Below are positions 1 to 64,000 of a DNA stretch of 64,000 nt, piece by piece. The notes under the pieces are model-generated. The model worked only from the letters and a program-made list of their open reading frames with translations. It ran no database searches and was not told where the DNA came from. Position 1 is the first letter of the stretch. Every line of letters begins with the position of its first letter. This stretch comes from Candidatus Acidiferrales bacterium (GTDB lineage Bacteria > Acidobacteriota > Terriglobia > Acidiferrales > UBA7541): the NCBI GenBank assembly GCA_035307965.1, contig DATGHO010000038.1:9904-73903 (forward strand), in the 5' to 3' direction. Made by a program: the position numbers and the translations under genes.

Positions 1-155
1 GGGGCGCGGTGGTTTTTGTTCTGACGCTGCTCTGTGGCCACCGCCAGACGCGCGATTCGCTGCTGGGGCACGGAAAGGCCCTCAGCCTGATCAGCCTCTG
101 CGCTCTGATCGCGGTGCTCTCGCTTACACTAGTTGGCTGGTCGCTCACTTACTGA
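1..155 (+). CDS. 3' end of an ORF truncated by the window edge (hydrophobic C-terminus, membrane protein fragment)
   Basis: The frame is open from position 3 to the TGA at 153-155 and reads GAVVFVLTLLCGH...LISLCALIAVLSLTLVGWSLTY. It is absent from the ORF track because no start lies in the window. Confidence 0.3.
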   Translation, partial: GAVVFVLTLLCGHRQTRDSLLGHGKALSLISLCALIAVLSLTLVGWSLTY

Positions 156-185
156 ACAGATGGTCTTTTGCTGAGTAATTGACTG

Positions 186-1262
186 CTAGGGTGCTTCGAT
201 CAAATGTGTCTGATTCTCTGCCCGATTGTCTGATTGTCCATTCAATAGCACACGATTGTCCGCCGCCGAAGCCGCGCCTGCTTGCGTCCAAGCAAAACGC
301 GTCGCCAGCGAGCCAGCCACTGAGGAAGCCGCCGCGATCTTCCTCAGCTTCATGCTTCGTTCTTTGTCGCCGCCGAGCGCCAGCAGCCGCAGAACCAACG
401 GCACCGGCCCCGCGAGCAATCCGCCCAAGCGCGTCAGCCAGCCGCTTCGTCCAGATTTCAGCGGTTTCAGCGCCGGATTCCTGCGCAGCTCGAGGGAAGC
501 GCCAACCGCCGTCTCCGCCAGCGCCGTAGCGATGCCAACGGCGTCCAACGCTGGCGCCTGATGCCCTCGCAATTCGAGTAAAGCTCCCGCCGCAGCCAGT
601 CCGGAAGTAGCAAAATGCGCAGGCAGTATCTTCGCGTTTTGATTCCACACAGGAATCGCCGTCGCGCCCAGCAGAACCCCCGTGTACGTCAGCAAAACCG
701 CCCCGGTGATGGTGGATATGAACTGGCTGGCGCTCTCCAAAATTTTGATGGGCATGGAACTCGAATTTCGGCGCTGCCATGCGCTGAGGAACGCCGCAGC
801 CATTGCGCTGCTCGAAAACGCCACCAATGTCCAGGAGCCAACCGACATGGGGCTCTGAACCTTGAAAACGCGCAGCATGTTCAAAAAACGCGACGGCATT
901 CCCAGGTCGGCGATCAGCAGAGCAGGCGAGATAGTTCCGGCAATCGCCGCCAAATACCGCCCATCCCGAATGAGCCGCTCATCAGCTCCGGTCAATTGAG
1001 CCACGCTCGCCAGTATGGCTGCAGCTCCCGCCGCTCCGCCGCAGAAAAAGTACAGCGGAACTTCCTTAGTCCATTGCGGCTTTTTGAGAATGGGCAGACC
1101 GTAGTAGCCCGTTTCCGGCGGCGCCTGCGGCATCAAAGCAGTGTCTTTAGAAAACGTTGCCAATCCAGTGCGTTGCGCTTCTCGCCGGATCTGCTGCAGC
1201 CGCGCTTCACGCAAATCACGCGCAACGGGCGACTGTTCGAGCCTATCAGGTGCTTTTCTCAT
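186..1262 (-). CDS. NrfD/PsrC-type integral membrane subunit of the formate dehydrogenase complex
   Basis: The protein has multiple hydrophobic helices. Its ATG (1262-1260) overlaps the TGA of the upstream Fe-S subunit (ATGA), indicating an operon. The 25 codons upstream in the track ORF were rejected as an extension. Confidence 0.75.
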   Translation of the reverse strand: MRKAPDRLEQSPVARDLREARLQQIRREAQRTGLATFSKDTALMPQAPPETGYYGLPILKKPQWTKEVPLYFFCGGAAGAAAILASVAQLTGADERLIRDGRYLAAIAGTISPALLIADLGMPSRFLNMLRVFKVQSPMSVGSWTLVAFSSSAMAAAFLSAWQRRNSSSMPIKILESASQFISTITGAVLLTYTGVLLGATAIPVWNQNAKILPAHFATSGLAAAGALLELRGHQAPALDAVGIATALAETAVGASLELRRNPALKPLKSGRSGWLTRLGGLLAGPVPLVLRLLALGGDKERSMKLRKIAAASSVAGSLATRFAWTQAGAASAADNRVLLNGQSDNRAENQTHLIEAP

Positions 1263-2041
1263 CGCTCGCGCCCTCCCCAAAACGCGAGAAATGCGCCCGC
1301 TATAACCAAAGCTCCTGAGACTGCGGCAGAAGTCCATCCCTTGCGCAGGTAAATTGTGGGAACTTCAGGCTGCGGCGGCAGATTGTAGCTGCGCGGATCG
1401 CCGCGCGTGATGAATATCGCGTGAGTTCCGCCAACGCTCGAATCCACTGGGTCATACAAATGCGCGTCGGTGAAGCCCATGCCCTCCAACTCTGCCATTC
1501 GCTCTTGCGCTTTCGCTCGCAAGTCATCAAATTCGCCAAATTTAATGGATTCCGTGGGGCACGCTGTGGCGCACGCGGGTTGCAGCCCTTCCCGCTGACG
1601 GTCATAGCAGAACGTGCATTTGAACGCGCGACCGTCCTCCTCGTCGCGTTCCACCACGCCAAACGGGCACGCCACCACGCAATACGAGCAGCCGTTGCAT
1701 ACATCTGGCTGGATGAAAACGCCGCCGAATTCTGTGCGAACAATTGCGCCCGTCGGGCATGCCTCCAGGCATCCGGCATTTTCGCAATGCTTACAAACAT
1801 CCGAGGAAAAGCCCCACGAAAACGCCTCGGGAGAATTGCCGCCAAGTCCCGGCGTGACGCCATTCTCGACAAATTTCACATGGCGCCAGGTCGCGTGCCC
1901 TAGCGCGCCGGTATTGTCATAGGAATTTCCGCTCCAAACGAAACCGTCGCCGGGGACCTGATTCCATTCCTTGCACGCCACTTCGCAGGCCTTGCAGCCA
2001 ATGCACAGCGTCGAATCCGTCAGAAAGGCGGTTACGCTCAT
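1259..2041 (-). CDS. Formate dehydrogenase iron-sulfur (beta) subunit, 4x[4Fe-4S] ferredoxin type with C-terminal TM anchor
   Basis: The N-terminus reads MSVTAFLTDSTLCIGCKACEVACKEWN and several CxxCxxCxxxCP clusters follow. The tail is hydrophobic (AAVSGALVIAGAFLAFWGG). An ATGA overlap joins it to the alpha subunit stop. Confidence 0.9.
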   Translation of the reverse strand: MSVTAFLTDSTLCIGCKACEVACKEWNQVPGDGFVWSGNSYDNTGALGHATWRHVKFVENGVTPGLGGNSPEAFSWGFSSDVCKHCENAGCLEACPTGAIVRTEFGGVFIQPDVCNGCSYCVVACPFGVVERDEEDGRAFKCTFCYDRQREGLQPACATACPTESIKFGEFDDLRAKAQERMAELEGMGFTDAHLYDPVDSSVGGTHAIFITRGDPRSYNLPPQPEVPTIYLRKGWTSAAVSGALVIAGAFLAFWGGRER

Positions 2042-5000
2042 GATATTTTGCCTTCGGCCGCCTGGCGCTCACTCTTGGCAGCACGGCCCTTGGCTTCCGC
2101 TCGCAGCGGTCCGCGCTGCTTGCCGCGGAATACGTTGCACAGCAGCGCCTTTGTTTCCATGATGCGCACGTTCGGCTCTTCCGACATAGCGATCAAATCG
2201 TTGACCACGTCGCCCTTCACCAAGCCTTTATAGCCCCAATGGTACGGCAGCCCCACTTGATGAACTACTTTCCCGTCTAGATGGATAGGCCGCACGCGTT
2301 CCGTCACCAGCGCGCGCGCATGAATGAAACTTCTCGCGGTGGCCACTGTCGCCCAATCGCCATTCTCGATTTCCAGTTCGCGAGCAAGCTCCGGCGAGAT
2401 CTCGCAGAAAAGTTCCGGCTGCAGCTCTGACAAATGCGCCAAGTAACGCGACATCCCGCCCGCGGTGTGATGCTCGGTGAGCCGATAGGTGGTCAGGACG
2501 AAAGGAAAGCGAGGGTCAGGAGAATTCGCATAAGGATTTTCCGCATTCTCCATTTTTTTTGCCGCGGGATTGACGCCGTACTTCGCATAAAGCTGATTTT
2601 CGACCGGTGTTTCCAACGGCTCATAATGCGTGGGCAGCGGTCCATCTTTCAGTCCGCTGGGAACCCAAATCCACCCAAATCCGTCAGGATGCATGATGAA
2701 CGGCTTGTCGCCTCCAAGCGCGTCATCGCCCTTCGCGTTTTTCGGAGGCCGGTAATCGGGAGCTTTTGTCTTAGTAAAATCGGGAACATCATATCCGGTC
2801 CACTCGTTTTTTTGCCCATCCCACCAAATGAGCTTCTTGCGTTCGCTCCACGGCCGGCCATCGGGACGCGCGGAGGCGCGATTATAGAGAATGCGCCGGT
2901 CGCTCGGCCATGCGAAGCCCCAGCCGTGCCCATAACGGCCTTTCGGTTCCCGCTTGCGGGCCTTATTTTCATTCGGCTTCGGAAAAACACCCGAGTAAAT
3001 CCAGCAGCCGCACGCCGTGGATCCATCCGCTTTCAAATCCTTATAACCGGAGACGAGTTTACGGTCCGCCGTGGTCCAACCGTTTATTTCCTTCAATATC
3101 TCTTCTGCGTCTGGCTCAGCGATTTCGCCTTCGACAGGGTAGTCCCATGTAAGGGCGTTCAATCCCGCGTTGCGCAGCACGGGATGAGCGCGAGCCTTTT
3201 CCTTCAATCGCCGGCCCAAATGGTAAATGAACCATGTTTCGCTGCGTGCTTCGCCGGGCGGCTGGACGGCCTGCTCGTGAAATTGCACCAGGCGTTGCGT
3301 GTTGGTGAAACAGCCGTTCTTTTCCGCATGTCCGGCAGCCGGAAAGAAAAATACCTCGGTGTCGATGTCTTCAGTATGCAGCTCGCCGCGCGAAATCTCC
3401 GGAGAATCCAGCCAGAACGAAGCCGTTTCCGTCTCCACCATATCCCGCACCACCAGCCATTTCAGTTTAGCCAGCGCTTTTCTTTCCAATCCGGAATTCG
3501 GCGCGCCGACCGCCGGGTTCTGTCCCATCACAAAGAGCCCCTCGACTCTGCCCTGATTCATCTCCATCCAATAGCCCTGGTGAGAATGATCGCCGCTCAC
3601 TCGCGGCAGCCAATCAAAGCCGTAATCATTCTCCTTTGTCGCCGCCTCGCCGTAATAGGCTTTCAATAAGCTGACCGCATATTTGTCGAAATTCGACCAC
3701 CAGCCCGCGCTGGTCTTATGCTTGTCCAAATAGTCGTTGAATGAATTCGCATCCGCTTCGAAAAACGGCATCGGCAGGTAACCGGGCAAAATATCGTAGA
3801 GCGTCGGAATGTCCGTCGAGCCTTGAATCGACGCGTGTCCGCGCAACGCCAAAATCCCGCCGCCGGGCCGCCCGATATTGCCAAGCAGCATCTGCAGAAT
3901 TGCTGCGCTGCGAATGATCTGCACTCCGTCGGAATGTTGCGTCCAGCCGACCGCGTAACATATGGCGGCAGTTTTTTCCGGCCCTGACGCCGAGCAGAAT
4001 GTCTGCGCGAGCTGCTCAAAAACTTCCCGCGAAATTCCGCATGCTTGCTCAACCATCTCCGGCGTGTAGCGCGAGAAATGCCGCTTCAACACTTGATACA
4101 CGCAGCGCGGATTTTGCAGCGAGAGATCCGGCGTGTAGATATTTTCTTGCGATTTTTCGCCGCCGCGATCTTTCGCGTGCCCGCCATGTCCTGGTTCAGC
4201 ATCCGATTCCGTGGGCGAATCTTTGTACGACCACGTTTCGACGTTGTATTCCTTCTTTTCCGCGTCCCAGCCCGAAAATACGCCATCCAGATCCTCGGTA
4301 TCTTTGAGATCGTCCCGAAGAATCACCGAGGCGTTCGTGTAATGCAGGACGTATTCGCGAAAGTCGAGATTGTTTTCGAGAACGTAGCGAATCAGCGCGC
4401 CCAGCAGCACAATATCGCTTCCGGCGCGCAGCGGAACCCACATGTCCGCCATCGCTGAAGTGCGCGTAAACCGCGGGTCAACGTGAATGATCTTCGCGCC
4501 CTTGTTTCGCGCTTCGATCACCCATTGGAATCCCACCGGGTGATTCTCGGCCATCGACGAGCCCATAATTAGAATCGCGTCGGAATTCGCGAGGTCTTGC
4601 TGCGCCGTGGTTGCGCCGCCGCGTCCGAAGGAGGTGCCCAGACCGGGCACCGTCGAGCTATGTCATATGCGCGCCTGATTACTGACGCACACCATGCCCA
4701 GGCCAGCGGTGAACAGCTTCTTGATTAAGTAATTTTCTTCGTTGTCGAGAGTTGCGCCGCCAAGATGAGCGATGGCTGTGGTGCTCATCAGCGTGTGACC
4801 ATCCTTCTTCTCGACGAACGTTCGCTCGCGAGACTGCCAGACACGCTCCGCCACCATATCCATCGCTTTTTCCAACGAGATCTCTTCCCATTTTGTCCCG
4901 CGAGGCTGGCGGTACAGCACTTTGGTCGCGCGCTGCGGATGCGTGAGGAGCTCGTAGCTCGCCGCGCCTTTCGGGCACAGATGCCCGCGCGATATGGGAG

Positions 5001-5220
5001 ATTCGGGGTCGCCTTCGATGGAGACGAGCTTTCCGTCGCGGTGAAAAATCAGTTGTCCGCAGCCGACGCCGCAGTACGGGCAAATCGAGCGCGATTTTTG
5101 CGCGCCATGCTTCTTCGTCCGCAGCGATTGCGTTCGCGGACTCATCGCTTCGGGGCCTGTGCCGTCGCCGCCGCTGACCAACTGGCGCAAAAGAGGCCAT
5201 CTTAAAAGTGCGTTTTTCAT
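2038..5220 (-). CDS. fdhA: Formate dehydrogenase alpha subunit (Mo/W-bis-PGD), selenocysteine-containing; 1060 codons with UGA-Sec at 4665-4663
   Basis: Track ORFs 4663..5220 and 2038..4650 share one frame: ...VSNQARI-TGA-HSSTVPGLGTSFGRGG... An N-terminal CxxCxxxC (CPYCGVGCG) Fe-S motif is present. A SECIS-like hairpin lies 11 nt after the UGA. Confidence 0.9.
4633..4651 (-). promoter_or_regulatory. SECIS-like stem-loop for the fdhA UGA
   Basis: The mRNA reads GGUGCCC GGUCU GGGCACC, a perfect 7-bp stem with a 5-nt GGUCU loop. It begins 11 nt 3' of the UGA. Confidence 0.75.
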
Positions 5221-5559
5221 CGGACTCGCCCCTTTGCCGTGGTTAGGACCTGCGCAGCAATCCTAGCGCTTCTAATCCAACTGTCCAATGGCGCGCACCC
5301 TGTAAAACTATTGGAAAAAATGTGTACCCGGGCCAGCCACTAATTTGTTTCGGGCAATCGTGTCACGAGCCAGCGGCAATCGTCAAACGCCCAATTATCC
5401 CCTACCAGTTATTTTGGATGATATTCGGGTTATGCGGGTATTTGCGCGCCTCCGTTCAAACCGCAATATTTCCGCTGAGGCTCAGGTCCGTTCTCGAGCA
5501 TCTTCTAAGCGGCCAGATTGCGCTGAACAGCCAGAACTTTTCAAAGCGACGAACTCGTC

Positions 5560-6169
5560 ATGCGTGGCAAATTTTCCTTCGTTCTCAGCTGGATCTCCCA
5601 ATGGATTCTTTGGCTGGCTTTCGCAAATAACGCGGGCCGGCGAGAGGCACTTATCGGAGCCGTCGCCTCGGCCATTGCTACGCTTGCGGTCGCCGTTTTC
5701 CTCCATCATACGCGCGATCGTTTCATTCTCCGGACTCGTTATCTCTACCAGATTGTTCACGCGCCACAGATTGTCTTTTCAGGCACTTGGATCTTGCTTC
5801 GGGCGATTGCATTGCGTTTGCGAGGACGCAACGTGCCGGGAGGCGTCGCTGCGGTTCGCTTTCGGATTGGCGGAGGCACGCCTTCGTCCCGCGGGCTCAA
5901 AGCAAAATCCATTTGACCTGCGCGACGCGCCCCTCCAATCCACCTGGTGGACGCGGATCGTGGTCGTCTTTGGGATGTTTGGCATTGCGGCGCTGGGATT
6001 GTTCCCGCGCTCTCGCGTGGCCAGCATTTCAAAAGGTCTGGCGGCCATCGTCGCCGCGCCATTGAAACTTCTTCGGCCATTGCAGAGCGGCCGCGTCGGT
6101 GATTACGTCGCGTGGTTTGCCTTCGGCATCGCCGCCTACGGAGGCATTCTGCTCTTCCTGATGCGCTGA
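5560..6169 (+). other. Possible small membrane-protein ORFs or a frameshifted remnant (5560..5916, then about 5960..6169 in another frame)
   Basis: Both pieces translate to hydrophobic helices (SWISQWILWLAF...ATLAVAVFL; VVVFGMFGIAALGLF...DYVAWFAFGIAAYGGILLFLMR). There is no clean single gene model and no recognisable motif. Confidence 0.25.
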
Positions 6170-6319
6170 CTTAGCGGTCTTCCCGTTAGCCGGCCATCAT
6201 CATCTTGCAGGTTCCTTTCTGCGCACACCGCCGAATCGCCAAGCTAACTCGTGCCGACTGCGCCGCATCGAATAGGGGAATCGGCAGGGGATTGCAACGG
6301 CAGTCGCACGGGAGGTTTC

Positions 6320-6916
6320 ATGCGGAACACAAAATGCTGCGCCGTCTGGGTTTGCCAGCTTGCCGTGATGGTTTGCCTTTTTGCTTTTCTTGTGCCGGCG
6401 CGCGCCCAAGCGCAGGCTAAAATCGAGCTTTTCGGCGGCTTTTCCTACGTGCGTGGCGACGTCCGTTCAGTCGAACTGGTGCCTGGGCCACCGCCTGCGT
6501 TCGTCACCCAGCATCCCAATTTGCCCGGCTGGGAATTCTCCGGCGCATACAAATTCTTCCCATTCTTGAGCGGCAATCTCGATTTCGGCGAGCAGTACGG
6601 CAAATTGAATGGCGGCAACGTCCGCCTGAAGACGTATTTATTCGGCCCGCAACTCGCTTTGCCCGGCCCTGTTTCGCCGTTTGTCCACGCGGAATTCGGT
6701 TTCGCCCACCAGTCCGTAGGAACTTTCACAAACACGGCGTTTGTAAGCCCCGGCACCGACACCTCTTTTGCAACTGCCCTCGGCGGAGGTCTGGATATCG
6801 CCGCCGTTCCTTTTTTCGCCATACGCCTGATTCAAATCGATTATTTGAGGACCAGCCTCTATCATCAAACGCAAAGTGAGCCGCGCGTCTCCGCCGGCAT
6901 CGTCTTCCGCTTTTAG
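6320..6916 (+). CDS. Outer-membrane beta-barrel protein (OmpA-like/porin-family small barrel)
   Basis: GGAGG lies 5 nt before the ATG at 6320. The signal peptide is MRNTKCCAVWVCQLAVMVCLFAFLVPARAQA. The sequence shows an alternating beta-strand pattern and a terminal ...GIVFRF aromatic residue. Confidence 0.8.
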   Translation: MRNTKCCAVWVCQLAVMVCLFAFLVPARAQAQAKIELFGGFSYVRGDVRSVELVPGPPPAFVTQHPNLPGWEFSGAYKFFPFLSGNLDFGEQYGKLNGGNVRLKTYLFGPQLALPGPVSPFVHAEFGFAHQSVGTFTNTAFVSPGTDTSFATALGGGLDIAAVPFFAIRLIQIDYLRTSLYHQTQSEPRVSAGIVFRF

Positions 6917-6932
6917 CCGAATGTAACGGCGT

Positions 6933-7274
6933 CTAGGCGTGTACCGCTCCGCGCTCGATCGGCAAGCCCGCGGCGATCCAGTCCGACTTGCCTTCGGCGT
7001 AATCTCTAACGTTTTTGTAGCCCATTTCCGCCAAGTCCTTGGCGGCTTTTTCCGAAGCGTGTCATGTGGGACTGGCGCAATACACCACAATTTCCGCGTC
7101 CTTCTCCGGAGCCAAGTCCGGCGCCATCTCCCGCAGCTTATCGAGCGGCACATTGACCGCTCCCGGCAAATGTCCTTGCTCGTACGCGGCGGGCGCAAGC
7201 GTCTCCAACAGCAGAAAATCGTCTTTGCGCTCCATTTTCCGCTTCAGTTCGTCCCGGCTGATTGTTCCCGTCAT
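6933..7274 (-). CDS. Single-domain rhodanese-like sulfurtransferase with in-frame UGA (candidate selenoprotein, 113 codons, UGA = codon 71)
   Basis: The track ORF 7062..7274 ends ...[10 protein letters not shown] at a TGA. The same frame continues [42 protein letters not shown] to the TAG at 6935-6933. This is the normal C-terminal third of a rhodanese domain. The UGA sits where relatives carry Cys (YCxxxxCxxS). Confidence 0.65.
7028..7045 (-). promoter_or_regulatory. SECIS-like hairpin downstream of the rhodanese UGA
   Basis: The mRNA reads CCGCCAA GGAC UUGGCGG, a perfect 7-bp stem with a G-rich tetraloop. It starts 16 nt after the UGA. Confidence 0.5.
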
Positions 7275-7341
7275 AAAAATTTACCTCTGCTCCTCGGATG
7301 CGCCGCATTCCGCAAAAGTCGCAGTTCCGCGAAGAGGGAAT

Positions 7342-8424
7342 TCAGCGTTGTGGCTGCAAAATCAATTTCTGCACGCGCCAGTTCAGCAACTCTGCCACAA
7401 AAAGCACATTTTCCGAGGGACAGGCGATCTCATGTATCCAGCCAAACTGCTTGAGCTGCTTGCCTGATTCACCCAGCATCCCCAGCACTTTTCCATCGAG
7501 CGTCAGCTTGTAAATTCTTCCCGGATACGCATCCGAGCTATAAAGCACCTGATGGGGAGGCGGCGTAATACAAATCGCCCACGGCGCTCCGGACGCCATT
7601 GTGCCTTTCAACGCCGCAGGATTCGCCGGCATATTGCCAATCGCCGGACGCGCATTCGGCGGCGCGGGCACGTCAATCGTAATCTGGCGCAGAAATTTCC
7701 CGTCGCCGTCGAACACCTGAATTCTCCGATTGCCGCGGTCCGCCACGTAAACCTCGCCGCGCGCATCCACCGCAATACTGTGCGGCGTGTTGAACTTGCC
7801 CGGCCCGGTCCCCGGCTCGCCCCAGAACATCAGCCAGTTGCCATTCTTGTCCACTTTCGCCACGCGCGAATTGATGTAGCCGTCGCTGATGTAAATGTTG
7901 CCCTGCGCGTCCCACGCCACGTCCGTCACTTGCCGGAACATTCCGTCCACCGGCGGCAACGGCGGGTGCAGATGCTTCAGCGGCCCGGTATGTTCGTCCG
8001 CCGCTTCCTGCTTCCGCCCGAAAACCATCACCACGCGTCCTTGCGGATCGAACTTGATGACCATGTCCGATCCTTTGTCGGTAGCCCAAATGTTGTCCTC
8101 GGGATCCACTTTCACCGTATGCGCGAACGACCACGCGTACAAATTATGGCCAATCTCGCGCATGTAATTTCCATGCGCATCGAATTCCAGAAGTTGCGCT
8201 GCCGCCGCGCCGTACGCTGGCCCCGTCGTGTTGCCCCGCGAAAACACGAACACGTCGCCTTTCGAATTCACCGCCACGCCGGAAACTTCGCCGAGGTACA
8301 AATTCGGCGGCAATTTAAGAAAGTTCGGCGCAGAGCGATAGGGAATTTCTGGCGGCAGAGCGTCTTGCGCATAAACAGCCGTCGCGAGAAATGCCAGCAG
8401 CACGAGACAAGCGTAGCGCTTCAT
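7342..8424 (-). CDS. Secreted NHL-repeat / six-bladed beta-propeller protein (peptidyl-alpha-hydroxyglycine lyase-like fold)
   Basis: The signal peptide is MKRYACLVLLAFLATAVYAQ. Repeated blades of the form ...G.V.VAD..N.RI..F... are visible. Confidence 0.75.
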   Translation of the reverse strand: MKRYACLVLLAFLATAVYAQDALPPEIPYRSAPNFLKLPPNLYLGEVSGVAVNSKGDVFVFSRGNTTGPAYGAAAAQLLEFDAHGNYMREIGHNLYAWSFAHTVKVDPEDNIWATDKGSDMVIKFDPQGRVVMVFGRKQEAADEHTGPLKHLHPPLPPVDGMFRQVTDVAWDAQGNIYISDGYINSRVAKVDKNGNWLMFWGEPGTGPGKFNTPHSIAVDARGEVYVADRGNRRIQVFDGDGKFLRQITIDVPAPPNARPAIGNMPANPAALKGTMASGAPWAICITPPPHQVLYSSDAYPGRIYKLTLDGKVLGMLGESGKQLKQFGWIHEIACPSENVLFVAELLNWRVQKLILQPQR

Positions 8425-8487
8425 AAAGTTTCCTCCACGCGAAAAACAATTGCGAAATGTCGCCCTCGAACCCGAAAGTTCAGCGGA

Positions 8488-9759
8488 TTATTTTTTCGCC
8501 GGCATTCCTTGCAGCAGCGCCTCCGCTGCGGCGTGGCCCATTGCTTTGTATCCCGCGTCGCCGGGATGCAAATGATCGCCCGAATCGTCCGCGGGCAAGA
8601 AGCGTTTCGGCTGCGCCGGATCGCGCGTGACTTTGTCGAAGTCAATCACGCCATCGAAGGCGCCGCTGGTGCGTATCCAATGGTTCACGGCTTCGCGCTC
8701 CGCCTCGCCATCCGCCGTTTCGTAGAATGCGCCCTCGAAAGGCGTCAGCGTTGCGCCAAAAACGCGAATGCCATGCGCATGCGCGCGCTCCGCAATTTGC
8801 CGCAGCGCCGCGATGATTTCCTCAGCGCTCACGGCATCTCCCGCGTACTTTCCGCCAAGAATATGCGGCCATCCAATGTCGTTGATTCCTTCGAGAACAA
8901 TCAGGTATTTCACGCCATCCTGCGACAGCACGTCCGCATCAAAACGCGCCAGCGCATTCATCCCAGCCACATCATGCAGCAGTCGGTTGCCGGAAATTCC
9001 TTCGTTCAAAACGCTCAAGGCCGCGCCATTCTTCGCAAACTCATCCGCCAGCACGTCCGGCCAGCGATGATTCGCATCGAGCGTCGAAGCAGCCCCGTCG
9101 GTGATCGAATCGCCCAGCGTGACTACTGCCGCGGTGCGCGCGCTTGCCAGCACTTCAATGCCACTGAGCCAATACCATGAATGCATCGTCCTCGCGGCAG
9201 CCATATTTGTGGTCGCCGTGAAGTTGCCCGCGCTGGAAATGTACGTTGTCTGCCGCGCCAGCGCGTGCCACGTCGCCGGGCCCGTCGCGTTTGGCACGAA
9301 AATGCTTACCGCCACAGCTGTCAGCGGCTTTATATCGAGACGCACCGGATCGCTCATCACCTCAGCGCCCGGCGGAATCACAAATGTTTTTTCGCCGCTG
9401 AACGTCAACTGCCGGTCCGTTCCCGCCACAATCTCCGCGCCCTTGCCCGCGAGCGCGATATGCGCATCGCCAATCTCTACGGGCGCCGTTCCGTACTCAT
9501 TCGACAGCCGTACACGCACCTGTTTGCCGCCGATGCTGACCCGCGCAATCATGCGCACCGTCTGATTATTGAATCCCTCATCCGACTCAGGAATGCCATT
9601 CCCGCCCTCCGGCATTTGCGGTGACGCCGCCCACGTGCCCACCCAATGCTTCGCACTCGTTTGCCTCTGTGCCGCCGCGAAGCCCGGAAGAAGTGCAAAT
9701 ATCACAAAAAATATCGCGAATCGCCCTTGATTCTTTATTGCGCGGAAAGCCGCATCCAT
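8488..9759 (-). CDS. Secreted SGNH/GDSL-family hydrolase
   Basis: A GDSITDG block I motif is present, together with GINDIG and DxxH-like (DHLHP) C-terminal motifs. The start was set at the ATG at 9759, preceded by GGAGG. The signal-like segment is FAIFFVIFALLPGFAAAQ. Confidence 0.8.
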   Translation of the reverse strand: MDAAFRAIKNQGRFAIFFVIFALLPGFAAAQRQTSAKHWVGTWAASPQMPEGGNGIPESDEGFNNQTVRMIARVSIGGKQVRVRLSNEYGTAPVEIGDAHIALAGKGAEIVAGTDRQLTFSGEKTFVIPPGAEVMSDPVRLDIKPLTAVAVSIFVPNATGPATWHALARQTTYISSAGNFTATTNMAAARTMHSWYWLSGIEVLASARTAAVVTLGDSITDGAASTLDANHRWPDVLADEFAKNGAALSVLNEGISGNRLLHDVAGMNALARFDADVLSQDGVKYLIVLEGINDIGWPHILGGKYAGDAVSAEEIIAALRQIAERAHAHGIRVFGATLTPFEGAFYETADGEAEREAVNHWIRTSGAFDGVIDFDKVTRDPAQPKRFLPADDSGDHLHPGDAGYKAMGHAAAEALLQGMPAKK

Positions 9760-9904
9760 AATTGCCTCCAAACTTCGCGAAGTATACACGCACTCGGGAA
9801 ATCCTGGCGCGGCTTTCCGCGCACAGCCTTTCGCTCTATATTCGCCATATCGTTTCAGCACATAGCTTGGCCTCTTTGCCCAACACATGTAAAATTATCA
9901 AGCT

Positions 9905-10777
9905 ATGCCAAGCTCCTGGAAAGGCTTCCTCACTTTTGGGCTGATTTCGCTGCCGATTCGCCTCTCTCCGGCGGCGCGCACCGAGCGCATCAGCTTCAAT
10001 CAGCTTCACAAAGAGTGCCACACGCGACTCAAGCAGCCGCTTTTCTGCCCAACGTGCAACCGCATGGTCGAACGCTCGGAAGTCGAGAAGGGCTACGAAT
10101 ACGAAAAAGGCCAATACGTTCTTTTCACCGAAGAAGAACTGAAAAATGTCGAGCCGGAGTCGGCGCGCAGCATGGAAATTCTGGAATTCGTGAAGCTTGC
10201 GGAGATCGATCCGGTTTATTTCGACGCCTCCTACTACATCGCTCCGGAAGAGGGCGGCGAAAAAGCCTATCGCCTGCTCGCTGAAGCCATGCAGCAAGCC
10301 GGCTACGCGGGCATCGCCAAAGTCAGCATGCACAATCGCGAGAACATCGTCATCATCCGCCCGCGCGAGAACGGCCTCACGCTCCACACCATGTTTTATT
10401 CCAACGAAATTCGCTCCTCCGAGTACGGCGACACGCGCAAAGCCGAAATCAAAGAGCAGGAGCGCACCCTCGCCCGCCAGTTAATCGAAAACCTCTCTGC
10501 CACTTTTGAACCGGACAAGTATCGCGACACGTATCAGGAAAGTTTGCGTTCGCTGGTTGAAGCAAAGACCGCGGGAAGGGAAGTCACCGCCGTTCAACAC
10601 CATGCTGTCGCACCAGTTATCGACTTGATGGCTGCCTTGAAGAAAAGCCTCGAGCAGAAGCCTGCCGCACCGAAAAAGCAACCGGTTCGCGTCGAGTCTC
10701 GCCAGAAAGAAGCCTCCGGAGCGCAGAGCGAGTCAACCGGCCCTCGCATCGTAAAGTCCCGCCGCAAAGCCGGCTAA
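9905..10777 (+). CDS. ku: Ku protein (bacterial non-homologous end joining)
   Basis: The N-terminus MPSSWKGFLTFGLISLPIRL and the core ...YFDASYYIAPE... are typical of bacterial Ku. The C-terminal tail is basic. Confidence 0.9.
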   Translation: MPSSWKGFLTFGLISLPIRLSPAARTERISFNQLHKECHTRLKQPLFCPTCNRMVERSEVEKGYEYEKGQYVLFTEEELKNVEPESARSMEILEFVKLAEIDPVYFDASYYIAPEEGGEKAYRLLAEAMQQAGYAGIAKVSMHNRENIVIIRPRENGLTLHTMFYSNEIRSSEYGDTRKAEIKEQERTLARQLIENLSATFEPDKYRDTYQESLRSLVEAKTAGREVTAVQHHAVAPVIDLMAALKKSLEQKPAAPKKQPVRVESRQKEASGAQSESTGPRIVKSRRKAG

Positions 10778-10804
10778 CCTACGTTCTTGTACAAAATGAA
10801 GTTT

Positions 10805-11974
10805 TTATTGCCGGTCAAACCGCGAACTGCCTATTTCGCTCGAAGACGCCGCATCGCGCGCCGTCAAAACCTGCCAGGTGAACGCCGGGGCATAATCGAG
10901 GACCAATCGGGTCAAATTCATCGTTCCTGCGTGCGCCGCCAGCAGCCGCGAAAACATCATGGGATTCGCCGAGAGCGCGCTCAACAGCCGCCGCCGCAGC
11001 CATCCATGCTTACTCAGCAAAACCAGCAGGCGCGACATCATCCGCGGGAGCTGCATCATTTGCCGATGTTCGTTCGCATATGCACGCAAGTCATTCTTCC
11101 GAAGCGCTTTCGCCAGGCTGATTGCTTGCTGCATTGCCAGCGCGAGACCGTCGCCGGTAACCGCGTCCACGCTGCCCGACGCATCGCCAGTCAGGGCCAC
11201 GTTTTCTCGAAAAACAGCGCGAAGCGACCGCGTCATGCACACTCCGCCCATCTCGCTGCCCACAATCTCGGCGTTCTCCACTTTTTTCGCGACTTCAGGA
11301 AACTTCGCAAGCGCTTCCGCTAGTCGCAGCCGTGGGTTTGCCGTCAGCGCAGCAATGCATATGTCCTGCGCGCCCGTCGGCGTCACATACAGCTCGCAAT
11401 CCTCAGTCCAGTGAACTTCCACGTGTTCTGACCACGGCGCCACGCGATAGTGCCCGCGAAATCCGTACCTCTTCAACCCCGCGAAATCAGCGCCTAGTCC
11501 TGCCCAATTTCGCACTCGCGAATTGTGTCCATCGGCGCCAATCACCCACCGGCTGCGTATCACGCTGCCATTTATGTACACGGTGCCTGATTGCCCGCAC
11601 GTCACGCGCACGCCCCAATTCATCTCGACTCCGGCGCGCCACGCCCGTTGTACTAGGAGCTTATGTAACGTGGTCCTGCGAACACCCCGGCCCCATCCGT
11701 CTGGAAAATCGGCCTGCACTGTCGTTCCATTTTCGGCAAAGCGTATCCCGCGAAACGGCACTCCGTCATTTAGCCCCAGCGTCACACCGAGCTTCCTCAG
11801 CGCCGTCACACCTGCGGGCATCAGTCCTTCCCCGCACGCTTTGTCTAGCGGTGGTTCACCAGGATCCGCTATGCCTACGCGAAAACCTTCTTGTCTCGCC
11901 GCTATCGCCGCTGCCAGCCCCGCAGGCCCGCCCCCTACGACGAAAACATCTGTGTCCAGTCTCCCCCGCTCCAT
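10805..11974 (-). CDS. FAD-dependent oxidoreductase (geranylgeranyl-reductase / flavin monooxygenase family)
   Basis: An N-terminal dinucleotide-binding motif DVFVVGGGPAGLAAA is present. The gene lies 18 nt downstream of the type III PKS on the same strand. Confidence 0.8.
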   Translation of the reverse strand: MERGRLDTDVFVVGGGPAGLAAAIAARQEGFRVGIADPGEPPLDKACGEGLMPAGVTALRKLGVTLGLNDGVPFRGIRFAENGTTVQADFPDGWGRGVRRTTLHKLLVQRAWRAGVEMNWGVRVTCGQSGTVYINGSVIRSRWVIGADGHNSRVRNWAGLGADFAGLKRYGFRGHYRVAPWSEHVEVHWTEDCELYVTPTGAQDICIAALTANPRLRLAEALAKFPEVAKKVENAEIVGSEMGGVCMTRSLRAVFRENVALTGDASGSVDAVTGDGLALAMQQAISLAKALRKNDLRAYANEHRQMMQLPRMMSRLLVLLSKHGWLRRRLLSALSANPMMFSRLLAAHAGTMNLTRLVLDYAPAFTWQVLTARDAASSSEIGSSRFDRQ

Positions 11975-11992
11975 CCTTCTCCCGCTTCCCGC

Positions 11993-13042
11993 TCACCACT
12001 TCAGCAAAATCAATTCTGAGCAGAACCCCGGCCCCATCGCCCCCAATATTCCGTAGCTTCCCGGCTCTGGACGCCGGTTCGCTATCACGTCTTCGAGCAC
12101 CAGCAGCACCGACACCGACGACAAATTCCCAACCTTGGCCAGCGAATCCCACGAAGCTGCGAGTTCATCATTCTTCAAATCGAGCGCGTCCTCCACCGCT
12201 TCGAGCACTTTCGGCCCCCCCGTATGGAACACCCAGCTCGAAATATCTTCGCGCGTCAGCCCCAAATCGCCGAGGAACTGCTTCACATCTCTCCCCAGAT
12301 TTTGCTTCACCACGTCTGGCACGCCCGGTGACAGCACAATCTGAAAGCCTTTCTCCGAAATCTCCCAGCCCATGGTGCGTTCCGTGTCCGGGTAAAATGT
12401 CGAGCGCGTGGCGATAATCTCCGGCCCTTGGAAGTCTCGTTCATCGCCCGTAATGATCACCGCCGCAGCGCCATCGCCAAACAGCCCCGCGGAGATCAAA
12501 TTCGCCATCGACAGATCGTCGCGCTGAATCGTCAGCGAACACAGTTCCACTGCCAGCAGCACCGCCGTCTGTCCCGGAAACGCGCGAACGTAATCCGCGG
12601 CGCGCGCAATTCCCGCCGCGCCCGCCACGCACCCCAGGCCAAAAATCGGATTGCGCTTGATGTTCGGGCACAACCCCAAACGGTTTATAAGTCGCGCATC
12701 CAGCGACGGACTTGCAATTCCCGTCACCGAAACCACATAAATCGCATCCAGTTCTCGCGCCGGAAGCCCGATCGGCTTCAGCGCCGAGGTAATCGCCTCC
12801 TCGCCAATTTCCAACCCCGTCTGAATCCAGGTGTCGTTCGCTTCGCCCCAAGTAGAAAGCCCGTAGTATCCCTCCAGCGGCATCGACATGTAGCGTCCCT
12901 TAACGCTCACGTTCGCGTGCAGCTTGTCCAGCACTTCTGGTTTTTTCAGCCGGTCGCCCCAATATTGCTTCAGAGCGCCCACCAAAACTTCCTGGCTGAA
13001 GTAATTCTTGGGAAACGCGCCAGCAACGCTAGCGATTCTCAT
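11993..13042 (-). CDS. Type III polyketide synthase (chalcone/stilbene synthase family)
   Basis: The protein is 349 aa with a thiolase fold. It carries an active-site Cys context (GLGCVAGAAG) and the C-terminal GPGF signature (GAMGPGFCSE). Confidence 0.85.
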   Translation of the reverse strand: MRIASVAGAFPKNYFSQEVLVGALKQYWGDRLKKPEVLDKLHANVSVKGRYMSMPLEGYYGLSTWGEANDTWIQTGLEIGEEAITSALKPIGLPARELDAIYVVSVTGIASPSLDARLINRLGLCPNIKRNPIFGLGCVAGAAGIARAADYVRAFPGQTAVLLAVELCSLTIQRDDLSMANLISAGLFGDGAAAVIITGDERDFQGPEIIATRSTFYPDTERTMGWEISEKGFQIVLSPGVPDVVKQNLGRDVKQFLGDLGLTREDISSWVFHTGGPKVLEAVEDALDLKNDELAASWDSLAKVGNLSSVSVLLVLEDVIANRRPEPGSYGILGAMGPGFCSELILLKW

Positions 13043-13532
13043 TCGTCACCAATCCTCTCGGTTTTCGAGCGCGATTCGTCATACGGCTCACGCATTCCGC
13101 ATATAACGTCCATTTGCATGAGAACGCCGCCTCGCGTTTTGCTGGTTGCGGTTTTCACCGTTTGCGTTGAACTGCGCCAGCCCGCTTGAACAAAATTCGA
13201 ATATCGGAGTTTCCTTTTGCGATGCCGGTTAGGCCCTTGCGTGTCGCCCCACATTCTTATCCCTCAGCGCCGCTATCGCAAGCAATAATCTTCTGGCGTA
13301 TCCTGCGCCAGTTCCGCCGCCCTCGTCCTTTAAATTCGCGAAAAAGCCGCAGGAAAATGGGGAGTATAATGTCAGATCCCCAGAAAGACACGCTGAATTT
13401 ACTTTGATGCGCGCTTTTGCGGCTTTGTCTTCAAGAAGTGCGCGAAGTCAGCGCGGCTCCGGGAAGCCCTGTTTACCCATGCCGTGAATGTCGGCGTTCA
13501 CGCGGCTTTCGCGCTTTACGTCCCGGCGCTTG

Positions 13533-13973
13533 CTACAACGTTTGTCTTTTCCGTCGCGGGCGTGGCTCTTCACCCACGTCTGTACGAACTTGTTTTTCGT
13601 CGCGGTCTGCCGCTCTTTCCACGCCCTCGATAACTTCAGCTTCGTAATCCTGGCCCTCTTCGGCCAACTCCTTCACGCTTTCCGAATCCGCGTCTTCGAT
13701 ATCTGATAATCCTTCCAGATCGCCCGATTGCCCGGCTTCCAGCGTGCGCTCCGGCTCGCTTTCGGCCACAATTCCGGCGCGGTCGGAATTCAACCCGCGC
13801 GAGAGCCGCGCATTTCGTGCGCGCCTGTTTTTTGCTTCTCTGCGCGAACTCGCAGCCGTTCTTTTCCTCGATGTTTTCTTGGCGCTGGCCTTCTTCTTCG
13901 CCGCCATCCGCGTGCCGCCCTTTTTCTTTCTCTTTATGTTCTTTGCCACGGGAACTTTCTCCTCGACCTTCAA
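13533..13973 (-). CDS. Hypothetical, highly charged protein (Lys/Arg-rich N-half, Asp/Glu-rich C-half)
   Basis: The ORF is 146 aa, with an alternative start at MAAKKK (13907). Composition is low-complexity and no motif was recognised. Confidence 0.4.
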   Translation of the reverse strand: MKVEEKVPVAKNIKRKKKGGTRMAAKKKASAKKTSRKRTAASSRREAKNRRARNARLSRGLNSDRAGIVAESEPERTLEAGQSGDLEGLSDIEDADSESVKELAEEGQDYEAEVIEGVERAADRDEKQVRTDVGEEPRPRRKRQTL

Positions 13974-14026
13974 TTGTGCGCAGCCGGTGTCGTAGCCTCA
14001 AAACTTCACTTGCTGCCAATCTCCCG

Positions 14027-14593
14027 TCAATGCGGATACTCCCGATTGCCAAACGTGAAAACCACCCCCGCCGACAGCCATATGTTGTTCTGATGAGCCT
14101 GCAGAAACGGCGTGCGGTAGTAGTCCACCTCAATCGCCCGCACCGACCAGCGCCGCGTAAACTTCAAATCCAGTCCGCCGCCTGTCCTGAACGAGAACCC
14201 ATTCTCAGAATACTTCTGCCTTATCGACGTCAAATTCAAATCCAGCCGCGAAGCCCCCGCCAAAAATTCCGCAAATGGATTGAACATGCCAAACCTCGAA
14301 CGGTGATAAAACCGCGCGCCAATGTGGTCCCCATACATTCGCGTGTTGCCCTGCGGGATCGAACCGTATTGCCAGTCTCCATCAGCATAAATCTGCAGCC
14401 AATTCGTAACGTTGAGCGCCAACGATCCATATACTCCGTTTGTGTTTGGCCATCCTTGACCCGCCCGAAAATCCGTGAACGCGTACCCTCCGCCCAGTTC
14501 CAGCGTCATTCCTCGCTTTACGCCTGGAGTCTGCGCCGCCGCAGGCGCCGCCATGCACGCCGCCGCGCATACTGCTAACAGCCACCTCAGCAT
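14027..14593 (-). CDS. Outer-membrane beta-barrel protein (small 8-strand-type barrel)
   Basis: The signal peptide is MLRWLLAVCAAACMAAPAAAQ. The sequence shows alternating aromatic/Gly beta-strand patterns and the barrel-type end ...SAGVVFTFGN. Confidence 0.75.
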   Translation of the reverse strand: MLRWLLAVCAAACMAAPAAAQTPGVKRGMTLELGGGYAFTDFRAGQGWPNTNGVYGSLALNVTNWLQIYADGDWQYGSIPQGNTRMYGDHIGARFYHRSRFGMFNPFAEFLAGASRLDLNLTSIRQKYSENGFSFRTGGGLDLKFTRRWSVRAIEVDYYRTPFLQAHQNNIWLSAGVVFTFGNREYPH

Positions 14594-14836
14594 ATCTCAA
14601 CCTTTCCAGCCCAACAGGGCCGTCGCAACAATTCCCCGCAGACGCCATTCTGCGTGAGATCAAGCTGGGTTCCTTCTAGGGTGACAACTTTCCTCCGAAC
14701 TTTCAACCAACTTTCTCAATGAGAGCCTCTTCCCTCATCTTTAGATGCCCGCTGCTTCCCACGCGCTGCGAGAACACCATGCACATTCCCGCCGCGCTCA
14801 GGAACAGAGGTCAAGTGCGGACAATTCGCGGCGGGA

Positions 14837-15001
14837 CTAGTGCAGCAGGGAACTGAACTTCACGCCGAGATAGTACGGCCAGATCACAATGGCGAACACG
14901 CCCTTCCAAAAAGTGAGCTGCAAAAATCCTATCGTGAAAAGCCACGCCGCAAACCACAACCCGCCCACAAATCCGTGCTGCTCGATCTTTATTTTTTCCA
15001 T
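14837..15001 (-). CDS. Small two-helix membrane protein (54 aa)
   Basis: The product is MEKIKIEQHGFVGGLWFAAWLFTIGFLQLTFWKGVFAIVIWPYYLGVKFSSLLH. The upstream part of the track ORF is not protein-like. Confidence 0.45.
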   Translation of the reverse strand: MEKIKIEQHGFVGGLWFAAWLFTIGFLQLTFWKGVFAIVIWPYYLGVKFSSLLH

Positions 15002-15195
15002 GGCGCGCAGTATACGACGATTCTCTAATTTCATCCGATAAAACGGGGTCGCGTGTCTTCCAAGCCCTCCGGTGCGCCGCATTTGAGCAACCCTTTTGCC
15101 ATTCGCGCATCCAAATTTCAGCGACTCAGCAGCGTTTGCAGTCCTGCATTTCGGACCTTTTTTTGACGAACTTGTTTGACCTTGAGGCAAAACCA

Positions 15196-17223
15196 ATGCG
15201 CCGCCGCGCGCTGATCCTGCTCACGATGGCAATGCTCCTCCTCGAGGCCGCTTCTTGCGGAGGCAGCGGCTCGCGTCCTCCAGTTACCGTCACCGTAGCG
15301 GCAAATCCCACCAGCGTTCCCGTGGACGGAACTTCTTTTTTCACCGCTACAGTTGTGAATAGTTCGGATCAGAACGTCACTTGGTCCGTGGTAGGCGGCG
15401 CGGCCAATGGCTCGATCAGCTCCGCCGGAGTTTACACGGCGCCGGCAACCGTTCCGGCGAATCCGCAAGTCACCGTCACCGCGACTCCGCAGGCCAATCC
15501 CTTAACTTCCGGCCAGGCCAGCATTACCATAACGATCAGGGTCGCCGTCTCGCCGCCAAGCGCAAGTGTTCAAACGCTTAGAACCGCGTCTTTCGCCGCC
15601 TCTGTCCAGGGCTCGTCAAATCAGTCGGTCACCTGGGAAGTGAATGGAATCGCGGGCGGCAACAATTCTGTTGGCATCATCAGCGGCAGTGGTCTCTACC
15701 AGGCCCCTGAATCGGTCCCTGCAAACGCTTCCAGCGGCCAAACCATCTCCGTGAGCATCGAAGCCATCCCGCAGGCGAATCCATCCGTCTCCGCATCGGC
15801 CGTAGTCACGGTCACATCGCCCAATCAGCTCGGCGAAAATCTCCCCGTCAAACTCGGCAGTTCCGGCGGCAACATCAACGACGAAGACGCCACCGAATGC
15901 GCCGGTGGCACGCTTGGTTCGCTCGTGGTTCGCGCCGGAACGCAATACATTCTCAGCGACAATCACATCCTTGCCCGCAGTGACGCGGCCAGCCTCGGCG
16001 AAGCCATCATTCAGCCCGGCCTGATTGACACGCCCAGTCCCTGCGTGGCCAGCTCCGGCAGCAACGTCGTCGCTCATCTCTCGCAATTCATCAATATCGA
16101 GCAGCCGAATCCACCAGCCGACGCCGCCATCGCGCAGGTCGTCACCTCGCCTGCCAGCGTGGACTCTGCGGGCACGATCATCGAACTCGGCGACTCCACG
16201 CCCAATGGCATTCCCACCGACGAAGCTCCTGCCAGCACCATTCTTCCGGTTTCGTCGCTCGTGCCCAACAGCACCGCAGTTGCTAAAAGCGGTCGCAGCA
16301 CGGGCCTCACCTGTTCGACCATTGAAGCAGTAAACGTCGACGCATCAGTCCAATATCAGCGCGGGCTGGGCGGCTCCAGCTTCACCGCCCTCTATCACAA
16401 CCAAATCTCCGTGAACGGTGGCACGTTCAGCGCTGCGGGAGACTCCGGCTCGCTCATCGTTTCGCAAGCTGGCGCACAGCCCGTCGCTTTGCTCTACGCC
16501 GGCTCTTCTACTAACACAATTGGCGCGCCGGTCGCCACGGTTCTCGCCAATCTTGCCGACACCAATAACAACACGCCCACTTTTGTCGGGCTGGCCACTC
16601 GCGGCCCAGTTGCCGGCTGCACTTCTGCCGGCGCGGACGCGTTGGGCGCTACCGCATTGCAAACAAATCCCACAAAACCCACTGCCGCAGAAATTGCCAA
16701 AGCCGAAAGTGTAAAAAATCAAAAAGCGCCGCAACTGCTGTCTGATCCTTCCGTGCTGGCAATCGGTGTCGGCCGCAGCCTCGACCGTCCTAATCACGCT
16801 GCCATTGTCGTCTTCGTGCAAAAAGGCGAACCGCTGGTGCGCCCCGTCCCGCCCACTGTTGGCGGCGTGCTTACCCGCGTCGTCGCGACGCCATCGCCAA
16901 ACAAGACTGGCGTTCTCAATCAGCAATCCACCGCCGAACTCCTCAAAAAATCCGGCCTGCCCCAGCGCGCCAATCCCACTCCTGAAGAACTCGCCTCAGC
17001 AACGTCAGTAAAAAATAAATATTCTTCCTCGCTCGTACACCAGCCCGGAATTCTTGGCGTTGGCGTTACTTCCAGCCTCGACAATCCCAGCGACGCGGCC
17101 ATCATCGTTTACGTCGAGACAGGCAAGTCGCATAATCCCATTCCTCTCGAACTTGACGGCGTTCGCGTGCGCGTAAAATACACCGACAAATTTCGCGCCT
17201 ACTCGTGGGGCCGGCGCCTCTAG
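15196..17223 (+). CDS. Secreted protein: N-terminal Ig-like (BIG2-type) repeats plus chymotrypsin-fold (S1/alpha-lytic-like) serine peptidase domain
   Basis: The signal is MRRRALILLTMAMLLLEAASC, a possible lipoprotein Cys. Repeated VTWSV...G.ISSAGVYTAP modules follow. A GDSGS serine motif (AAGDSGSLIV) is present. Confidence 0.7.
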   Translation: MRRRALILLTMAMLLLEAASCGGSGSRPPVTVTVAANPTSVPVDGTSFFTATVVNSSDQNVTWSVVGGAANGSISSAGVYTAPATVPANPQVTVTATPQANPLTSGQASITITIRVAVSPPSASVQTLRTASFAASVQGSSNQSVTWEVNGIAGGNNSVGIISGSGLYQAPESVPANASSGQTISVSIEAIPQANPSVSASAVVTVTSPNQLGENLPVKLGSSGGNINDEDATECAGGTLGSLVVRAGTQYILSDNHILARSDAASLGEAIIQPGLIDTPSPCVASSGSNVVAHLSQFINIEQPNPPADAAIAQVVTSPASVDSAGTIIELGDSTPNGIPTDEAPASTILPVSSLVPNSTAVAKSGRSTGLTCSTIEAVNVDASVQYQRGLGGSSFTALYHNQISVNGGTFSAAGDSGSLIVSQAGAQPVALLYAGSSTNTIGAPVATVLANLADTNNNTPTFVGLATRGPVAGCTSAGADALGATALQTNPTKPTAAEIAKAESVKNQKAPQLLSDPSVLAIGVGRSLDRPNHAAIVVFVQKGEPLVRPVPPTVGGVLTRVVATPSPNKTGVLNQQSTAELLKKSGLPQRANPTPEELASATSVKNKYSSSLVHQPGILGVGVTSSLDNPSDAAIIVYVETGKSHNPIPLELDGVRVRVKYTDKFRAYSWGRRL

Positions 17224-17370
17224 AAATCACCGACGCTTTCTACAGGGCTCTCTGTATTGCCAGCTAGGTGACTCGCGTACACCATTTGTGCCGAGGGTGC
17301 GCGTTTGCCGGAAGACGAAGTTCACTGTGAGAAGTTCGCTGTGATCAGTCCTGAAAGTCCTGAATAAATT

Positions 17371-19455
17371 ATGCCCACCGCAAAAGCTTCCCGAACTTCA
17401 ATGCCGCCGCGCGCCGATTCCGCTCAGCCGCAGCGCCGCGCACCCTCTACCGAGCCGGGCGACGGCCACAACAATAAGCCCTCCGTTCCGCTTGAATCCG
17501 TCATCATCACTGACGACCTCGGTAAGCGCCCTTCACGCCGCCCTCAGTTCGCCGCGGAGAATCGCGTATTGCTCGCGCTGGCGCAGGACATCGCGGATTG
17601 CCCGGAGCGCGTTTTCGACAAACTGGCGCACGGTGCTCTGGAACTTTGCCGCGCCCACTCCGCCGGCTTCACCGTGCTTGATGAGGACACCAATATCTTT
17701 CGGTGGCGCGCCGTTTCCGGACAATGGGCTGCGCATACCGGCGAAGTCGCGTCGGCAAATGTTGCTATTTGCAGTACGCTGCTTGAGCGGCCCGCTGCGC
17801 AACTCTTTCGCCGTCCGGAGCGCCACTTCACCTATCTGGCCGCGATTACCCCTCCTATTGAAGAGGGCCTGCTGGTCCCGTTTTACTCCAAAGGCAAGCT
17901 CGCCGGCGCCCTGTGGGTGTTGGCTCACGACCAGTCGCGGCGCTTCGATGCGGAGGATCTTCGCTTGGTCACTGACCTTGCCGCGTTCGCCGCAGCGGGA
18001 TACCAAATTTTGCGCGCCGCAGAGGCCGATGAGAAGGCTGACGCGGTGCGTTTGCGCAAGGTCAGCACAGAACTGATTCAAGCGGGCGATACAGGCGCCC
18101 TCTACACCAAAATTCTCGACGCCGCCATTGCCGTGATGCGTTCCCAGATGGGCAGCCTGCAGATGCTTTATCCCGAGCGCGGCGAGCTGCGGCTTCTGGC
18201 TTACAAAGGCTTTCATCCCAACTCGGCGAAGTTCTGGGAATGGGTGCGGCCCGCATCCGCCAGCACTTGTGGAATGGCTTTGCAAACTCGCGGGCGGATC
18301 ATTGTGCCGGACGTTGAGAATTGCGCCTTCATGGCCGGCACTGAGGACCTTCACTTCTATCGCAAGTCCGAAATTCGCGCCGTGCAATCCACGCCGCTGA
18401 TTTCCCGCTCCGGCGTTTTGCTGGGCATGATCTCCACTCATTGGAAGCAGCCGCACGATCCTTCGGAGCGCGACCTGCGCTTGCTGGACATCCTCGCGCG
18501 CCAGGCGGCGGACTTCATCGAGCGAACTCGGGCCGAAGCAGCGCTGAAGCGAGCCAACGATAAGCTCGAAGAGCGAGTGCAGGCGCGCACGCGCGAATTG
18601 CAGCAGCAGGTTAGCAAGACGCAGCGCGCCGAGGACGAGCTTCGCGCGGTGACTGCGCGCCTGTTCAAAATTCAGGATGAAGAGCGGCGCTACGTCGCTC
18701 GCGAGCTGCATGCCGGCGCGAGCCAAACGCTGGCGGCGCTGTCCATGAACCTTGGCAGGATCGCGCAAAATGTGGCGCGCCCCGATACACTTTTCGAAGT
18801 GGTGCAGGAATGCAACACTTTGATCGATAATCTGACGCGCGAAATCCGCACTGTTTCGTATCTTCTTCATCCCCCGCTGCTCGAGGATCTGGGCCTCGGC
18901 TTTGCGCTGCGCATTTACGCCCAGGGATTTTCCGAGCGCAGCGGCATTCGCGTCGAGGTCGAAGAAGACGAGAGTCTCGAGCGCCTGCCCAAAGATTCCG
19001 AGATTGCCGTCTTTCGTGTGATTCAGGAGAGCCTCACGAACATCCATCGCCACTCCGGCGCGTCTTCTGCGAAAATTCGCGTCTCTCACAACGATGGCGG
19101 CCTGCAAGTGAAAATCACCGACAATGGCAAAGGCATTTCCGCGGAAAAGCAGCGCGAACTGGCGGCCTCGGCGGAATCCGGCGTGGGCATCCTCGGCATG
19201 CGTGAACGCATTCGCCAGCTTGGCGGGACGTTCGAAATTACCTCGGGCATTCCGGTCGCGGGCGATGGGGTGACCCAGAGCAATACCGCTGCGTTTTCTG
19301 GGGCGTTCTCGCTGAATAGCGCGGCGGCCTCAACCGCTGAGGAGCGGGGCAAGCGGCGCGCCGCGAATCCCGGCACCTGCGTTAGCGTGACGTTGCCGCT
19401 GGCCAACGCCGCCCCTGGCGCACGGGGGGGGGGCAGCAAGCAGGTGAGCCGTTGA
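17371..19455 (+). CDS. GAF-domain sensor histidine kinase (HisKA_3 / NarX-DesK type, HATPase_c)
   Basis: Two GAF-like regions precede a coiled coil. The H-box is RELHAGASQTL and the N/G boxes are LTNIHRHSGA and GVGILGMRERI. No cognate response regulator is adjacent. Confidence 0.85.
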   Translation: MPTAKASRTSMPPRADSAQPQRRAPSTEPGDGHNNKPSVPLESVIITDDLGKRPSRRPQFAAENRVLLALAQDIADCPERVFDKLAHGALELCRAHSAGFTVLDEDTNIFRWRAVSGQWAAHTGEVASANVAICSTLLERPAAQLFRRPERHFTYLAAITPPIEEGLLVPFYSKGKLAGALWVLAHDQSRRFDAEDLRLVTDLAAFAAAGYQILRAAEADEKADAVRLRKVSTELIQAGDTGALYTKILDAAIAVMRSQMGSLQMLYPERGELRLLAYKGFHPNSAKFWEWVRPASASTCGMALQTRGRIIVPDVENCAFMAGTEDLHFYRKSEIRAVQSTPLISRSGVLLGMISTHWKQPHDPSERDLRLLDILARQAADFIERTRAEAALKRANDKLEERVQARTRELQQQVSKTQRAEDELRAVTARLFKIQDEERRYVARELHAGASQTLAALSMNLGRIAQNVARPDTLFEVVQECNTLIDNLTREIRTVSYLLHPPLLEDLGLGFALRIYAQGFSERSGIRVEVEEDESLERLPKDSEIAVFRVIQESLTNIHRHSGASSAKIRVSHNDGGLQVKITDNGKGISAEKQRELAASAESGVGILGMRERIRQLGGTFEITSGIPVAGDGVTQSNTAAFSGAFSLNSAAASTAEERGKRRAANPGTCVSVTLPLANAAPGARGGGSKQVSR

Positions 19456-19523
19456 CGGTGGATTCAGCAAGCCGCTTCGAGTTGTGATTGTGCGATGAGC
19501 GTCAGTTAGCCTCCGATATTCCC

Positions 19524-19648
19524 AGTGTCCGAAAACGGACATTCGCGCTAAAAAAACGGCGAAAAAACTCGATTAGAAATGGCCTCCCTCGTTTGTTTTG
19601 TGTAAGTTGCGTCATGTTCTAATTTCCCATAGAAACTCGATTAGAATT
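19524..19648 (+). repeat. 125-nt intergenic element, copy A (second copy at 57070..57194)
   Basis: Hand alignment with 57070..57194 gives 105/125 identities, no gaps, same orientation. The element contains the GTCCG-aaaa-CGGAC hairpin and ATTAGAA...TTCTAAT...ATTAGAA inverted motifs. Confidence 0.85.
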
Positions 19649-19736
19649 TTTGAGGCGGCGTGAAACGCGAAGCTACGGGTCGCGGATGGTGGCGGGTGAG
19701 TTTGAGAACACTCCGCTCACAATGCGGCGAAAGTTA

Positions 19737-19790
19737 TCGATTAGAAAAATGGAAGTGGCTGAAGAGGAGCGAGTTAGGCGAATTTCTAAT
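19737..19790 (+). repeat. Partial third copy of the tcgATTAGAAA ... TTTCTAAT hairpin module
   Basis: The 8-bp perfect inverted repeat ATTAGAAA (19740-47) / TTTCTAAT (19783-90) has the same arms as copies A and B. Confidence 0.6.
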
Positions 19791-19972
19791 TTTTTGATGC
19801 AGTGGCGAGTGGCTAGTGGCGAGTGACTAGATGGTTTGCGCTCCACAGCTGCGCAAATAGGAAGTCGAGAATCTGCCCGTCTGTTCCATTTTGGGAATTG
19901 AGTGCTGGCGATTGGCGCTGGCTTTGACTGCGGCGCGGGCGGCGAATTGGAGGTGCGTCCTGACATCGGCCA

Positions 19973-20227
19973 GTGGTAGCACGGAGCGGGCGCGGCGGGC
20001 AAGGGAATTGCAGCGAATGGGGAAAAACGATGAGTGAATGGGTGAGCGGGATCGTGCATGGGCGGCGCGCGATTACGCCGGAAACGGCGCTGCGGCTCGG
20101 GCGACTGTTCGGCACCACGGCGGAGTTTTGGGTGAATCTGCAGACGCGTTATGACCTGGAAATGACGCGCGGCCAGCAGGAGAAGAAGGTGGAGCGGGAA
20201 GTGCAGCCATTGCGGACTTTTGGATGA
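19973..20227 (+). pseudogene. Truncated/decayed HigA-family (XRE HTH) antitoxin remnant
   Basis: Only the C-terminal part survives in frame: ...SGIVHGRRAITPETALRLGRLFGTTAEFWVNLQTRYDLE... The usual N-terminal ~40 aa and any higB partner are missing. Upstream sequence is similar only in shifted frames. Confidence 0.6.
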
Positions 20228-20335
20228 ATCGAAAGCGCACGCTGGGTAATCTGCAAGGCTGGAAAAGCGAAAAGCCGCGTTTCCGCGGCCATTGTGCTTC
20301 TCTCAAATTTGCGACTGGCTTGCAGCCGGTGAAGT

Positions 20336-21346
20336 CTAGCGGGTCTTTACTGTCGCGCGCTCGCTCTGCATGGGAAGATGCTTCGGCTGGGAAGATGGAA
20401 GCTCATTTTCTCCGCTGCTGCAGCCAATGGGTTCAGCTGCCTCTAAGAACCCTTCGATGACGTTTTTCAGTCGAGCCAGGGCGCCCAGGGTACGAGCCTT
20501 TTCGAAATCAGACACGAACACGTCTCGGAAAAAGCCTCCTCTTGCGCCCTGTTCTAGCTCTTTTTCTACGCCCATCAGGGCGTCGATGAAGTCGTTCACC
20601 TTTTGCTGCAGAGTCTTTTTTATCTCAGTCCCGAGGCGGGTTTTTCCGTAGACCGAGTCGGCCAGTTCTTTCCGAGCCAAGTCATATATTTCAATGAGGG
20701 GCTTGCCAGGATTCTTGATGACTGTTGTCATGAACTTGGCAGTGACAAAGCGATTTGACAGGTGATTCTGTTTGATGAAAGTTGCGGTCTCAGCTTGCCT
20801 GCGGTGATCGTCAAGTCTTCCCAACTGGTGGGCGATTGTATAGTCCAGTTCCCCCTCGAAGAATTGCTCGCGAAGTTTGGGTGAGAGTCGGACGATTCTC
20901 ATGCGTTCGCGTAGTTGCTCCGCCTTGACCCCCAGTTTTGGCGCGACCTTGCCCCATTCGTCGGGACGGTCCCAAACGCCCAAAGCTTTGAGGCCCGTTT
21001 CTAGTGCAGTGACTTGCTCTTGAAATGTATAGTCGCGTGTTTGCATCATCCGACTGATTTTCCGGACGAGCAAATCGTTCTCGCTTGGCCGAGGAATAAT
21101 AATTGCGCTGAGGGTCTTCAGTCCCCCGGCCTTCGCGGCTCTCCACCTCCGTTCACCATCGAACAGGTCGTAAATAACTCTGCCCCGTTCATTGCCACGG
21201 GCAAACACCTGAATGGGGTCTGTCTGCCCTATCTGGGTAAGATTCTCCGCCAGCGAGTCAATATCGGCGGAATCAAATGTTTTCCTTAGGTTATCCGGGT
21301 CCGGCTGGATGTCCTCGATTGCGATTTCGCGAATGTTTTCTTTCAT
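20336..21346 (-). CDS. ParB/Srx-fold N-terminal domain protein (ParB-like CTPase/nuclease superfamily) with unrelated C-terminal half
   Basis: The N-terminal motif is IEDIQPDPDNLRK and the arginine box is DGERRWRAAK (GxRRxRA). An HTH-like middle segment follows. The gene lies 5 nt downstream of the preceding ORF and the sequence is lower-GC. Confidence 0.75.
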   Translation of the reverse strand: MKENIREIAIEDIQPDPDNLRKTFDSADIDSLAENLTQIGQTDPIQVFARGNERGRVIYDLFDGERRWRAAKAGGLKTLSAIIIPRPSENDLLVRKISRMMQTRDYTFQEQVTALETGLKALGVWDRPDEWGKVAPKLGVKAEQLRERMRIVRLSPKLREQFFEGELDYTIAHQLGRLDDHRRQAETATFIKQNHLSNRFVTAKFMTTVIKNPGKPLIEIYDLARKELADSVYGKTRLGTEIKKTLQQKVNDFIDALMGVEKELEQGARGGFFRDVFVSDFEKARTLGALARLKNVIEGFLEAAEPIGCSSGENELPSSQPKHLPMQSERATVKTR

Positions 21347-21351
21347 GATCT

Positions 21352-22131
21352 CTAAGGTTTCGACCTATCTAATTTTGCCGCGCCCTCACCCAACTCTTTT
21401 GGATCCTTCCCGATTATTTGCTTAAATATCTCATACATTTCGATGAGGTCGGAAAGTTCTTTATTTGCTCTGCGCTGAAGGTCAACATATGCCTTCGTTT
21501 GTTTCGCAAATATACGGAGCCGCCTGTCCTTTGGGTTCGTAAGCTGCTCGAAGTCTCCGAAGGTCATTCCACTATCCATGTTCAGTGCGGCCAGCCGCAG
21601 AGAACGAATTTCAATTGCGTTGTATCGCTCTTCAAATTCCTTCAGTAGCGCTTTGCGGTCAGGCCCTGGTGGAAGGCCCCGGGCATAACTTTCCAATGAC
21701 TTTGCTTGGGCCAGCTGGACGCGCGTCGCAGAACGAGTGCGAGTTCGGAATTCCTTTGACACCGTGTGTTCGATTTGGCCCGCCGCAAAGTAGCCCAGTA
21801 TTGGCGTTCGAAAGCCGTTCACTACTTTTGCGACTAAGTGCCAGCGGATCTCGCGGCCACGCCGATGCCAAATGAATCCCCACCCCTCAAAAGCTCCCTC
21901 AAACATGGCCCTGCATGCCACCCGCACCTTCTCAAATTCCTCATTTGCATGCCGCAGCACTCTTGCATCATACGCGGCGCGTTGCAGCGGGTCTGTTGGT
22001 GGTGGGCCTTCTAAAAGGCGGCCTATTTCTTCGCGGGTAAGGCCGGCCAAATTATTCTGTTCGATAATCTCTTGAACCCGAAGGCAGTACCGCTGGAACA
22101 CTGGGTCGAGAATGAATGAGGGCATGGCCAT
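21352..22131 (-). CDS. Hypothetical protein (about 260-275 aa), first gene of the ParB-like cassette
   Basis: This is a long clean ORF with helical, charged composition. No Walker A or any other motif was recognised. Alternative starts are ATG 22125 and GTG 22179. Confidence 0.6.
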   Translation of the reverse strand: MAMPSFILDPVFQRYCLRVQEIIEQNNLAGLTREEIGRLLEGPPPTDPLQRAAYDARVLRHANEEFEKVRVACRAMFEGAFEGWGFIWHRRGREIRWHLVAKVVNGFRTPILGYFAAGQIEHTVSKEFRTRTRSATRVQLAQAKSLESYARGLPPGPDRKALLKEFEERYNAIEIRSLRLAALNMDSGMTFGDFEQLTNPKDRRLRIFAKQTKAYVDLQRRANKELSDLIEMYEIFKQIIGKDPKELGEGAAKLDRSKP

Positions 22132-22259
22132 ATCTCCGAGAACTGGTGAGTGTATCACGTCCGAGTCCGCGAGGCGCACTATAGTTTATGCGATCATACT
22201 TACGACATGGGTACACATCGTTAAGCCACCAACCGGCTGGAGAGCCTACGCCACTTCGA

Positions 22260-24305
22260 CTACTTCAAGTCGGGAGGCAAGGGGTCGGACCAGATGTAGT
22301 GGGCGAACCAGTTGTAATTTTCCTGGGTGACGGCGCGAAGCTCTTTGGGTTTGGTGATGGGATGGCCGAAGCCGGTGTAGAGGACGAACTTCACGGGGAC
22401 GCCGCGGTCTTGCAGTCCATGATACAGCTCGAAAGAGTCCGGGACCGGGACGCGCGCGTCTTTGCTGCCTTGCTGGATGAGCGTGGGCGTGTGCGCGTGG
22501 TTGATGTAAGTGATGGGCGAAGTTTTTTTGTAAATTTCGGGATCGCTCCAGGGAGTGGCGCGCAAATACTGGCGCGTGAAGGGCGTGATGTCGGTGTTGA
22601 CGTAGTAGGTCATCCAGTCGGAAATGCCGGCGCCGACGGACACGGCGCAGAACTGGTCGCTGTAAGTGGTGATGAACGCGGAAATGTAGCCGCCTTCGCT
22701 CCAGCCCATGGAGCCGACGCGTTTGGGGTCCACGTAGCCCTGCGAAATTAAGTAATTCACGCCGGAAATGACGTCAGCGTAATCTCCTACGCCTAAATTG
22801 CGGACGTTGAGCGAGCGGAATTTTGCGCCGTAGCCAGCGGAGCCGCGATAGTTGGGCTCGAGAATCAAAGCGCCGCGAGCGGCGAAAAGTTCAGTGGGAT
22901 AGTAGCGGTCGGGCGAGCGCGTGGCGCGGCTGGTTCCGGTGGGCCCGCCGTGGATTTCGACGAGCAGAGGATATTTTTTCGAGGGATCGAAATTGGCGGG
23001 CTTGATGAGGATGCCTTCGACGGGCGTGCCATCGCCGGATTTCCAGTGGATGACTTCGCGAGTGGCGAGATGGAATTGCGAATATTGAGCGGAGATGTCG
23101 GTGAGTTTTTTGGGCAAAAAGAAATTTACGGGCGAAGTGTAGATTTCGAAGAAGGCGTTGTCGGCGGCGGCCGTGTAGGCGACGCGGTGGAAGTTGTGAG
23201 TGAAGCTGAAGCCGCCAGCGGCGATTTTGTCGGGCTTGGAGATGCGCGTGACGGCTTCCGTTTGCGGATTCAAGCGGAAGAGATAGGCGTAGGTGCGCTG
23301 CTGGGCTTCGAAATAAATTCCGTCGGGCGACCATTTGATGGCGCGAGCGTCTTCGTCAAAATTGGCGGTGAGGATTTTTGGCGCGCCGCCGGAAGCGGGC
23401 ACAACGTCAATGACGGAATTCGCGTAGAAGAAATATGGGTTGCCGTTAGCGGTGTTGAAGGCAATTTGCGAGCTGTCAGGCGACCAGACGGGATTTTCGC
23501 TGGGCGTGGGAGCGCCGGCGAGTTTTTTGACGGATTTATCGGCGACAGTGAGGACGTAAATATTGGCGGTGCCGAGGTCGGCGAGCGCAGGATCTTTGCT
23601 GGCGGTGAAGGCGATGCGCGTGGAGTCGGGCGACCAGCGAAAATCGCCGACGGTGAAATTTTCGCCGGAGGTGAGGCGCGCGGGCTTGGGAAGTTCGGTG
23701 GCGTTGGGCGAAGGGACGTCAATGAGCCAGAGATGCGTCATGGTGTAATCGTCGCCGATGATTTTGTAGTCGCCGTATTTTTTGACGCGCGCTTTGTGGG
23801 CGTCGGATTCGGGATCAGGAGAAGTGAAGGCGATGTGGCGGCCGTCGGGAGAAAAATCGAAGGAGTCGACGCCGGTTTCGACGTTGGTGATTTGGCGGGC
23901 TTCGCCGCCGGTTGGGGAAATTAAATAGAGCTGCGCGGTATCTTTTTTGGCGTTGGGGAGCGAGGATTCGCGCGAGGAAAGAAAGGCGAGCTGTTGGCCG
24001 TCGGGCGACCAGCGCGGATCGGTGCCGGACTTTGCGCCTTCGGTGAGCGGGAAAGTTTGGCCGGTGGCGATGTTGGCGAGCCAGATTTGCTGGACGAAGG
24101 CGTTTTGGTCCCAGTCGGTGTGCGTGAGTTGGTAGGCGACGAAGCGGCCGTCGGGAGAAATTTGCGGATTGGAGACGGATTTCATGGAGAGCGCTTGCTC
24201 GATGGTAGGCGCGGAGGGCGCTGCGGAGTTGGATTGCGCGAGCGCGGCGCAGGGGAGAAGAAAAATTGCAACAACTAAGGGCGCGATTCGCAGAGCTTTT
24301 TGCAT
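22260..24305 (-). CDS. S9-family serine peptidase (prolyl oligopeptidase / acylaminoacyl peptidase) with N-terminal beta-propeller
   Basis: A signal peptide is followed by TolB/WD40-like repeats (SPDG...). The nucleophile elbow is GWSEGGY. C-terminal Asp/His regions are present. Confidence 0.9.
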   Translation of the reverse strand: MQKALRIAPLVVAIFLLPCAALAQSNSAAPSAPTIEQALSMKSVSNPQISPDGRFVAYQLTHTDWDQNAFVQQIWLANIATGQTFPLTEGAKSGTDPRWSPDGQQLAFLSSRESSLPNAKKDTAQLYLISPTGGEARQITNVETGVDSFDFSPDGRHIAFTSPDPESDAHKARVKKYGDYKIIGDDYTMTHLWLIDVPSPNATELPKPARLTSGENFTVGDFRWSPDSTRIAFTASKDPALADLGTANIYVLTVADKSVKKLAGAPTPSENPVWSPDSSQIAFNTANGNPYFFYANSVIDVVPASGGAPKILTANFDEDARAIKWSPDGIYFEAQQRTYAYLFRLNPQTEAVTRISKPDKIAAGGFSFTHNFHRVAYTAAADNAFFEIYTSPVNFFLPKKLTDISAQYSQFHLATREVIHWKSGDGTPVEGILIKPANFDPSKKYPLLVEIHGGPTGTSRATRSPDRYYPTELFAARGALILEPNYRGSAGYGAKFRSLNVRNLGVGDYADVISGVNYLISQGYVDPKRVGSMGWSEGGYISAFITTYSDQFCAVSVGAGISDWMTYYVNTDITPFTRQYLRATPWSDPEIYKKTSPITYINHAHTPTLIQQGSKDARVPVPDSFELYHGLQDRGVPVKFVLYTGFGHPITKPKELRAVTQENYNWFAHYIWSDPLPPDLK

Positions 24306-24387
24306 GCGGCCTCCAACTTCGGCGTAAAGGATTTGCTACCTATGCGCGGCGGCGCGAGTATACTACGCACTTTGCCGAGGAGAAATC

Positions 24388-26637
24388 ATGAAGAGCTATT
24401 TGCTCAGGTTGTGCGCAGCGGGGATTTTCTTGTGCGGATTTTGCGCTGGAGTGAATGCGCAGGCAGGAGCGGCGCAGACGCCGGCACAAACGCCAGCTCC
24501 GCAAACGCAGGCGGGCGCGAATTTGCAGTTGGTGCCGCAGGCGCGGGAGGTGAAACAAGCTGGGGGAGAGGCGTTTCGCGTGACGCGGCGGACGAGGATT
24601 GTTGTCACGAGGAGTTTTGGGCGGGATTTTGAGGGCGCGCAGATGCTTTCGGACGAGATTGCGCGTTGGACGGGATGGAAGTTGAAAATTGAGGATGCCA
24701 GAGAGATGCCGGGCGGGTCGGACTTCATTTACATTGGCAGCGTGCCGGAGGATTCGAAGCTGCGCACCTCGCTGGTGAACAGCGGGCTGGCGATGCAGAA
24801 CGGATTTGACGCGCAAGGGTACGCGATTCTGGCGGAGCGGCGGCGGATTCTGGTGGGCGGCGCGAGCGAGCAGGGCGCGTTTTACGGAGTGCAAACGCTG
24901 CGGCAGTTGCTGCGGCCTGCGAATAGCCAGAGGGCAGAAGCAGGTTCCTCGGCGACGTCCGCAAAAGCCGCGGCCGGCCTCGGAATGACAAGCTACGTTG
25001 GCGAGTTGGAATGCCCGGCGGTGGCGATTCGCGACTGGCCGGCGATGAAGTGGCGGGGCCTGAGCGTGGACATCAGCCGCGGGCCGGTGCCGACGCTCGA
25101 GTTCATGGAGAAGCAGGTGCGCGTGCTGGCAGGATACAAATTGAACATGTACGCGCTGTATATGGAAGACGTTTTCATGGTGAAAGGGAATCAGATTTTC
25201 GCGCCGCCGGACGCGCTGTCGCCGGAGGAGATCACGCAACTGGTGGACTATGCGAAAAAATATTATGTGACGATTGTGCCGGAGCTGGAGACGTTTGGGC
25301 ATCTGCACAATGTGCTGCGTTACGACTTGTACAGCGATTTGGCGGAGACGCCGCATGGAGCGGTGCTGACGCCGACGCAGCCGGGAACTTACGATTTGCT
25401 GGGGAAATTGATCGCGCAAATGGTGCCGCTGTTTCCCGGGCCGTTTTTTCACATTGGCGCGGATGAAACGTTCGAGCTGGGGCAGGGACAAACGAAACAG
25501 TTGATCGCGCAGGAAGGGCTGGGGCCGGTTTATCTGGCGCATATCGCGAAACTGGACGGCATGATGAAGCCGTATCACAAGACGACCATGTTCTGGGCAG
25601 ACATCGCGGAGAAATTTCCGCAATTGCTGCCAACGCTGCCGAAGGATTTGATTCCGGTGATTTGGACGTACGGCGTTAAGCCGTCGTACGACGCAGATCT
25701 CGAGCCGTTCAAGAATGCCGGATTGCAGATATTTGTTTCGCCGGGAATTGATAACTGGCGGAAGGTGTATCCGGATTTCAATGCGGGATTCATGAACATA
25801 CGGAATTTAACGCGCGACGGGCAGAAATATGGCGCGATAGGGCAATTGAATACGGAATGGAAAGATATGGGCGAAGAGCTGGGAGGAATGGACTGGCCGG
25901 GATTGGTGTTTGGCGCGGCGTGCGCGTGGCAGCCGGGAGAATCTTCCGTGGAGCAATTCGAGGACAGCTACGATTGGGCGTTTTACAGGAATACGGATCA
26001 TACGTTCGAAGACATTTTGAACAAATTGGCGGGGACAAACACGCTGATGGATGGCGCGAAGATGGATGCGACGCAAGTGTCGTACTTCTGGGCGTCGCCA
26101 TTTTCGAAATTGGGCGCGGAGGATGCGGAGAAGGCGGCTCCGGTGGCGCATGAGTTGCGTATCGATGCGGAGCAGGCGTGGGAATCGTTGCTCGAGAATC
26201 GCGCGAAGGCGCGAATGAACGCGGACACGCTGGACGATCTGGTTTTTGCGGCGCAGCGGCTGGATACGCTGGGCATGAAACTGGAATACACGCAGGAGAT
26301 GAGCGAATTGTACTGGAATGCGTACATGGATATGGCGAACGGCAGCGACGTGAGCAACGATTTGCTTGGGATTAGCTCGGTGAATGGGCGTCTGCAGGAT
26401 TTGCGCGAGAAGCTGACGCAATTGCGCGCCATGTACGCGGAGCGCTGGCGCGCGGAGAATCGCGAGACGTGGCTGAGCAACGTGCTGGTGCGCTATGACA
26501 CGCTGGCGGAGGAGGTGCAGGCGAAAATCAATCAGGTGGATGCGCTGCGCGATGATTTTTGGCAGGTGAGGGAATTGCCGCCGCCGGAAAACATGGGATT
26601 TTTTGTGCGCCCGCCGCGGCCCGGCCCGCAGCCGTAA
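24388..26637 (+). CDS. Glycoside hydrolase family 20 beta-N-acetylhexosaminidase-like protein
   Basis: The signal peptide is MKSYLLRLCAAGIFLCGFCAGVNA. The motifs IRDWPAMKWRG and HIGADE (catalytic D-E pair) are present. A long helical C-terminal extension follows. Confidence 0.85.
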   Translation: MKSYLLRLCAAGIFLCGFCAGVNAQAGAAQTPAQTPAPQTQAGANLQLVPQAREVKQAGGEAFRVTRRTRIVVTRSFGRDFEGAQMLSDEIARWTGWKLKIEDAREMPGGSDFIYIGSVPEDSKLRTSLVNSGLAMQNGFDAQGYAILAERRRILVGGASEQGAFYGVQTLRQLLRPANSQRAEAGSSATSAKAAAGLGMTSYVGELECPAVAIRDWPAMKWRGLSVDISRGPVPTLEFMEKQVRVLAGYKLNMYALYMEDVFMVKGNQIFAPPDALSPEEITQLVDYAKKYYVTIVPELETFGHLHNVLRYDLYSDLAETPHGAVLTPTQPGTYDLLGKLIAQMVPLFPGPFFHIGADETFELGQGQTKQLIAQEGLGPVYLAHIAKLDGMMKPYHKTTMFWADIAEKFPQLLPTLPKDLIPVIWTYGVKPSYDADLEPFKNAGLQIFVSPGIDNWRKVYPDFNAGFMNIRNLTRDGQKYGAIGQLNTEWKDMGEELGGMDWPGLVFGAACAWQPGESSVEQFEDSYDWAFYRNTDHTFEDILNKLAGTNTLMDGAKMDATQVSYFWASPFSKLGAEDAEKAAPVAHELRIDAEQAWESLLENRAKARMNADTLDDLVFAAQRLDTLGMKLEYTQEMSELYWNAYMDMANGSDVSNDLLGISSVNGRLQDLREKLTQLRAMYAERWRAENRETWLSNVLVRYDTLAEEVQAKINQVDALRDDFWQVRELPPPENMGFFVRPPRPGPQP
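24938..24992 (+). repeat. REP-like module R1 embedded in frame inside the GH20 CDS
   Basis: The sequence aagcaggttcctcg-[27 nt]-ctcggaatgacaag has the same two 14-nt flanks as the intergenic copy at 27315..27364. Confidence 0.75.
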
Positions 26638-26706
26638 CAAGTGGCAATCAAAAGATGAACTCCTTGCGATTGCCGTTGTAAGCGAACTAGCAATTGTTTG
26701 CTGTCA

Positions 26707-27111
26707 CTATCGCTTCAGTTTGGAAATAAGGAAATCGCGGAGGACGATGGCGCTATTGTGCTCGTTATCACGGGCGCTGTAGAGCAAAGTTACATCGCCG
26801 CGGCGGATGGCTTCGAGGAGCGCGACTAATCCCCCAGGCTCGACTGACCGTCGACCCGAGGGCCCCTTCTGTGCCGCGAAATTTGCGCGAAGTTCGGCGA
26901 GGTAACGGCGACGGAATTCGGGCCAGCGTTCGAGTTTGTGACCGTACCAGACACGCAACCGCTGGCTGGGCGCGACATCTTTGAGCCAGGCGTCGAGGTG
27001 GAGAGATTCTTTTTTGATGCCGCGCGGCCAAAGGCGTTCAACGAGGTAGCGCGAAGAGGAATTCGGGGATTTTTGATGCGGGCGGTCGTAGACGCGGGCG
27101 ACTTCAATCAT
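26707..27111 (-). CDS. DUF488 family protein (short, YeaO-like)
   Basis: The product reads MIEVARVYD...YLVERLWPRG...WLKDVAPSQRLRVWYGH...WPEFRRRYLAEL...TLLYSARD. The start was set at the ATG at 27111. The upstream track extension runs through a REP element. Confidence 0.75.
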   Translation of the reverse strand: MIEVARVYDRPHQKSPNSSSRYLVERLWPRGIKKESLHLDAWLKDVAPSQRLRVWYGHKLERWPEFRRRYLAELRANFAAQKGPSGRRSVEPGGLVALLEAIRRGDVTLLYSARDNEHNSAIVLRDFLISKLKR

Positions 27112-27314
27112 CGAAATGACTCTCAACAAAAGTATAGACGCCGCAGCGCACGCGTCGCAACAATGCTCGAGGTTGAGGAGTTCGCGTGATAATTGTGATA
27201 CGAAGCTTCCGCAGCATTCGGGCCACAAAATGAAGTCCCGTACCGGGGACGTCCGTGGAATCAGCGGCTCCCAAGAGCGGTAGTTCCAGGGGCTAAAGCC
27301 CTTCGACAAGCGAA

Positions 27315-27440
27315 AAGCAGGTTCCTCGTCAGATGCTGGTCGCATCTTCGCTCGGAATGACAAGAAAGACTTAAAGCCGCAGATCTTCGCAACAGCGCCC
27401 CCGACAAAGGGCGCCGGGGCAAGGGAACTTCTGCGCTACA
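27315..27440 (+). repeat. Composite REP-like element (module R1 27315..27364 plus module R2 27373..27440)
   Basis: R1 has conserved flanks around an AGATGC/GCATCT hairpin. R2 reads aaagccGCAGAtcTTCGC...GCGCCCccgacaaaGGGCGC...gaacTTCTGCgctaca, a nested palindrome. Related copies lie at 29194, 60061 and 32844. Confidence 0.8.
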
Positions 27441-27446
27441 GTTAAA

Positions 27447-29006
27447 TCAATTTGAGGTCTGCTGCTCGGCGTATGGCTTGGCGGCGGGTGAAGTTGCCGG
27501 AGCGTGAAGGCCGCGGGCGAAACCTTGCCTGATCAAACTGAATATTGTGCGACGATTTTCAAAGATTGTTTTCACCCACGCGAAGCGGCCCATCTGCGGG
27601 AAATAAATTCCGCGGAAGCATAGACGAGAGATCAAAATATTGATGCGGCAGCCCAAAGGCTTGTCATTGATGGACTGCACGGCCTTTTCGATGGCCTGCG
27701 GACTGTAGCAGTTGAGCCAGCCCTTTCGAACTTCTTCGTGCGCTTCATCGATGCTCATCTTCAGCGGCGTGTGCGCCATGGCAAAAGGTATGAACTCCTG
27801 CCAATGCTTGACGCGCGTAAGGCGTCCGGCGGCTTCCAGACGTTTGTAGAGCGGCGTGGAAGGCAGCGGCGTGAGCAGGCCAAAAATCGGGAGGCCAGGC
27901 GGCCAGGTGCGGATCTGGTTCAAAGTGCGTTCGGCGACGCCGACTGTGTCATTGTCCATGCCGAAAATAAAAGACGTGATGGCATAGACGTTGCGCTGGG
28001 CGAGGCGTTCGAGAACGGCGGCGTATTCCGACGGCTTGTTGAAGCCTTTTTTCACATCGGCGAGATTGGCGGGGTCGATCGATTCCATGCCGATGAAAAT
28101 CCATTTGCCTCCGGAAGCGGCAATCAAATCCACAAGCTCTTCGTCGCGCAACAGATTGGCGCTGATTTGCGCGACCCAATGAACCTGGGCGTTTGCGGCG
28201 ATGATGTCGCGCAGCAGGGATTTGGTGCGTTTGATGTTGATGGCGAAATTATCGTCGATAAAAAAGACGGCGATCTGGCCGCCTTCTTTGCGGGCGCGCG
28301 CTTTGAGCAGGAGGAGTTCGTTGACCACGCTTTCATTGGAGCGAAAGCGGATGGAGTCGCCGAAAAATCCGGTGACGGTGCAGAATTCGCATCCGTAAGG
28401 GCAGCCGCGCCCGGACTCCATGGGAATAATGCGAAAACTTCCCCAGCCATCGCCGATGCGCTTCAGGAACGGATGCAATACCTTCGGCAATAAATTGAAT
28501 TGCTTAAGTTTGATAGTGTCCCAGGGAATTTTCGGATAGGGCTGAAGCGAAGGTTTGCGTTCCTGGCCAAAGGCGTCAACTGGCGCGTAAACCTCTTTGA
28601 GCGCGCCACGGGCGGCGTCTTCGACAATTTTGGGCCAAGTCTCATCGGCTTCGCCGAGCGCGACAGCGTCGGCGTGCTGCGGGCCGCCATCTTTTCCGAG
28701 AGCCTCGTCGGCCATTTCGGTGACGTGAGGACCGCCCATGACGACTTTCGCTCCGGCGGCGCGGACAGCGTCAGCCATACGATAAGCCTTGGCGATCATT
28801 CTGGTCATGGCGCCGATGCCAACGAGGCCGATGTTGTGCTCGCGGACGTAGCGCGCGATGCTTTGCTCGTTCATGGGCTGCGCGTTGCCGTCGATCAGCA
28901 CCACTTCGTGGCCGGGAGGAGTTAATGCTTGTAAGAGGAACATCCAAAGGTGGGGCATAAAATTGCGAGTGACGCCGTTGTCCGGGTTGTACAGTAAGAT
29001 TTTCAT
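27447..29006 (-). CDS. B12-binding-domain radical SAM protein (class B rSAM)
   Basis: The N-terminal Rossmann-like cobalamin domain begins MKILLYNP... and includes GIGAMT. The CxxxCxxC motif is CPYGCEFC. The start was set at the ATG at 29006. Confidence 0.85.
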   Translation of the reverse strand: MKILLYNPDNGVTRNFMPHLWMFLLQALTPPGHEVVLIDGNAQPMNEQSIARYVREHNIGLVGIGAMTRMIAKAYRMADAVRAAGAKVVMGGPHVTEMADEALGKDGGPQHADAVALGEADETWPKIVEDAARGALKEVYAPVDAFGQERKPSLQPYPKIPWDTIKLKQFNLLPKVLHPFLKRIGDGWGSFRIIPMESGRGCPYGCEFCTVTGFFGDSIRFRSNESVVNELLLLKARARKEGGQIAVFFIDDNFAINIKRTKSLLRDIIAANAQVHWVAQISANLLRDEELVDLIAASGGKWIFIGMESIDPANLADVKKGFNKPSEYAAVLERLAQRNVYAITSFIFGMDNDTVGVAERTLNQIRTWPPGLPIFGLLTPLPSTPLYKRLEAAGRLTRVKHWQEFIPFAMAHTPLKMSIDEAHEEVRKGWLNCYSPQAIEKAVQSINDKPLGCRINILISRLCFRGIYFPQMGRFAWVKTIFENRRTIFSLIRQGFARGLHAPATSPAAKPYAEQQTSN

Positions 29007-29170
29007 CGCGGTCCTTAGGGTGGAGCAAAGTGAAACGCAGACGGCGGCAATTATGCCACGGTTAATGATAATCAGAAAATAAAATCGAATTTGCCGTATG
29101 CTGGCGGGCAATTGATTCGATGCGCTGCTGCGGTAAAGGTTTGCCCTGTGCGGGACGAGCGGGCTAGCAG

Positions 29171-29261
29171 AAATCCGAATGACGGGGCACATCAAAAGCC
29201 CCAGATCTTCGCGAAGGGCGCCGCGACAACGAGGGACGGGGACGCGAAGTCTTGCGCTATA
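29171..29261 (+). repeat. REP-like element (R1 3'-flank fragment plus R2 copy)
   Basis: The fragment aaatccgaatgac is followed by aaagccccagatcttcgc...gcgaagtcttgcgctata. The TAG stop of the DUF488 gene (29259-29257) lies inside the element. Confidence 0.7.
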
Positions 29262-29865
29262 CGGACTTTGCCGACGCGGTTTGGTGCGCGGCGCGCTTCC
29301 TGGCGTAGGCGCGAGTGGCGCGATTGGGCGGGTAGGTGACGCGTTTGCCGCGAACGCGGGCGAAAGGCGTGAGCTTGTGAAGATTGCGGCGCGCGGGGGT
29401 CATGATGTGCTCAACGGCATGGCCGCGAACGGTGAGCGCGTCGGCGATGAGCGAGCGATGGCAGCGCCACGGAACGGCCTCGGCGCACATGGTAGCGCAG
29501 AGCTTGGTTTTTGCTAATTTCTCCAGGCGGGCGAGGGCGGCGGCGAATTCGGGAGTTTGCATGTAATCGGCGAAGCCGCGAAAGCTGGAATTCTGCCAGC
29601 CAGTGTTGACGGAATCGGCGCGGGCGCGGCGGAGGCCGCCGAGTTTCGGCAGATGCGTGTAGGCGATGTGCGCGCGTCGCACGGAGGCCGCGAGGGCTTC
29701 GCGGTTGAATTGCGGATTGTGGCGCGAGCGCGGGATGGTGCGAACGTCAACGAGGCACTTGACGCCGTGGGATTTGAGCAGCGCTAGAAATTCGGCGATG
29801 GAATGATTGGAATGGCCGACGGTGAAGATGGGCGGCTTGGCGCGAGGGGCGCGTTTGCGAGTCAC
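29257..29865 (-). CDS. DUF488 family protein (long form)
   Basis: The motifs IFTVGHSN...FLALLK...LVDVR and CAEAVPWRCHRSLIAD are present. The GTG start overlaps the AlkA-like stop (GTGA). Confidence 0.8.
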   Translation of the reverse strand: MTRKRAPRAKPPIFTVGHSNHSIAEFLALLKSHGVKCLVDVRTIPRSRHNPQFNREALAASVRRAHIAYTHLPKLGGLRRARADSVNTGWQNSSFRGFADYMQTPEFAAALARLEKLAKTKLCATMCAEAVPWRCHRSLIADALTVRGHAVEHIMTPARRNLHKLTPFARVRGKRVTYPPNRATRAYARKRAAHQTASAKSV

Positions 29866-30878
29866 AGCAATCCCCGGCTGCGCAGCCCATCGAGCAGGAA
29901 ATGAAAATAGATGAGGCCGGCATAGTTTTTCCAGGGCGCGAGAAGTTTGCGCGTTTTGGCATAGTCGGGGCGAACGCGAAGGCGAAGGTGTTTCTGTAAA
30001 TTGTTCCAGCCGCCGACGTCGTCTCCCGGAAAAATATTGAGGCGGCCCATGCCGCGGAGAAGCGCGTATTCGGCGGACCAGCGGCCGATGCCGCGAATTG
30101 CGGTGAAACTTTCGAGGGCGGTTGCGTCGTCGAGTTCGCGGAATGATTCAAGATTCAACTCGCCGGAAGCGACTGTGCGGCTCAAGTCGAGAATGGCGCG
30201 CTCTTTGTTGCGGCTGTAGCCGAGCGCACGCAGGGAGCCAGTAGAAAGATTGGCGAGGTCCGCAGGGGAAGGGCAGGCCCGCGCTGGCGCGCCCGCATTC
30301 GCTGAGGGAGTTGCAGGGGCAGAGCGGCCGAAGCTCTGTACAAGACGGTTGAGGAGCATAATGCCGACGTTCAGGGAAACCTGCTGGCACGAGATGGCGT
30401 TGAGAAGAGCTTCAAAGATGGTGGGATAGCGGGGAGGTTTGAGTCCGGTGAAGTCAGCGATGAGCTCGCGCAGGGGTTTTTGACTGGCCGCGAACGAATA
30501 AAAGCCGCGAAGGTCGCTGGCGGCGCCGAGCATGCGTTCGAGGGTGGCGCGCAGATAATGATGTAGTTCACGTGTTGCATGAGGGACACGCGCGGTGACG
30601 CTCAGACACGGGCGCGCGACAGAACCGGTTTGCTCGACGGCGACTTCGGCGGTCAGGGCGCCGGTTTTTCCATCGAGCAGAAGTACGCGGCGATAAACAT
30701 GGCCGTCCCAGCGATCGAGGATGTTTTCGGGGCGGCGCCGTAAAGCCCAGACAGTGAGGTCCAGGCGAAAGGGCGGGAGCGGATGAATGGTAAATGAAAG
30801 CGATGGACGCGCAGCTGCGGACGCAACGCGACGAGGAGAAGAGCGTTTTGCTGAGAGATTTCGTGAGCCCTGTGGCAT
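29862..30878 (-). CDS. DNA-3-methyladenine glycosylase II family protein (AlkA-like, HhH-GPD)
   Basis: The HhH-GPD region is ...LRALGYSRNKERAILDL...IRGIGRWSAEYALLRGMGRLNIFPGDDVG. The start was set at the ATG at 30878. The 168-codon upstream extension in the track was rejected. Confidence 0.8.
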   Translation of the reverse strand: MPQGSRNLSAKRSSPRRVASAAARPSLSFTIHPLPPFRLDLTVWALRRRPENILDRWDGHVYRRVLLLDGKTGALTAEVAVEQTGSVARPCLSVTARVPHATRELHHYLRATLERMLGAASDLRGFYSFAASQKPLRELIADFTGLKPPRYPTIFEALLNAISCQQVSLNVGIMLLNRLVQSFGRSAPATPSANAGAPARACPSPADLANLSTGSLRALGYSRNKERAILDLSRTVASGELNLESFRELDDATALESFTAIRGIGRWSAEYALLRGMGRLNIFPGDDVGGWNNLQKHLRLRVRPDYAKTRKLLAPWKNYAGLIYFHFLLDGLRSRGLL

Positions 30879-30972
30879 GTTGTTATCATCTATCGTAAAT
30901 GCGGAAAGATGCAAACGTAGCCGGTGAGCGGCGGTGGCGGCGCCGCAAGTTTTCACAACGAAGGGAGTCACG

Positions 30973-31695
30973 GTGGGCACAATTCCAATGAAGCTGAAGC
31001 AGCGCAGGGAGATTGCCGAAGGAACGATGGGATTCTGGCTGGAGAAGCCTGCGGGATTTGAGTTTAAGGCCGGACAGGCGATGGAAGTGAAGCTGAATGA
31101 TCCACCGGAAACGGATGGGGAGGGGAATTCGCGGGCGTTCTCGATCGCTAGCGCGCCGCACGAGCCGGACATTATGTTCGCGACGCGCATGCGGGATACG
31201 GCGATGAAGCGCAGTTTGAAGAAAATCCCGCTGGGCACGGAATTGGAAGTCGATGGCCCATGGGGCGATCTGAAATTGCACAGCAGGGAGCAACGCCCGG
31301 CGGTGTTTCTTGCGGGAGGGATTGGCATTACGCCGTTCCGCAGCATGGCGCTGGACGCGGCGCAAAACAAATTGGCGCACAAAATCTGGCTCTTCTATTC
31401 CAATCGCCGTCCCGAGGATGCCGCTTTTCTCGACGATTTGATGCGCGCGGAAAAAGAGAATCCCAACTTCAAATTAGTTGCCACCATGACCGAGATGGAT
31501 AAATCGAAGCGGGAGTGGAAAGGGAAGCGCGGATTCGTCGACAAAGCGATGCTCTCGGAAGCAGTGGGTGACTTGAGCGCGCCGATTTTTTACATCGCCG
31601 GGCCGGCGGGCATGCTGAACGCCATGCGCAAGATGCTGCTCGATGCAGGTGTGAACGAGGATGATATTCGCGCCGAGGAGTTCGCCGGATATTAG
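30973..31695 (+). CDS. Ferredoxin-NADP reductase-type FAD/NAD(P)-binding oxidoreductase
   Basis: The FAD motif is RAFSIAS and the NAD(P) motif is FLAGGIGITPF. The start is uncertain (GTG 30973 after AAGGGAG, ATG 30988 or GTG 30934). Confidence 0.8.
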   Translation: MGTIPMKLKQRREIAEGTMGFWLEKPAGFEFKAGQAMEVKLNDPPETDGEGNSRAFSIASAPHEPDIMFATRMRDTAMKRSLKKIPLGTELEVDGPWGDLKLHSREQRPAVFLAGGIGITPFRSMALDAAQNKLAHKIWLFYSNRRPEDAAFLDDLMRAEKENPNFKLVATMTEMDKSKREWKGKRGFVDKAMLSEAVGDLSAPIFYIAGPAGMLNAMRKMLLDAGVNEDDIRAEEFAGY

Positions 31696-31696
31696 A
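31664..31696 (+). repeat. 33-bp direct repeat, copy 1 (3' end of the oxidoreductase CDS including its TAG)
   Basis: The sequence atattcgcgccgaggagttcgccggatattaga is identical to 32134..32166. Confidence 0.95.
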
Positions 31697-31709
31697 GTGA
31701 GGTCGGAAG

Positions 31710-32087
31710 CTATGCTTTGTATTCTCGCTGCCTGGCTTCGTCGAGTTGACCGAGAATTTCTCTTGCCCGGGGAAGGTCCGCTTTGAGAACCGAAACTGCA
31801 AAATGAATCAGCGGGCGGCGTTTCACAAATGCAGAGAAGATCGTGAACTTCGCGAGCATCAAGAACCAAGATGCGGGCTTCGTTTCGAGAGATTCCTTGC
31901 AACTCGAGGGGATGCCGGCAGATTCAAGCGCGGCGAGAATTTGTTCCAGATGTTTCCTCTCGCTGCCTTCCCATGCTGCGACTACAGGGATGGCAAGGGC
32001 TTCTTGTGAAGAGACCAGAGGGATTTGGCAACCACTGCACACTAACACTCCCTGGCGGTACTCCGCTTTGCAGAGTGGGCAGTACAT
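31710..32087 (-). CDS. Small zinc-ribbon plus DUF2007-like protein (125 aa)
   Basis: The N-terminus is MYCPLCKAEYRQGVLVCSGCQIPL (CxxC-x11-CxxC), followed by an alpha/beta domain with ...ESAGIPS... The start was set at the ATG at 32087. Confidence 0.65.
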   Translation of the reverse strand: MYCPLCKAEYRQGVLVCSGCQIPLVSSQEALAIPVVAAWEGSERKHLEQILAALESAGIPSSCKESLETKPASWFLMLAKFTIFSAFVKRRPLIHFAVSVLKADLPRAREILGQLDEARQREYKA

Positions 32088-32133
32088 GATGGAGTTAGAG
32101 TCTATCCGAAAATAACATGCCGAAGGGAAGCGA

Positions 32134-32166
32134 ATATTCGCGCCGAGGAGTTCGCCGGATATTAGA
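32134..32166 (+). repeat. 33-bp direct repeat, copy 2
   Basis: It is identical to 31664..31696. The spacing between copy starts is 470 bp. Confidence 0.95.
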
Positions 32167-32204
32167 ATGGGGAGCGGGCGGGCTAAGGCGCCAGTGGCAC
32201 AGAG

Positions 32205-32840
32205 TTGGAGAGGTGGATTTTGGCGGAGATTACGGCGCTGTTTTTCGATATTGGCGGGGTGCTGCTGACGAACGGCTGGGACCGCACCGAGCGCATGGCC
32301 GCGGCGAAGAAATTCAATCTCGAGTGGAACGATTTCGAGGAGCGGCACGAACTGGTGCTGCACGCTTTCGAAGTGGGCGACATGGAGCTCGAGGAATATC
32401 TGGACCGCGTGATTTTCTATTGCCGGCGCGATTTCACGCGGAAGGAATTCACGGATTTCATCAAGGCGCAGTCGCAGGCTTTGCCAGGAACATTGGATTT
32501 ACTCGCGCGCATCGCGGCGGGGCAACAATACCTGATCAGCTCGCTGAATAATGAATCGCGCGAGATGAACGCGTATCGTATCGAGACATTTCATTTGCGG
32601 GATTATTTCGATGTATTTTTGACTTCGTGCTATCTGGGCGTGCGCAAGCCGGACGCAGCGATTTATCAGGCGGCGTTGAGCATCACCCAGAGGAAAGGTG
32701 AAGAGTGCGTGTTCGTGGATGACCGCGCGTTGAATTTGGAATGCGCGCGGGAATTGGGGATGCGCACGATTCACTTCAAAGACGCCGCGCAACTCGAGAG
32801 AGAGCTGAAGGAACTGAAAGTGGCCATTGCGCCAGCGTAA
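32205..32840 (+). CDS. HAD-superfamily hydrolase (subfamily IA)
   Basis: Motif I is FFDIGGVLL. Later motifs include LNNESRE and VFVDDRALN. The start is uncertain (TTG 32205 or TTG 32220). Confidence 0.8.
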   Translation: MERWILAEITALFFDIGGVLLTNGWDRTERMAAAKKFNLEWNDFEERHELVLHAFEVGDMELEEYLDRVIFYCRRDFTRKEFTDFIKAQSQALPGTLDLLARIAAGQQYLISSLNNESREMNAYRIETFHLRDYFDVFLTSCYLGVRKPDAAIYQAALSITQRKGEECVFVDDRALNLECARELGMRTIHFKDAAQLERELKELKVAIAPA

Positions 32841-32843
32841 ACA

Positions 32844-32884
32844 AAAACCACAGGTCTTCAAAAGGCGAAATTCTGCGCTACAGA
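32844..32884 (+). repeat. Short variant of REP module R2
   Basis: The sequence aaaaaccacaggtcttcaaaaggcgaaattctgcgctaca shares the ...ttctgcgctaca end and the stem arms of R2. Confidence 0.5.
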
Positions 32885-32908
32885 AGTTGAGAAAGGGAGA
32901 CGGAGAAT

Positions 32909-34366
32909 ATGAGCGGGGAAATTGAGCCGCATCTGTTTGTGATATTCGGCGCGACCGGAGATTTAACGGGGCGGAAGATTTTGCCCTCGCTGAACGGGCT
33001 GATTGCGCGGAACGCGCTGGGGCCGAAGAGCGTGATCCTGGGCGTCGGCATGGAGACGCAGTACGACGATGAGAGCTTTCGCGCGAAATGCCGCGACGAT
33101 CTGGCGGGCCAGGGGATTCCGCAAGAGCAGATTGCGCAAACCGTTTCGGACAAGCGCATTTTCTATCAGACGATTGGCAAAGGAACGCCGGAGGATTACA
33201 AAAAGCTGGGCGAACGCATCGAGCAGATCGAAAAAGCAAACGAACTGCCGGGGAATCGCGTTTTTTATTTGGCGCTGCCGCCGAAAGTTTTCCCCATCGC
33301 GATTACGGCGCTGGGGCGCGCTGGGCTGAACAAAAGCAAGGGCTGGACGCGGCTGGTGATCGAGAAGCCGTTTGGGCGCGATTTGGAGTCGGCGCAAGAG
33401 CTCAACCGGGTGGCGCATGAGAATTTTGACGAGCAGCAGATCTACCGAATCGACCACTATTTGGGAAAAGAGACGGTGCAGAATTTGCTGGTGTTTCGAT
33501 TTGCGAATGCGCTATTCGAGCCGCAATGGAATCGCGACAGGATTGAAAGCGTGGAAATCACCGTGGCGGAATGCCTGGGCGTGGAGCACCGCGCGGCGTA
33601 TTACGAAACCGCGGGAGCGCTGCGGGACATGATACAAAATCATTTGACGCAACTGGCCACGCTGGCGGCGATGGAGGTGCCGGAGGCGTTCCGCTCAGAA
33701 TCGATCCGGCGCGAGAAAGTGAAAGTGCTGCATTCGGTGCTGCCTATTCGCATCGAGGACGTGGTGCTGGGGCAATACACAGCGGGAAAAATCGAGGGCA
33801 AGGATGTACCGGGCTATCGGGAAGAGGAGGGAGTCGCGAAGGATTCGCAGATAGAAACGTTCGTGGCGCTGCGGCTGGAAATCGAGAACTGGCGCTGGCA
33901 CGACGTGCCGTTTTTCCTGAGAACCGGGAAGCGGCTGGCGGCGCGTTCCAGTCAAATCGTGGTCAATTTCCGGCGGCCGCCGGTGTGGATTTTCAAGCCG
34001 TTCGATGGGAATACGATTCGCGCGAATTCGCTGGTGATTGCGATTCAGCCAGACGAAGGATTTGATTTGTATTTCGAAATCAAGTCGCCGGGGCAGGGCG
34101 TTAAAATTCAGACCAGCGATTTGCATTTCCGCTACTCGGAGGTGTTCCAGCCGCTGCCGGATGCGTACGAAACGCTGCTGCTGGATATTTTGGAAGGCGA
34201 TATGACGCTGTTTGTCAGCGATGATTGGGTGGAGGCTTCGTGGCGGTTGTACACGCCGCTGCTGAAAAATAAGCCGCGCGTGCTGCCATACGCGGCGGGA
34301 AGCTGGGGACCGGCGGAAGCGGACCAGTTGCTCAGCGATTTGGGGCGGACATGGCAGCAGGCATAA
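32909..34366 (+). CDS. zwf: Glucose-6-phosphate 1-dehydrogenase
   Basis: The motifs [10 protein letters not shown] and RIDHYLGKE are present. The protein is 485 aa. Confidence 0.95.
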
Positions 34367-35109
34367 ATCACGCGGCGCGAGTGTATGCGGATTTGGACGC
34401 GTTGAGCCGCGCAGCTGTTGAAGAATGCGTTCGCGCAGCGAATCAGGCGGCCGGCGCGCGCGGGCGTTGTTTGATTGCCCTTTCCGGCGGGCACACGCCG
34501 GAGCGAGCGTACCGGCTGTGGGCGACGGAATATCGCGAGAAGATGCCGTGGGCGAAGACGCATTTCTTCTGGGGCGATGAGCGGTTTGTTCCGGCAGGCG
34601 ATGCGAAGAGCAATTATCGCATGGCGCAGGGAACGCTTTTCAACAGCGCGCCGGTGCCGGCGGAGAATATTCATCCAATAGAGACGAATTTTGCGACGGC
34701 GGATGATGCGGCACGGGCATACGAAAAAGTGCTGCGGAATTTCATCGACGAAGGCGAGCCGTCGTTTGACGTGATGTTCCTGGGCCTGGGGCCAGAGGGG
34801 CACACCGCGTCGCTTTTCCCGGGGTCTCCGGCGCTTGCAGAGGAAGAAAGATGGGTGGTGGGTGTGCGCGCGCCGGCGGAGCCTCCCGTGAGAATCAGCC
34901 TGACGTTTCCGGTGCTGCGGCGCGCGCGCGAGACGTATTTTCTGGTGGCGGGCGCGGACAAACAGGAAATCATCTCCAAGTTGCGGCGCGAATCGCCGGC
35001 GGAAATCGCGGATCTGCCGGTGGCAATGCTTAAGCCCGAGGGCGAAGTGATTTGGTTTTTGGACCAGGCGGCTGACGGCGCGCATTCACAGAAGAAAAGC
35101 GCCACTTAA
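34351..35109 (+). CDS. pgl: 6-phosphogluconolactonase
   Basis: The motifs LSGGHTP and FWGDERFVP...SNY are present. The gene overlaps the zwf end by 16 nt. Confidence 0.9.
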
Positions 35110-35227
35110 TGCTGTGGCGCGCGTGGGGAACATAATCGGGCGAAATTGCATCTAAGAGATGGCCGATGCAGTCGAATCTATCCGCAGAATTGGTATTGGC
35201 GAGATGGCGGCGTCATGATATATAGGA

Positions 35228-35827
35228 GTGCAGCAAGGAATGAGCGAACAGAATAGCCCAAAACCCCCAAATTTTGCCGCCTCGATAGAGCAGCCACAAC
35301 CTTCTTCCTTTGGACGTGAATTAGCAATCTGGGGCCGCGACGCGGCCATCGCGGTGGGACTGGCCGTGCTCATCATTGTGTTTTTGTACCAGCCCGTACA
35401 GGTGCTGGGAACGAGCATGGCGCCGCTGTTGAGCGATCAGGAGCGGATTTTCATCAACAAATTTGTCTACCGCTTTGAGCCGATTCATCGCGGCGACGTG
35501 GTGGTTTTCTGGTATCCGCGGGATACTTCGCAGTCGTTCATCAAGCGCGTGATTGGATTGCCGGGAGACACAATTCAAATTAAGGCGGGCGAGCTTTACG
35601 TTAACGGCAAACACGTGCCGGAGCCGTATGTGCCGGCGAAATATTTCGATGATTCGAGCTATGGCCCGATTACCATTCCGGCGGACGAATATTTTGTGAT
35701 GGGAGATCACCGCGACAGCTCCAACGACTCGCGGATTTTTGGGCCGGTGGCGCGGAAGTATATTTACGGCAAGGCGGTGTTCGCGTACTGGCCGTTCCGG
35801 GAATTCGGCGAGATTTCCGCGCCGTGA
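35228..35827 (+). CDS. lepB: Signal peptidase I
   Basis: The motifs GTSMAPLL (Ser), KRVIGLPGD (Lys) and GDHRDSSNDSR are present. Confidence 0.9.
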   Translation: MQQGMSEQNSPKPPNFAASIEQPQPSSFGRELAIWGRDAAIAVGLAVLIIVFLYQPVQVLGTSMAPLLSDQERIFINKFVYRFEPIHRGDVVVFWYPRDTSQSFIKRVIGLPGDTIQIKAGELYVNGKHVPEPYVPAKYFDDSSYGPITIPADEYFVMGDHRDSSNDSRIFGPVARKYIYGKAVFAYWPFREFGEISAP

Positions 35828-35893
35828 GTTGGCAAATTCGCCGCCGAAATGAGCAGCAGAACTGGTATAAGATGAGCCGCAACGGAGGACACA

Positions 35894-37114
35894 CTGCAGC
35901 AGCCGCACGAGGGCAGCGCGATACTAGCGCTGGAAGACGGAAGAGTATTTAAGGGGCGCGCGGCGGGCGCCCGTGGCCGCCGTGGCGGCGAAGTCGTTTT
36001 TAATACCAGCCTTACCGGTTACCAGGAAGTTTTCACCGATCCCAGTTATGCAGGCCAGATTGTCTGCCTGACGTATCCCCACATAGGAAATGTTGGCGCG
36101 AACCTCGAGGATGAGGAATCAGCGCATCCGCACATCGAAGGGCTGATTGTGCGCGAATTTGCGCATGTTTCATCGAATTGGCGCGCCAGGGAAACGGCGG
36201 ATGCTTATCTGGAGCGCTACAAGATTCCGGTGATTTGGGACATTGACACGCGCGCGCTGGTGCGGCATTTGCGAATGGCGGGCGCGCTGCGCGGAATTGT
36301 GGCCACAGACGGGAGCGCCGCGGAAAAACTGGTGGAAGAGGCGCGGGCGCTGCCTTCGATGGCGGGACGCGAGCTGGCGAGCGCAGTGACGTGCGCGAAG
36401 GAATATCGCTGGGAGCGCGGATCGATTCCGCTGGCGTCGAGTTTTGCGGCGCATGCGGCGGCGAGCGCAGGCGGCGCCGGACCGCTCTGGCAGGCAGCCG
36501 CAGCGGCGATGGCAAAAAGGGAAGCGGATCCTGGCGTGCGACGCCACAAAGTGGTGGCGTACGATTTTGGGATTAAGCAGAACATTCTGCGGCAACTCGT
36601 GGACCACGGCTGCGATGTGACGGTTGTTCCCGCGGCGACACATGCGGAAGATGTGCTGGCGATGAAGCCGGACGGAGTTTTTCTGTCGAATGGGCCGGGC
36701 GATCCGGAGCCGGTGACGTTCGCGGTGCAAAATATTCGCAGGCTTATGGGGCGCGTGCCGATTTTTGGGATTTGCCTTGGGCATCAGTTGTGCGGACTGG
36801 CGCTCGGCGGAAAGACGTTCAAGCTGAAGTTCGGGCATCACGGATCGAATCATCCGGTTAAGAATTTGCTGAGCGAAAAAGTGGAAATCACCGCGCAGAA
36901 TCACGGTTTTTGCGTGGATCCGGATTCGCTGCCGTCCAGCGAAGTGGAAATTACGCACGTGAATTTGAACGACCACACAAACGAGGGCATGCGGCACAGG
37001 AATTTGCCGATGTTCAGCGTGCAGTATCACCCAGAGGCGTCGCCCGGCCCGCACGACGCCCGCTATTTGTTCGCCCAGTTCACGAAGATGATGGAGGCGA
37101 CTAGGGCTAAGTGA
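35894..37114 (+). CDS. carA: Carbamoyl-phosphate synthase small (glutaminase) subunit; start codon unresolved (CTG 35894 proposed)
   Basis: The conserved N-terminus [12 protein letters not shown]...[37 protein letters not shown] lies upstream of the first canonical start (GTG 36149). GGAGGA lies 4 nt before the CTG at 35894. The GATase motifs GICLGHQ and HPE are present. Confidence 0.85.
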
Positions 37115-37132
37115 CGAGAGCACGTCGACGAT

Positions 37133-40100
37133 ATGAGTAAACGCACTGACATAAAGAAAATCATGATTATCGGGTCGGGGCCGATTGTCATTGGGCAGGC
37201 GTGCGAGTTCGACTACTCCGGCACGCAGGCGTGCAAGGCGCTGCGCGATGAGGGTTACGAAGTGGTGCTGGTGAATTCGAATCCTGCGACGATTATGACC
37301 GATCCGGAAGTCGCCGAGCGCACGTACATCGAGCCGCTGACGACCGGCTATCTCGAAATGATCATTGCGCGCGAACGGCCCGACGCGCTGCTTCCAACCG
37401 TGGGCGGGCAAACCGGATTGAATACTGCGGTGGAATTGGCGGAGAGCGGCATCCTGGGAAAATACGGTGTGAAGCTGATTGGCGCTTCGTTGCGCGCCAT
37501 CAAAGTGGCCGAGGACCGCTTGCAATTTAAAGACGCGTGTCAGCGCGTGGGGCTGGAAGTGCCGGCGTCGGCGGTCGTGAGTGACATCGCGAAAGCGGTG
37601 AAGCTGGCGGACGATCTGGGATATCCGGTGGTGATACGGCCATCGTTCACGCTGGGCGGGACGGGCGGGTCGATCGCGTATAACCGCGAGGAATTCACCG
37701 ACGCGATTGCGCGGGCGCTCGATGCGAGTCCGGTGCACGAGGCGCTGATTGAAGAGTCCGTGCTGGGCTGGAAAGAATTCGAGCTGGAAGTGATGCGCGA
37801 CCATCGCGACAACTTCGTGGTGATTTGCTCGATTGAAAATTTCGACCCCATGGGAATTCACACTGGCGATTCGATTACTGTAGCGCCGGCGCAGACGCTG
37901 ACAGACAAAGAATATCAACGCATGCGCGACGCAGCGGCTGCGGTGATTCGCGAAGTGGGCGTCGAGACGGGCGGGTCGAATATTCAGTTCGCGATTGACC
38001 CGCAAACGGGGCGCATGGTGGTGATCGAGATGAATCCGCGCGTCTCGCGCAGCTCAGCGCTGGCCAGCAAGGCGACAGGCTTTCCCATCGCAAAAATTGC
38101 CGCAAAACTGGCGGTGGGTATGACGCTCGATGAAATTCCGAACGACATCACCAAGAAAACGCCGTCGTGTTTCGAGCCTACGATTGATTATGTGGTGGCG
38201 AAAATTCCCAAATGGCAATTCGAGAAATTCCCCGGCTCGGACACCACGCTGACCACGCAGATGAAATCCGTAGGCGAAGTGATGGCCATTGGCCGGACAT
38301 TTTCGGAGGCGCTGGGGAAGGGCATTCGTTCGCTGGAGCCGCATGCGCCGTGGCGCGCGCCGGCGGAAATTGTGGATGCGGTGTTGCACGAAAAATTGCA
38401 CACGCCCGGGCCGGATCGCATTCACTGGCTGTTGACGGCGTTGCGGCGCGGAATGAAAGTCGAAGAGATAAACGCGCTGACGAAAATCGACCCATGGTTT
38501 TTGCGGCAGATGGAAGACGCCGTCGCCGTGGAAAAAGAAATTGCCGCGACGAACGTGAATTCCGTTTCGAGCGAGCTGCTGAAAAAAGCAAAGCGAAATG
38601 GCGTAAGTGACGAGCAACTGGCCCAGCTTTGGCGAACGTCACCGGAGCAAGTGCGCGCAACGCGGGAAAAGCGCGGTATTCGGCCAGTATTCAAGCGCGT
38701 GGACACGTGCGCGGCGGAATTCGAATCGTTCACGCCGTACATGTATTCGACCTACGAAGAAGAGGATGAAGCGGACACTAGCGCGCGGCGGAAAATCGTG
38801 ATTCTGGGGAGCGGACCAAACCGCATCGGGCAAGGAATTGAGTTCGATTATTGCTGCTGCCACGCAGCGTTTGCGCTGAAGGACGACGGCTACGAAACGG
38901 TGATGGTGAATTGCAATCCGGAGACAGTTTCGACGGATTACGACACGTCCGACCGGCTGTATTTTGAGCCGCTGACGCTCGAAGACGTGCTTTCGGTGAT
39001 CGACCGCGAAAAACCGGAAGGCGTGATCGTGCAATTCGGCGGGCAGACGCCGCTCAATCTAGCGCTGGACTTGAAGCGCAACGGAGCGCCCATTATCGGC
39101 ACCGCGCCGGAGTCGATTGATCTGGCGGAGGACCGCAAGCGGTTCGGCAAACTGCTCGAGGAACTGAAAATTCCGCAGCCCCGCAACGGAACGGCGCTGA
39201 GCCCCGCCGAGGCAGTTAGCGTCGCGAAGGAAATTGGTTTGCCGGTGCTGGTGCGGCCCAGCTACGTGCTGGGCGGGCGCGCCATGGTGATTGCGTTCGA
39301 TTTGAAAACAGTCGAGGAGTGCGCCGCGCAAGCCGTGCGGCTGGGCAGCGGTTCGAGCGCGGAGCGGCCGATTCTTGTGGATCAATTCTTGGAAGAAGCC
39401 ACGGAAGTTGATGTCGACGCGCTGGCGGATGGCAGCGACGTGGTCATCGCGGGAATCATGGAGCACATCGAAGAGGCGGGAATTCATTCGGGAGATTCTT
39501 CCTGCGTGCTGCCTTCCGTGACGCTCAAGCCCGAGGTACTGGGGCGCATTCGCGAATATACGGCCAAGCTGGCGAAGGCGTTGCGCGTGGTGGGCCTGAT
39601 GAACGTGCAATATGCGATTCAGCGCGACACGGTTTACGTGTTGGAAGTGAATCCGCGCGCGTCGCGCACTGTGCCGTACGTGTCGAAAGCTACCGGTGTG
39701 CCGCTGGCGAAAGTGGCGGCGCGTTTGATGACCGGAAAGAAATTGCGCGACATAAAGCTGGCGGTGAATGATTTTGACGGGGTCCCGGAACTGCGCAGCA
39801 AGAATTATTATTGCGTGAAGTCGCCGGTATTTCCGTTCAGCAAATTCCGCGGAGTGGACACCATTTTGGGGCCGGAGATGCGTTCGACGGGCGAAGTGAT
39901 GGGCGTGTCGCCGAATTTCGGGCTGGCGTTCGCGAAGGCGCAACTCGCCGCGGGTCAAAAATTGCCGCTGCAAGGAACAGTGTTCATCAGCGTGAACGAT
40001 CACGACAAAAGATTTTTGCCGGCCTTGGCGAAGGATTTGACGGCGGCAGGTTTGAATTTGATTGCCACACGCGGCACGGCTGCGGCGCTGCGCTCGCTGG

Positions 40101-40420
40101 GCATCGAGGCTGGATCGGTGTACAAGGTGAATGAAGGACGGCCCAACATCGTTGATCTGGTGAAGACCGGGAAGGTCAACTTGATTATCAACACGCCGCT
40201 GGGGCGCGAATCGTTCTATGACGAGAAATCCATACGGCGCGCGGCGGTGCGATACATGATGCCGTGCATCACCACGATTTCGGCGGCGGTGGCCGCGGCG
40301 CGCGGGATTCGCGCCATGTCTGAGGGCACGGGAAATGTGGCCGCGCTGCAGGATTTGCATGCGATGGAAGCAAACGCGAATGCGCCGGCGCCGACGCAGC
40401 GCGTGACTTCGGCAAGCTAG
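37133..40420 (+). CDS. carB: Carbamoyl-phosphate synthase large subunit
   Basis: The protein is 1095 aa with duplicated ATP-grasp halves and an MGS-like C-terminus. The N-terminus [30 protein letters not shown] is typical. Confidence 0.97.
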
Positions 40421-40538
40421 TTATTGCAAGCGCATAAATAGACGATGAATTTTCGGAGAAACCGCCTGCCACGATTTCCGCTCGAGATTCGCTGAACTGC
40501 TATCGCACTCATAGATTATCTTCTGCTAGAATCTCCTC

Positions 40539-41450
40539 ATGAAACTTCGGGGCATCTTTCCTCCGGTAACCACGCCCTTTAAGGCTGACGGCGAAATTGA
40601 TCTGCCGCGCTTGCGGGAAAACATTCGGCGCTACGACCAGACACACGTCGCGGGCTACGTGATGAATGGCTCGACCAGCGAGTCTGTGCTGCTGGGGTGG
40701 GATGAAGTCGAACGGCTATGGGCCACCGCGCGCGAAGCGGCGGCGCCGAACAAAGTGATGATTGCCGGAACCGGCGCGGAAGCCACGGCGGAGACGATTC
40801 GGCACACCAAGCGCGCTGCAGCCCTGGGATTTCAAGCGGCGCTGGTGAGGACGCCGAGCTATTACAAGCCGGCGATGACCTTTGAGGCGGAAGCGGCGCA
40901 TTTTTTTCGCGTGGCGGACGCCTCTCCGATTCCGGTGCTGATTTATTCCGTCCCGGTTTTTACGGGCTACACGGTGGAAGCTCCGCTGGTGGCGAAGCTC
41001 GCGACGCATCCGAATATTGTAGGCATCAAGGACAGTTCCGGAAATGTGCAGCGGATGAAAGACATCGTCGCAGCCGCGCCAAAGGGTTTTAATGCGCTCA
41101 GCGGTTCGGGCCTGACCATGGCCGAGGCAATTGAGGTTGGCGCCGTCGGCGGAATTCTGGCCATTTCCTGCATGATTGCCGAGGCCTGCGTGGATTTGTA
41201 TGAAGCGGCGCGCCGAGGCGAAAAAGAGCATATCGAGCAGATCAAGAAACAATTTATTAACCCCGCTGGAGCGCTGGTCACACGGTTCGGAATCGCGGGG
41301 ATTAAGTTTGCCATGGACCGCCTGGGATATTATGGCGGAGCGCCTCGCGCGCCGCTGCTGCCAGTCAGTGAATCGGCAAAGCTGGAGATCGAGCCCCTCG
41401 TAGCGGCGCTCAGTCCCTCAGTTGCTGCAAGCACGCCGGCCATTCGTTAG
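40539..41450 (+). CDS. Dihydrodipicolinate synthase family class I aldolase (DapA-like; exact substrate unclear)
   Basis: The N-terminus reads GIFPPVTTPF. The Schiff-base Lys context is IVGIKDSSGN. The sequence has GSTSE rather than the canonical GTTGE. Confidence 0.75.
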   Translation: MKLRGIFPPVTTPFKADGEIDLPRLRENIRRYDQTHVAGYVMNGSTSESVLLGWDEVERLWATAREAAAPNKVMIAGTGAEATAETIRHTKRAAALGFQAALVRTPSYYKPAMTFEAEAAHFFRVADASPIPVLIYSVPVFTGYTVEAPLVAKLATHPNIVGIKDSSGNVQRMKDIVAAAPKGFNALSGSGLTMAEAIEVGAVGGILAISCMIAEACVDLYEAARRGEKEHIEQIKKQFINPAGALVTRFGIAGIKFAMDRLGYYGGAPRAPLLPVSESAKLEIEPLVAALSPSVAASTPAIR

Positions 41451-41549
41451 CCTAATTCCTGCGCTGCAACATTTGCCATTTCGCATCTGTTGATTATTCG
41501 CGCGCGCGGGTTGCTGCGACCGAATGCCGCGTGTATCATCACATCCTCC

Positions 41550-43160
41550 ATGGAGTACGACTGTCTCCGCTTCTCTGACATTCCGCACACTTCGAAGCTA
41601 TTCGCTTCATTCGTTGAAGATTTTTCAAAGGTAGAAAAGTTTTACGCGCATCCGCCCGGCGAGGCGGGAGTCCGTGAAGCGGCCGGCAAAATAACTCTGG
41701 ACGCTTCCGTGCGTAGCGCCGTTGCGGAGATTCTGCGCGAACAGAACAGTCGCTTAGGCTCGGGCGCGGAAACCGAGCGGAATATCGAGCGGCTCCGCAA
41801 TGGTGCGGCGGCGATTGTCAGCGGCCAGCAAGTGAGTTTATTCGGCGGGCCGGCGTACAGCTTTTACAAAGCGCTCGACGCGATCGAGTGGGCAAAAAAG
41901 CTTACGCAGGTGGGCACGGACGCGGTGCCGATTTTTTGGATGGCGACCGAGGATCACGACCTCGCGGAAGCGAACCAGGCTTTTTTCAACGAGCGATATG
42001 GAATGGCGCAGCTTGCGGTGCCGCTTGACGAAGCCGTTGCGGGAAGGAGCGTGGGGCGAATTTCGCTGGGAAGCGCGGTTCAGGCGGTCGTTGAACATGC
42101 GGCCGCCCTTCTGCAAGGGCCCGCAGCGAAGGAGATTCGCGACGCGCTCTCCGAATCGTATCGCGCCGAGGAAACATTTGGTTCGGCATTCGGGAAATTC
42201 ATGGCGCGAGTGCTGCAGGGGCGAGGATTGATTTTGCTGGATCCATTGGACAAGCGTTTGCACGAATTGGCGCGCCCTGTCTATCAAAAGGCGATTGAAG
42301 ATTCGAAGGCTATTACCGATGAACTGCTGGCGCGCGGAAAAGAGCTGGGGCGGCATGGTTTTCATGCGCAAGTGAAGGTCACCCAGCAATCCACGCTTCT
42401 TTTTTTGGACGTCGACGGCAAGCGCGACGCAGTGCGCAGGAAAAACGGCGGCTTCATCGCGGGAAATTTGCGGCTCACCGCAGCAGACTTGCTGAAAAAA
42501 GTTGAAAACGAGCCGGAAGCGCTCAGCGCCAGCGTTTTGCTGCGCCCTGTGTTGCAGGATTCGATTTTGCCGACGGCGGCATACATTGGCGGGCCCGCGG
42601 AAGTGGCCTACATGGCGCAGGCGCAAACCGTCTACCAGCGAATTCTCGGACGCATGCCTGCCATTTTGCCGCGCGCGAGCTTTACGCTGATCGAGCCGTC
42701 GGTGGCGCGCGGGTTGAAAAAATATCACCTGGATATTAGCGGCGTTTTCGGCGGCCGGCAACAATTGCGGCGAAAAATGGAGATGCAATACCTTCCGCGC
42801 GGATTGGCGGCGCGTTTTGCGCGTGATGAAAAAACGTTGCGAACAATGTTGAGCAGTTACGGGAAGCCGCTGCAAATTCTCGATAAAAGCCTCGTGGGCG
42901 CGCGCGATACGGCAGAGAAAAAGATGCTGTATCAATTCGAGAAGCTCCGCGGCAAAGCGGGGCGTTCGGAAAATCAGCGCACGGGAGTGCTGGACCGGCA
43001 CGAGTCGGAAATTCGCAGCTCACTTTATCCGCGTCACGGCTTGCAGGAGCGCACGCTCAGCCTGCTGCCGTTTTTGGCGCGTTATGGAATGGATTTGCTG
43101 GATCGGCTGCAATCGGCAACCGATGCGCCGTGCAAAGAGCACCGCCTGATAACGCTATAA
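41550..43160 (+). CDS. bshC: Bacillithiol biosynthesis cysteine-adding enzyme BshC
   Basis: The protein is about 536 aa. The N-terminus MEYDCLRFSDIPHTSKLFASFVEDF...FY is BshC-like, and the motifs IVSGQQV.LFGGP and WMATEDHD are present. Confidence 0.75.
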   Translation: MEYDCLRFSDIPHTSKLFASFVEDFSKVEKFYAHPPGEAGVREAAGKITLDASVRSAVAEILREQNSRLGSGAETERNIERLRNGAAAIVSGQQVSLFGGPAYSFYKALDAIEWAKKLTQVGTDAVPIFWMATEDHDLAEANQAFFNERYGMAQLAVPLDEAVAGRSVGRISLGSAVQAVVEHAAALLQGPAAKEIRDALSESYRAEETFGSAFGKFMARVLQGRGLILLDPLDKRLHELARPVYQKAIEDSKAITDELLARGKELGRHGFHAQVKVTQQSTLLFLDVDGKRDAVRRKNGGFIAGNLRLTAADLLKKVENEPEALSASVLLRPVLQDSILPTAAYIGGPAEVAYMAQAQTVYQRILGRMPAILPRASFTLIEPSVARGLKKYHLDISGVFGGRQQLRRKMEMQYLPRGLAARFARDEKTLRTMLSSYGKPLQILDKSLVGARDTAEKKMLYQFEKLRGKAGRSENQRTGVLDRHESEIRSSLYPRHGLQERTLSLLPFLARYGMDLLDRLQSATDAPCKEHRLITL

Positions 43161-43262
43161 TCGCTCATACTTATGCGAAGGGCGCCCGCCGCGTGCTAAA
43201 ATTGCGCCTTTGCTGCTGCGCTGCACCAGCGGAACAGAACGTCACGCGCGAAGGAATATTCT

Positions 43263-44279
43263 ATGAAGCTTACGCCGGGAAAACTTAAAGGGCTCGAAAA
43301 AGTTTCGACTTCCGCAGGCATTATTGCGGCTGCGGCGATGGACCAGCGCGGCTCGTTGCGAAAAGCGATTGCCAAAGACAAGGGCATTGATCCGCACGCG
43401 GTGACCCCGGAGATGATGTCGGAGTTCAAGCAAGCCGTGGTGCGCGTGCTTACGCCGCATGCCAGCGCGATTTTGCTGGACCCGGAATATGGTTTGCAGC
43501 CTTCGCGGTGGCGCGCGGCGAATGCTGGATTGCTGCTGGCGTACGAAAATAGCGGCTACGACAACACCCGTCCCGGGCGACTACCCGATTTGCTGGAAAA
43601 TTGGTCAGTGCGCCGGTTGAAGCAGGCGGGCGCGGACTGCGTGAAAATTCTGCTGTATTACACGCCCTTTGATCCCGCGGCAATTAACGACATCAAGCAC
43701 GCCTGGGTGGAGCGCATCGGCGCGGAATGCGCTGGCGAAGACTTGCCGCTGTTTGCGGAATTTGTGGGCTACGACGAAGGGATGGATGAGAAGGGGATTG
43801 ATTACGCGCGAAAGAAGCCAGAAGTTGTCACGCGCAGCATGGAGGAATTTTCCAAGCCGCAGTACGGCATCGACGTCTTGAAGGTCGAAGTGCCGGTAAA
43901 TATGGCGTTCGTGGCCGGAGCGCGCTCGTGCAAAGGCGAATCGGCGTATACAAAAGACCAGGCGAAAGATCATTTCCGGCGTGCGGCGGCAGCGGCGAAG
44001 AAGCCTTTCATTTATTTGTCCGCAGGCGTGAGCAACGACACGTTTATAGAAACGCTGGAGCTGGCCGGCGAAGCAAAAGTGAATTTCTCCGGCGTGCTGT
44101 GCGGGCGCGCGACGTGGAAAGATGGCGTGCCGGTGTATGCGAAGCAGGGGCTAAGCGCGTTTCAGGATTGGCTGGCGAATCAAGGCGTGAAGAACATTGA
44201 AAACGTGAATCGCGGCTTGCGCGCGGCTAAGCCGTGGTTCGGCTTCTACGGCGCGGCTGCCGCTTCTGATCTCGCGTGA
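43263..44279 (+). CDS. Tagatose-1,6-bisphosphate aldolase family (class I, LacD-like)
   Basis: The segments [18 protein letters not shown] and ...DVLKVEVP... are typical of LacD-type aldolases. Confidence 0.7.
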
Positions 44280-44289
44280 GCGGCCTAGA

Positions 44290-44724
44290 ATGAAAGAGGG
44301 CGCACGCGAATCACGCAGGCTGGTCCGCGTCATCGAAGTGCAAACGGCCCAGCACACGCAAATGAAAAACATCACCGCAGAAGTCGAAAAAGCGGTAGCC
44401 GCGTCGGAATGCCGCAGCGGGATTTGTTGCGTTTACGTCCCGCACACGACCGCGGGCGTGATAATCAACGAAGGCGATGATCCCGACGTGATGCGCGATA
44501 TCGAAGCGACATTCGACAAATTGGTGCCGCACTCCGGCGCGTATCGCCATGCCGAAGGAAATGCTGATTCGCACATCAAGACGGCGCTCACAGGAAATTC
44601 GGTGACCGTATTCATCGAAAATGGGCGCTTGGCGCTGGGCCGATGGCAGGCGATTTTCTTCTGCGAATTCGACGGGCCGCGTCGGCGCGAGGCCCGCGTG
44701 AAAATTATTCCGGATGCTATATGA
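44290..44724 (+). CDS. yjbQ: YjbQ/UPF0047 family (secondary thiamine-phosphate synthase) protein
   Basis: The motifs [21 protein letters not shown] and NADSHIK are present. Confidence 0.85.
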
Positions 44725-45884
44725 ACGCTGCTGAGCACACACGAAGCGCAAACGCAAAGGTCGGAATTTACGTGCAGGTGCCGTTCTGCCAAGCGAAGTG
44801 CACGTATTGCAACTTCCATACGGGCGTGTTTTCGCGGAGCCTTTATTCGCCATATGTCGATGCGGTCTGCTGTGAAATTCGCGGCTCGCGCGCGCTGCCG
44901 AATGCGATGGCCGATACGGTTTACATTGGTGGTGGAACGCCAAGCCTGCTGAATCCTGCGGACGTGGCGCGCATTTTGGCGGCGATCCGCGATGTTTACG
45001 GAGCCGCGTGGGAAGAAGTCACGCTGGAGGCGGATCCCGAAACAATTACGCCGCAGAACGCGCAAGTGTGGCGAAATGCGGGAGTGAATCGCATCAGCAT
45101 GGGCGTGCAGTCGTTTTGCGATGAAGAATTGCGCGCCGCCGGAAGAATGCATCGCCGGGACGATGTTTATCGCGCTGTCGCGACGCTTCGCAGCGCGGGA
45201 TTCAACAATCTCAGCATGGATTTGATCGCCGGGCTGCCCTATCAGACGCCCCAAAGTTGGCGATCGTCGCTTGCGGAGTTGATGCACATCGCGCCACAGC
45301 ATGTTTCAATTTATTTGCTGGAAGTGGACGAAGGCAGCCGTCTCGGAAAGGAAATTTTGCGCGGCGGCGCGAAATATAGCGCGGCGAAGGTGCCAAGCGA
45401 TGACGAAATGGCGGATTTCTACGAGGAGGCTTGCGACGCGTTACGCGGCGCAGGCTACGAACATTACGAGATCTCCAACTGGGCGCTGCCGGGTCGCGCG
45501 TCGAAACACAATCTGAAATACTGGCGTCGCGAGACATATTTGGGATTTGGCGCGGGGGCGCATTCGTTCGATGGCGTGAAGCGCTGGTCGAATTTGCACG
45601 ATCCCGCTGCGTACGCGAAGGCAATCGCGGAGGGGCGCTCAACCGTGGATTCCGAAGAGTTGGTCACTTCCGCGCAGGCGCTCGACGAGGAATTCTTTCT
45701 GGGGCTGCGCGAACTGGCAGGAATTGATTTGGCGCGCATTGGGCGCGAACACGTGGCCGAGCTGTCACCGCGCATCGCAAAATTGCTGGACGAGGGCTTA
45801 CTCGAACGCGAAGGCAATCGCATTCGGCTGAATCCGGCGAAACTGGCCATTTCGAACGAAGTTTTTGTGGAGCTGCTCGGCTAA
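44721..45884 (+). CDS. hemW: Radical SAM heme chaperone HemW (HemN-like, oxygen-independent coproporphyrinogen oxidase family)
   Basis: The motif is [17 protein letters not shown] (CxxxCxxC). An ATGA overlap joins it to the yjbQ stop. Confidence 0.85.
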
Positions 45885-45904
45885 CACAGCAGGCGAGAGG
45901 CAAA

Positions 45905-46990
45905 ATGTACGACGAAAAAAACTCGAATGGGCAAGGCGAGGCGACGGTGGATCTGCGCAGCGATACGGTGACGCGTCCCACGCCTGCCATGCGCCGCGCC
46001 ATGGCTGAGGCCGAAGTTGGCGACGATGTTTACGGCGAAGACCCCACCATCAATCGCCTGCAAGCACGCGCGGCGGAAATCTTCGGACGCGAGGCGGCGC
46101 TGTTTGTGCCGAGCGGCTCGATGGGAAATTTGATCGCCATCAAAACTTGGACGCGTTCGGGCTTGGAAGTGATTTGCGAGCAGCGCGCGCACGTCAATCA
46201 GTACGAACTGGCCTCCATGTCCGCGCTCGCGGGATGTTTTCCGCGTCCTGCCTTCGCGCAGGATGGAATTTTGACCTGGCCGCTCGTTGAGTCGCTCATT
46301 CGCGCAAAAAATCCAAACTATTCGCAGACCGGTTTGGTCACGCTGGAAAACACGCACAACATGGCGGGCGGTACGATTTATCCGCTGCCTGTTGCGGAAG
46401 AAATTTGCGACCGCTCGCACCAGGCGGGCCTGCCGGTGCATCTGGACGGCGCGCGGATTTTCAACGCTTCTGTTGCCACGGGAAAAACGGTGAACGAACT
46501 CACGCGAAAATTTGATTCGGTGATGTTCTGCCTGTCGAAAGGCCTGGGCGCGCCGGTGGGTTCGATGCTGGTTGGCTCGCGCGAATTCATCGAAAAAGCG
46601 CACGTCCATCGCAAAATGCTGGGCGGCGGGATGCGCCAGGCCGGCGTGCTCGCGGCAGCGGGACTGATCGCGCTCGAGGAAACGCCGAAAATTCTGCATC
46701 GCGACCATGAGAACGCCAAATATCTCGCGGAAGGGCTGGCGAAAATCCCCGGCGTTGCGGTCGATCCAAAGAAAGTTGTGACCAACATTGTGATTTTCGA
46801 CGTGCGCGAAACGGGCAAGACCGGCGCGGAGATTTCCGCCGAGTTGGGCAAGCGCAACGTGCTGGCCGGCGCCACCGATAAATTTCTGGTGCGCATGGTC
46901 ACGCATTACGATGTAGACCGCGCAAAAATTGATCGCGCGATCGCGGCGCTCAGTGAAATTTGCCGCGCCGCGGAGCGCACGCACGCTTGA
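45905..46990 (+). CDS. ltaE: Low-specificity L-threonine aldolase
   Basis: The motifs [11 protein letters not shown] and [10 protein letters not shown] are present. The PLP-Lys region is [12 protein letters not shown]. Confidence 0.85.
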
Positions 46991-47022
46991 GACATAAATC
47001 GAGTTTTTTATTGTGAGGTGAT

Positions 47023-48189
47023 GTGGATCTCTCGCTGACAGACGAGCAGCAGCACCTTCGGCGAACGGTGCGGGAATTTGCCGAAGGCGAAATCGCTCCG
47101 CACGTGATGGAGTGGGATGAGGCTTCCAAATTTCCGCAGGAAATCATTCCGCAGCTTGGGGAACTCGGGCTACTTGGCGTTATCTTTCCTGAAAAATACG
47201 GCGGCGCGGGGCTGGGATACCTGGAATACTCGATTGTGATTGAAGAATTGTCGCGCGTGGACGGTTCCGTGGGCCTGATTGTCGCGGCCCATAATTCGCT
47301 GTGCTCGAACCACATTTACAAATTTGGGACGGAGGCGCAGAAGCAGAAGTATCTGACGCCGCTCGCGCAGGGGAAAAAACTTGGCTGCTGGTCGCTGACT
47401 GAGCCGGGCGCGGGCTCCGACGCGGGTGGAACGCGCACAGTCGCTGTGAAAGACGGCGGCGGGTGGGTGCTGAACGGCGCGAAGACTTTCACCACCAATG
47501 GCCACTATGCGGACGTGTGCGTGGGAATGGCGGTCACCGACGCGGCGAAAAAGCAGCACGGCATTTCGGCGTTCATCATTGAAAAGGGAACGCCGGGATT
47601 TCGGCCCGGGAAGAAAGAAAACAAGCTGGGAATGCGCGCGAGCGATACTTCGGAGGTGATTTTCAGCGATTGCCGTGTGCCCGCCGAAAATCTTCTTGGC
47701 GCGGAGGGCGAAGGATTCATCAACAGCCTGCAAGTGCTCGACGGCGGAAGAATTTCCATTGCGTCGCTGGCGCTGGGCATGGCGCAGGGGGCGTATGAAG
47801 CCGCCGTGAAATACGCGAAGCAACGAAAGCAGTTCGGCAGAGAGATCAGCGAATTTCAGGCCATTCAATTCAAGCTCGCGGACATGGCTACGGAAATTGA
47901 AGCGGCGCGGCTGCTCGTCTGGGAAGCGGCGTACCTGGCGGATCGTCCGTTGCGCGATGGCGGGAGTGGCGTGCGCTTTACGCGCGAAGCGAGCATGGCG
48001 AAACTTTTCGCTTCGGAAACGGCGGTGCGCGTCGCCGACCAGGCCGTGCAGATTTTTGGCGGCTACGGCTTCGTGAAGGATTATCCCGCGGAAAAATATT
48101 ATCGCGACGTGAAACTGTGCACCATCGGCGAAGGAACCAGCGAAATTCAGCGCCTGGTGATTGCGCGTCAGCTTTTGGGAAAAGGTTAG
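47023..48189 (+). CDS. Acyl-CoA dehydrogenase (short/branched-chain type)
   Basis: The gene has a GTG start. The motifs [13 protein letters not shown] and [18 protein letters not shown] are present. The catalytic Glu lies in [11 protein letters not shown]. Confidence 0.9.
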
Positions 48190-48198
48190 CCGCACGCG

Positions 48199-49200
48199 AT
48201 GCCGGTTTCGTCATCACCTCCCGCTACAGTTTTGACACCCGAAACGATTGAGCAGTGGGCGGAACAGGTGCGCGCAGGAGACGTTCGCGCCATTTCCCGC
48301 GCCATGACGGAAATCGAAAACCGTTCGCCGAACGCCAAACATCTGCTGCAAAAACTTTTCCCGCATACCGGAAAATCGTATTGCATCGGCGTCACCGGCG
48401 CTCCGGGAACGGGGAAAAGCACGCTGGTTGACCGCATGGCCGCTTATTATCGCGCGCAAAAGCAAACGGTCGGCGTGATTGCCGTTGATCCGTCGAGCCC
48501 GTTCACCGGCGGCGCGATTTTGGGCGACCGCATTCGCATGCAAGGGCACGCGTCGGATAGCGGCGTATTCATTCGCTCCATGGCCACGCGCGGCTCGCTC
48601 GGTGGATTGTCGCAGGCGGCGAGTGACGCTGCGTTGTTGCTCGATGCCGCGGGCAAAAAGTACGTTTTGATTGAAACCGTCGGCGTTGGCCAGGGCGAAG
48701 TGGAAATTGCGCGCCTCGCCGATTGCACGCTGGTGGTTCTGGTGCCGGGAATGGGCGACGATGTGCAGAATCTGAAAGCTGGAGTGATGGAAATCGCGGA
48801 TGTTTTCGTGCTGAATAAAGCGGATCGCGAGGGCGCGGACCGTTTCGAGCAGCAATTGCGCGCAATTTTGCAGCTTGTTCCAGAACGTGATGGATGGAAG
48901 CCGCCCATTGTGCTGACGGTTGCCACGGACAATAAAGGAATCGAGGAACTGGCGCGGCAGATCGAGCGATTTCGCGCGCATTTTGCGGAGCGCCGCGGCG
49001 GAAACGCAAGAGAAAATGCCTTATGGAAGGAGCGCATCATCAATTTGCTCAGGGAGCAACTGACGCAGAGGGTTGTGGATAGCGTGGTTAGAGACGGAAG
49101 CCTGGAGCGTTTTGCGGAGGAAGTCACGAGCCGCCATCGCGATCCATATTCCGTGGTTACGGAAATTATGAAAAAAACTGGCTCGGAGGTTTCTCATTGA
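48199..49200 (+). CDS. meaB: Methylmalonyl-CoA mutase-associated G3E GTPase MeaB/ArgK
   Basis: The P-loop is GVTGAPGTGKST. The motifs ETVGVGQ and NKADR are present. Confidence 0.9.
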   Translation: MPVSSSPPATVLTPETIEQWAEQVRAGDVRAISRAMTEIENRSPNAKHLLQKLFPHTGKSYCIGVTGAPGTGKSTLVDRMAAYYRAQKQTVGVIAVDPSSPFTGGAILGDRIRMQGHASDSGVFIRSMATRGSLGGLSQAASDAALLLDAAGKKYVLIETVGVGQGEVEIARLADCTLVVLVPGMGDDVQNLKAGVMEIADVFVLNKADREGADRFEQQLRAILQLVPERDGWKPPIVLTVATDNKGIEELARQIERFRAHFAERRGGNARENALWKERIINLLREQLTQRVVDSVVRDGSLERFAEEVTSRHRDPYSVVTEIMKKTGSEVSH

Positions 49201-50036
49201 GATTCGGTGATTTGGAATTCATCGTCTTGACGGACGGCACGCTGCGGCTGGACGGCGGCGCGATGTTCGGCGTGGTGCCCAAACCGATGTGGGAGAAAAA
49301 GGCGCGCGCCGATGAGCGCAATCGCATTGTGCTGGCCATGAATTGCCTGCTGATTCGCGCGGCAGGTAAAACAATTTTGGTGGAAACCGGCGCGGGCGAT
49401 AAATGGGACGCGAAGCGCCGCGATATTTATGCGTTTGAAGGCTCGCCCAGACTGCCCGAACAATTGGCGCAGCACGGTGTGAAGCCGCAAGATGTGGACA
49501 TCGTTATCAACACGCATTTGCATTTCGACCACTGCGGATGGGATACGCGGCTGGTGGACGGAAAGGCGCGGCCAACCTTTCCGAATGCAAAATATGTTGT
49601 CCAGCGAAAAGACTTCGAGCACGCCAGGAATCCAACCGAACGCGACCGCGCCAGCTTTATGTTGGATAATTACACGCCGGTTGAAGAGGCGCGTCAGTGG
49701 GAGTTGTTGGACGGAGAAAAGCAAATCGTCGCGGGCGTCAGCGTTTTTCCGGCGCCGGGGCACACTCATGCGATGCAATGCGTGAAATTGGAAAGTGGCG
49801 GAAAGACAGCAATTTTTCTCGCCGACCTGATACCGACCACAGCGCATCTGCCGCTCGCCTGGATTATGGGTTTCGATTTATTTCCGCTGACCACGCTTGA
49901 AAACAAAAAGAAACTTTTACCGCAAATTGCCCAGCGCAACTGGCTGGCGCTTTTCGCGCATGATACGAAGGTGCGCGCCGCATATTTGCGCGAGCGCGAC
50001 GACGCGTTCGAAGCAGAGCCGGTCACCATTGATTAA
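49197..50036 (+). CDS. MBL-fold metallo-hydrolase
   Basis: The motif is THLHFDHCGW (HxHxDH). The TTG start overlaps the meaB stop, and GGAGG lies 7 nt upstream. Confidence 0.8.
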   Translation: MRFGDLEFIVLTDGTLRLDGGAMFGVVPKPMWEKKARADERNRIVLAMNCLLIRAAGKTILVETGAGDKWDAKRRDIYAFEGSPRLPEQLAQHGVKPQDVDIVINTHLHFDHCGWDTRLVDGKARPTFPNAKYVVQRKDFEHARNPTERDRASFMLDNYTPVEEARQWELLDGEKQIVAGVSVFPAPGHTHAMQCVKLESGGKTAIFLADLIPTTAHLPLAWIMGFDLFPLTTLENKKKLLPQIAQRNWLALFAHDTKVRAAYLRERDDAFEAEPVTID

Positions 50037-50063
50037 TTTCGAGCCGAACCCAATCAAATCTAT

Positions 50064-50978
50064 TTGCGAGGCGAATCAGTGAAAAAGCAGAAGAGCGCCC
50101 GAAATGGTAACGCAAAAACGCGGGCCAAAATTGGAATCATCGGCGGCAGCGGCCTTTACACAATGGCCGGGCTTGCGGACGCACGTGAAGTTCGCGTGCG
50201 CACGCCATTCGGCGAGCCGTCGGACGCCTTCATGCTCGGCACGCTAGAAGGCCAGCGCGTCGCCTTCCTTGCGCGGCACGCGCGCGGCCATCGCATTTCG
50301 CCTAGCGAAATCAATTATCGCGCGAATATTTTCGCGATGAAATCTCTCGGCGTGGAGCAAATTTTATCCGTGAGCGCCGTGGGCTCTCTCCGCGAAGATT
50401 TGCATCCTCTGGAATTTTTGATTGTGGACCAGTTTTTCGACCGCACGCGCGGTCGCATCGCAACTTTCTTCAGTGATGGAATCGTCGCGCACGTGGGATT
50501 CGACAAGCCGACGTGTCCCCGCCTTTCGCAAAAAATCGCGCGCGCTTGCGAACGCACCGGCGTCCCCGTTCACCAGCGGGGGACTTACGTCTGCATGGAA
50601 GGCCCGCAATTTTCCACACTCGCCGAATCGAATGCGTACCGCAAAATGGGTTTTGACGTTATCGGCATGACCAATTTGACCGAAGCGAAGCTCGCGCGCG
50701 AGGCGGAGATTTGCTACGCATCCATCGCCATGATCACGGACTACGATTGCTGGCATCCAGGACACGATTCCGTTTCCGTTCCGGACATCATCAACAATCT
50801 CAACAAAAACACCGCGAACGTCCAGAAAGTGCTTCGCGAGACGCTGCGCGCTCTTGGTCCTGCCGCAGGATGTAAATGCAGTTCCGCGTTGGCGCACGCG
50901 ATTCTGACCGGCCGAAAAATGATTCCTGCGGCCACCAAGCGCCGCCTTGGCCCGCTCATCTCAAAATATATTTCCTGA
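50064..50978 (+). CDS. mtnP: S-methyl-5'-thioadenosine phosphorylase
   Basis: The motifs IGIIGGSGLY, FLARHG and MTNLTEAKLAREAEICY are present. The start is TTG 50064 or GTG 50079. Confidence 0.85.
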   Translation: MRGESVKKQKSARNGNAKTRAKIGIIGGSGLYTMAGLADAREVRVRTPFGEPSDAFMLGTLEGQRVAFLARHARGHRISPSEINYRANIFAMKSLGVEQILSVSAVGSLREDLHPLEFLIVDQFFDRTRGRIATFFSDGIVAHVGFDKPTCPRLSQKIARACERTGVPVHQRGTYVCMEGPQFSTLAESNAYRKMGFDVIGMTNLTEAKLAREAEICYASIAMITDYDCWHPGHDSVSVPDIINNLNKNTANVQKVLRETLRALGPAAGCKCSSALAHAILTGRKMIPAATKRRLGPLISKYIS

Positions 50979-50994
50979 ACAGGAGAACTCGCTC

Positions 50995-51903
50995 ATGTCC
51001 TTGCTCGTGGTCGGTTCGGTTGCGTTCGACGCTCTGCAAACTCCGTTTGGAAGCGCCGATCGCACTATTGGCGGCGCGGCGACGTATTTTTCGCTGGCGG
51101 CGAGCTTGCTCGCTTCGGTGCGGCTGGTCGCTGTTGTTGGCGATGACTTTGGCGCGCAGGAAGAGGCCGTTTTTCATGGGCGCAAAATTGATTTGCGCGG
51201 CCTCGAGCGCGCCCCCGGGAAAAGCTTCTTCTGGTCGGGCCAGTACAGCGACGATCTGCGCACCCGCAAGACGCTCGCGACGGAACTGAATGTGTTCGCG
51301 ACGTTTCAGCCAAAGCTACCGCAGGCTTATCGCGATTCCGAATTTGTTTTTTTGGGAAACATTGACCCGGCGCTGCAACGGCACGTCCTCAGCCAAATGC
51401 GCCGAAAACCGAAACTCGTTGCGCTCGACACCATGAATTATTGGATCGCCGGAACGCCGAAAGAACTGGCCAAGACGCTGCGCCTGATTGACGCGCTGCT
51501 CATCAACGATGAAGAAGCCGTGCAGCTCGCCGGCGAGCACAACTTGCTGCGCGCGGTCCGAAGAATTTTCAGCATGGGCCCAAAGGCCATCGTCGTAAAG
51601 CGCGGCGAGTATGGCGCGATGCTATTTCATCGCGACGCGATTCTGGCCGTTCCTGCGTATCCGCTCGAAAATGTGCACGATCCCACCGGCGCGGGAGACA
51701 GCTTCGCCGGCGGATTCATGGGCTACATTGCGCGAAGCAAGAAGACCGATCACTCTTCGCTGCGCCGCGCCATGGTCTACGGCTCCGTATTGGGCAGCTT
51801 CGCCGTTGAAAAGCTGGGCGTCGAACGCCTCTGCACGATTACAAAACGCGAAGTGGAAACGCGCGCCCGCGCCCTGGTTCGCATGACCAACATCCGCGTG
51901 TGA
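50995..51903 (+). CDS. PfkB-family carbohydrate/nucleoside kinase
   Basis: AGGAG precedes the ATG at 50995. The C-terminal motif is DPTGAGDSFAGGF. Confidence 0.85.
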   Translation: MSLLVVGSVAFDALQTPFGSADRTIGGAATYFSLAASLLASVRLVAVVGDDFGAQEEAVFHGRKIDLRGLERAPGKSFFWSGQYSDDLRTRKTLATELNVFATFQPKLPQAYRDSEFVFLGNIDPALQRHVLSQMRRKPKLVALDTMNYWIAGTPKELAKTLRLIDALLINDEEAVQLAGEHNLLRAVRRIFSMGPKAIVVKRGEYGAMLFHRDAILAVPAYPLENVHDPTGAGDSFAGGFMGYIARSKKTDHSSLRRAMVYGSVLGSFAVEKLGVERLCTITKREVETRARALVRMTNIRV

Positions 51904-52057
51904 GCAAGTGTGGCGCTTCATTCGGGAAGGGAATCGCTCTTCCTTCGGCGATCTGCATCCTCACGAGAGCCCGCACCGCATAGTGAACTAATCGGATGCG
52001 TTCGATTTTCTCCCGCTAGACTCGCTCGACGTTTTTTCCTATCCTCAGTTTTGGCAC

Positions 52058-53044
52058 ATGCCCATTGCTGTTAAGCCGCCGCCTCTCGAATCCGGAAACG
52101 CTGTGCGCATTATTGCTCCTGCGAGCCCTGTGGACGAGGAGGCTCTGCGCCGCGGCTGCATGGAACTCGATCGATTGGGCTTTCAGAGCAAGTGGGATCC
52201 GCGCGTGTTGGCGCGTCAGGGATATTTTGCCGGCTCGGCGGAGGAGCGGCTCGCCAAACTCCTGATGGCGCTCGACGAGAATTCGTCACAGGCGGTTTTT
52301 TGCGCGCGCGGCGGTTACGGCTCAGGATATTTGCTGGAACATTTGGAGCCGCGCCGCCTCAAAACTCCCAAAGCGCTGGTCGGCTTCAGCGACATCACCC
52401 TGCTTCAGCTTTTTTTGTGGCGCAAAAAGCGCTGGGTGACTTTTTACGGGCCTATGGTCGCGGCAGGACTGGATAAAGGCGCGAACGCGACCGGCGGCTA
52501 CGACCCGGAGTCGTTCCAGCAGGCATTGATGCAGGCCAATCATGGCTGGAAAGTGGACCTTCGCGGCGAAACGCTTTTTTTTGGGCAGGCGGAAGGCATT
52601 TTGTTGGGAGGATGCCTCACTCTGGTCGAGGCCACTTTGGGCACGCCCTGGGAAATTCAAACCGCTGGAACGATTTTGCTACTCGAGGATTGTGGAATGA
52701 AACCTTATCAAGTGGACCGCGCGCTCATTCACTTGCGCCAGGCGGGAAAATTCAAAGGCGTGCGCGCCGTTGTGCTCGGCGAATATCCGCAATGCGATGC
52801 TCCAACCGGCAGCCCGACGGTGCGCGAAGTTTTCGAGCGCCTTCTCGGCCCGCTGAAAATTCCCGTAGTGTGGGGCGCGCCTGTCGGCCACACGCCGCGC
52901 GCTATGCTGACCGTGCCGCTGGGCATCCGAGCCAGGCTCGTGGCGCAGGGTAGCGGCCGACTGGAAATTTTGGAAGCGGCATGCAGCTCCGCTGAAATTA
53001 CCATTCCGAGCAGCAAAAAAGGAAAACCAAAACGCCACTCCTAA
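52058..53044 (+). CDS. ldcA: LD-carboxypeptidase (muramoyltetrapeptide carboxypeptidase, S66)
   Basis: The nucleophile context is GFSDITLL. The motifs LEDCGMKPYQVDR and a C-terminal GH.P follow. Confidence 0.85.
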   Translation: MPIAVKPPPLESGNAVRIIAPASPVDEEALRRGCMELDRLGFQSKWDPRVLARQGYFAGSAEERLAKLLMALDENSSQAVFCARGGYGSGYLLEHLEPRRLKTPKALVGFSDITLLQLFLWRKKRWVTFYGPMVAAGLDKGANATGGYDPESFQQALMQANHGWKVDLRGETLFFGQAEGILLGGCLTLVEATLGTPWEIQTAGTILLLEDCGMKPYQVDRALIHLRQAGKFKGVRAVVLGEYPQCDAPTGSPTVREVFERLLGPLKIPVVWGAPVGHTPRAMLTVPLGIRARLVAQGSGRLEILEAACSSAEITIPSSKKGKPKRHS

Positions 53045-53061
53045 AACAATCTCTCGATCGC

Positions 53062-54471
53062 ATTCATCTTCTCGGCGTTGGCGGCGCGGCTATGGCTCCG
53101 CTCGCAGGAATGCTGAAGGAGCGCGGCTATACGGTCTCCGGCTCCGATACGAATGTGTATCCGCCCGCCTCGACGTTGCTCTCGTCGCTTCACATTTCCT
53201 GGAGCGAAGGTTTTCGCGCGGAAAATTTAAGGCCGCAGCCGGATTTAATCGTTGTCGGAAACGCCATTTCGCGCGGCAACGCCGAGTTGGAGGCGGCGCT
53301 CGACGCGAAAATTCCGTACTGGTCTATGCCGCAAGCATTGCAGGAATTGTTTTTGCCCGGCCATACATCCATTGTGGTCGCCGGTACCCACGGCAAAACC
53401 ACCACCACCGCGATGCTGGCGTGGATTTTGCACGTCGCCGGCAGGAAGCCTGATTTCTTGGTTGGCGGCGTCGTCCCGAATTTCGGCGAGCGCAGCTATG
53501 GATTGGGGGGCGGGGAAGAATTTGTGCTCGAAGGCGATGAGTACGACTCCGCCTATTTTGACAAGCAGCCAAAATTTCTGCATTACTTTCCCGATGAATT
53601 GATTCTCACTTCGCTCGAATTCGACCATGCGGATATCTACGAAAATCTCGCGGCGATTGAATTGCAATTCCAGCGCTTGGTCAATCTGGTCCCACGGCGC
53701 GGAAAGATTTTCATCTGGGGCGAATCTGAGAATCTTGCCGCCTGCGCAAAAAAAGCATTTTGTCCCGTGGAAACTTATGGCCTCACGCCTCAAATGGACT
53801 GGCACGCCGGAGACATCGAATGGCGCGACGGCATGACCCATTTCCGCGTGGCCCATCGCGGCAGGGAAGTCGCGCGCATTCGCATTCCTGCCGCAGGCCG
53901 TCACAACGTCATGAACGCGCTTGCCTGTGTCGCGCTTGCTTTCGGACGCGGCGTCGACCGCGAAGCCATCGAAGAGGCGCTTGCGGAATTTCAGAATGTG
54001 CGCCGCCGCATGGAAATCAAAGGTGATGTGAACGGCATTCTCGTCGTCGAGGATTTCGCGCATCATCCCACGGCCATTCGCATGACGATTGAAGCCTCGC
54101 GCTCGCTGTGGCCCAGGCGCCGCTTGTGGGCCGCGTTCGAGCCTCGCTCAAATACCATGCGCCGCCGCATTTTCGCCGAAGCCCTGGCCGAATCGCTCGC
54201 TTTGGCCGACGCCGCGTTGCTAGGCCCGGTGAATCGCGCGCAACTGCTCTCCGACGAAGAGCGCCTCGATCCGCAGCACGTGGTGGCGGCGATCCGCGCG
54301 AAAGGCAAAACTGCTGAAGCCTTTGCATCCGCGGCCGAAATCAACGAATATCTCTCCGGCAAATTGCAGCCCGGCGACGTTGTGCTGGTCATGTCCAACG
54401 GCAGCTTCGACGGCCTTTCATCGCTGCTGACGCAAACTTTGCAAAGCCGAACCGCTGTTCACAAATCATGA
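53062..54471 (+). CDS. mpl: UDP-N-acetylmuramate:L-alanyl-gamma-D-glutamyl-meso-DAP ligase (Mpl); start codon unresolved
   Basis: The segment RIHLLGVGGAAMAPLAGMLKERGYTVSGSDTNVYPPASTLL and the motif GTHGKTTT match the Mpl pattern. The first canonical start (ATG 53092) falls inside the N-terminal GxGG nucleotide-binding motif. Only an ATT (53062) is available upstream. Confidence 0.85.
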   Translation: MHLLGVGGAAMAPLAGMLKERGYTVSGSDTNVYPPASTLLSSLHISWSEGFRAENLRPQPDLIVVGNAISRGNAELEAALDAKIPYWSMPQALQELFLPGHTSIVVAGTHGKTTTTAMLAWILHVAGRKPDFLVGGVVPNFGERSYGLGGGEEFVLEGDEYDSAYFDKQPKFLHYFPDELILTSLEFDHADIYENLAAIELQFQRLVNLVPRRGKIFIWGESENLAACAKKAFCPVETYGLTPQMDWHAGDIEWRDGMTHFRVAHRGREVARIRIPAAGRHNVMNALACVALAFGRGVDREAIEEALAEFQNVRRRMEIKGDVNGILVVEDFAHHPTAIRMTIEASRSLWPRRRLWAAFEPRSNTMRRRIFAEALAESLALADAALLGPVNRAQLLSDEERLDPQHVVAAIRAKGKTAEAFASAAEINEYLSGKLQPGDVVLVMSNGSFDGLSSLLTQTLQSRTAVHKS

Positions 54472-56291
54472 CTCTGCCGAAAACTAAAATGCAAACCCGC
54501 TCACTCCGATTTGTTCTGGTTGTCCTCTTCCCGACGCTCGCGTTCGCAAGTAATGCCAGCGCTACAATTCGCTACACGATTTCGCTCGCGCAGCCCGGCC
54601 GGCACATTTTTCACGTGACTATGCAGGTGCCCAACGCCGGCCGCGATTTGATAGTTGCCATGCCTGCATGGAACGCCACTTACGACATTCGTGATTTTGC
54701 CTATCGCGTCACCGACGTCACCGCAACCAGCAATGGCAGCGCGGCCGCAAATTCGAACCTGCACATTGAAAAGCTCGATAAGCAAACCTGGCGAATTTCG
54801 AACGCCAACGCTGATTCGCCGGAAAATCTCGGCAGCGCGACCATTCAATACGACGATTATTGGGACGATCCCGGCCCATTCTCCTCGCAGCTCAATTCGC
54901 ATCACGCTTTTCTCAATCTCGCCGAAGTCCTTTTCTACATTCCCTCGCGCCGCGCGGAAGAATCCGAGGTGACCTACACAAATTTGCCGGCGAACTGGCG
55001 CGTCGCTGAAGAATTGCCGGCTGACAACTTGGCAAACACTTTTTCGGCGAGCAGTTACGACACGTTAGTCGACGCGCCCGCGGAAATCGGCATGTTTCAG
55101 GAATTTCGTTTCAACGCAGGAAGCGCCAGTTACCGCGTCGTGGTCGATGGCAAAAATTGGGGCGAAAGCGACCTGCGCAGCTCGCTCGAAAAAATCGTCA
55201 CCTACGAAACCGGCATGATGCGCGACGTGCCATACAACGAGTACACCTTCTTCTTTCACTTCGGCCCGTTTTCAGAAGCGGGCGGCGGCGGAATGGAGCA
55301 CTCCTATTGCACGGCAATTGCCGTGCCTTCCGGCGACGTTGCGCCAAGCGTCGCGGCGCACGAATTTTTTCATTTGTGGAACGTCAAGCGCATCCGCCCG
55401 CAAACTTTGCAGCCCGTCGATTACACCAAAGAAATGTGGACGCGCGCGCTATGGTTCGCCGAAGGCGTCACCAGCACTTACGCCTCGTTCACCATGGTGC
55501 GCACGGGCCTGTGGTCGCGCGAACAGTTTTACAGCGACCTCGCGCGACAATTCACCACCCTGGAAATGCGTCCCGCGCATCTCTGGCAAAGCGCGGAAGA
55601 ATCCAGCCTCGACACCTGGCTCGACAAATACGATTATTACGACGAGCCGCAGGTCAGCATTTCGTATTACAACAAGGGCCAGATTCTCGGCGTGATGCTC
55701 GATCTCGCCATTCGTGACGCCACCGACAATCGCAAATCTCTCGATGACGTTATGCGCGCCATGGACCGCGATTACGCGCAGCGCGGCAAATTTTACGACG
55801 ACAGCAAAGGCGTCGAGCAGGAAGTCGAAAAAGTTTCCGGCCGCAGCTTCAAAGATTTTTTCGCGGATTACGTCGCCGGAACAAAAGAAATTCCATACGA
55901 CAAATTTCTGAACGCCGCCGGCTTGCAAACACAAGCCCAGCCGCGCCAAATCGCGGCGCTCGGCTTCCAGGTTTCGCGCGGAATCGGCCAGCCGCCGCAA
56001 ATTTCCTCGGTCGAACCCGGCAGCGGCGCGGAAAAAGCTGGCGTAAAACCCGGCGACGTTATTTTGCAGTTCGAAGGCCAGCCGTTTGGCCGCGCCGCCA
56101 TGCGCTTCCTGTTCCAGCATTCTCCCGGCGAGACGGTCACGCTTCGCGTCCAGCGCAACGGCGCGGAAAAGGAATTTTCGTTTCCGCTGGCGCAGCAAAC
56201 TGTGCAGACCTACTCCATTTCCGAAATTCCCAATGCCAGCGCCCGCCAGAAGCGCATTCGCGAAGGCATGCTCCGAGGAACCACCAATTAA
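54468..56291 (+). CDS. M61-family metallopeptidase (glycyl aminopeptidase-like) with C-terminal PDZ domain
   Basis: A signal peptide is present. The zinc motif is HEFFHLWN (HExxH). The PDZ-like segment is GAEKAGVKPGDVIL. An ATGA overlap joins it to the mpl stop. Confidence 0.85.
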   Translation: MTLPKTKMQTRSLRFVLVVLFPTLAFASNASATIRYTISLAQPGRHIFHVTMQVPNAGRDLIVAMPAWNATYDIRDFAYRVTDVTATSNGSAAANSNLHIEKLDKQTWRISNANADSPENLGSATIQYDDYWDDPGPFSSQLNSHHAFLNLAEVLFYIPSRRAEESEVTYTNLPANWRVAEELPADNLANTFSASSYDTLVDAPAEIGMFQEFRFNAGSASYRVVVDGKNWGESDLRSSLEKIVTYETGMMRDVPYNEYTFFFHFGPFSEAGGGGMEHSYCTAIAVPSGDVAPSVAAHEFFHLWNVKRIRPQTLQPVDYTKEMWTRALWFAEGVTSTYASFTMVRTGLWSREQFYSDLARQFTTLEMRPAHLWQSAEESSLDTWLDKYDYYDEPQVSISYYNKGQILGVMLDLAIRDATDNRKSLDDVMRAMDRDYAQRGKFYDDSKGVEQEVEKVSGRSFKDFFADYVAGTKEIPYDKFLNAAGLQTQAQPRQIAALGFQVSRGIGQPPQISSVEPGSGAEKAGVKPGDVILQFEGQPFGRAAMRFLFQHSPGETVTLRVQRNGAEKEFSFPLAQQTVQTYSISEIPNASARQKRIREGMLRGTTN

Positions 56292-56360
56292 CTCGCGCCC
56301 TTCCCGCGTCGCCGCGCAATTTTCTGAACGCAGCGCCCATCCTGCGTTATCTTCGTCTCC

Positions 56361-57065
56361 ATGATTCGCACTTTCGTCGGCGCCGCGTTTCTCACGCTGT
56401 TCATCCTCATTGTCGGCTTGCCGGTCATCGGCTACTCGCTGCTCACCGGCACCAGCGACGTTCTATACCGCTGGGGGCGGTGGGGCATCGGCGCCGCGAT
56501 GCGCTTGGCCGGCGTGCGCGTGCGCGCTGAAGGTTTAGAGAACATTCCCAGCGGCGTATGCGTCTTCGCCGCGAATCACGTCAGCAATTTGGATCCTCCC
56601 GCCGCGCTCATCGGAATTCCGCGTCGCATTTCCTACCTCGCGAAGCAGGAAATCTTCAAAGTTCCCGTGGTGCGCACCGCGCTGCGCCTCGGAAAAATCG
56701 TTCCCGTAGATCGCGCCAACGCCGAAGCCGCCATTTCCAGCATCGACCATGCGGTCGGCATTCTGCTCGAAGGAATTTCGTTTTTTGTTTTTCCCGAAGG
56801 CCATCGCAGCAGAGATGGACGCCTCCTGCCCTTCAAAAAAGGCACATTCGTGATGGCCATTCAGGCGGGCGTGCCCGTCGTGCCGGTCTCGATTCTCGGC
56901 AGCCGCGAACGCATGCCCAAAGGCAGGCTCTCGATTGTCCCGGGCGAGATTCTTCTGCGCTTCGGCGCGCCCATCGACAGCACGCGCTTCACGGTTGACC
57001 AGCGCGACGAACTCCTCGAGCAAGTCCAAGCCGCCGTCGCCGCCGGCCTGCAAACCCCGGGCTGA
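56361..57065 (+). CDS. plsC: 1-acyl-sn-glycerol-3-phosphate acyltransferase
   Basis: An N-terminal TM segment is present. The HxxxxD motif is NHVSNLD and the FPEGHRS motif follows. Confidence 0.9.
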   Translation: MIRTFVGAAFLTLFILIVGLPVIGYSLLTGTSDVLYRWGRWGIGAAMRLAGVRVRAEGLENIPSGVCVFAANHVSNLDPPAALIGIPRRISYLAKQEIFKVPVVRTALRLGKIVPVDRANAEAAISSIDHAVGILLEGISFFVFPEGHRSRDGRLLPFKKGTFVMAIQAGVPVVPVSILGSRERMPKGRLSIVPGEILLRFGAPIDSTRFTVDQRDELLEQVQAAVAAGLQTPG

Positions 57066-57069
57066 AATG

Positions 57070-57194
57070 AGTGTCCGGAAACGGACGTTTGCTCGAAAAA
57101 AATGTCGAAAAAACTCGATTAGAATTGGCATCGACCGTTTGTTTTCAATGAGTTGGCTCAATTTCTAATTTCCCATAGAAACTCGATTAGAATT
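57070..57194 (+). repeat. 125-nt intergenic element, copy B
   Basis: It shares 105/125 identities with 19524..19648 in the same orientation. It starts 4 nt after the plsC stop. Confidence 0.85.
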
Positions 57195-57214
57195 CCTTTC
57201 CGTAAGAGTCATAA

Positions 57215-57234
57215 GGGCCAAAAGTGGCCCTTTT
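57215..57234 (+). terminator. Rho-independent terminator candidate (plus strand)
   Basis: The structure is GGGCCA-aaag-TGGCCC followed by TTTT. Confidence 0.55.
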
Positions 57235-57243
57235 GCCGTCCAT

Positions 57244-57270
57244 AAAATGCAAAAGCCGCCCGAGGCGGCC
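57244..57270 (-). terminator. Rho-independent terminator candidate (minus strand)
   Basis: On the minus strand the structure is GGCCGCC-tcg-GGCGGC followed by TTTTGCATTTTA. The nearest upstream minus-strand CDS ends about 450 nt away. Confidence 0.5.
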
Positions 57271-57722
57271 TTGCGGTTCTGCTGCGCCGAATTGTCTGGC
57301 TGGCCCTCCAGCCGAGGACTCATGTATACCGGGGAGTTAACTAAAAGTCAAGGAAAAATCGGGGAAGCGGGCAGGCCAATTCTGAAATTTTGGGCAAAAC
57401 GACCAGGTCATTCCTGTGGACGTTCCACAGGGGCCAGAAATGGCACTCTCGAAGGCAGTTGCAAGTGACCGGGAGACAGTGGTCAGTGGTCAGAAAAGGC
57501 GAGTACATCGCGCACAAGGCGGCGCGATGAGGAAGGAATACTTCGGGACAGAACATTATGTCGCGGTTAAAACCGCGACCCACAAGGCGCGGCTCGCCAC
57601 AAGGAGGCGCCGACAGGGAACAGAACGAACGGCGACGCTCGTTGCGGGGAGCTGAAGCTCAGCCTTCCTAGAAAAGCCGCAGAGTTGCAAGAGGCGCGCC
57701 TCGGCGCGAACTCTCCGGCCAC

Positions 57723-58076
57723 TTAGCACCCGCCCCCAAGCAGATTCTTGATAAGGCTTGCTAGCGCTATCTTCAGCGCCTCAAGAGTAAGCGCGCCCGT
57801 CTTCTGAATGACGATTTCTTTCGCTTTAATCCACAACTTATCGTTGCGAGCCGAGTCTAGAAACTAGTGACCTTCGTAGGTGAGCCGAAGTACATGGAAA
57901 TCTGGTGAACCGGGTGCAAATTTTGCCTCGATGAGTCCGGCGTCTCGCGCCTGCAGAGCGTTGTAATACAGTTCCTCTGGGTTGCGGTGCGGTATTTTGA
58001 CTTGACAGCCTTCGAGGGATGGCGATTTCTCGACCTCTAAGAGGATCTCGCGGATTAGGTCCATGTCGCGTTTCAT
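57723..58076 (-). pseudogene. DUF2513-like protein interrupted by an in-frame TAG (codon 71 of 117)
   Basis: The product reads MKRDMDLIREILLEVEKS...LRLTYEGH-TAG-FLDSARNDKLWIKAKEIV...LIKNLLGGGC. The stop sits where relatives, as I recall them, have Glu (EGHEFLD). Confidence 0.6.
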
Positions 58077-58096
58077 GCGGCTTTCCTCATGTCGTC

Positions 58097-59773
58097 TCAG
58101 CGGCGGCGTTTTGTACGTCGGCGGGGCTTGCGGCGTTCCTCGGGTGGAACTCCCAAGACGAACTGTTCGGGTTGCGGGGTTTCGGCGCGGGGAGCGCGGC
58201 GGAAGGTGACGTTGCTCATGTGCGGGTAGTCGATGCCTTTGCCTTCGAGAAGTTCGGCGATAGTGAGAATTTGCAGGCGTGGGTAGTGCAGGTCTTCAGA
58301 GCCGCGTTTGCCCCAGGGCGATTTGTAGATTCCGGCAGCGGCGGCTTCGGTGCGCATGGGTTTGGTGGCGTCTTCGAGGGTGATGAGGACGCTGATTTCG
58401 GCTTTTTCGCGTTCGATGACGCCGCGCAGATCGCGGACATGCGTGACGTTGACGTGGCCGGATTTCACGGAGAGGATAATTTGTTTGGTCGCGCCGCCTT
58501 CGCCCTCGTCGTGAAAGTAAAGGCGGCCATCGATGCCCTGATCGCTGCCTTTGCGCTGCTCGGCTCGGCGCGCGCCGACAAGGCCGAGCGCCCACCATTG
58601 AAATTGGTACGGATCGTCTTTGGCGAGTTGTTCGGCATCGGGAAGCGCGGTTGGCTCGCCGATGACTTTGTAGGTTTCCTTCACGGCCTCGCCGAATGCG
58701 TCGCGAAGACGGCTCTTGATGAGGCCGATGGCGAGATGCGTGATGTCTATGCCGATCCAGTTGCGATTGAGGCGCTGCGCGACGGCGATGGTTGTGCCGC
58801 AGCCGCAGAACGGGTCGAGAACCGTGTCGCCTTCGTTGCTACTCGATTTGATTATGCGTTCGAGTAGGGTTTCGGGCTTCTGAGTTGGATAGCCGAGCCG
58901 TTCTTGGGCGCGAGAGTTTATTGGGTCAATGTCCGTCCAGACGTTTCCCATTAGCACGCCGGCCATTTTGTCCAAGTATCTTTTCAATCGTGGCCGCTTT
59001 TTTTTCGAGTCCGGGTACCAGATTAGGCCATCTGCGTCGAGTTGGGCCATCGTTTCGCGCGAGTAGCGCCATCCGAATGGCGGCGGTGCATGCCCCTTCC
59101 ATGTGTACGTCATGTTTGGTCTCGGCTTCGGACTGGTCATGTTATCTAAGGTGTAGCGTCTCCCATCTGGATCGCGAAACCGGTATTTATCCTCGATATA
59201 TTCATCGCTGTGAGGCAGGTGTTGTGGATTCCAGGTGAAGCCTTCCGTTTTCGAATAGTGAAGCAGGACATCAGCGACCGGACTCCACCGCTTTGCGTCG
59301 CTGTGCGTTCCCGTACGTCTCCAAGTAATGTCGGCCCTAAAATTCTCCGGTCTGAAAATAGCGTCCATGAGCAGCTTCAAATAGTGGCTGGCCGTGGGAT
59401 CGCAGTGCAGGTAGATGCTGCCGGTGGATTTTAGGGCGCGATGAAGTTCGACGAGGCGCGGGGCCATCATGGTGAGATAGGCGAGCATGTCGTTGGTGCC
59501 GAGGAAGCGGCGGAACGCTTGCATGACGTCGGAGACGCGACCGGCGCGTTCGACGATTTCTTCGTACATGCCGGCGGAGAGCGTGTTCCATTCCCAGGTG
59601 TCTTCGAAGGCTTTGAATTGGGCGGCGGCGCCGGTGCCGTCCTTTTCGGCGAAGAGGACGTTGTAATCCTGATTGCTCTTGAAGGGCGGATCGAGATAGA
59701 CGAGATCGACGGATTCGTCTTTGATGTAACGGCGGAGAACGTCGAGGTTGTCGCCGTAATAGAGTTGGTTCAT
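58097..59773 (-). CDS. Beta-class DNA methyltransferase (N6-adenine type predicted) fused to a C-terminal Mrr-like PD-(D/E)xK-fold domain
   Basis: Motif IV is LDPPF near the N-terminus. [14 protein letters not shown] and motif I ([11 protein letters not shown]) lie about 285 aa later. The C-terminus reads [13 protein letters not shown]...[21 protein letters not shown]...VLITLED. Confidence 0.85.
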
Positions 59774-59917
59774 GTTTTGACCGCGCTCACCGCGCGTGGA
59801 GCGGATTATATAGAAAAAATGGAGATGTGCGACTGGTGATTAGTGGCGAATTGAGCAACGAATACTTTGCGCGGGTGTAGCGCGCAAAAGGAAGGGATCA
59901 TTTGTGGCTGCGTTTTC

Positions 59918-60310
59918 GGCACGGCTGAAGCCGTGCCCTTACGAAAGCGAGGCGTTTCGTGGTGCGCGAGGCGGAACGCGACTCTGGGGAGTCGCGCGGG
60001 CGCGGCAAGCCAGCGCCCCTACGAAGGCCACGGCAGGTTCCTCGTCCGACTGCGAAGGGCAAAAGCCGCAGATTCGCAGGAGGCGCCCCGACAAAGGGCG
60101 CCGAGGGCAAGCGATTCTGCGCTACAACGGCAAAGACACACAGCCGTGCGAAACACCGGAAGGTTGGGAAGGCAGAAACAAGCAGCTGGGCGAAGCAACG
60201 CTGGTGATCGGGCGCGTCAGGTGGCAAAGCGGCGTCGAGTTCCGGCTGCGCAGGAGTCGGCGAGGCGGACCGCCGCACTCCAAAAATGCGCAGGCTAACG
60301 CTTGCGGGCG
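59918..60310. repeat. Mosaic block of REP-like modules upstream of higB
   Basis: The block contains the GGCACGGCtgaaGCCGTGCC hairpin. It also holds R3 (59966..60026), the R1 5' flank (60032..60044), R2 (60061..60126) and the ggcaaagcggcgtcgagttccggctgcgc module (60223..60251). A gctaacgcttgc 12-mer lies at 60294..60305. Confidence 0.75.
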
Positions 60311-60328
60311 TGTGACCTATAAGTTACA

Positions 60329-60667
60329 ATGCAGAACGTGATCGAGGTTCGCCACTATGTCACACGCGCTGGAAAGGACGTGTTTGATGAGTGGCTCTCC
60401 GAACTTCATGACGCTCGCACACAGGCTAAGATTGCAGCTCGAATCAACCGTCTTGCTTGTGGGAACTTTGGCGACTGCAAGGCGCTGCGCCGCGGTTTGT
60501 GCGAGTTGCGAATCGATTGGGGGCCTGGGTATCGAGTCTATTACGCGATTGTAGGCAGGGTTTGCGTATTGCTGCTCTGCGGAGGCGACAAGCGAAGGCA
60601 GTCGTCTGACATAGACCGCGCGTTAGCGTACCTCGAAGACTATCGCGAAAGGACTGGAAGCAAATGA
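60329..60667 (+). CDS. higB: Type II toxin-antitoxin toxin, RelE/ParE superfamily (HigB-like addiction module killer)
   Basis: The protein is 112 aa. The segment ...FGDCKALRRGLCELRIDWGPGYRVYYAIVGRVCVLLLCGGDKRRQSSDI is typical. A 4-nt overlap joins it to the antitoxin. Confidence 0.85.
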   Translation: MQNVIEVRHYVTRAGKDVFDEWLSELHDARTQAKIAARINRLACGNFGDCKALRRGLCELRIDWGPGYRVYYAIVGRVCVLLLCGGDKRRQSSDIDRALAYLEDYRERTGSK

Positions 60668-60963
60668 AACGTAAAATCAGCGAATCCCACCACGAAGCCA
60701 TAGTTCGGCGGCTCAAAAAAGACCCGGAATTTGCCGCCGAGTACCTCAGAGCAACGTTGGAAGATGAAAACGAGCCGCGCGTTCTGCTGATTGCCTTGCG
60801 GCAGCTCGCCGAGGCGCAAGGCATCGCCAAAGTGGCAAGGGCGGCTGGCATCCAGCGGGAGAGCCTCTATCGAGCGCTGTCGCCGCGAGGGAACCCGCGT
60901 CTATCTACATTGGTCGCGGTCACGAAGGCAATCGGACTGAAGCTTACGGTCGAAGCAGCTTAG
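60664..60963 (+). CDS. higA: Addiction-module antidote protein (HigA-family HTH antitoxin)
   Basis: The protein is 99 aa. The motifs DPEFAAEYL and the HTH segment GIAKVARAAGIQRESLYRALSPRGNPRLSTL are present. Confidence 0.85.
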   Translation: MKRKISESHHEAIVRRLKKDPEFAAEYLRATLEDENEPRVLLIALRQLAEAQGIAKVARAAGIQRESLYRALSPRGNPRLSTLVAVTKAIGLKLTVEAA

Positions 60964-61011
60964 CCATCCGCCGTTCTAGAAGCTAGAGGTTGGAAGCTGG
61001 AGGCTGGAAAA

Positions 61012-61204
61012 CCGAGCGCAGCTTCAGAACAAGTTTTGCGCTACAAGGGCAAAGCGGCGTCGAGCTCCGGCTGCGCCGGAAGCCGCGAGGCGGAACGCGA
61101 CTCTGGGGTTCGCGCGGGCGCGGCAAGCCAGCGCCCCTACGAAGACAACACAAGTGCCTCGTCGTCCCGATGAAAGTAATCGGGACTCGCTCGGAATGAC
61201 AACG
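61012..61204. repeat. Mosaic block of REP-like modules downstream of higA
   Basis: It contains the R2 3' end (..ttttgcgctaca), ggcaaagcggcgtcgagctccggctgcgc (61048..61077), R3 (61085..61144) and R1 with a GTCCCGAT/ATCGGGAC hairpin (61151..61203). Confidence 0.75.
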
Positions 61205-62230
61205 CTAACGCTTGCCCGTGCGGAGGCGGGCTAGTTCTTTTTCCAGGGCGCGGATGGCGGATTGCAGTTCGGGGAGGCGGCGGTAGACGCCGGTAGCGCG
61301 CAGCCAAATTTTGTTTTCGAAGGCGGGCGAGCCGGAATAGACCGCGCCTTCCGGCACGTCGTGCGAAACGGCGCTTTGCGCGGTCAGCACGGCGCCATCG
61401 CCAATATGAAGGTGTCCCGCTGCGGCGGACTGTCCCGCCATAATGACGCGATTGCCGATGATGGAAGAGCCGGCGAGGCCCACTTGGCCGCACAGCAGCG
61501 TGTCTTCGCCGACTTTGCAGGCGTGCCCGACCTGCACGAGATTGTCAATTTTCGCGCCGCGAGCGATGCGCGTTTCGCCGACGGTGGCGCGATCGATGGC
61601 GCTGTTGGCCTGAATCTCGACGTCGTCTTCGATCACTGTGACGCCGGCCTGCTGCATTTTGTGCCAGCGGCCATTTTTTTCGCGCGCGAAGCCGAAGCCG
61701 TCGCTGCCGATGACCACGCCATTTTGCAGAATCACGCGATTGCCGACGCGGCAATGTTCACGGACGGCGACGTGGCTATGCGCGAAAAAATCGTCGCCGA
61801 TGCGCGCGCCGCGATAAATGGTGACAAAACTGTGCAGCACGGCGCGGCTGCCGATGGTGACGTCATCGTCTATAAAGCAAAACGGCCCGATGTGCGCGTC
61901 CGGCGGCACTACGGCCGTTTTTGCGATCACAGCGCTCGGATGAATGCCGGGTTCATAGCGCGGCGGCTGGTAGAAAAGTTCAATGGCGTAGGCAAACGCG
62001 AGATAAGGATCGTCGGCGCGCAGCATGGGCAGGGGAATGCCTTCCTCTTTGTGGTTGACGATGATGGCGGAGGCGCGCGTCTTGTTGGCGTCGGCGCGAT
62101 AGCGGCGATTCGAGAGAAAGGTGAGCTGGCCGGGCTGCGCGTCCTCGATTCCCGCGACGCCGGTAATCTCGACATTCGCGTCGCCATCAATTTCGCATTT
62201 CAGCCGCGCGGCAACTTCTTGAAGTTTCAT
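61205..62230 (-). CDS. lpxD: UDP-3-O-(3-hydroxyacyl)glucosamine N-acyltransferase
   Basis: The N-terminus is MKLQEVAARL...ITGVAGIEDAQPGQLTFLSN. Left-handed beta-helix hexapeptide repeats follow. GGAGG precedes the ATG at 62230. Confidence 0.9.
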   Translation of the reverse strand: MKLQEVAARLKCEIDGDANVEITGVAGIEDAQPGQLTFLSNRRYRADANKTRASAIIVNHKEEGIPLPMLRADDPYLAFAYAIELFYQPPRYEPGIHPSAVIAKTAVVPPDAHIGPFCFIDDDVTIGSRAVLHSFVTIYRGARIGDDFFAHSHVAVREHCRVGNRVILQNGVVIGSDGFGFAREKNGRWHKMQQAGVTVIEDDVEIQANSAIDRATVGETRIARGAKIDNLVQVGHACKVGEDTLLCGQVGLAGSSIIGNRVIMAGQSAAAGHLHIGDGAVLTAQSAVSHDVPEGAVYSGSPAFENKIWLRATGVYRRLPELQSAIRALEKELARLRTGKR

Positions 62231-62373
62231 GGATTCGCCTCCGCATTGCACGATTGCAGGCCGCAGCAAATCACGGCCATGGAAATGTATACCACGGGGC
62301 GCGATTCAGGCCATGTTCCGAAAATGTCGCGACAATGTTCAGACAATAGCGATGCTGCTGGAAAGAAGGCAGA

Positions 62374-62865
62374 TTATTCGTCGAAAAGTTTCGGTTGCGA
62401 TGAGGACGCGGCTGCCGCGGGTTGGCGACGGCTAATTCCCACCACGCCCAGCACTTTCACTTCGCTGAGCGCGGTGCGCGGAATGAAAATCCACAGCGTG
62501 TTGCCGTGAAGATCGGGAGGCGTAAGCCGCAGGCCGTGATTGGCGATTTCCACCAGATTGTTGGCCACGATTCCTTCGATGGAATCCTTGTCGCGAAAGA
62601 GGCAGCGCACCCAAAGGCCTTCCAATTTTGGCCGGCTCAGAAAAGTCTTGCGTTCGGCGGGCTGGTGATTGGTGAATTCGCGCACGAAATGGATGCTCTT
62701 GATTTTTGACATTTCCAGGGTCAGGTATTCTCCGTCAGTCGTGAGGATTTCTACGGTCTCAGAAGCACCTAGCGCGCTAGGATTCAAATACGCCTGGACG
62801 CGCGTACCGTCGATCCGGAGGATCACGGCCTTCTTGTGAGTTGCTGTTGTAGTTGATCTTTTCAA
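62374..62865 (-). CDS. Hypothetical protein (163 aa)
   Basis: This is a clean ORF with balanced composition. No motif was recognised. Confidence 0.5.
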   Translation of the reverse strand: MKRSTTTATHKKAVILRIDGTRVQAYLNPSALGASETVEILTTDGEYLTLEMSKIKSIHFVREFTNHQPAERKTFLSRPKLEGLWVRCLFRDKDSIEGIVANNLVEIANHGLRLTPPDLHGNTLWIFIPRTALSEVKVLGVVGISRRQPAAAASSSQPKLFDE

Positions 62866-63101
62866 TGGCTGGCGCCTCGCCCGCGGACCAGGTTGTTGGC
62901 AAATTGAAATGCCCGGGTTTTACGGCCCGGCTGGTCTCGTGTTCCGAGCGGACATTCCATATGCTCGTCCATCGGACATATCACGTGCTGACTATAGTCC
63001 GCAACTTTCCATTTGCCGACGAATTAATAAAGCTGCTAGACTGTGCGCATTTGTTGCTCACCGGCACACACGCTGCACGTCGGCGAAAAGGGGAGTCCTC
63101 A

Positions 63102-64000
63102 ATGAAAGCAATCGGCGTGATTTTCGGATCTTTGACGTTGGGGCTTGCTTGTTTTCTCGTTCTCGCGCCTTCCCAGGTGAAATCGCAGAATTCTCGCTCG
63201 CCGGAGGTAGGCCGGGATGTGCACCATGATGTCTCGCTTCCGCTTCGCGAATTGTACGGCAGCGTGGAAGGCATAGAGCATCGGGTCATTCCTCTGAGGC
63301 ACCCGTTCCCGGTGAAGGCAATTTCCAACCAGGCGGACCCCATACTGCAGACCGTGCAAATTGCGCCTCTCGCCGCAATTACCCCAGGACTGAATTTCGA
63401 CGGCGTGGGCGTGGGTTTGGGCACTTTCTCTGATTGCTGCGCTCCACCGGATACCAACGCCACCGTGGGCACAACGCAGGTGGTCGAGTGGGTAAACTTG
63501 TCCTTCGCCGTATTCGACAAAGCTACGGGGGGCCTCATTTCGGGTCCGAAGGCGGGCAACGCCATCTGGTCGGGCTTTGGCGGCCAGTGCGAAGCGCACA
63601 ATGATGGCGACCCGATTGCGCAGTACGACAAAGCGGCAGGCCGCTGGGTGCTGGCCCAGCCTGTATTCGAAAGTCCGTACGCGTACTGCGTCGCAGTGTC
63701 AACTACCTCGGACGCGACCGGTTCGTACAACCGCTATGAATTCTCGATGCCGAATTTCCCTGATTATCCGAAGCTGGGCGTGTGGGCGGACGGATATTAC
63801 GCTTCGTTTAACATTTTCAACGGGAACTCGTTCGCAGGGGCGCGCGCATGTGCATTTGATCGCAGTGCGATGCTCGCTGGCTCTTCCGCGACACAGATCT
63901 GTTTTCAGGAAAGCTCGAGTGTCGCTAGCCTCTTGCCTTCCGACCTCGATGGCTCAACTGCCCCGCCGAGCGGCGAACCGGACTTTTTCCTGAATTTCGG
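63102..64000 (+). CDS. Secreted hypothetical protein, 3'-truncated by the window edge
   Basis: AAGGGGAG precedes the ATG at 63102. The signal peptide is MKAIGVIFGSLTLGLACFLVLAPSQV. The frame stays open to position 64000. It is absent from the track because no stop lies in the window. Confidence 0.65.
   Translation, partial: MKAIGVIFGSLTLGLACFLVLAPSQVKSQNSRSPEVGRDVHHDVSLPLRELYGSVEGIEHRVIPLRHPFPVKAISNQADPILQTVQIAPLAAITPGLNFDGVGVGLGTFSDCCAPPDTNATVGTTQVVEWVNLSFAVFDKATGGLISGPKAGNAIWSGFGGQCEAHNDGDPIAQYDKAAGRWVLAQPVFESPYAYCVAVSTTSDATGSYNRYEFSMPNFPDYPKLGVWADGYYASFNIFNGNSFAGARACAFDRSAMLAGSSATQICFQESSSVASLLPSDLDGSTAPPSGEPDFFLNF

Follow-up and report, generated by a model that had tools for sequence, protein, structure and literature searches.

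The 64,000-nucleotide stretch of DNA analysed here (the window) carries a gene for a 558-residue protein in which a Mod-type methyltransferase is fused to a C-terminal domain of the Mrr fold. The gene belongs to a very large family of methylase genes that stand alone and move horizontally. That its product works as a single-chain unit resembling a restriction-modification system, with a nuclease site that is variant and possibly weakened, is the reading that we favour, at about even odds. The parts of the gene are the following, in positions of the window:

58097 to 59773, minus strand: the whole gene, encoding the 558-residue Mod-type methyltransferase with its C-terminal Mrr-fold domain (P0001), from the open reading frame, its translation and matches to PF01555, PF22722 and PF04471
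59681 to 59692, minus strand: motif IV, DPPF, residues 28-31, invariant in 78 of 78 family members
58910 to 59293, minus strand: target-recognition domain, residues ~161-288, a shuffled cassette by its mean pairwise identity of 38%, against 67-76% elsewhere in the protein
58790 to 58816, minus strand: motif I, DPFCGCGTT, residues 320-328, the SAM-binding loop, invariant in the family alignment
58229 to 58651, minus strand: C-terminal PD-(D/E)xK domain of the Mrr clan, residues ~375-515, from Pfam, an AF2 model (pLDDT 89), a fold match to MspJI and an hhalign alignment to E. coli Mrr
58598 to 58600, minus strand: Q392, aligned to the helix glutamate (F-E) of Mrr; Q in 107 and E in 18 of 128 representatives
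58529 to 58543, minus strand: D411-x-G-I-D415, aligned to GDGGIDG of Mrr with both Asp kept; D411 in 143 of 148 and D415 in 146 of 149 representatives
58463 to 58471, minus strand: S435-V-K437, aligned to Q-A-K of Mrr; S in 120 and Q in 29 of 150 representatives, K in 147 of 150
58100 to 58228, minus strand: basic, disordered and poorly conserved tail, residues 516-558 (43 residues), with pLDDT below 50 and 37% mean identity

The methylase part matches PF01555 (N6_N4_Mtase) over residues 22-346 with an E-value of 5.8e-44 (151.1 bits against a gathering cut-off of 26.7). Motif IV is followed by a long insert, the recognition domain, and only then by motif I, with YPTQKP at residues 295-300 between the two. 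This is the order of the beta class, and together with the Pfam match it bears out an earlier reading, made from the sequence only, that had assigned the protein to the beta-class methyltransferases with DPPF at about residue 28. By sequence and by fold alike, the closest solved proteins are the type III Mod subunits of H. pylori (6k0w) and of EcoP15I (4zcf), next to which come M.MboIIA, CcrM and M.RsrI; the type III methylase models of PADLOC also match. DPPF is the catalytic motif of the N6-adenine type, and since the closest solved relatives (the adenine Mods, M.MboIIA and CcrM) agree with it, the target base is probably N6-adenine, as the sequence-only reading had favoured from DPPF. The strand of the gene, minus, is a detail absent from that reading. 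A scan for promoters and terminators yielded no signal above chance.

We compared 78 full-length family members to assess how evenly the protein is conserved. The mean pairwise identity amounts to 69-76% in the methylase core and 67% in the C-terminal domain, which is hence as conserved as the core, and drops to 38% over residues 161-288. Across members, the identity of the core and that of the recognition domain are practically unrelated (r=0.11). Two relatives, L033 and L038, have cores that are 95% identical and recognition domains that share 34%; conversely, the recognition domain of the protein described here is 80% identical to that of L007, with 73% for the core. At the DNA level, the alignments to L001, L008 and L004 are interrupted precisely at the recognition-domain segment. 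These comparisons indicate that the recognition domain is exchanged as a specificity cassette, a behavior known for type III mod alleles, type I S subunits and type IIG enzymes.

The C-terminal domain scores above the cut-offs of two nuclease families in Pfam, PF22722 (NA-iREase1; 33.8 bits, cut-off 27) and PF04471 (Mrr_cat; 31.9 bits, cut-off 21), the latter score being low compared with the 88-135 bits of stand-alone Mrr proteins. Modelled separately with 66 relatives using AF2, the domain reached a mean pLDDT of 89 and folds as helix-strand-strand-strand-helix-strand. The sequence-only reading had pointed to Mrr-type folds as the proper comparison for such a model, and the best match in the PDB is the nuclease domain of MspJI (E 2.6e-3, TM 0.57-0.59), followed by RNA polymerase subunit chains (Rpb5), BamHI and Ecl18kI; a sequence search of the PDB with the profile of the domain gave no meaningful match. 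In a profile alignment to E. coli Mrr, F-E of Mrr falls on F391-Q392, GDGGIDG on S-D411-Q-G-I-D415-G and VQAK on L-S435-V-K437. Pfam, the fold match and this alignment confirm the fusion to an Mrr-like domain that had been proposed earlier, and the alignment likewise places SVK where the sequence-only reading had put it, at the (E/Q)xK position. It also brings out a second replacement besides S435, namely that of the helix glutamate by Q392. The Mrr site E-D-D-Q-K corresponds here to Q392, D411, D415, S435 and K437, which departs from the full Mrr pattern.

To judge this departure, we turned to Mrr-type proteins that stand alone in genomes of the same phylum and are 28-74% identical to E. coli Mrr. 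All five residues, E-D-D-Q-K, are strictly kept in 21 of 22, so the Q392/S435 state is a real departure; these proteins indicate that positions 392 and 435 are constrained in true Mrr nucleases. Within the family, the site was surveyed in 150 representatives of C-terminal domain clusters formed at 50% identity. The combination at positions 392 and 435 is Q/S in 86 representatives, Q/Q in 21, E/S in 10 and the canonical E/Q in 8, the two mixed states together making up 31, while D411, D415 and K437 are kept in ~97-98% of the representatives. H421 accompanies S435 in 89 of 120 cases and Q435 in 6 of 29, counts that are uncorrected for relatedness. On a poorly resolved tree of the domain, the site states are interspersed and require 27 changes, of which the well-supported branches force at least four for Q/S; a change from Gln to Ser takes two base changes. 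By the residue counts, to which we give weight over this tree, the nuclease site reads as altered and not as decayed, and it may or may not be active.

Two further Pfam results bear on how the domain may be understood. PF22722 is a family that we take to represent the inactive nuclease of NACHT systems, and we considered whether the match to it proves inactivity. We rejected this, as the active enzyme E. coli Mrr itself reaches 40.9 bits with the same model and the 22 stand-alone Mrr-type proteins match it as well. The protein contains no NACHT or STAND NTPase domain, and none recurs among the neighbours of related loci. Neither did Pfam detect Mrr_N, SRA or another reader of modified DNA in the protein (E. 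coli Mrr does show Mrr_N). Since Mrr_N and SRA are lacking, there is no basis for modification-dependent cutting.

Further insight into the C-terminal position comes from a sister clade. A genome of the same order encodes a paralogue that is 43% identical over the methylase core and carries an HNH domain in the C-terminal slot, in which both CxxC pairs and the D-H...N...N residues are preserved. This family is also large, the best 120 matches listed all combining PF01555 with HNH, and its genes were solitary in the three loci examined, often beside IS1595 remnants. Because the sister has an intact nuclease there, we regard the C-terminal slot of this methylase lineage as a nuclease slot. Among modification-dependent nucleases, an HNH domain is known to take the place of an Mrr-like one at the same point of the protein (PMC12707154).

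The Mod-Mrr architecture is common and not rare, although its database label is merely 'DNA methyltransferase'. A clustered protein collection holds at least 8000 homologues, of which the best 120 all have the same domain set at 66-92% identity. In contigs taken from one genome per species, 579 stretches encode a relative (57-82% identity), distributed over Acidobacteriota, Planctomycetota, Chloroflexota, Gemmatimonadota, Actinomycetota, Bacillota and other phyla. Searching 1.8 billion cluster representatives with the C-terminal domain gave 2802 matches, and the best 150 of these are mostly fragments of the same family. Full-length relatives are present in temperate Streptomyces phages near the integrase, such as gp49 of phage RedBear, which is 55% identical and separated from a serine integrase gene by one small gene. 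Others reside on plasmids, conjugative ones among them; plasmid-borne members include those of pMLa of Mesorhizobium japonicum MAFF 303099 (WP_044552088) and of a Microbacterium amylolyticum plasmid. Many copies form single-gene chromosomal islets amid housekeeping genes. Literature searches on the fusion and on related architectures retrieved no characterised member of the family.

In the window, the gene is part of an insertion between plsC and lpxD, in which the neighbours named by the sequence-only reading (an interrupted DUF2513 gene, repeat blocks and HigBA) were recovered:

57066 to 61204, no strand: insertion of 4.1 kb between plsC and lpxD, with the DUF2513 pseudogene, the methylase, repeat blocks and a HigB-like/antidote pair, delimited by the plsC-lpxD spacing in relatives
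57723 to 58076, minus strand: DUF2513 gene, 21 nt downstream of the methylase, with an in-frame TAG at 57864-57866; not a conserved partner

The HigB-like/antidote pair sits between the repeat blocks. The gap between plsC and lpxD measures 58-890 nt in five genomes of the same genus, against 4.1 kb here, and two of these five possess the methylase on other contigs. Surveying the genus, we found a full-length copy in 2 of 24 other genomes and a decayed copy in one. Given this patchy occurrence and the location in a 4.1-kb insertion together with a HigB-like/antidote pair, the methylase gene is accessory and mobile and not a core regulator.

We then examined 85 related loci, using crude open reading frame calls, an all-against-all BLAST comparison and Pfam searches for 50 close same-strand neighbours. 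No neighbour family recurs in more than ~4 of the 85 loci, and the surroundings are heterogeneous, including lumazine synthase, DnaG, RNase P, TIR, HepT and an HTH/ImmA pair, among others. No gene for a Res helicase or a restriction nuclease adjoins the methylase in the window or in any of the 85 loci, nor does a specificity gene lie next to it at this locus. The absence of a partner nuclease noted earlier thus extends from the window to the related loci, where no cognate nuclease was found. Taken as a whole, the sequence-only interpretation stands as to the fusion of a beta-class, probably N6-adenine-type methylase with an Mrr-like domain, the serine in (E/Q)xK and the missing partner. Its idea that the domain may bind DNA instead of cutting it is the less likely of the two readings discussed below. 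Its suggestions of a modification-dependent module and of an epigenetic regulator are not supported, the former for want of Mrr_N or another modified-DNA reader by Pfam, the latter in view of the presence in only ~3 of 24 genomes of the genus and the shuffled recognition domain.

How might such a protein work? In the single-chain restriction-modification reading, a short DNA sequence would be recognised by the methylase with its recognition domain and marked wherever it occurs in the host; on incoming DNA, the same recognition domain would direct the C-terminal domain to sites that bear no mark, and there it would cut or nick. As one recognition domain would serve both methylase and nuclease, it could be swapped without self-killing, and the same sharing would let a lone gene persist and spread. 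We favour this reading because the loci are solitary, the spread over islands, prophages and plasmids is patchy, the recognition domain is shuffled, the C-terminal domain is conserved along with D-D-K, and the sister clade has HNH in its place. We infer that the domain still cleaves; with Q392 and S435 making a variant of the Mrr site, cleavage may nonetheless be weak, single-stranded or lost. Two of the five Mrr site residues are replaced here and in most of the family, the change from E to Q being a classic inactivating one, and together with the low Mrr_cat score this speaks against a one-protein restriction-modification unit. Carriage by phages is also compatible with a purely protective methylase.

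Indeed, the main alternative, which we take seriously, albeit at distinctly less than even probability, would make the protein an orphan methyltransferase whose Mrr-fold domain is dead as a nuclease and kept for DNA binding or dimerisation, analogous to the C-terminal domain of CcrM, which binds DNA non-specifically. The gene would then spread on phages, plasmids and islets, whose DNA it would methylate in advance as a protection from restriction by the host, and the diversification of the recognition domain would follow the variety of restriction systems. Congruent with this, Q392 and S435 take the place of residues that are invariant in 21 of the 22 stand-alone Mrr proteins, the Mrr_cat score is low, and Streptomyces phages and plasmids carry the gene as a lone 'methyltransferase'; the conservation of the domain speaks for a function, not necessarily for catalysis. 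On the other hand, near-invariant D411, D415 and K437 would be unexpected in a plain binding module, as acidic residues are of no help in DNA binding. Canonical and mixed states of the site moreover coexist in the clade, the sister clade fills the C-terminal slot with an intact HNH nuclease, and in chromosomal single-gene islets a non-addictive methylase would have no obvious means of persistence.

The remaining alternatives are concerned with partners and with regulation. The winged-helix-like DUF2513 product could be the controller or partner in a two-gene module, considering that its gene, on the same strand, begins 21 nt beyond the methylase stop codon and that the pair is also found in L001 and L002 (74% and 73% identity), which further share with the window ~165 nt in front of the methylase as well as some non-coding segments downstream. 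However, we rejected DUF2513 as a partner and deem such a module quite improbable: it follows the methylase only here and in this one other lineage, it is missing from the other ~80 loci, including that of a 91%-identical copy in G024, and the in-frame TAG that it carries here implies that the methylase is independent of it. A regulator of the Dam or CcrM kind, belonging to the core genome, would be in keeping with a solitary gene whose product is highly conserved outside the recognition domain. With the gene in ~3 of 24 genus genomes and at different loci, in an insertion that holds a toxin-antitoxin pair, and with a recognition domain that is not conserved, this is very improbable. More improbable still is a type III Mod with a Res subunit that has been lost or has its gene at another place, despite the type III Mods being the best matches by sequence and fold and the PADLOC type III methylase models matching, for the added C-terminal domain is foreign to known Mod subunits and no Res-like gene adjoins any of the 85 loci, from which it follows that the solitary state is the native one.

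Returning to the restriction-modification reading, we extend it, at a confidence somewhat below even, to the family and its HNH-tailed sister as a whole. Both would be undescribed compact restriction-modification enzymes of ~480-560 residues that combine a Mod-like beta-class methylase with a C-terminal nuclease and have no helicase; in their commonest form, the Mrr site would have been remodelled to D-D-(H421)-S-K and would still cleave or nick unmethylated sites. If the C-terminal domain cuts, the restriction-modification enzymes of this family would be both very small and very abundant; through their naturally swapped cassettes they would supply new DNA specificities and hinder gene transfer in soil phyla in a way so far unrecognised. 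If it is dead, the family would be a plain example from nature of a nuclease fold that strong selection keeps in a methylase for a task other than catalysis. In either event, thousands of entries labelled only 'DNA methyltransferase' would gain a function.

To our knowledge, a beta-class Mod-type methylase restricts only together with a helicase subunit, as in the type III systems. With the Mods of these systems (EcoP15I Mod, 4zcf; H. pylori Mod, 6k0w) the protein shares the beta-class order and the recognition domain placed between motifs IV and I, whereas the family is without Res in every locus examined and has the Mrr-fold domain added at the C-terminus; furthermore, no phase-variation repeat was noticed here in a non-systematic look. 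In H. pylori and Neisseria, recognition domains are described as moving between mod alleles (PMC3983042).

The type IIC/IIG enzymes (MmeI, BpuSI and Eco57I) resemble the protein in uniting methylase, recognition domain and nuclease fold in one polypeptide and in being encoded by solitary genes. Enzymes of this type carry their PD-x-ExK nuclease at the N-terminus, their methylase belongs to the gamma class and they are roughly twice the length, while here the methylase is of the beta class, the nuclease fold is C-terminal, the site is Q-D-D-S-K and the size about half. In these enzymes too, specificity changes with the recognition domain (PMC2731913, PMC3185434).

With the Mrr clan (E. coli Mrr; MspJI, 4f0p), the C-terminal domain has the fold, the aligned GxDxGIDG and Lys, and an Mrr_cat score above the cut-off in common, but Gln stands for the helix Glu, Ser for the Gln of QxK, and there is neither an Mrr_N nor an SRA reader. 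The HNH-tailed sister is alike in its methylase core (43% identity), in having a nuclease-type domain in the same slot and in being widespread and, in the three loci examined, solitary, and differs in bearing an HNH with an intact motif where the present family has the Mrr fold, and in the IS1595 remnants that often lie beside its genes. A single prophage protein that restricts other phages has been described in the mycobacteriophage Panchino, gp28 (PMC7542560). We liken it to the family by description only, one protein on a temperate phage being involved in both, and it is described with restriction, modification and specificity domains resembling those of type I. Taken together, the architecture departs from the type III systems in having no Res, from the type IIG enzymes in methylase class, nuclease position and size, and from Mrr in having no reader and an altered site.

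Non-coding sequence around the methylase gene suggests that the mobilised unit was larger than the gene itself, as judged from flanks common to L001 and L002, loci of one lineage that also carry the methylase-DUF2513 pair. The relevant features of the window are:

57094-57190 and 57240-57366, non-coding stretch, 89% identical to an L001/L002 segment
57723-58076 (-), DUF2513 gene interrupted by a single in-frame TAG (57864-57866)
60329-60963, HigB-like/antidote pair, flanked on both sides by mosaic repeats
59965-60305 and 61034-61215, the co-oriented mosaic repeats bracketing that pair

In L001/L002 the counterpart of the non-coding stretch is located 3' of the methylase-DUF2513 pair, and about 165 nt 5' of the window methylase are likewise common to L001, L002 and a further locus, L008. 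The stretch also includes a perfect 16-nt direct repeat, AAACTCGATTAGAATT, at 57111 and 57179. The downstream DUF2513 copy is 73% identical to its intact L001 homologue, which has a Glu (YEGHEFLD) at the position of the TAG, after which the window frame stays open for 46 further codons. The two mosaic repeats have five modules in common, each 21-51 nt long and 81-100% identical.

Elsewhere, the following genes are of note:

L062 8001-9614, family copy broken by an early stop at residue 493, within the tail
Genome G004 C10:51308-53061, broken copy in three decayed pieces with an internal TGA
L092 688-2697 (-) and L090 1-1509 (-), related methylases with C-terminal regions unlike that of the window methylase
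G000 (the window's genome) C9:49229-49864, C3:174294-174935, C32:57175-57942, C1:3121-3828 and C13:109719-109907, further PF01555 matches
L091 201-1181, L141 8034-8468 and L142 8248-10350, methylase-HNH sister/IS1595 loci
L085 (Streptomyces phage RedBear) 2021-5608, methylase homologue gp49 and a serine integrase gene

The L092 and L090 methylases display 36-44% identity over residues 2-356, and their C-terminal regions, about 270 aa in L092 and truncated by the contig end in L090, have no Pfam match. One of the five additional G000 methyltransferase matches is a fragment, and no second Mrr_cat domain was found in this genome. IS1595-family transposase genes or remnants adjoin the methylase-HNH sister genes, which have HNH in the slot of the Mrr-fold tail, in three of four loci examined, and the sister genes may be passengers. 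RedBear gp49, E392 and S435 at the Mrr site, is separated from the serine integrase gene by one small gene, a location typical for prophage-expressed accessory genes.
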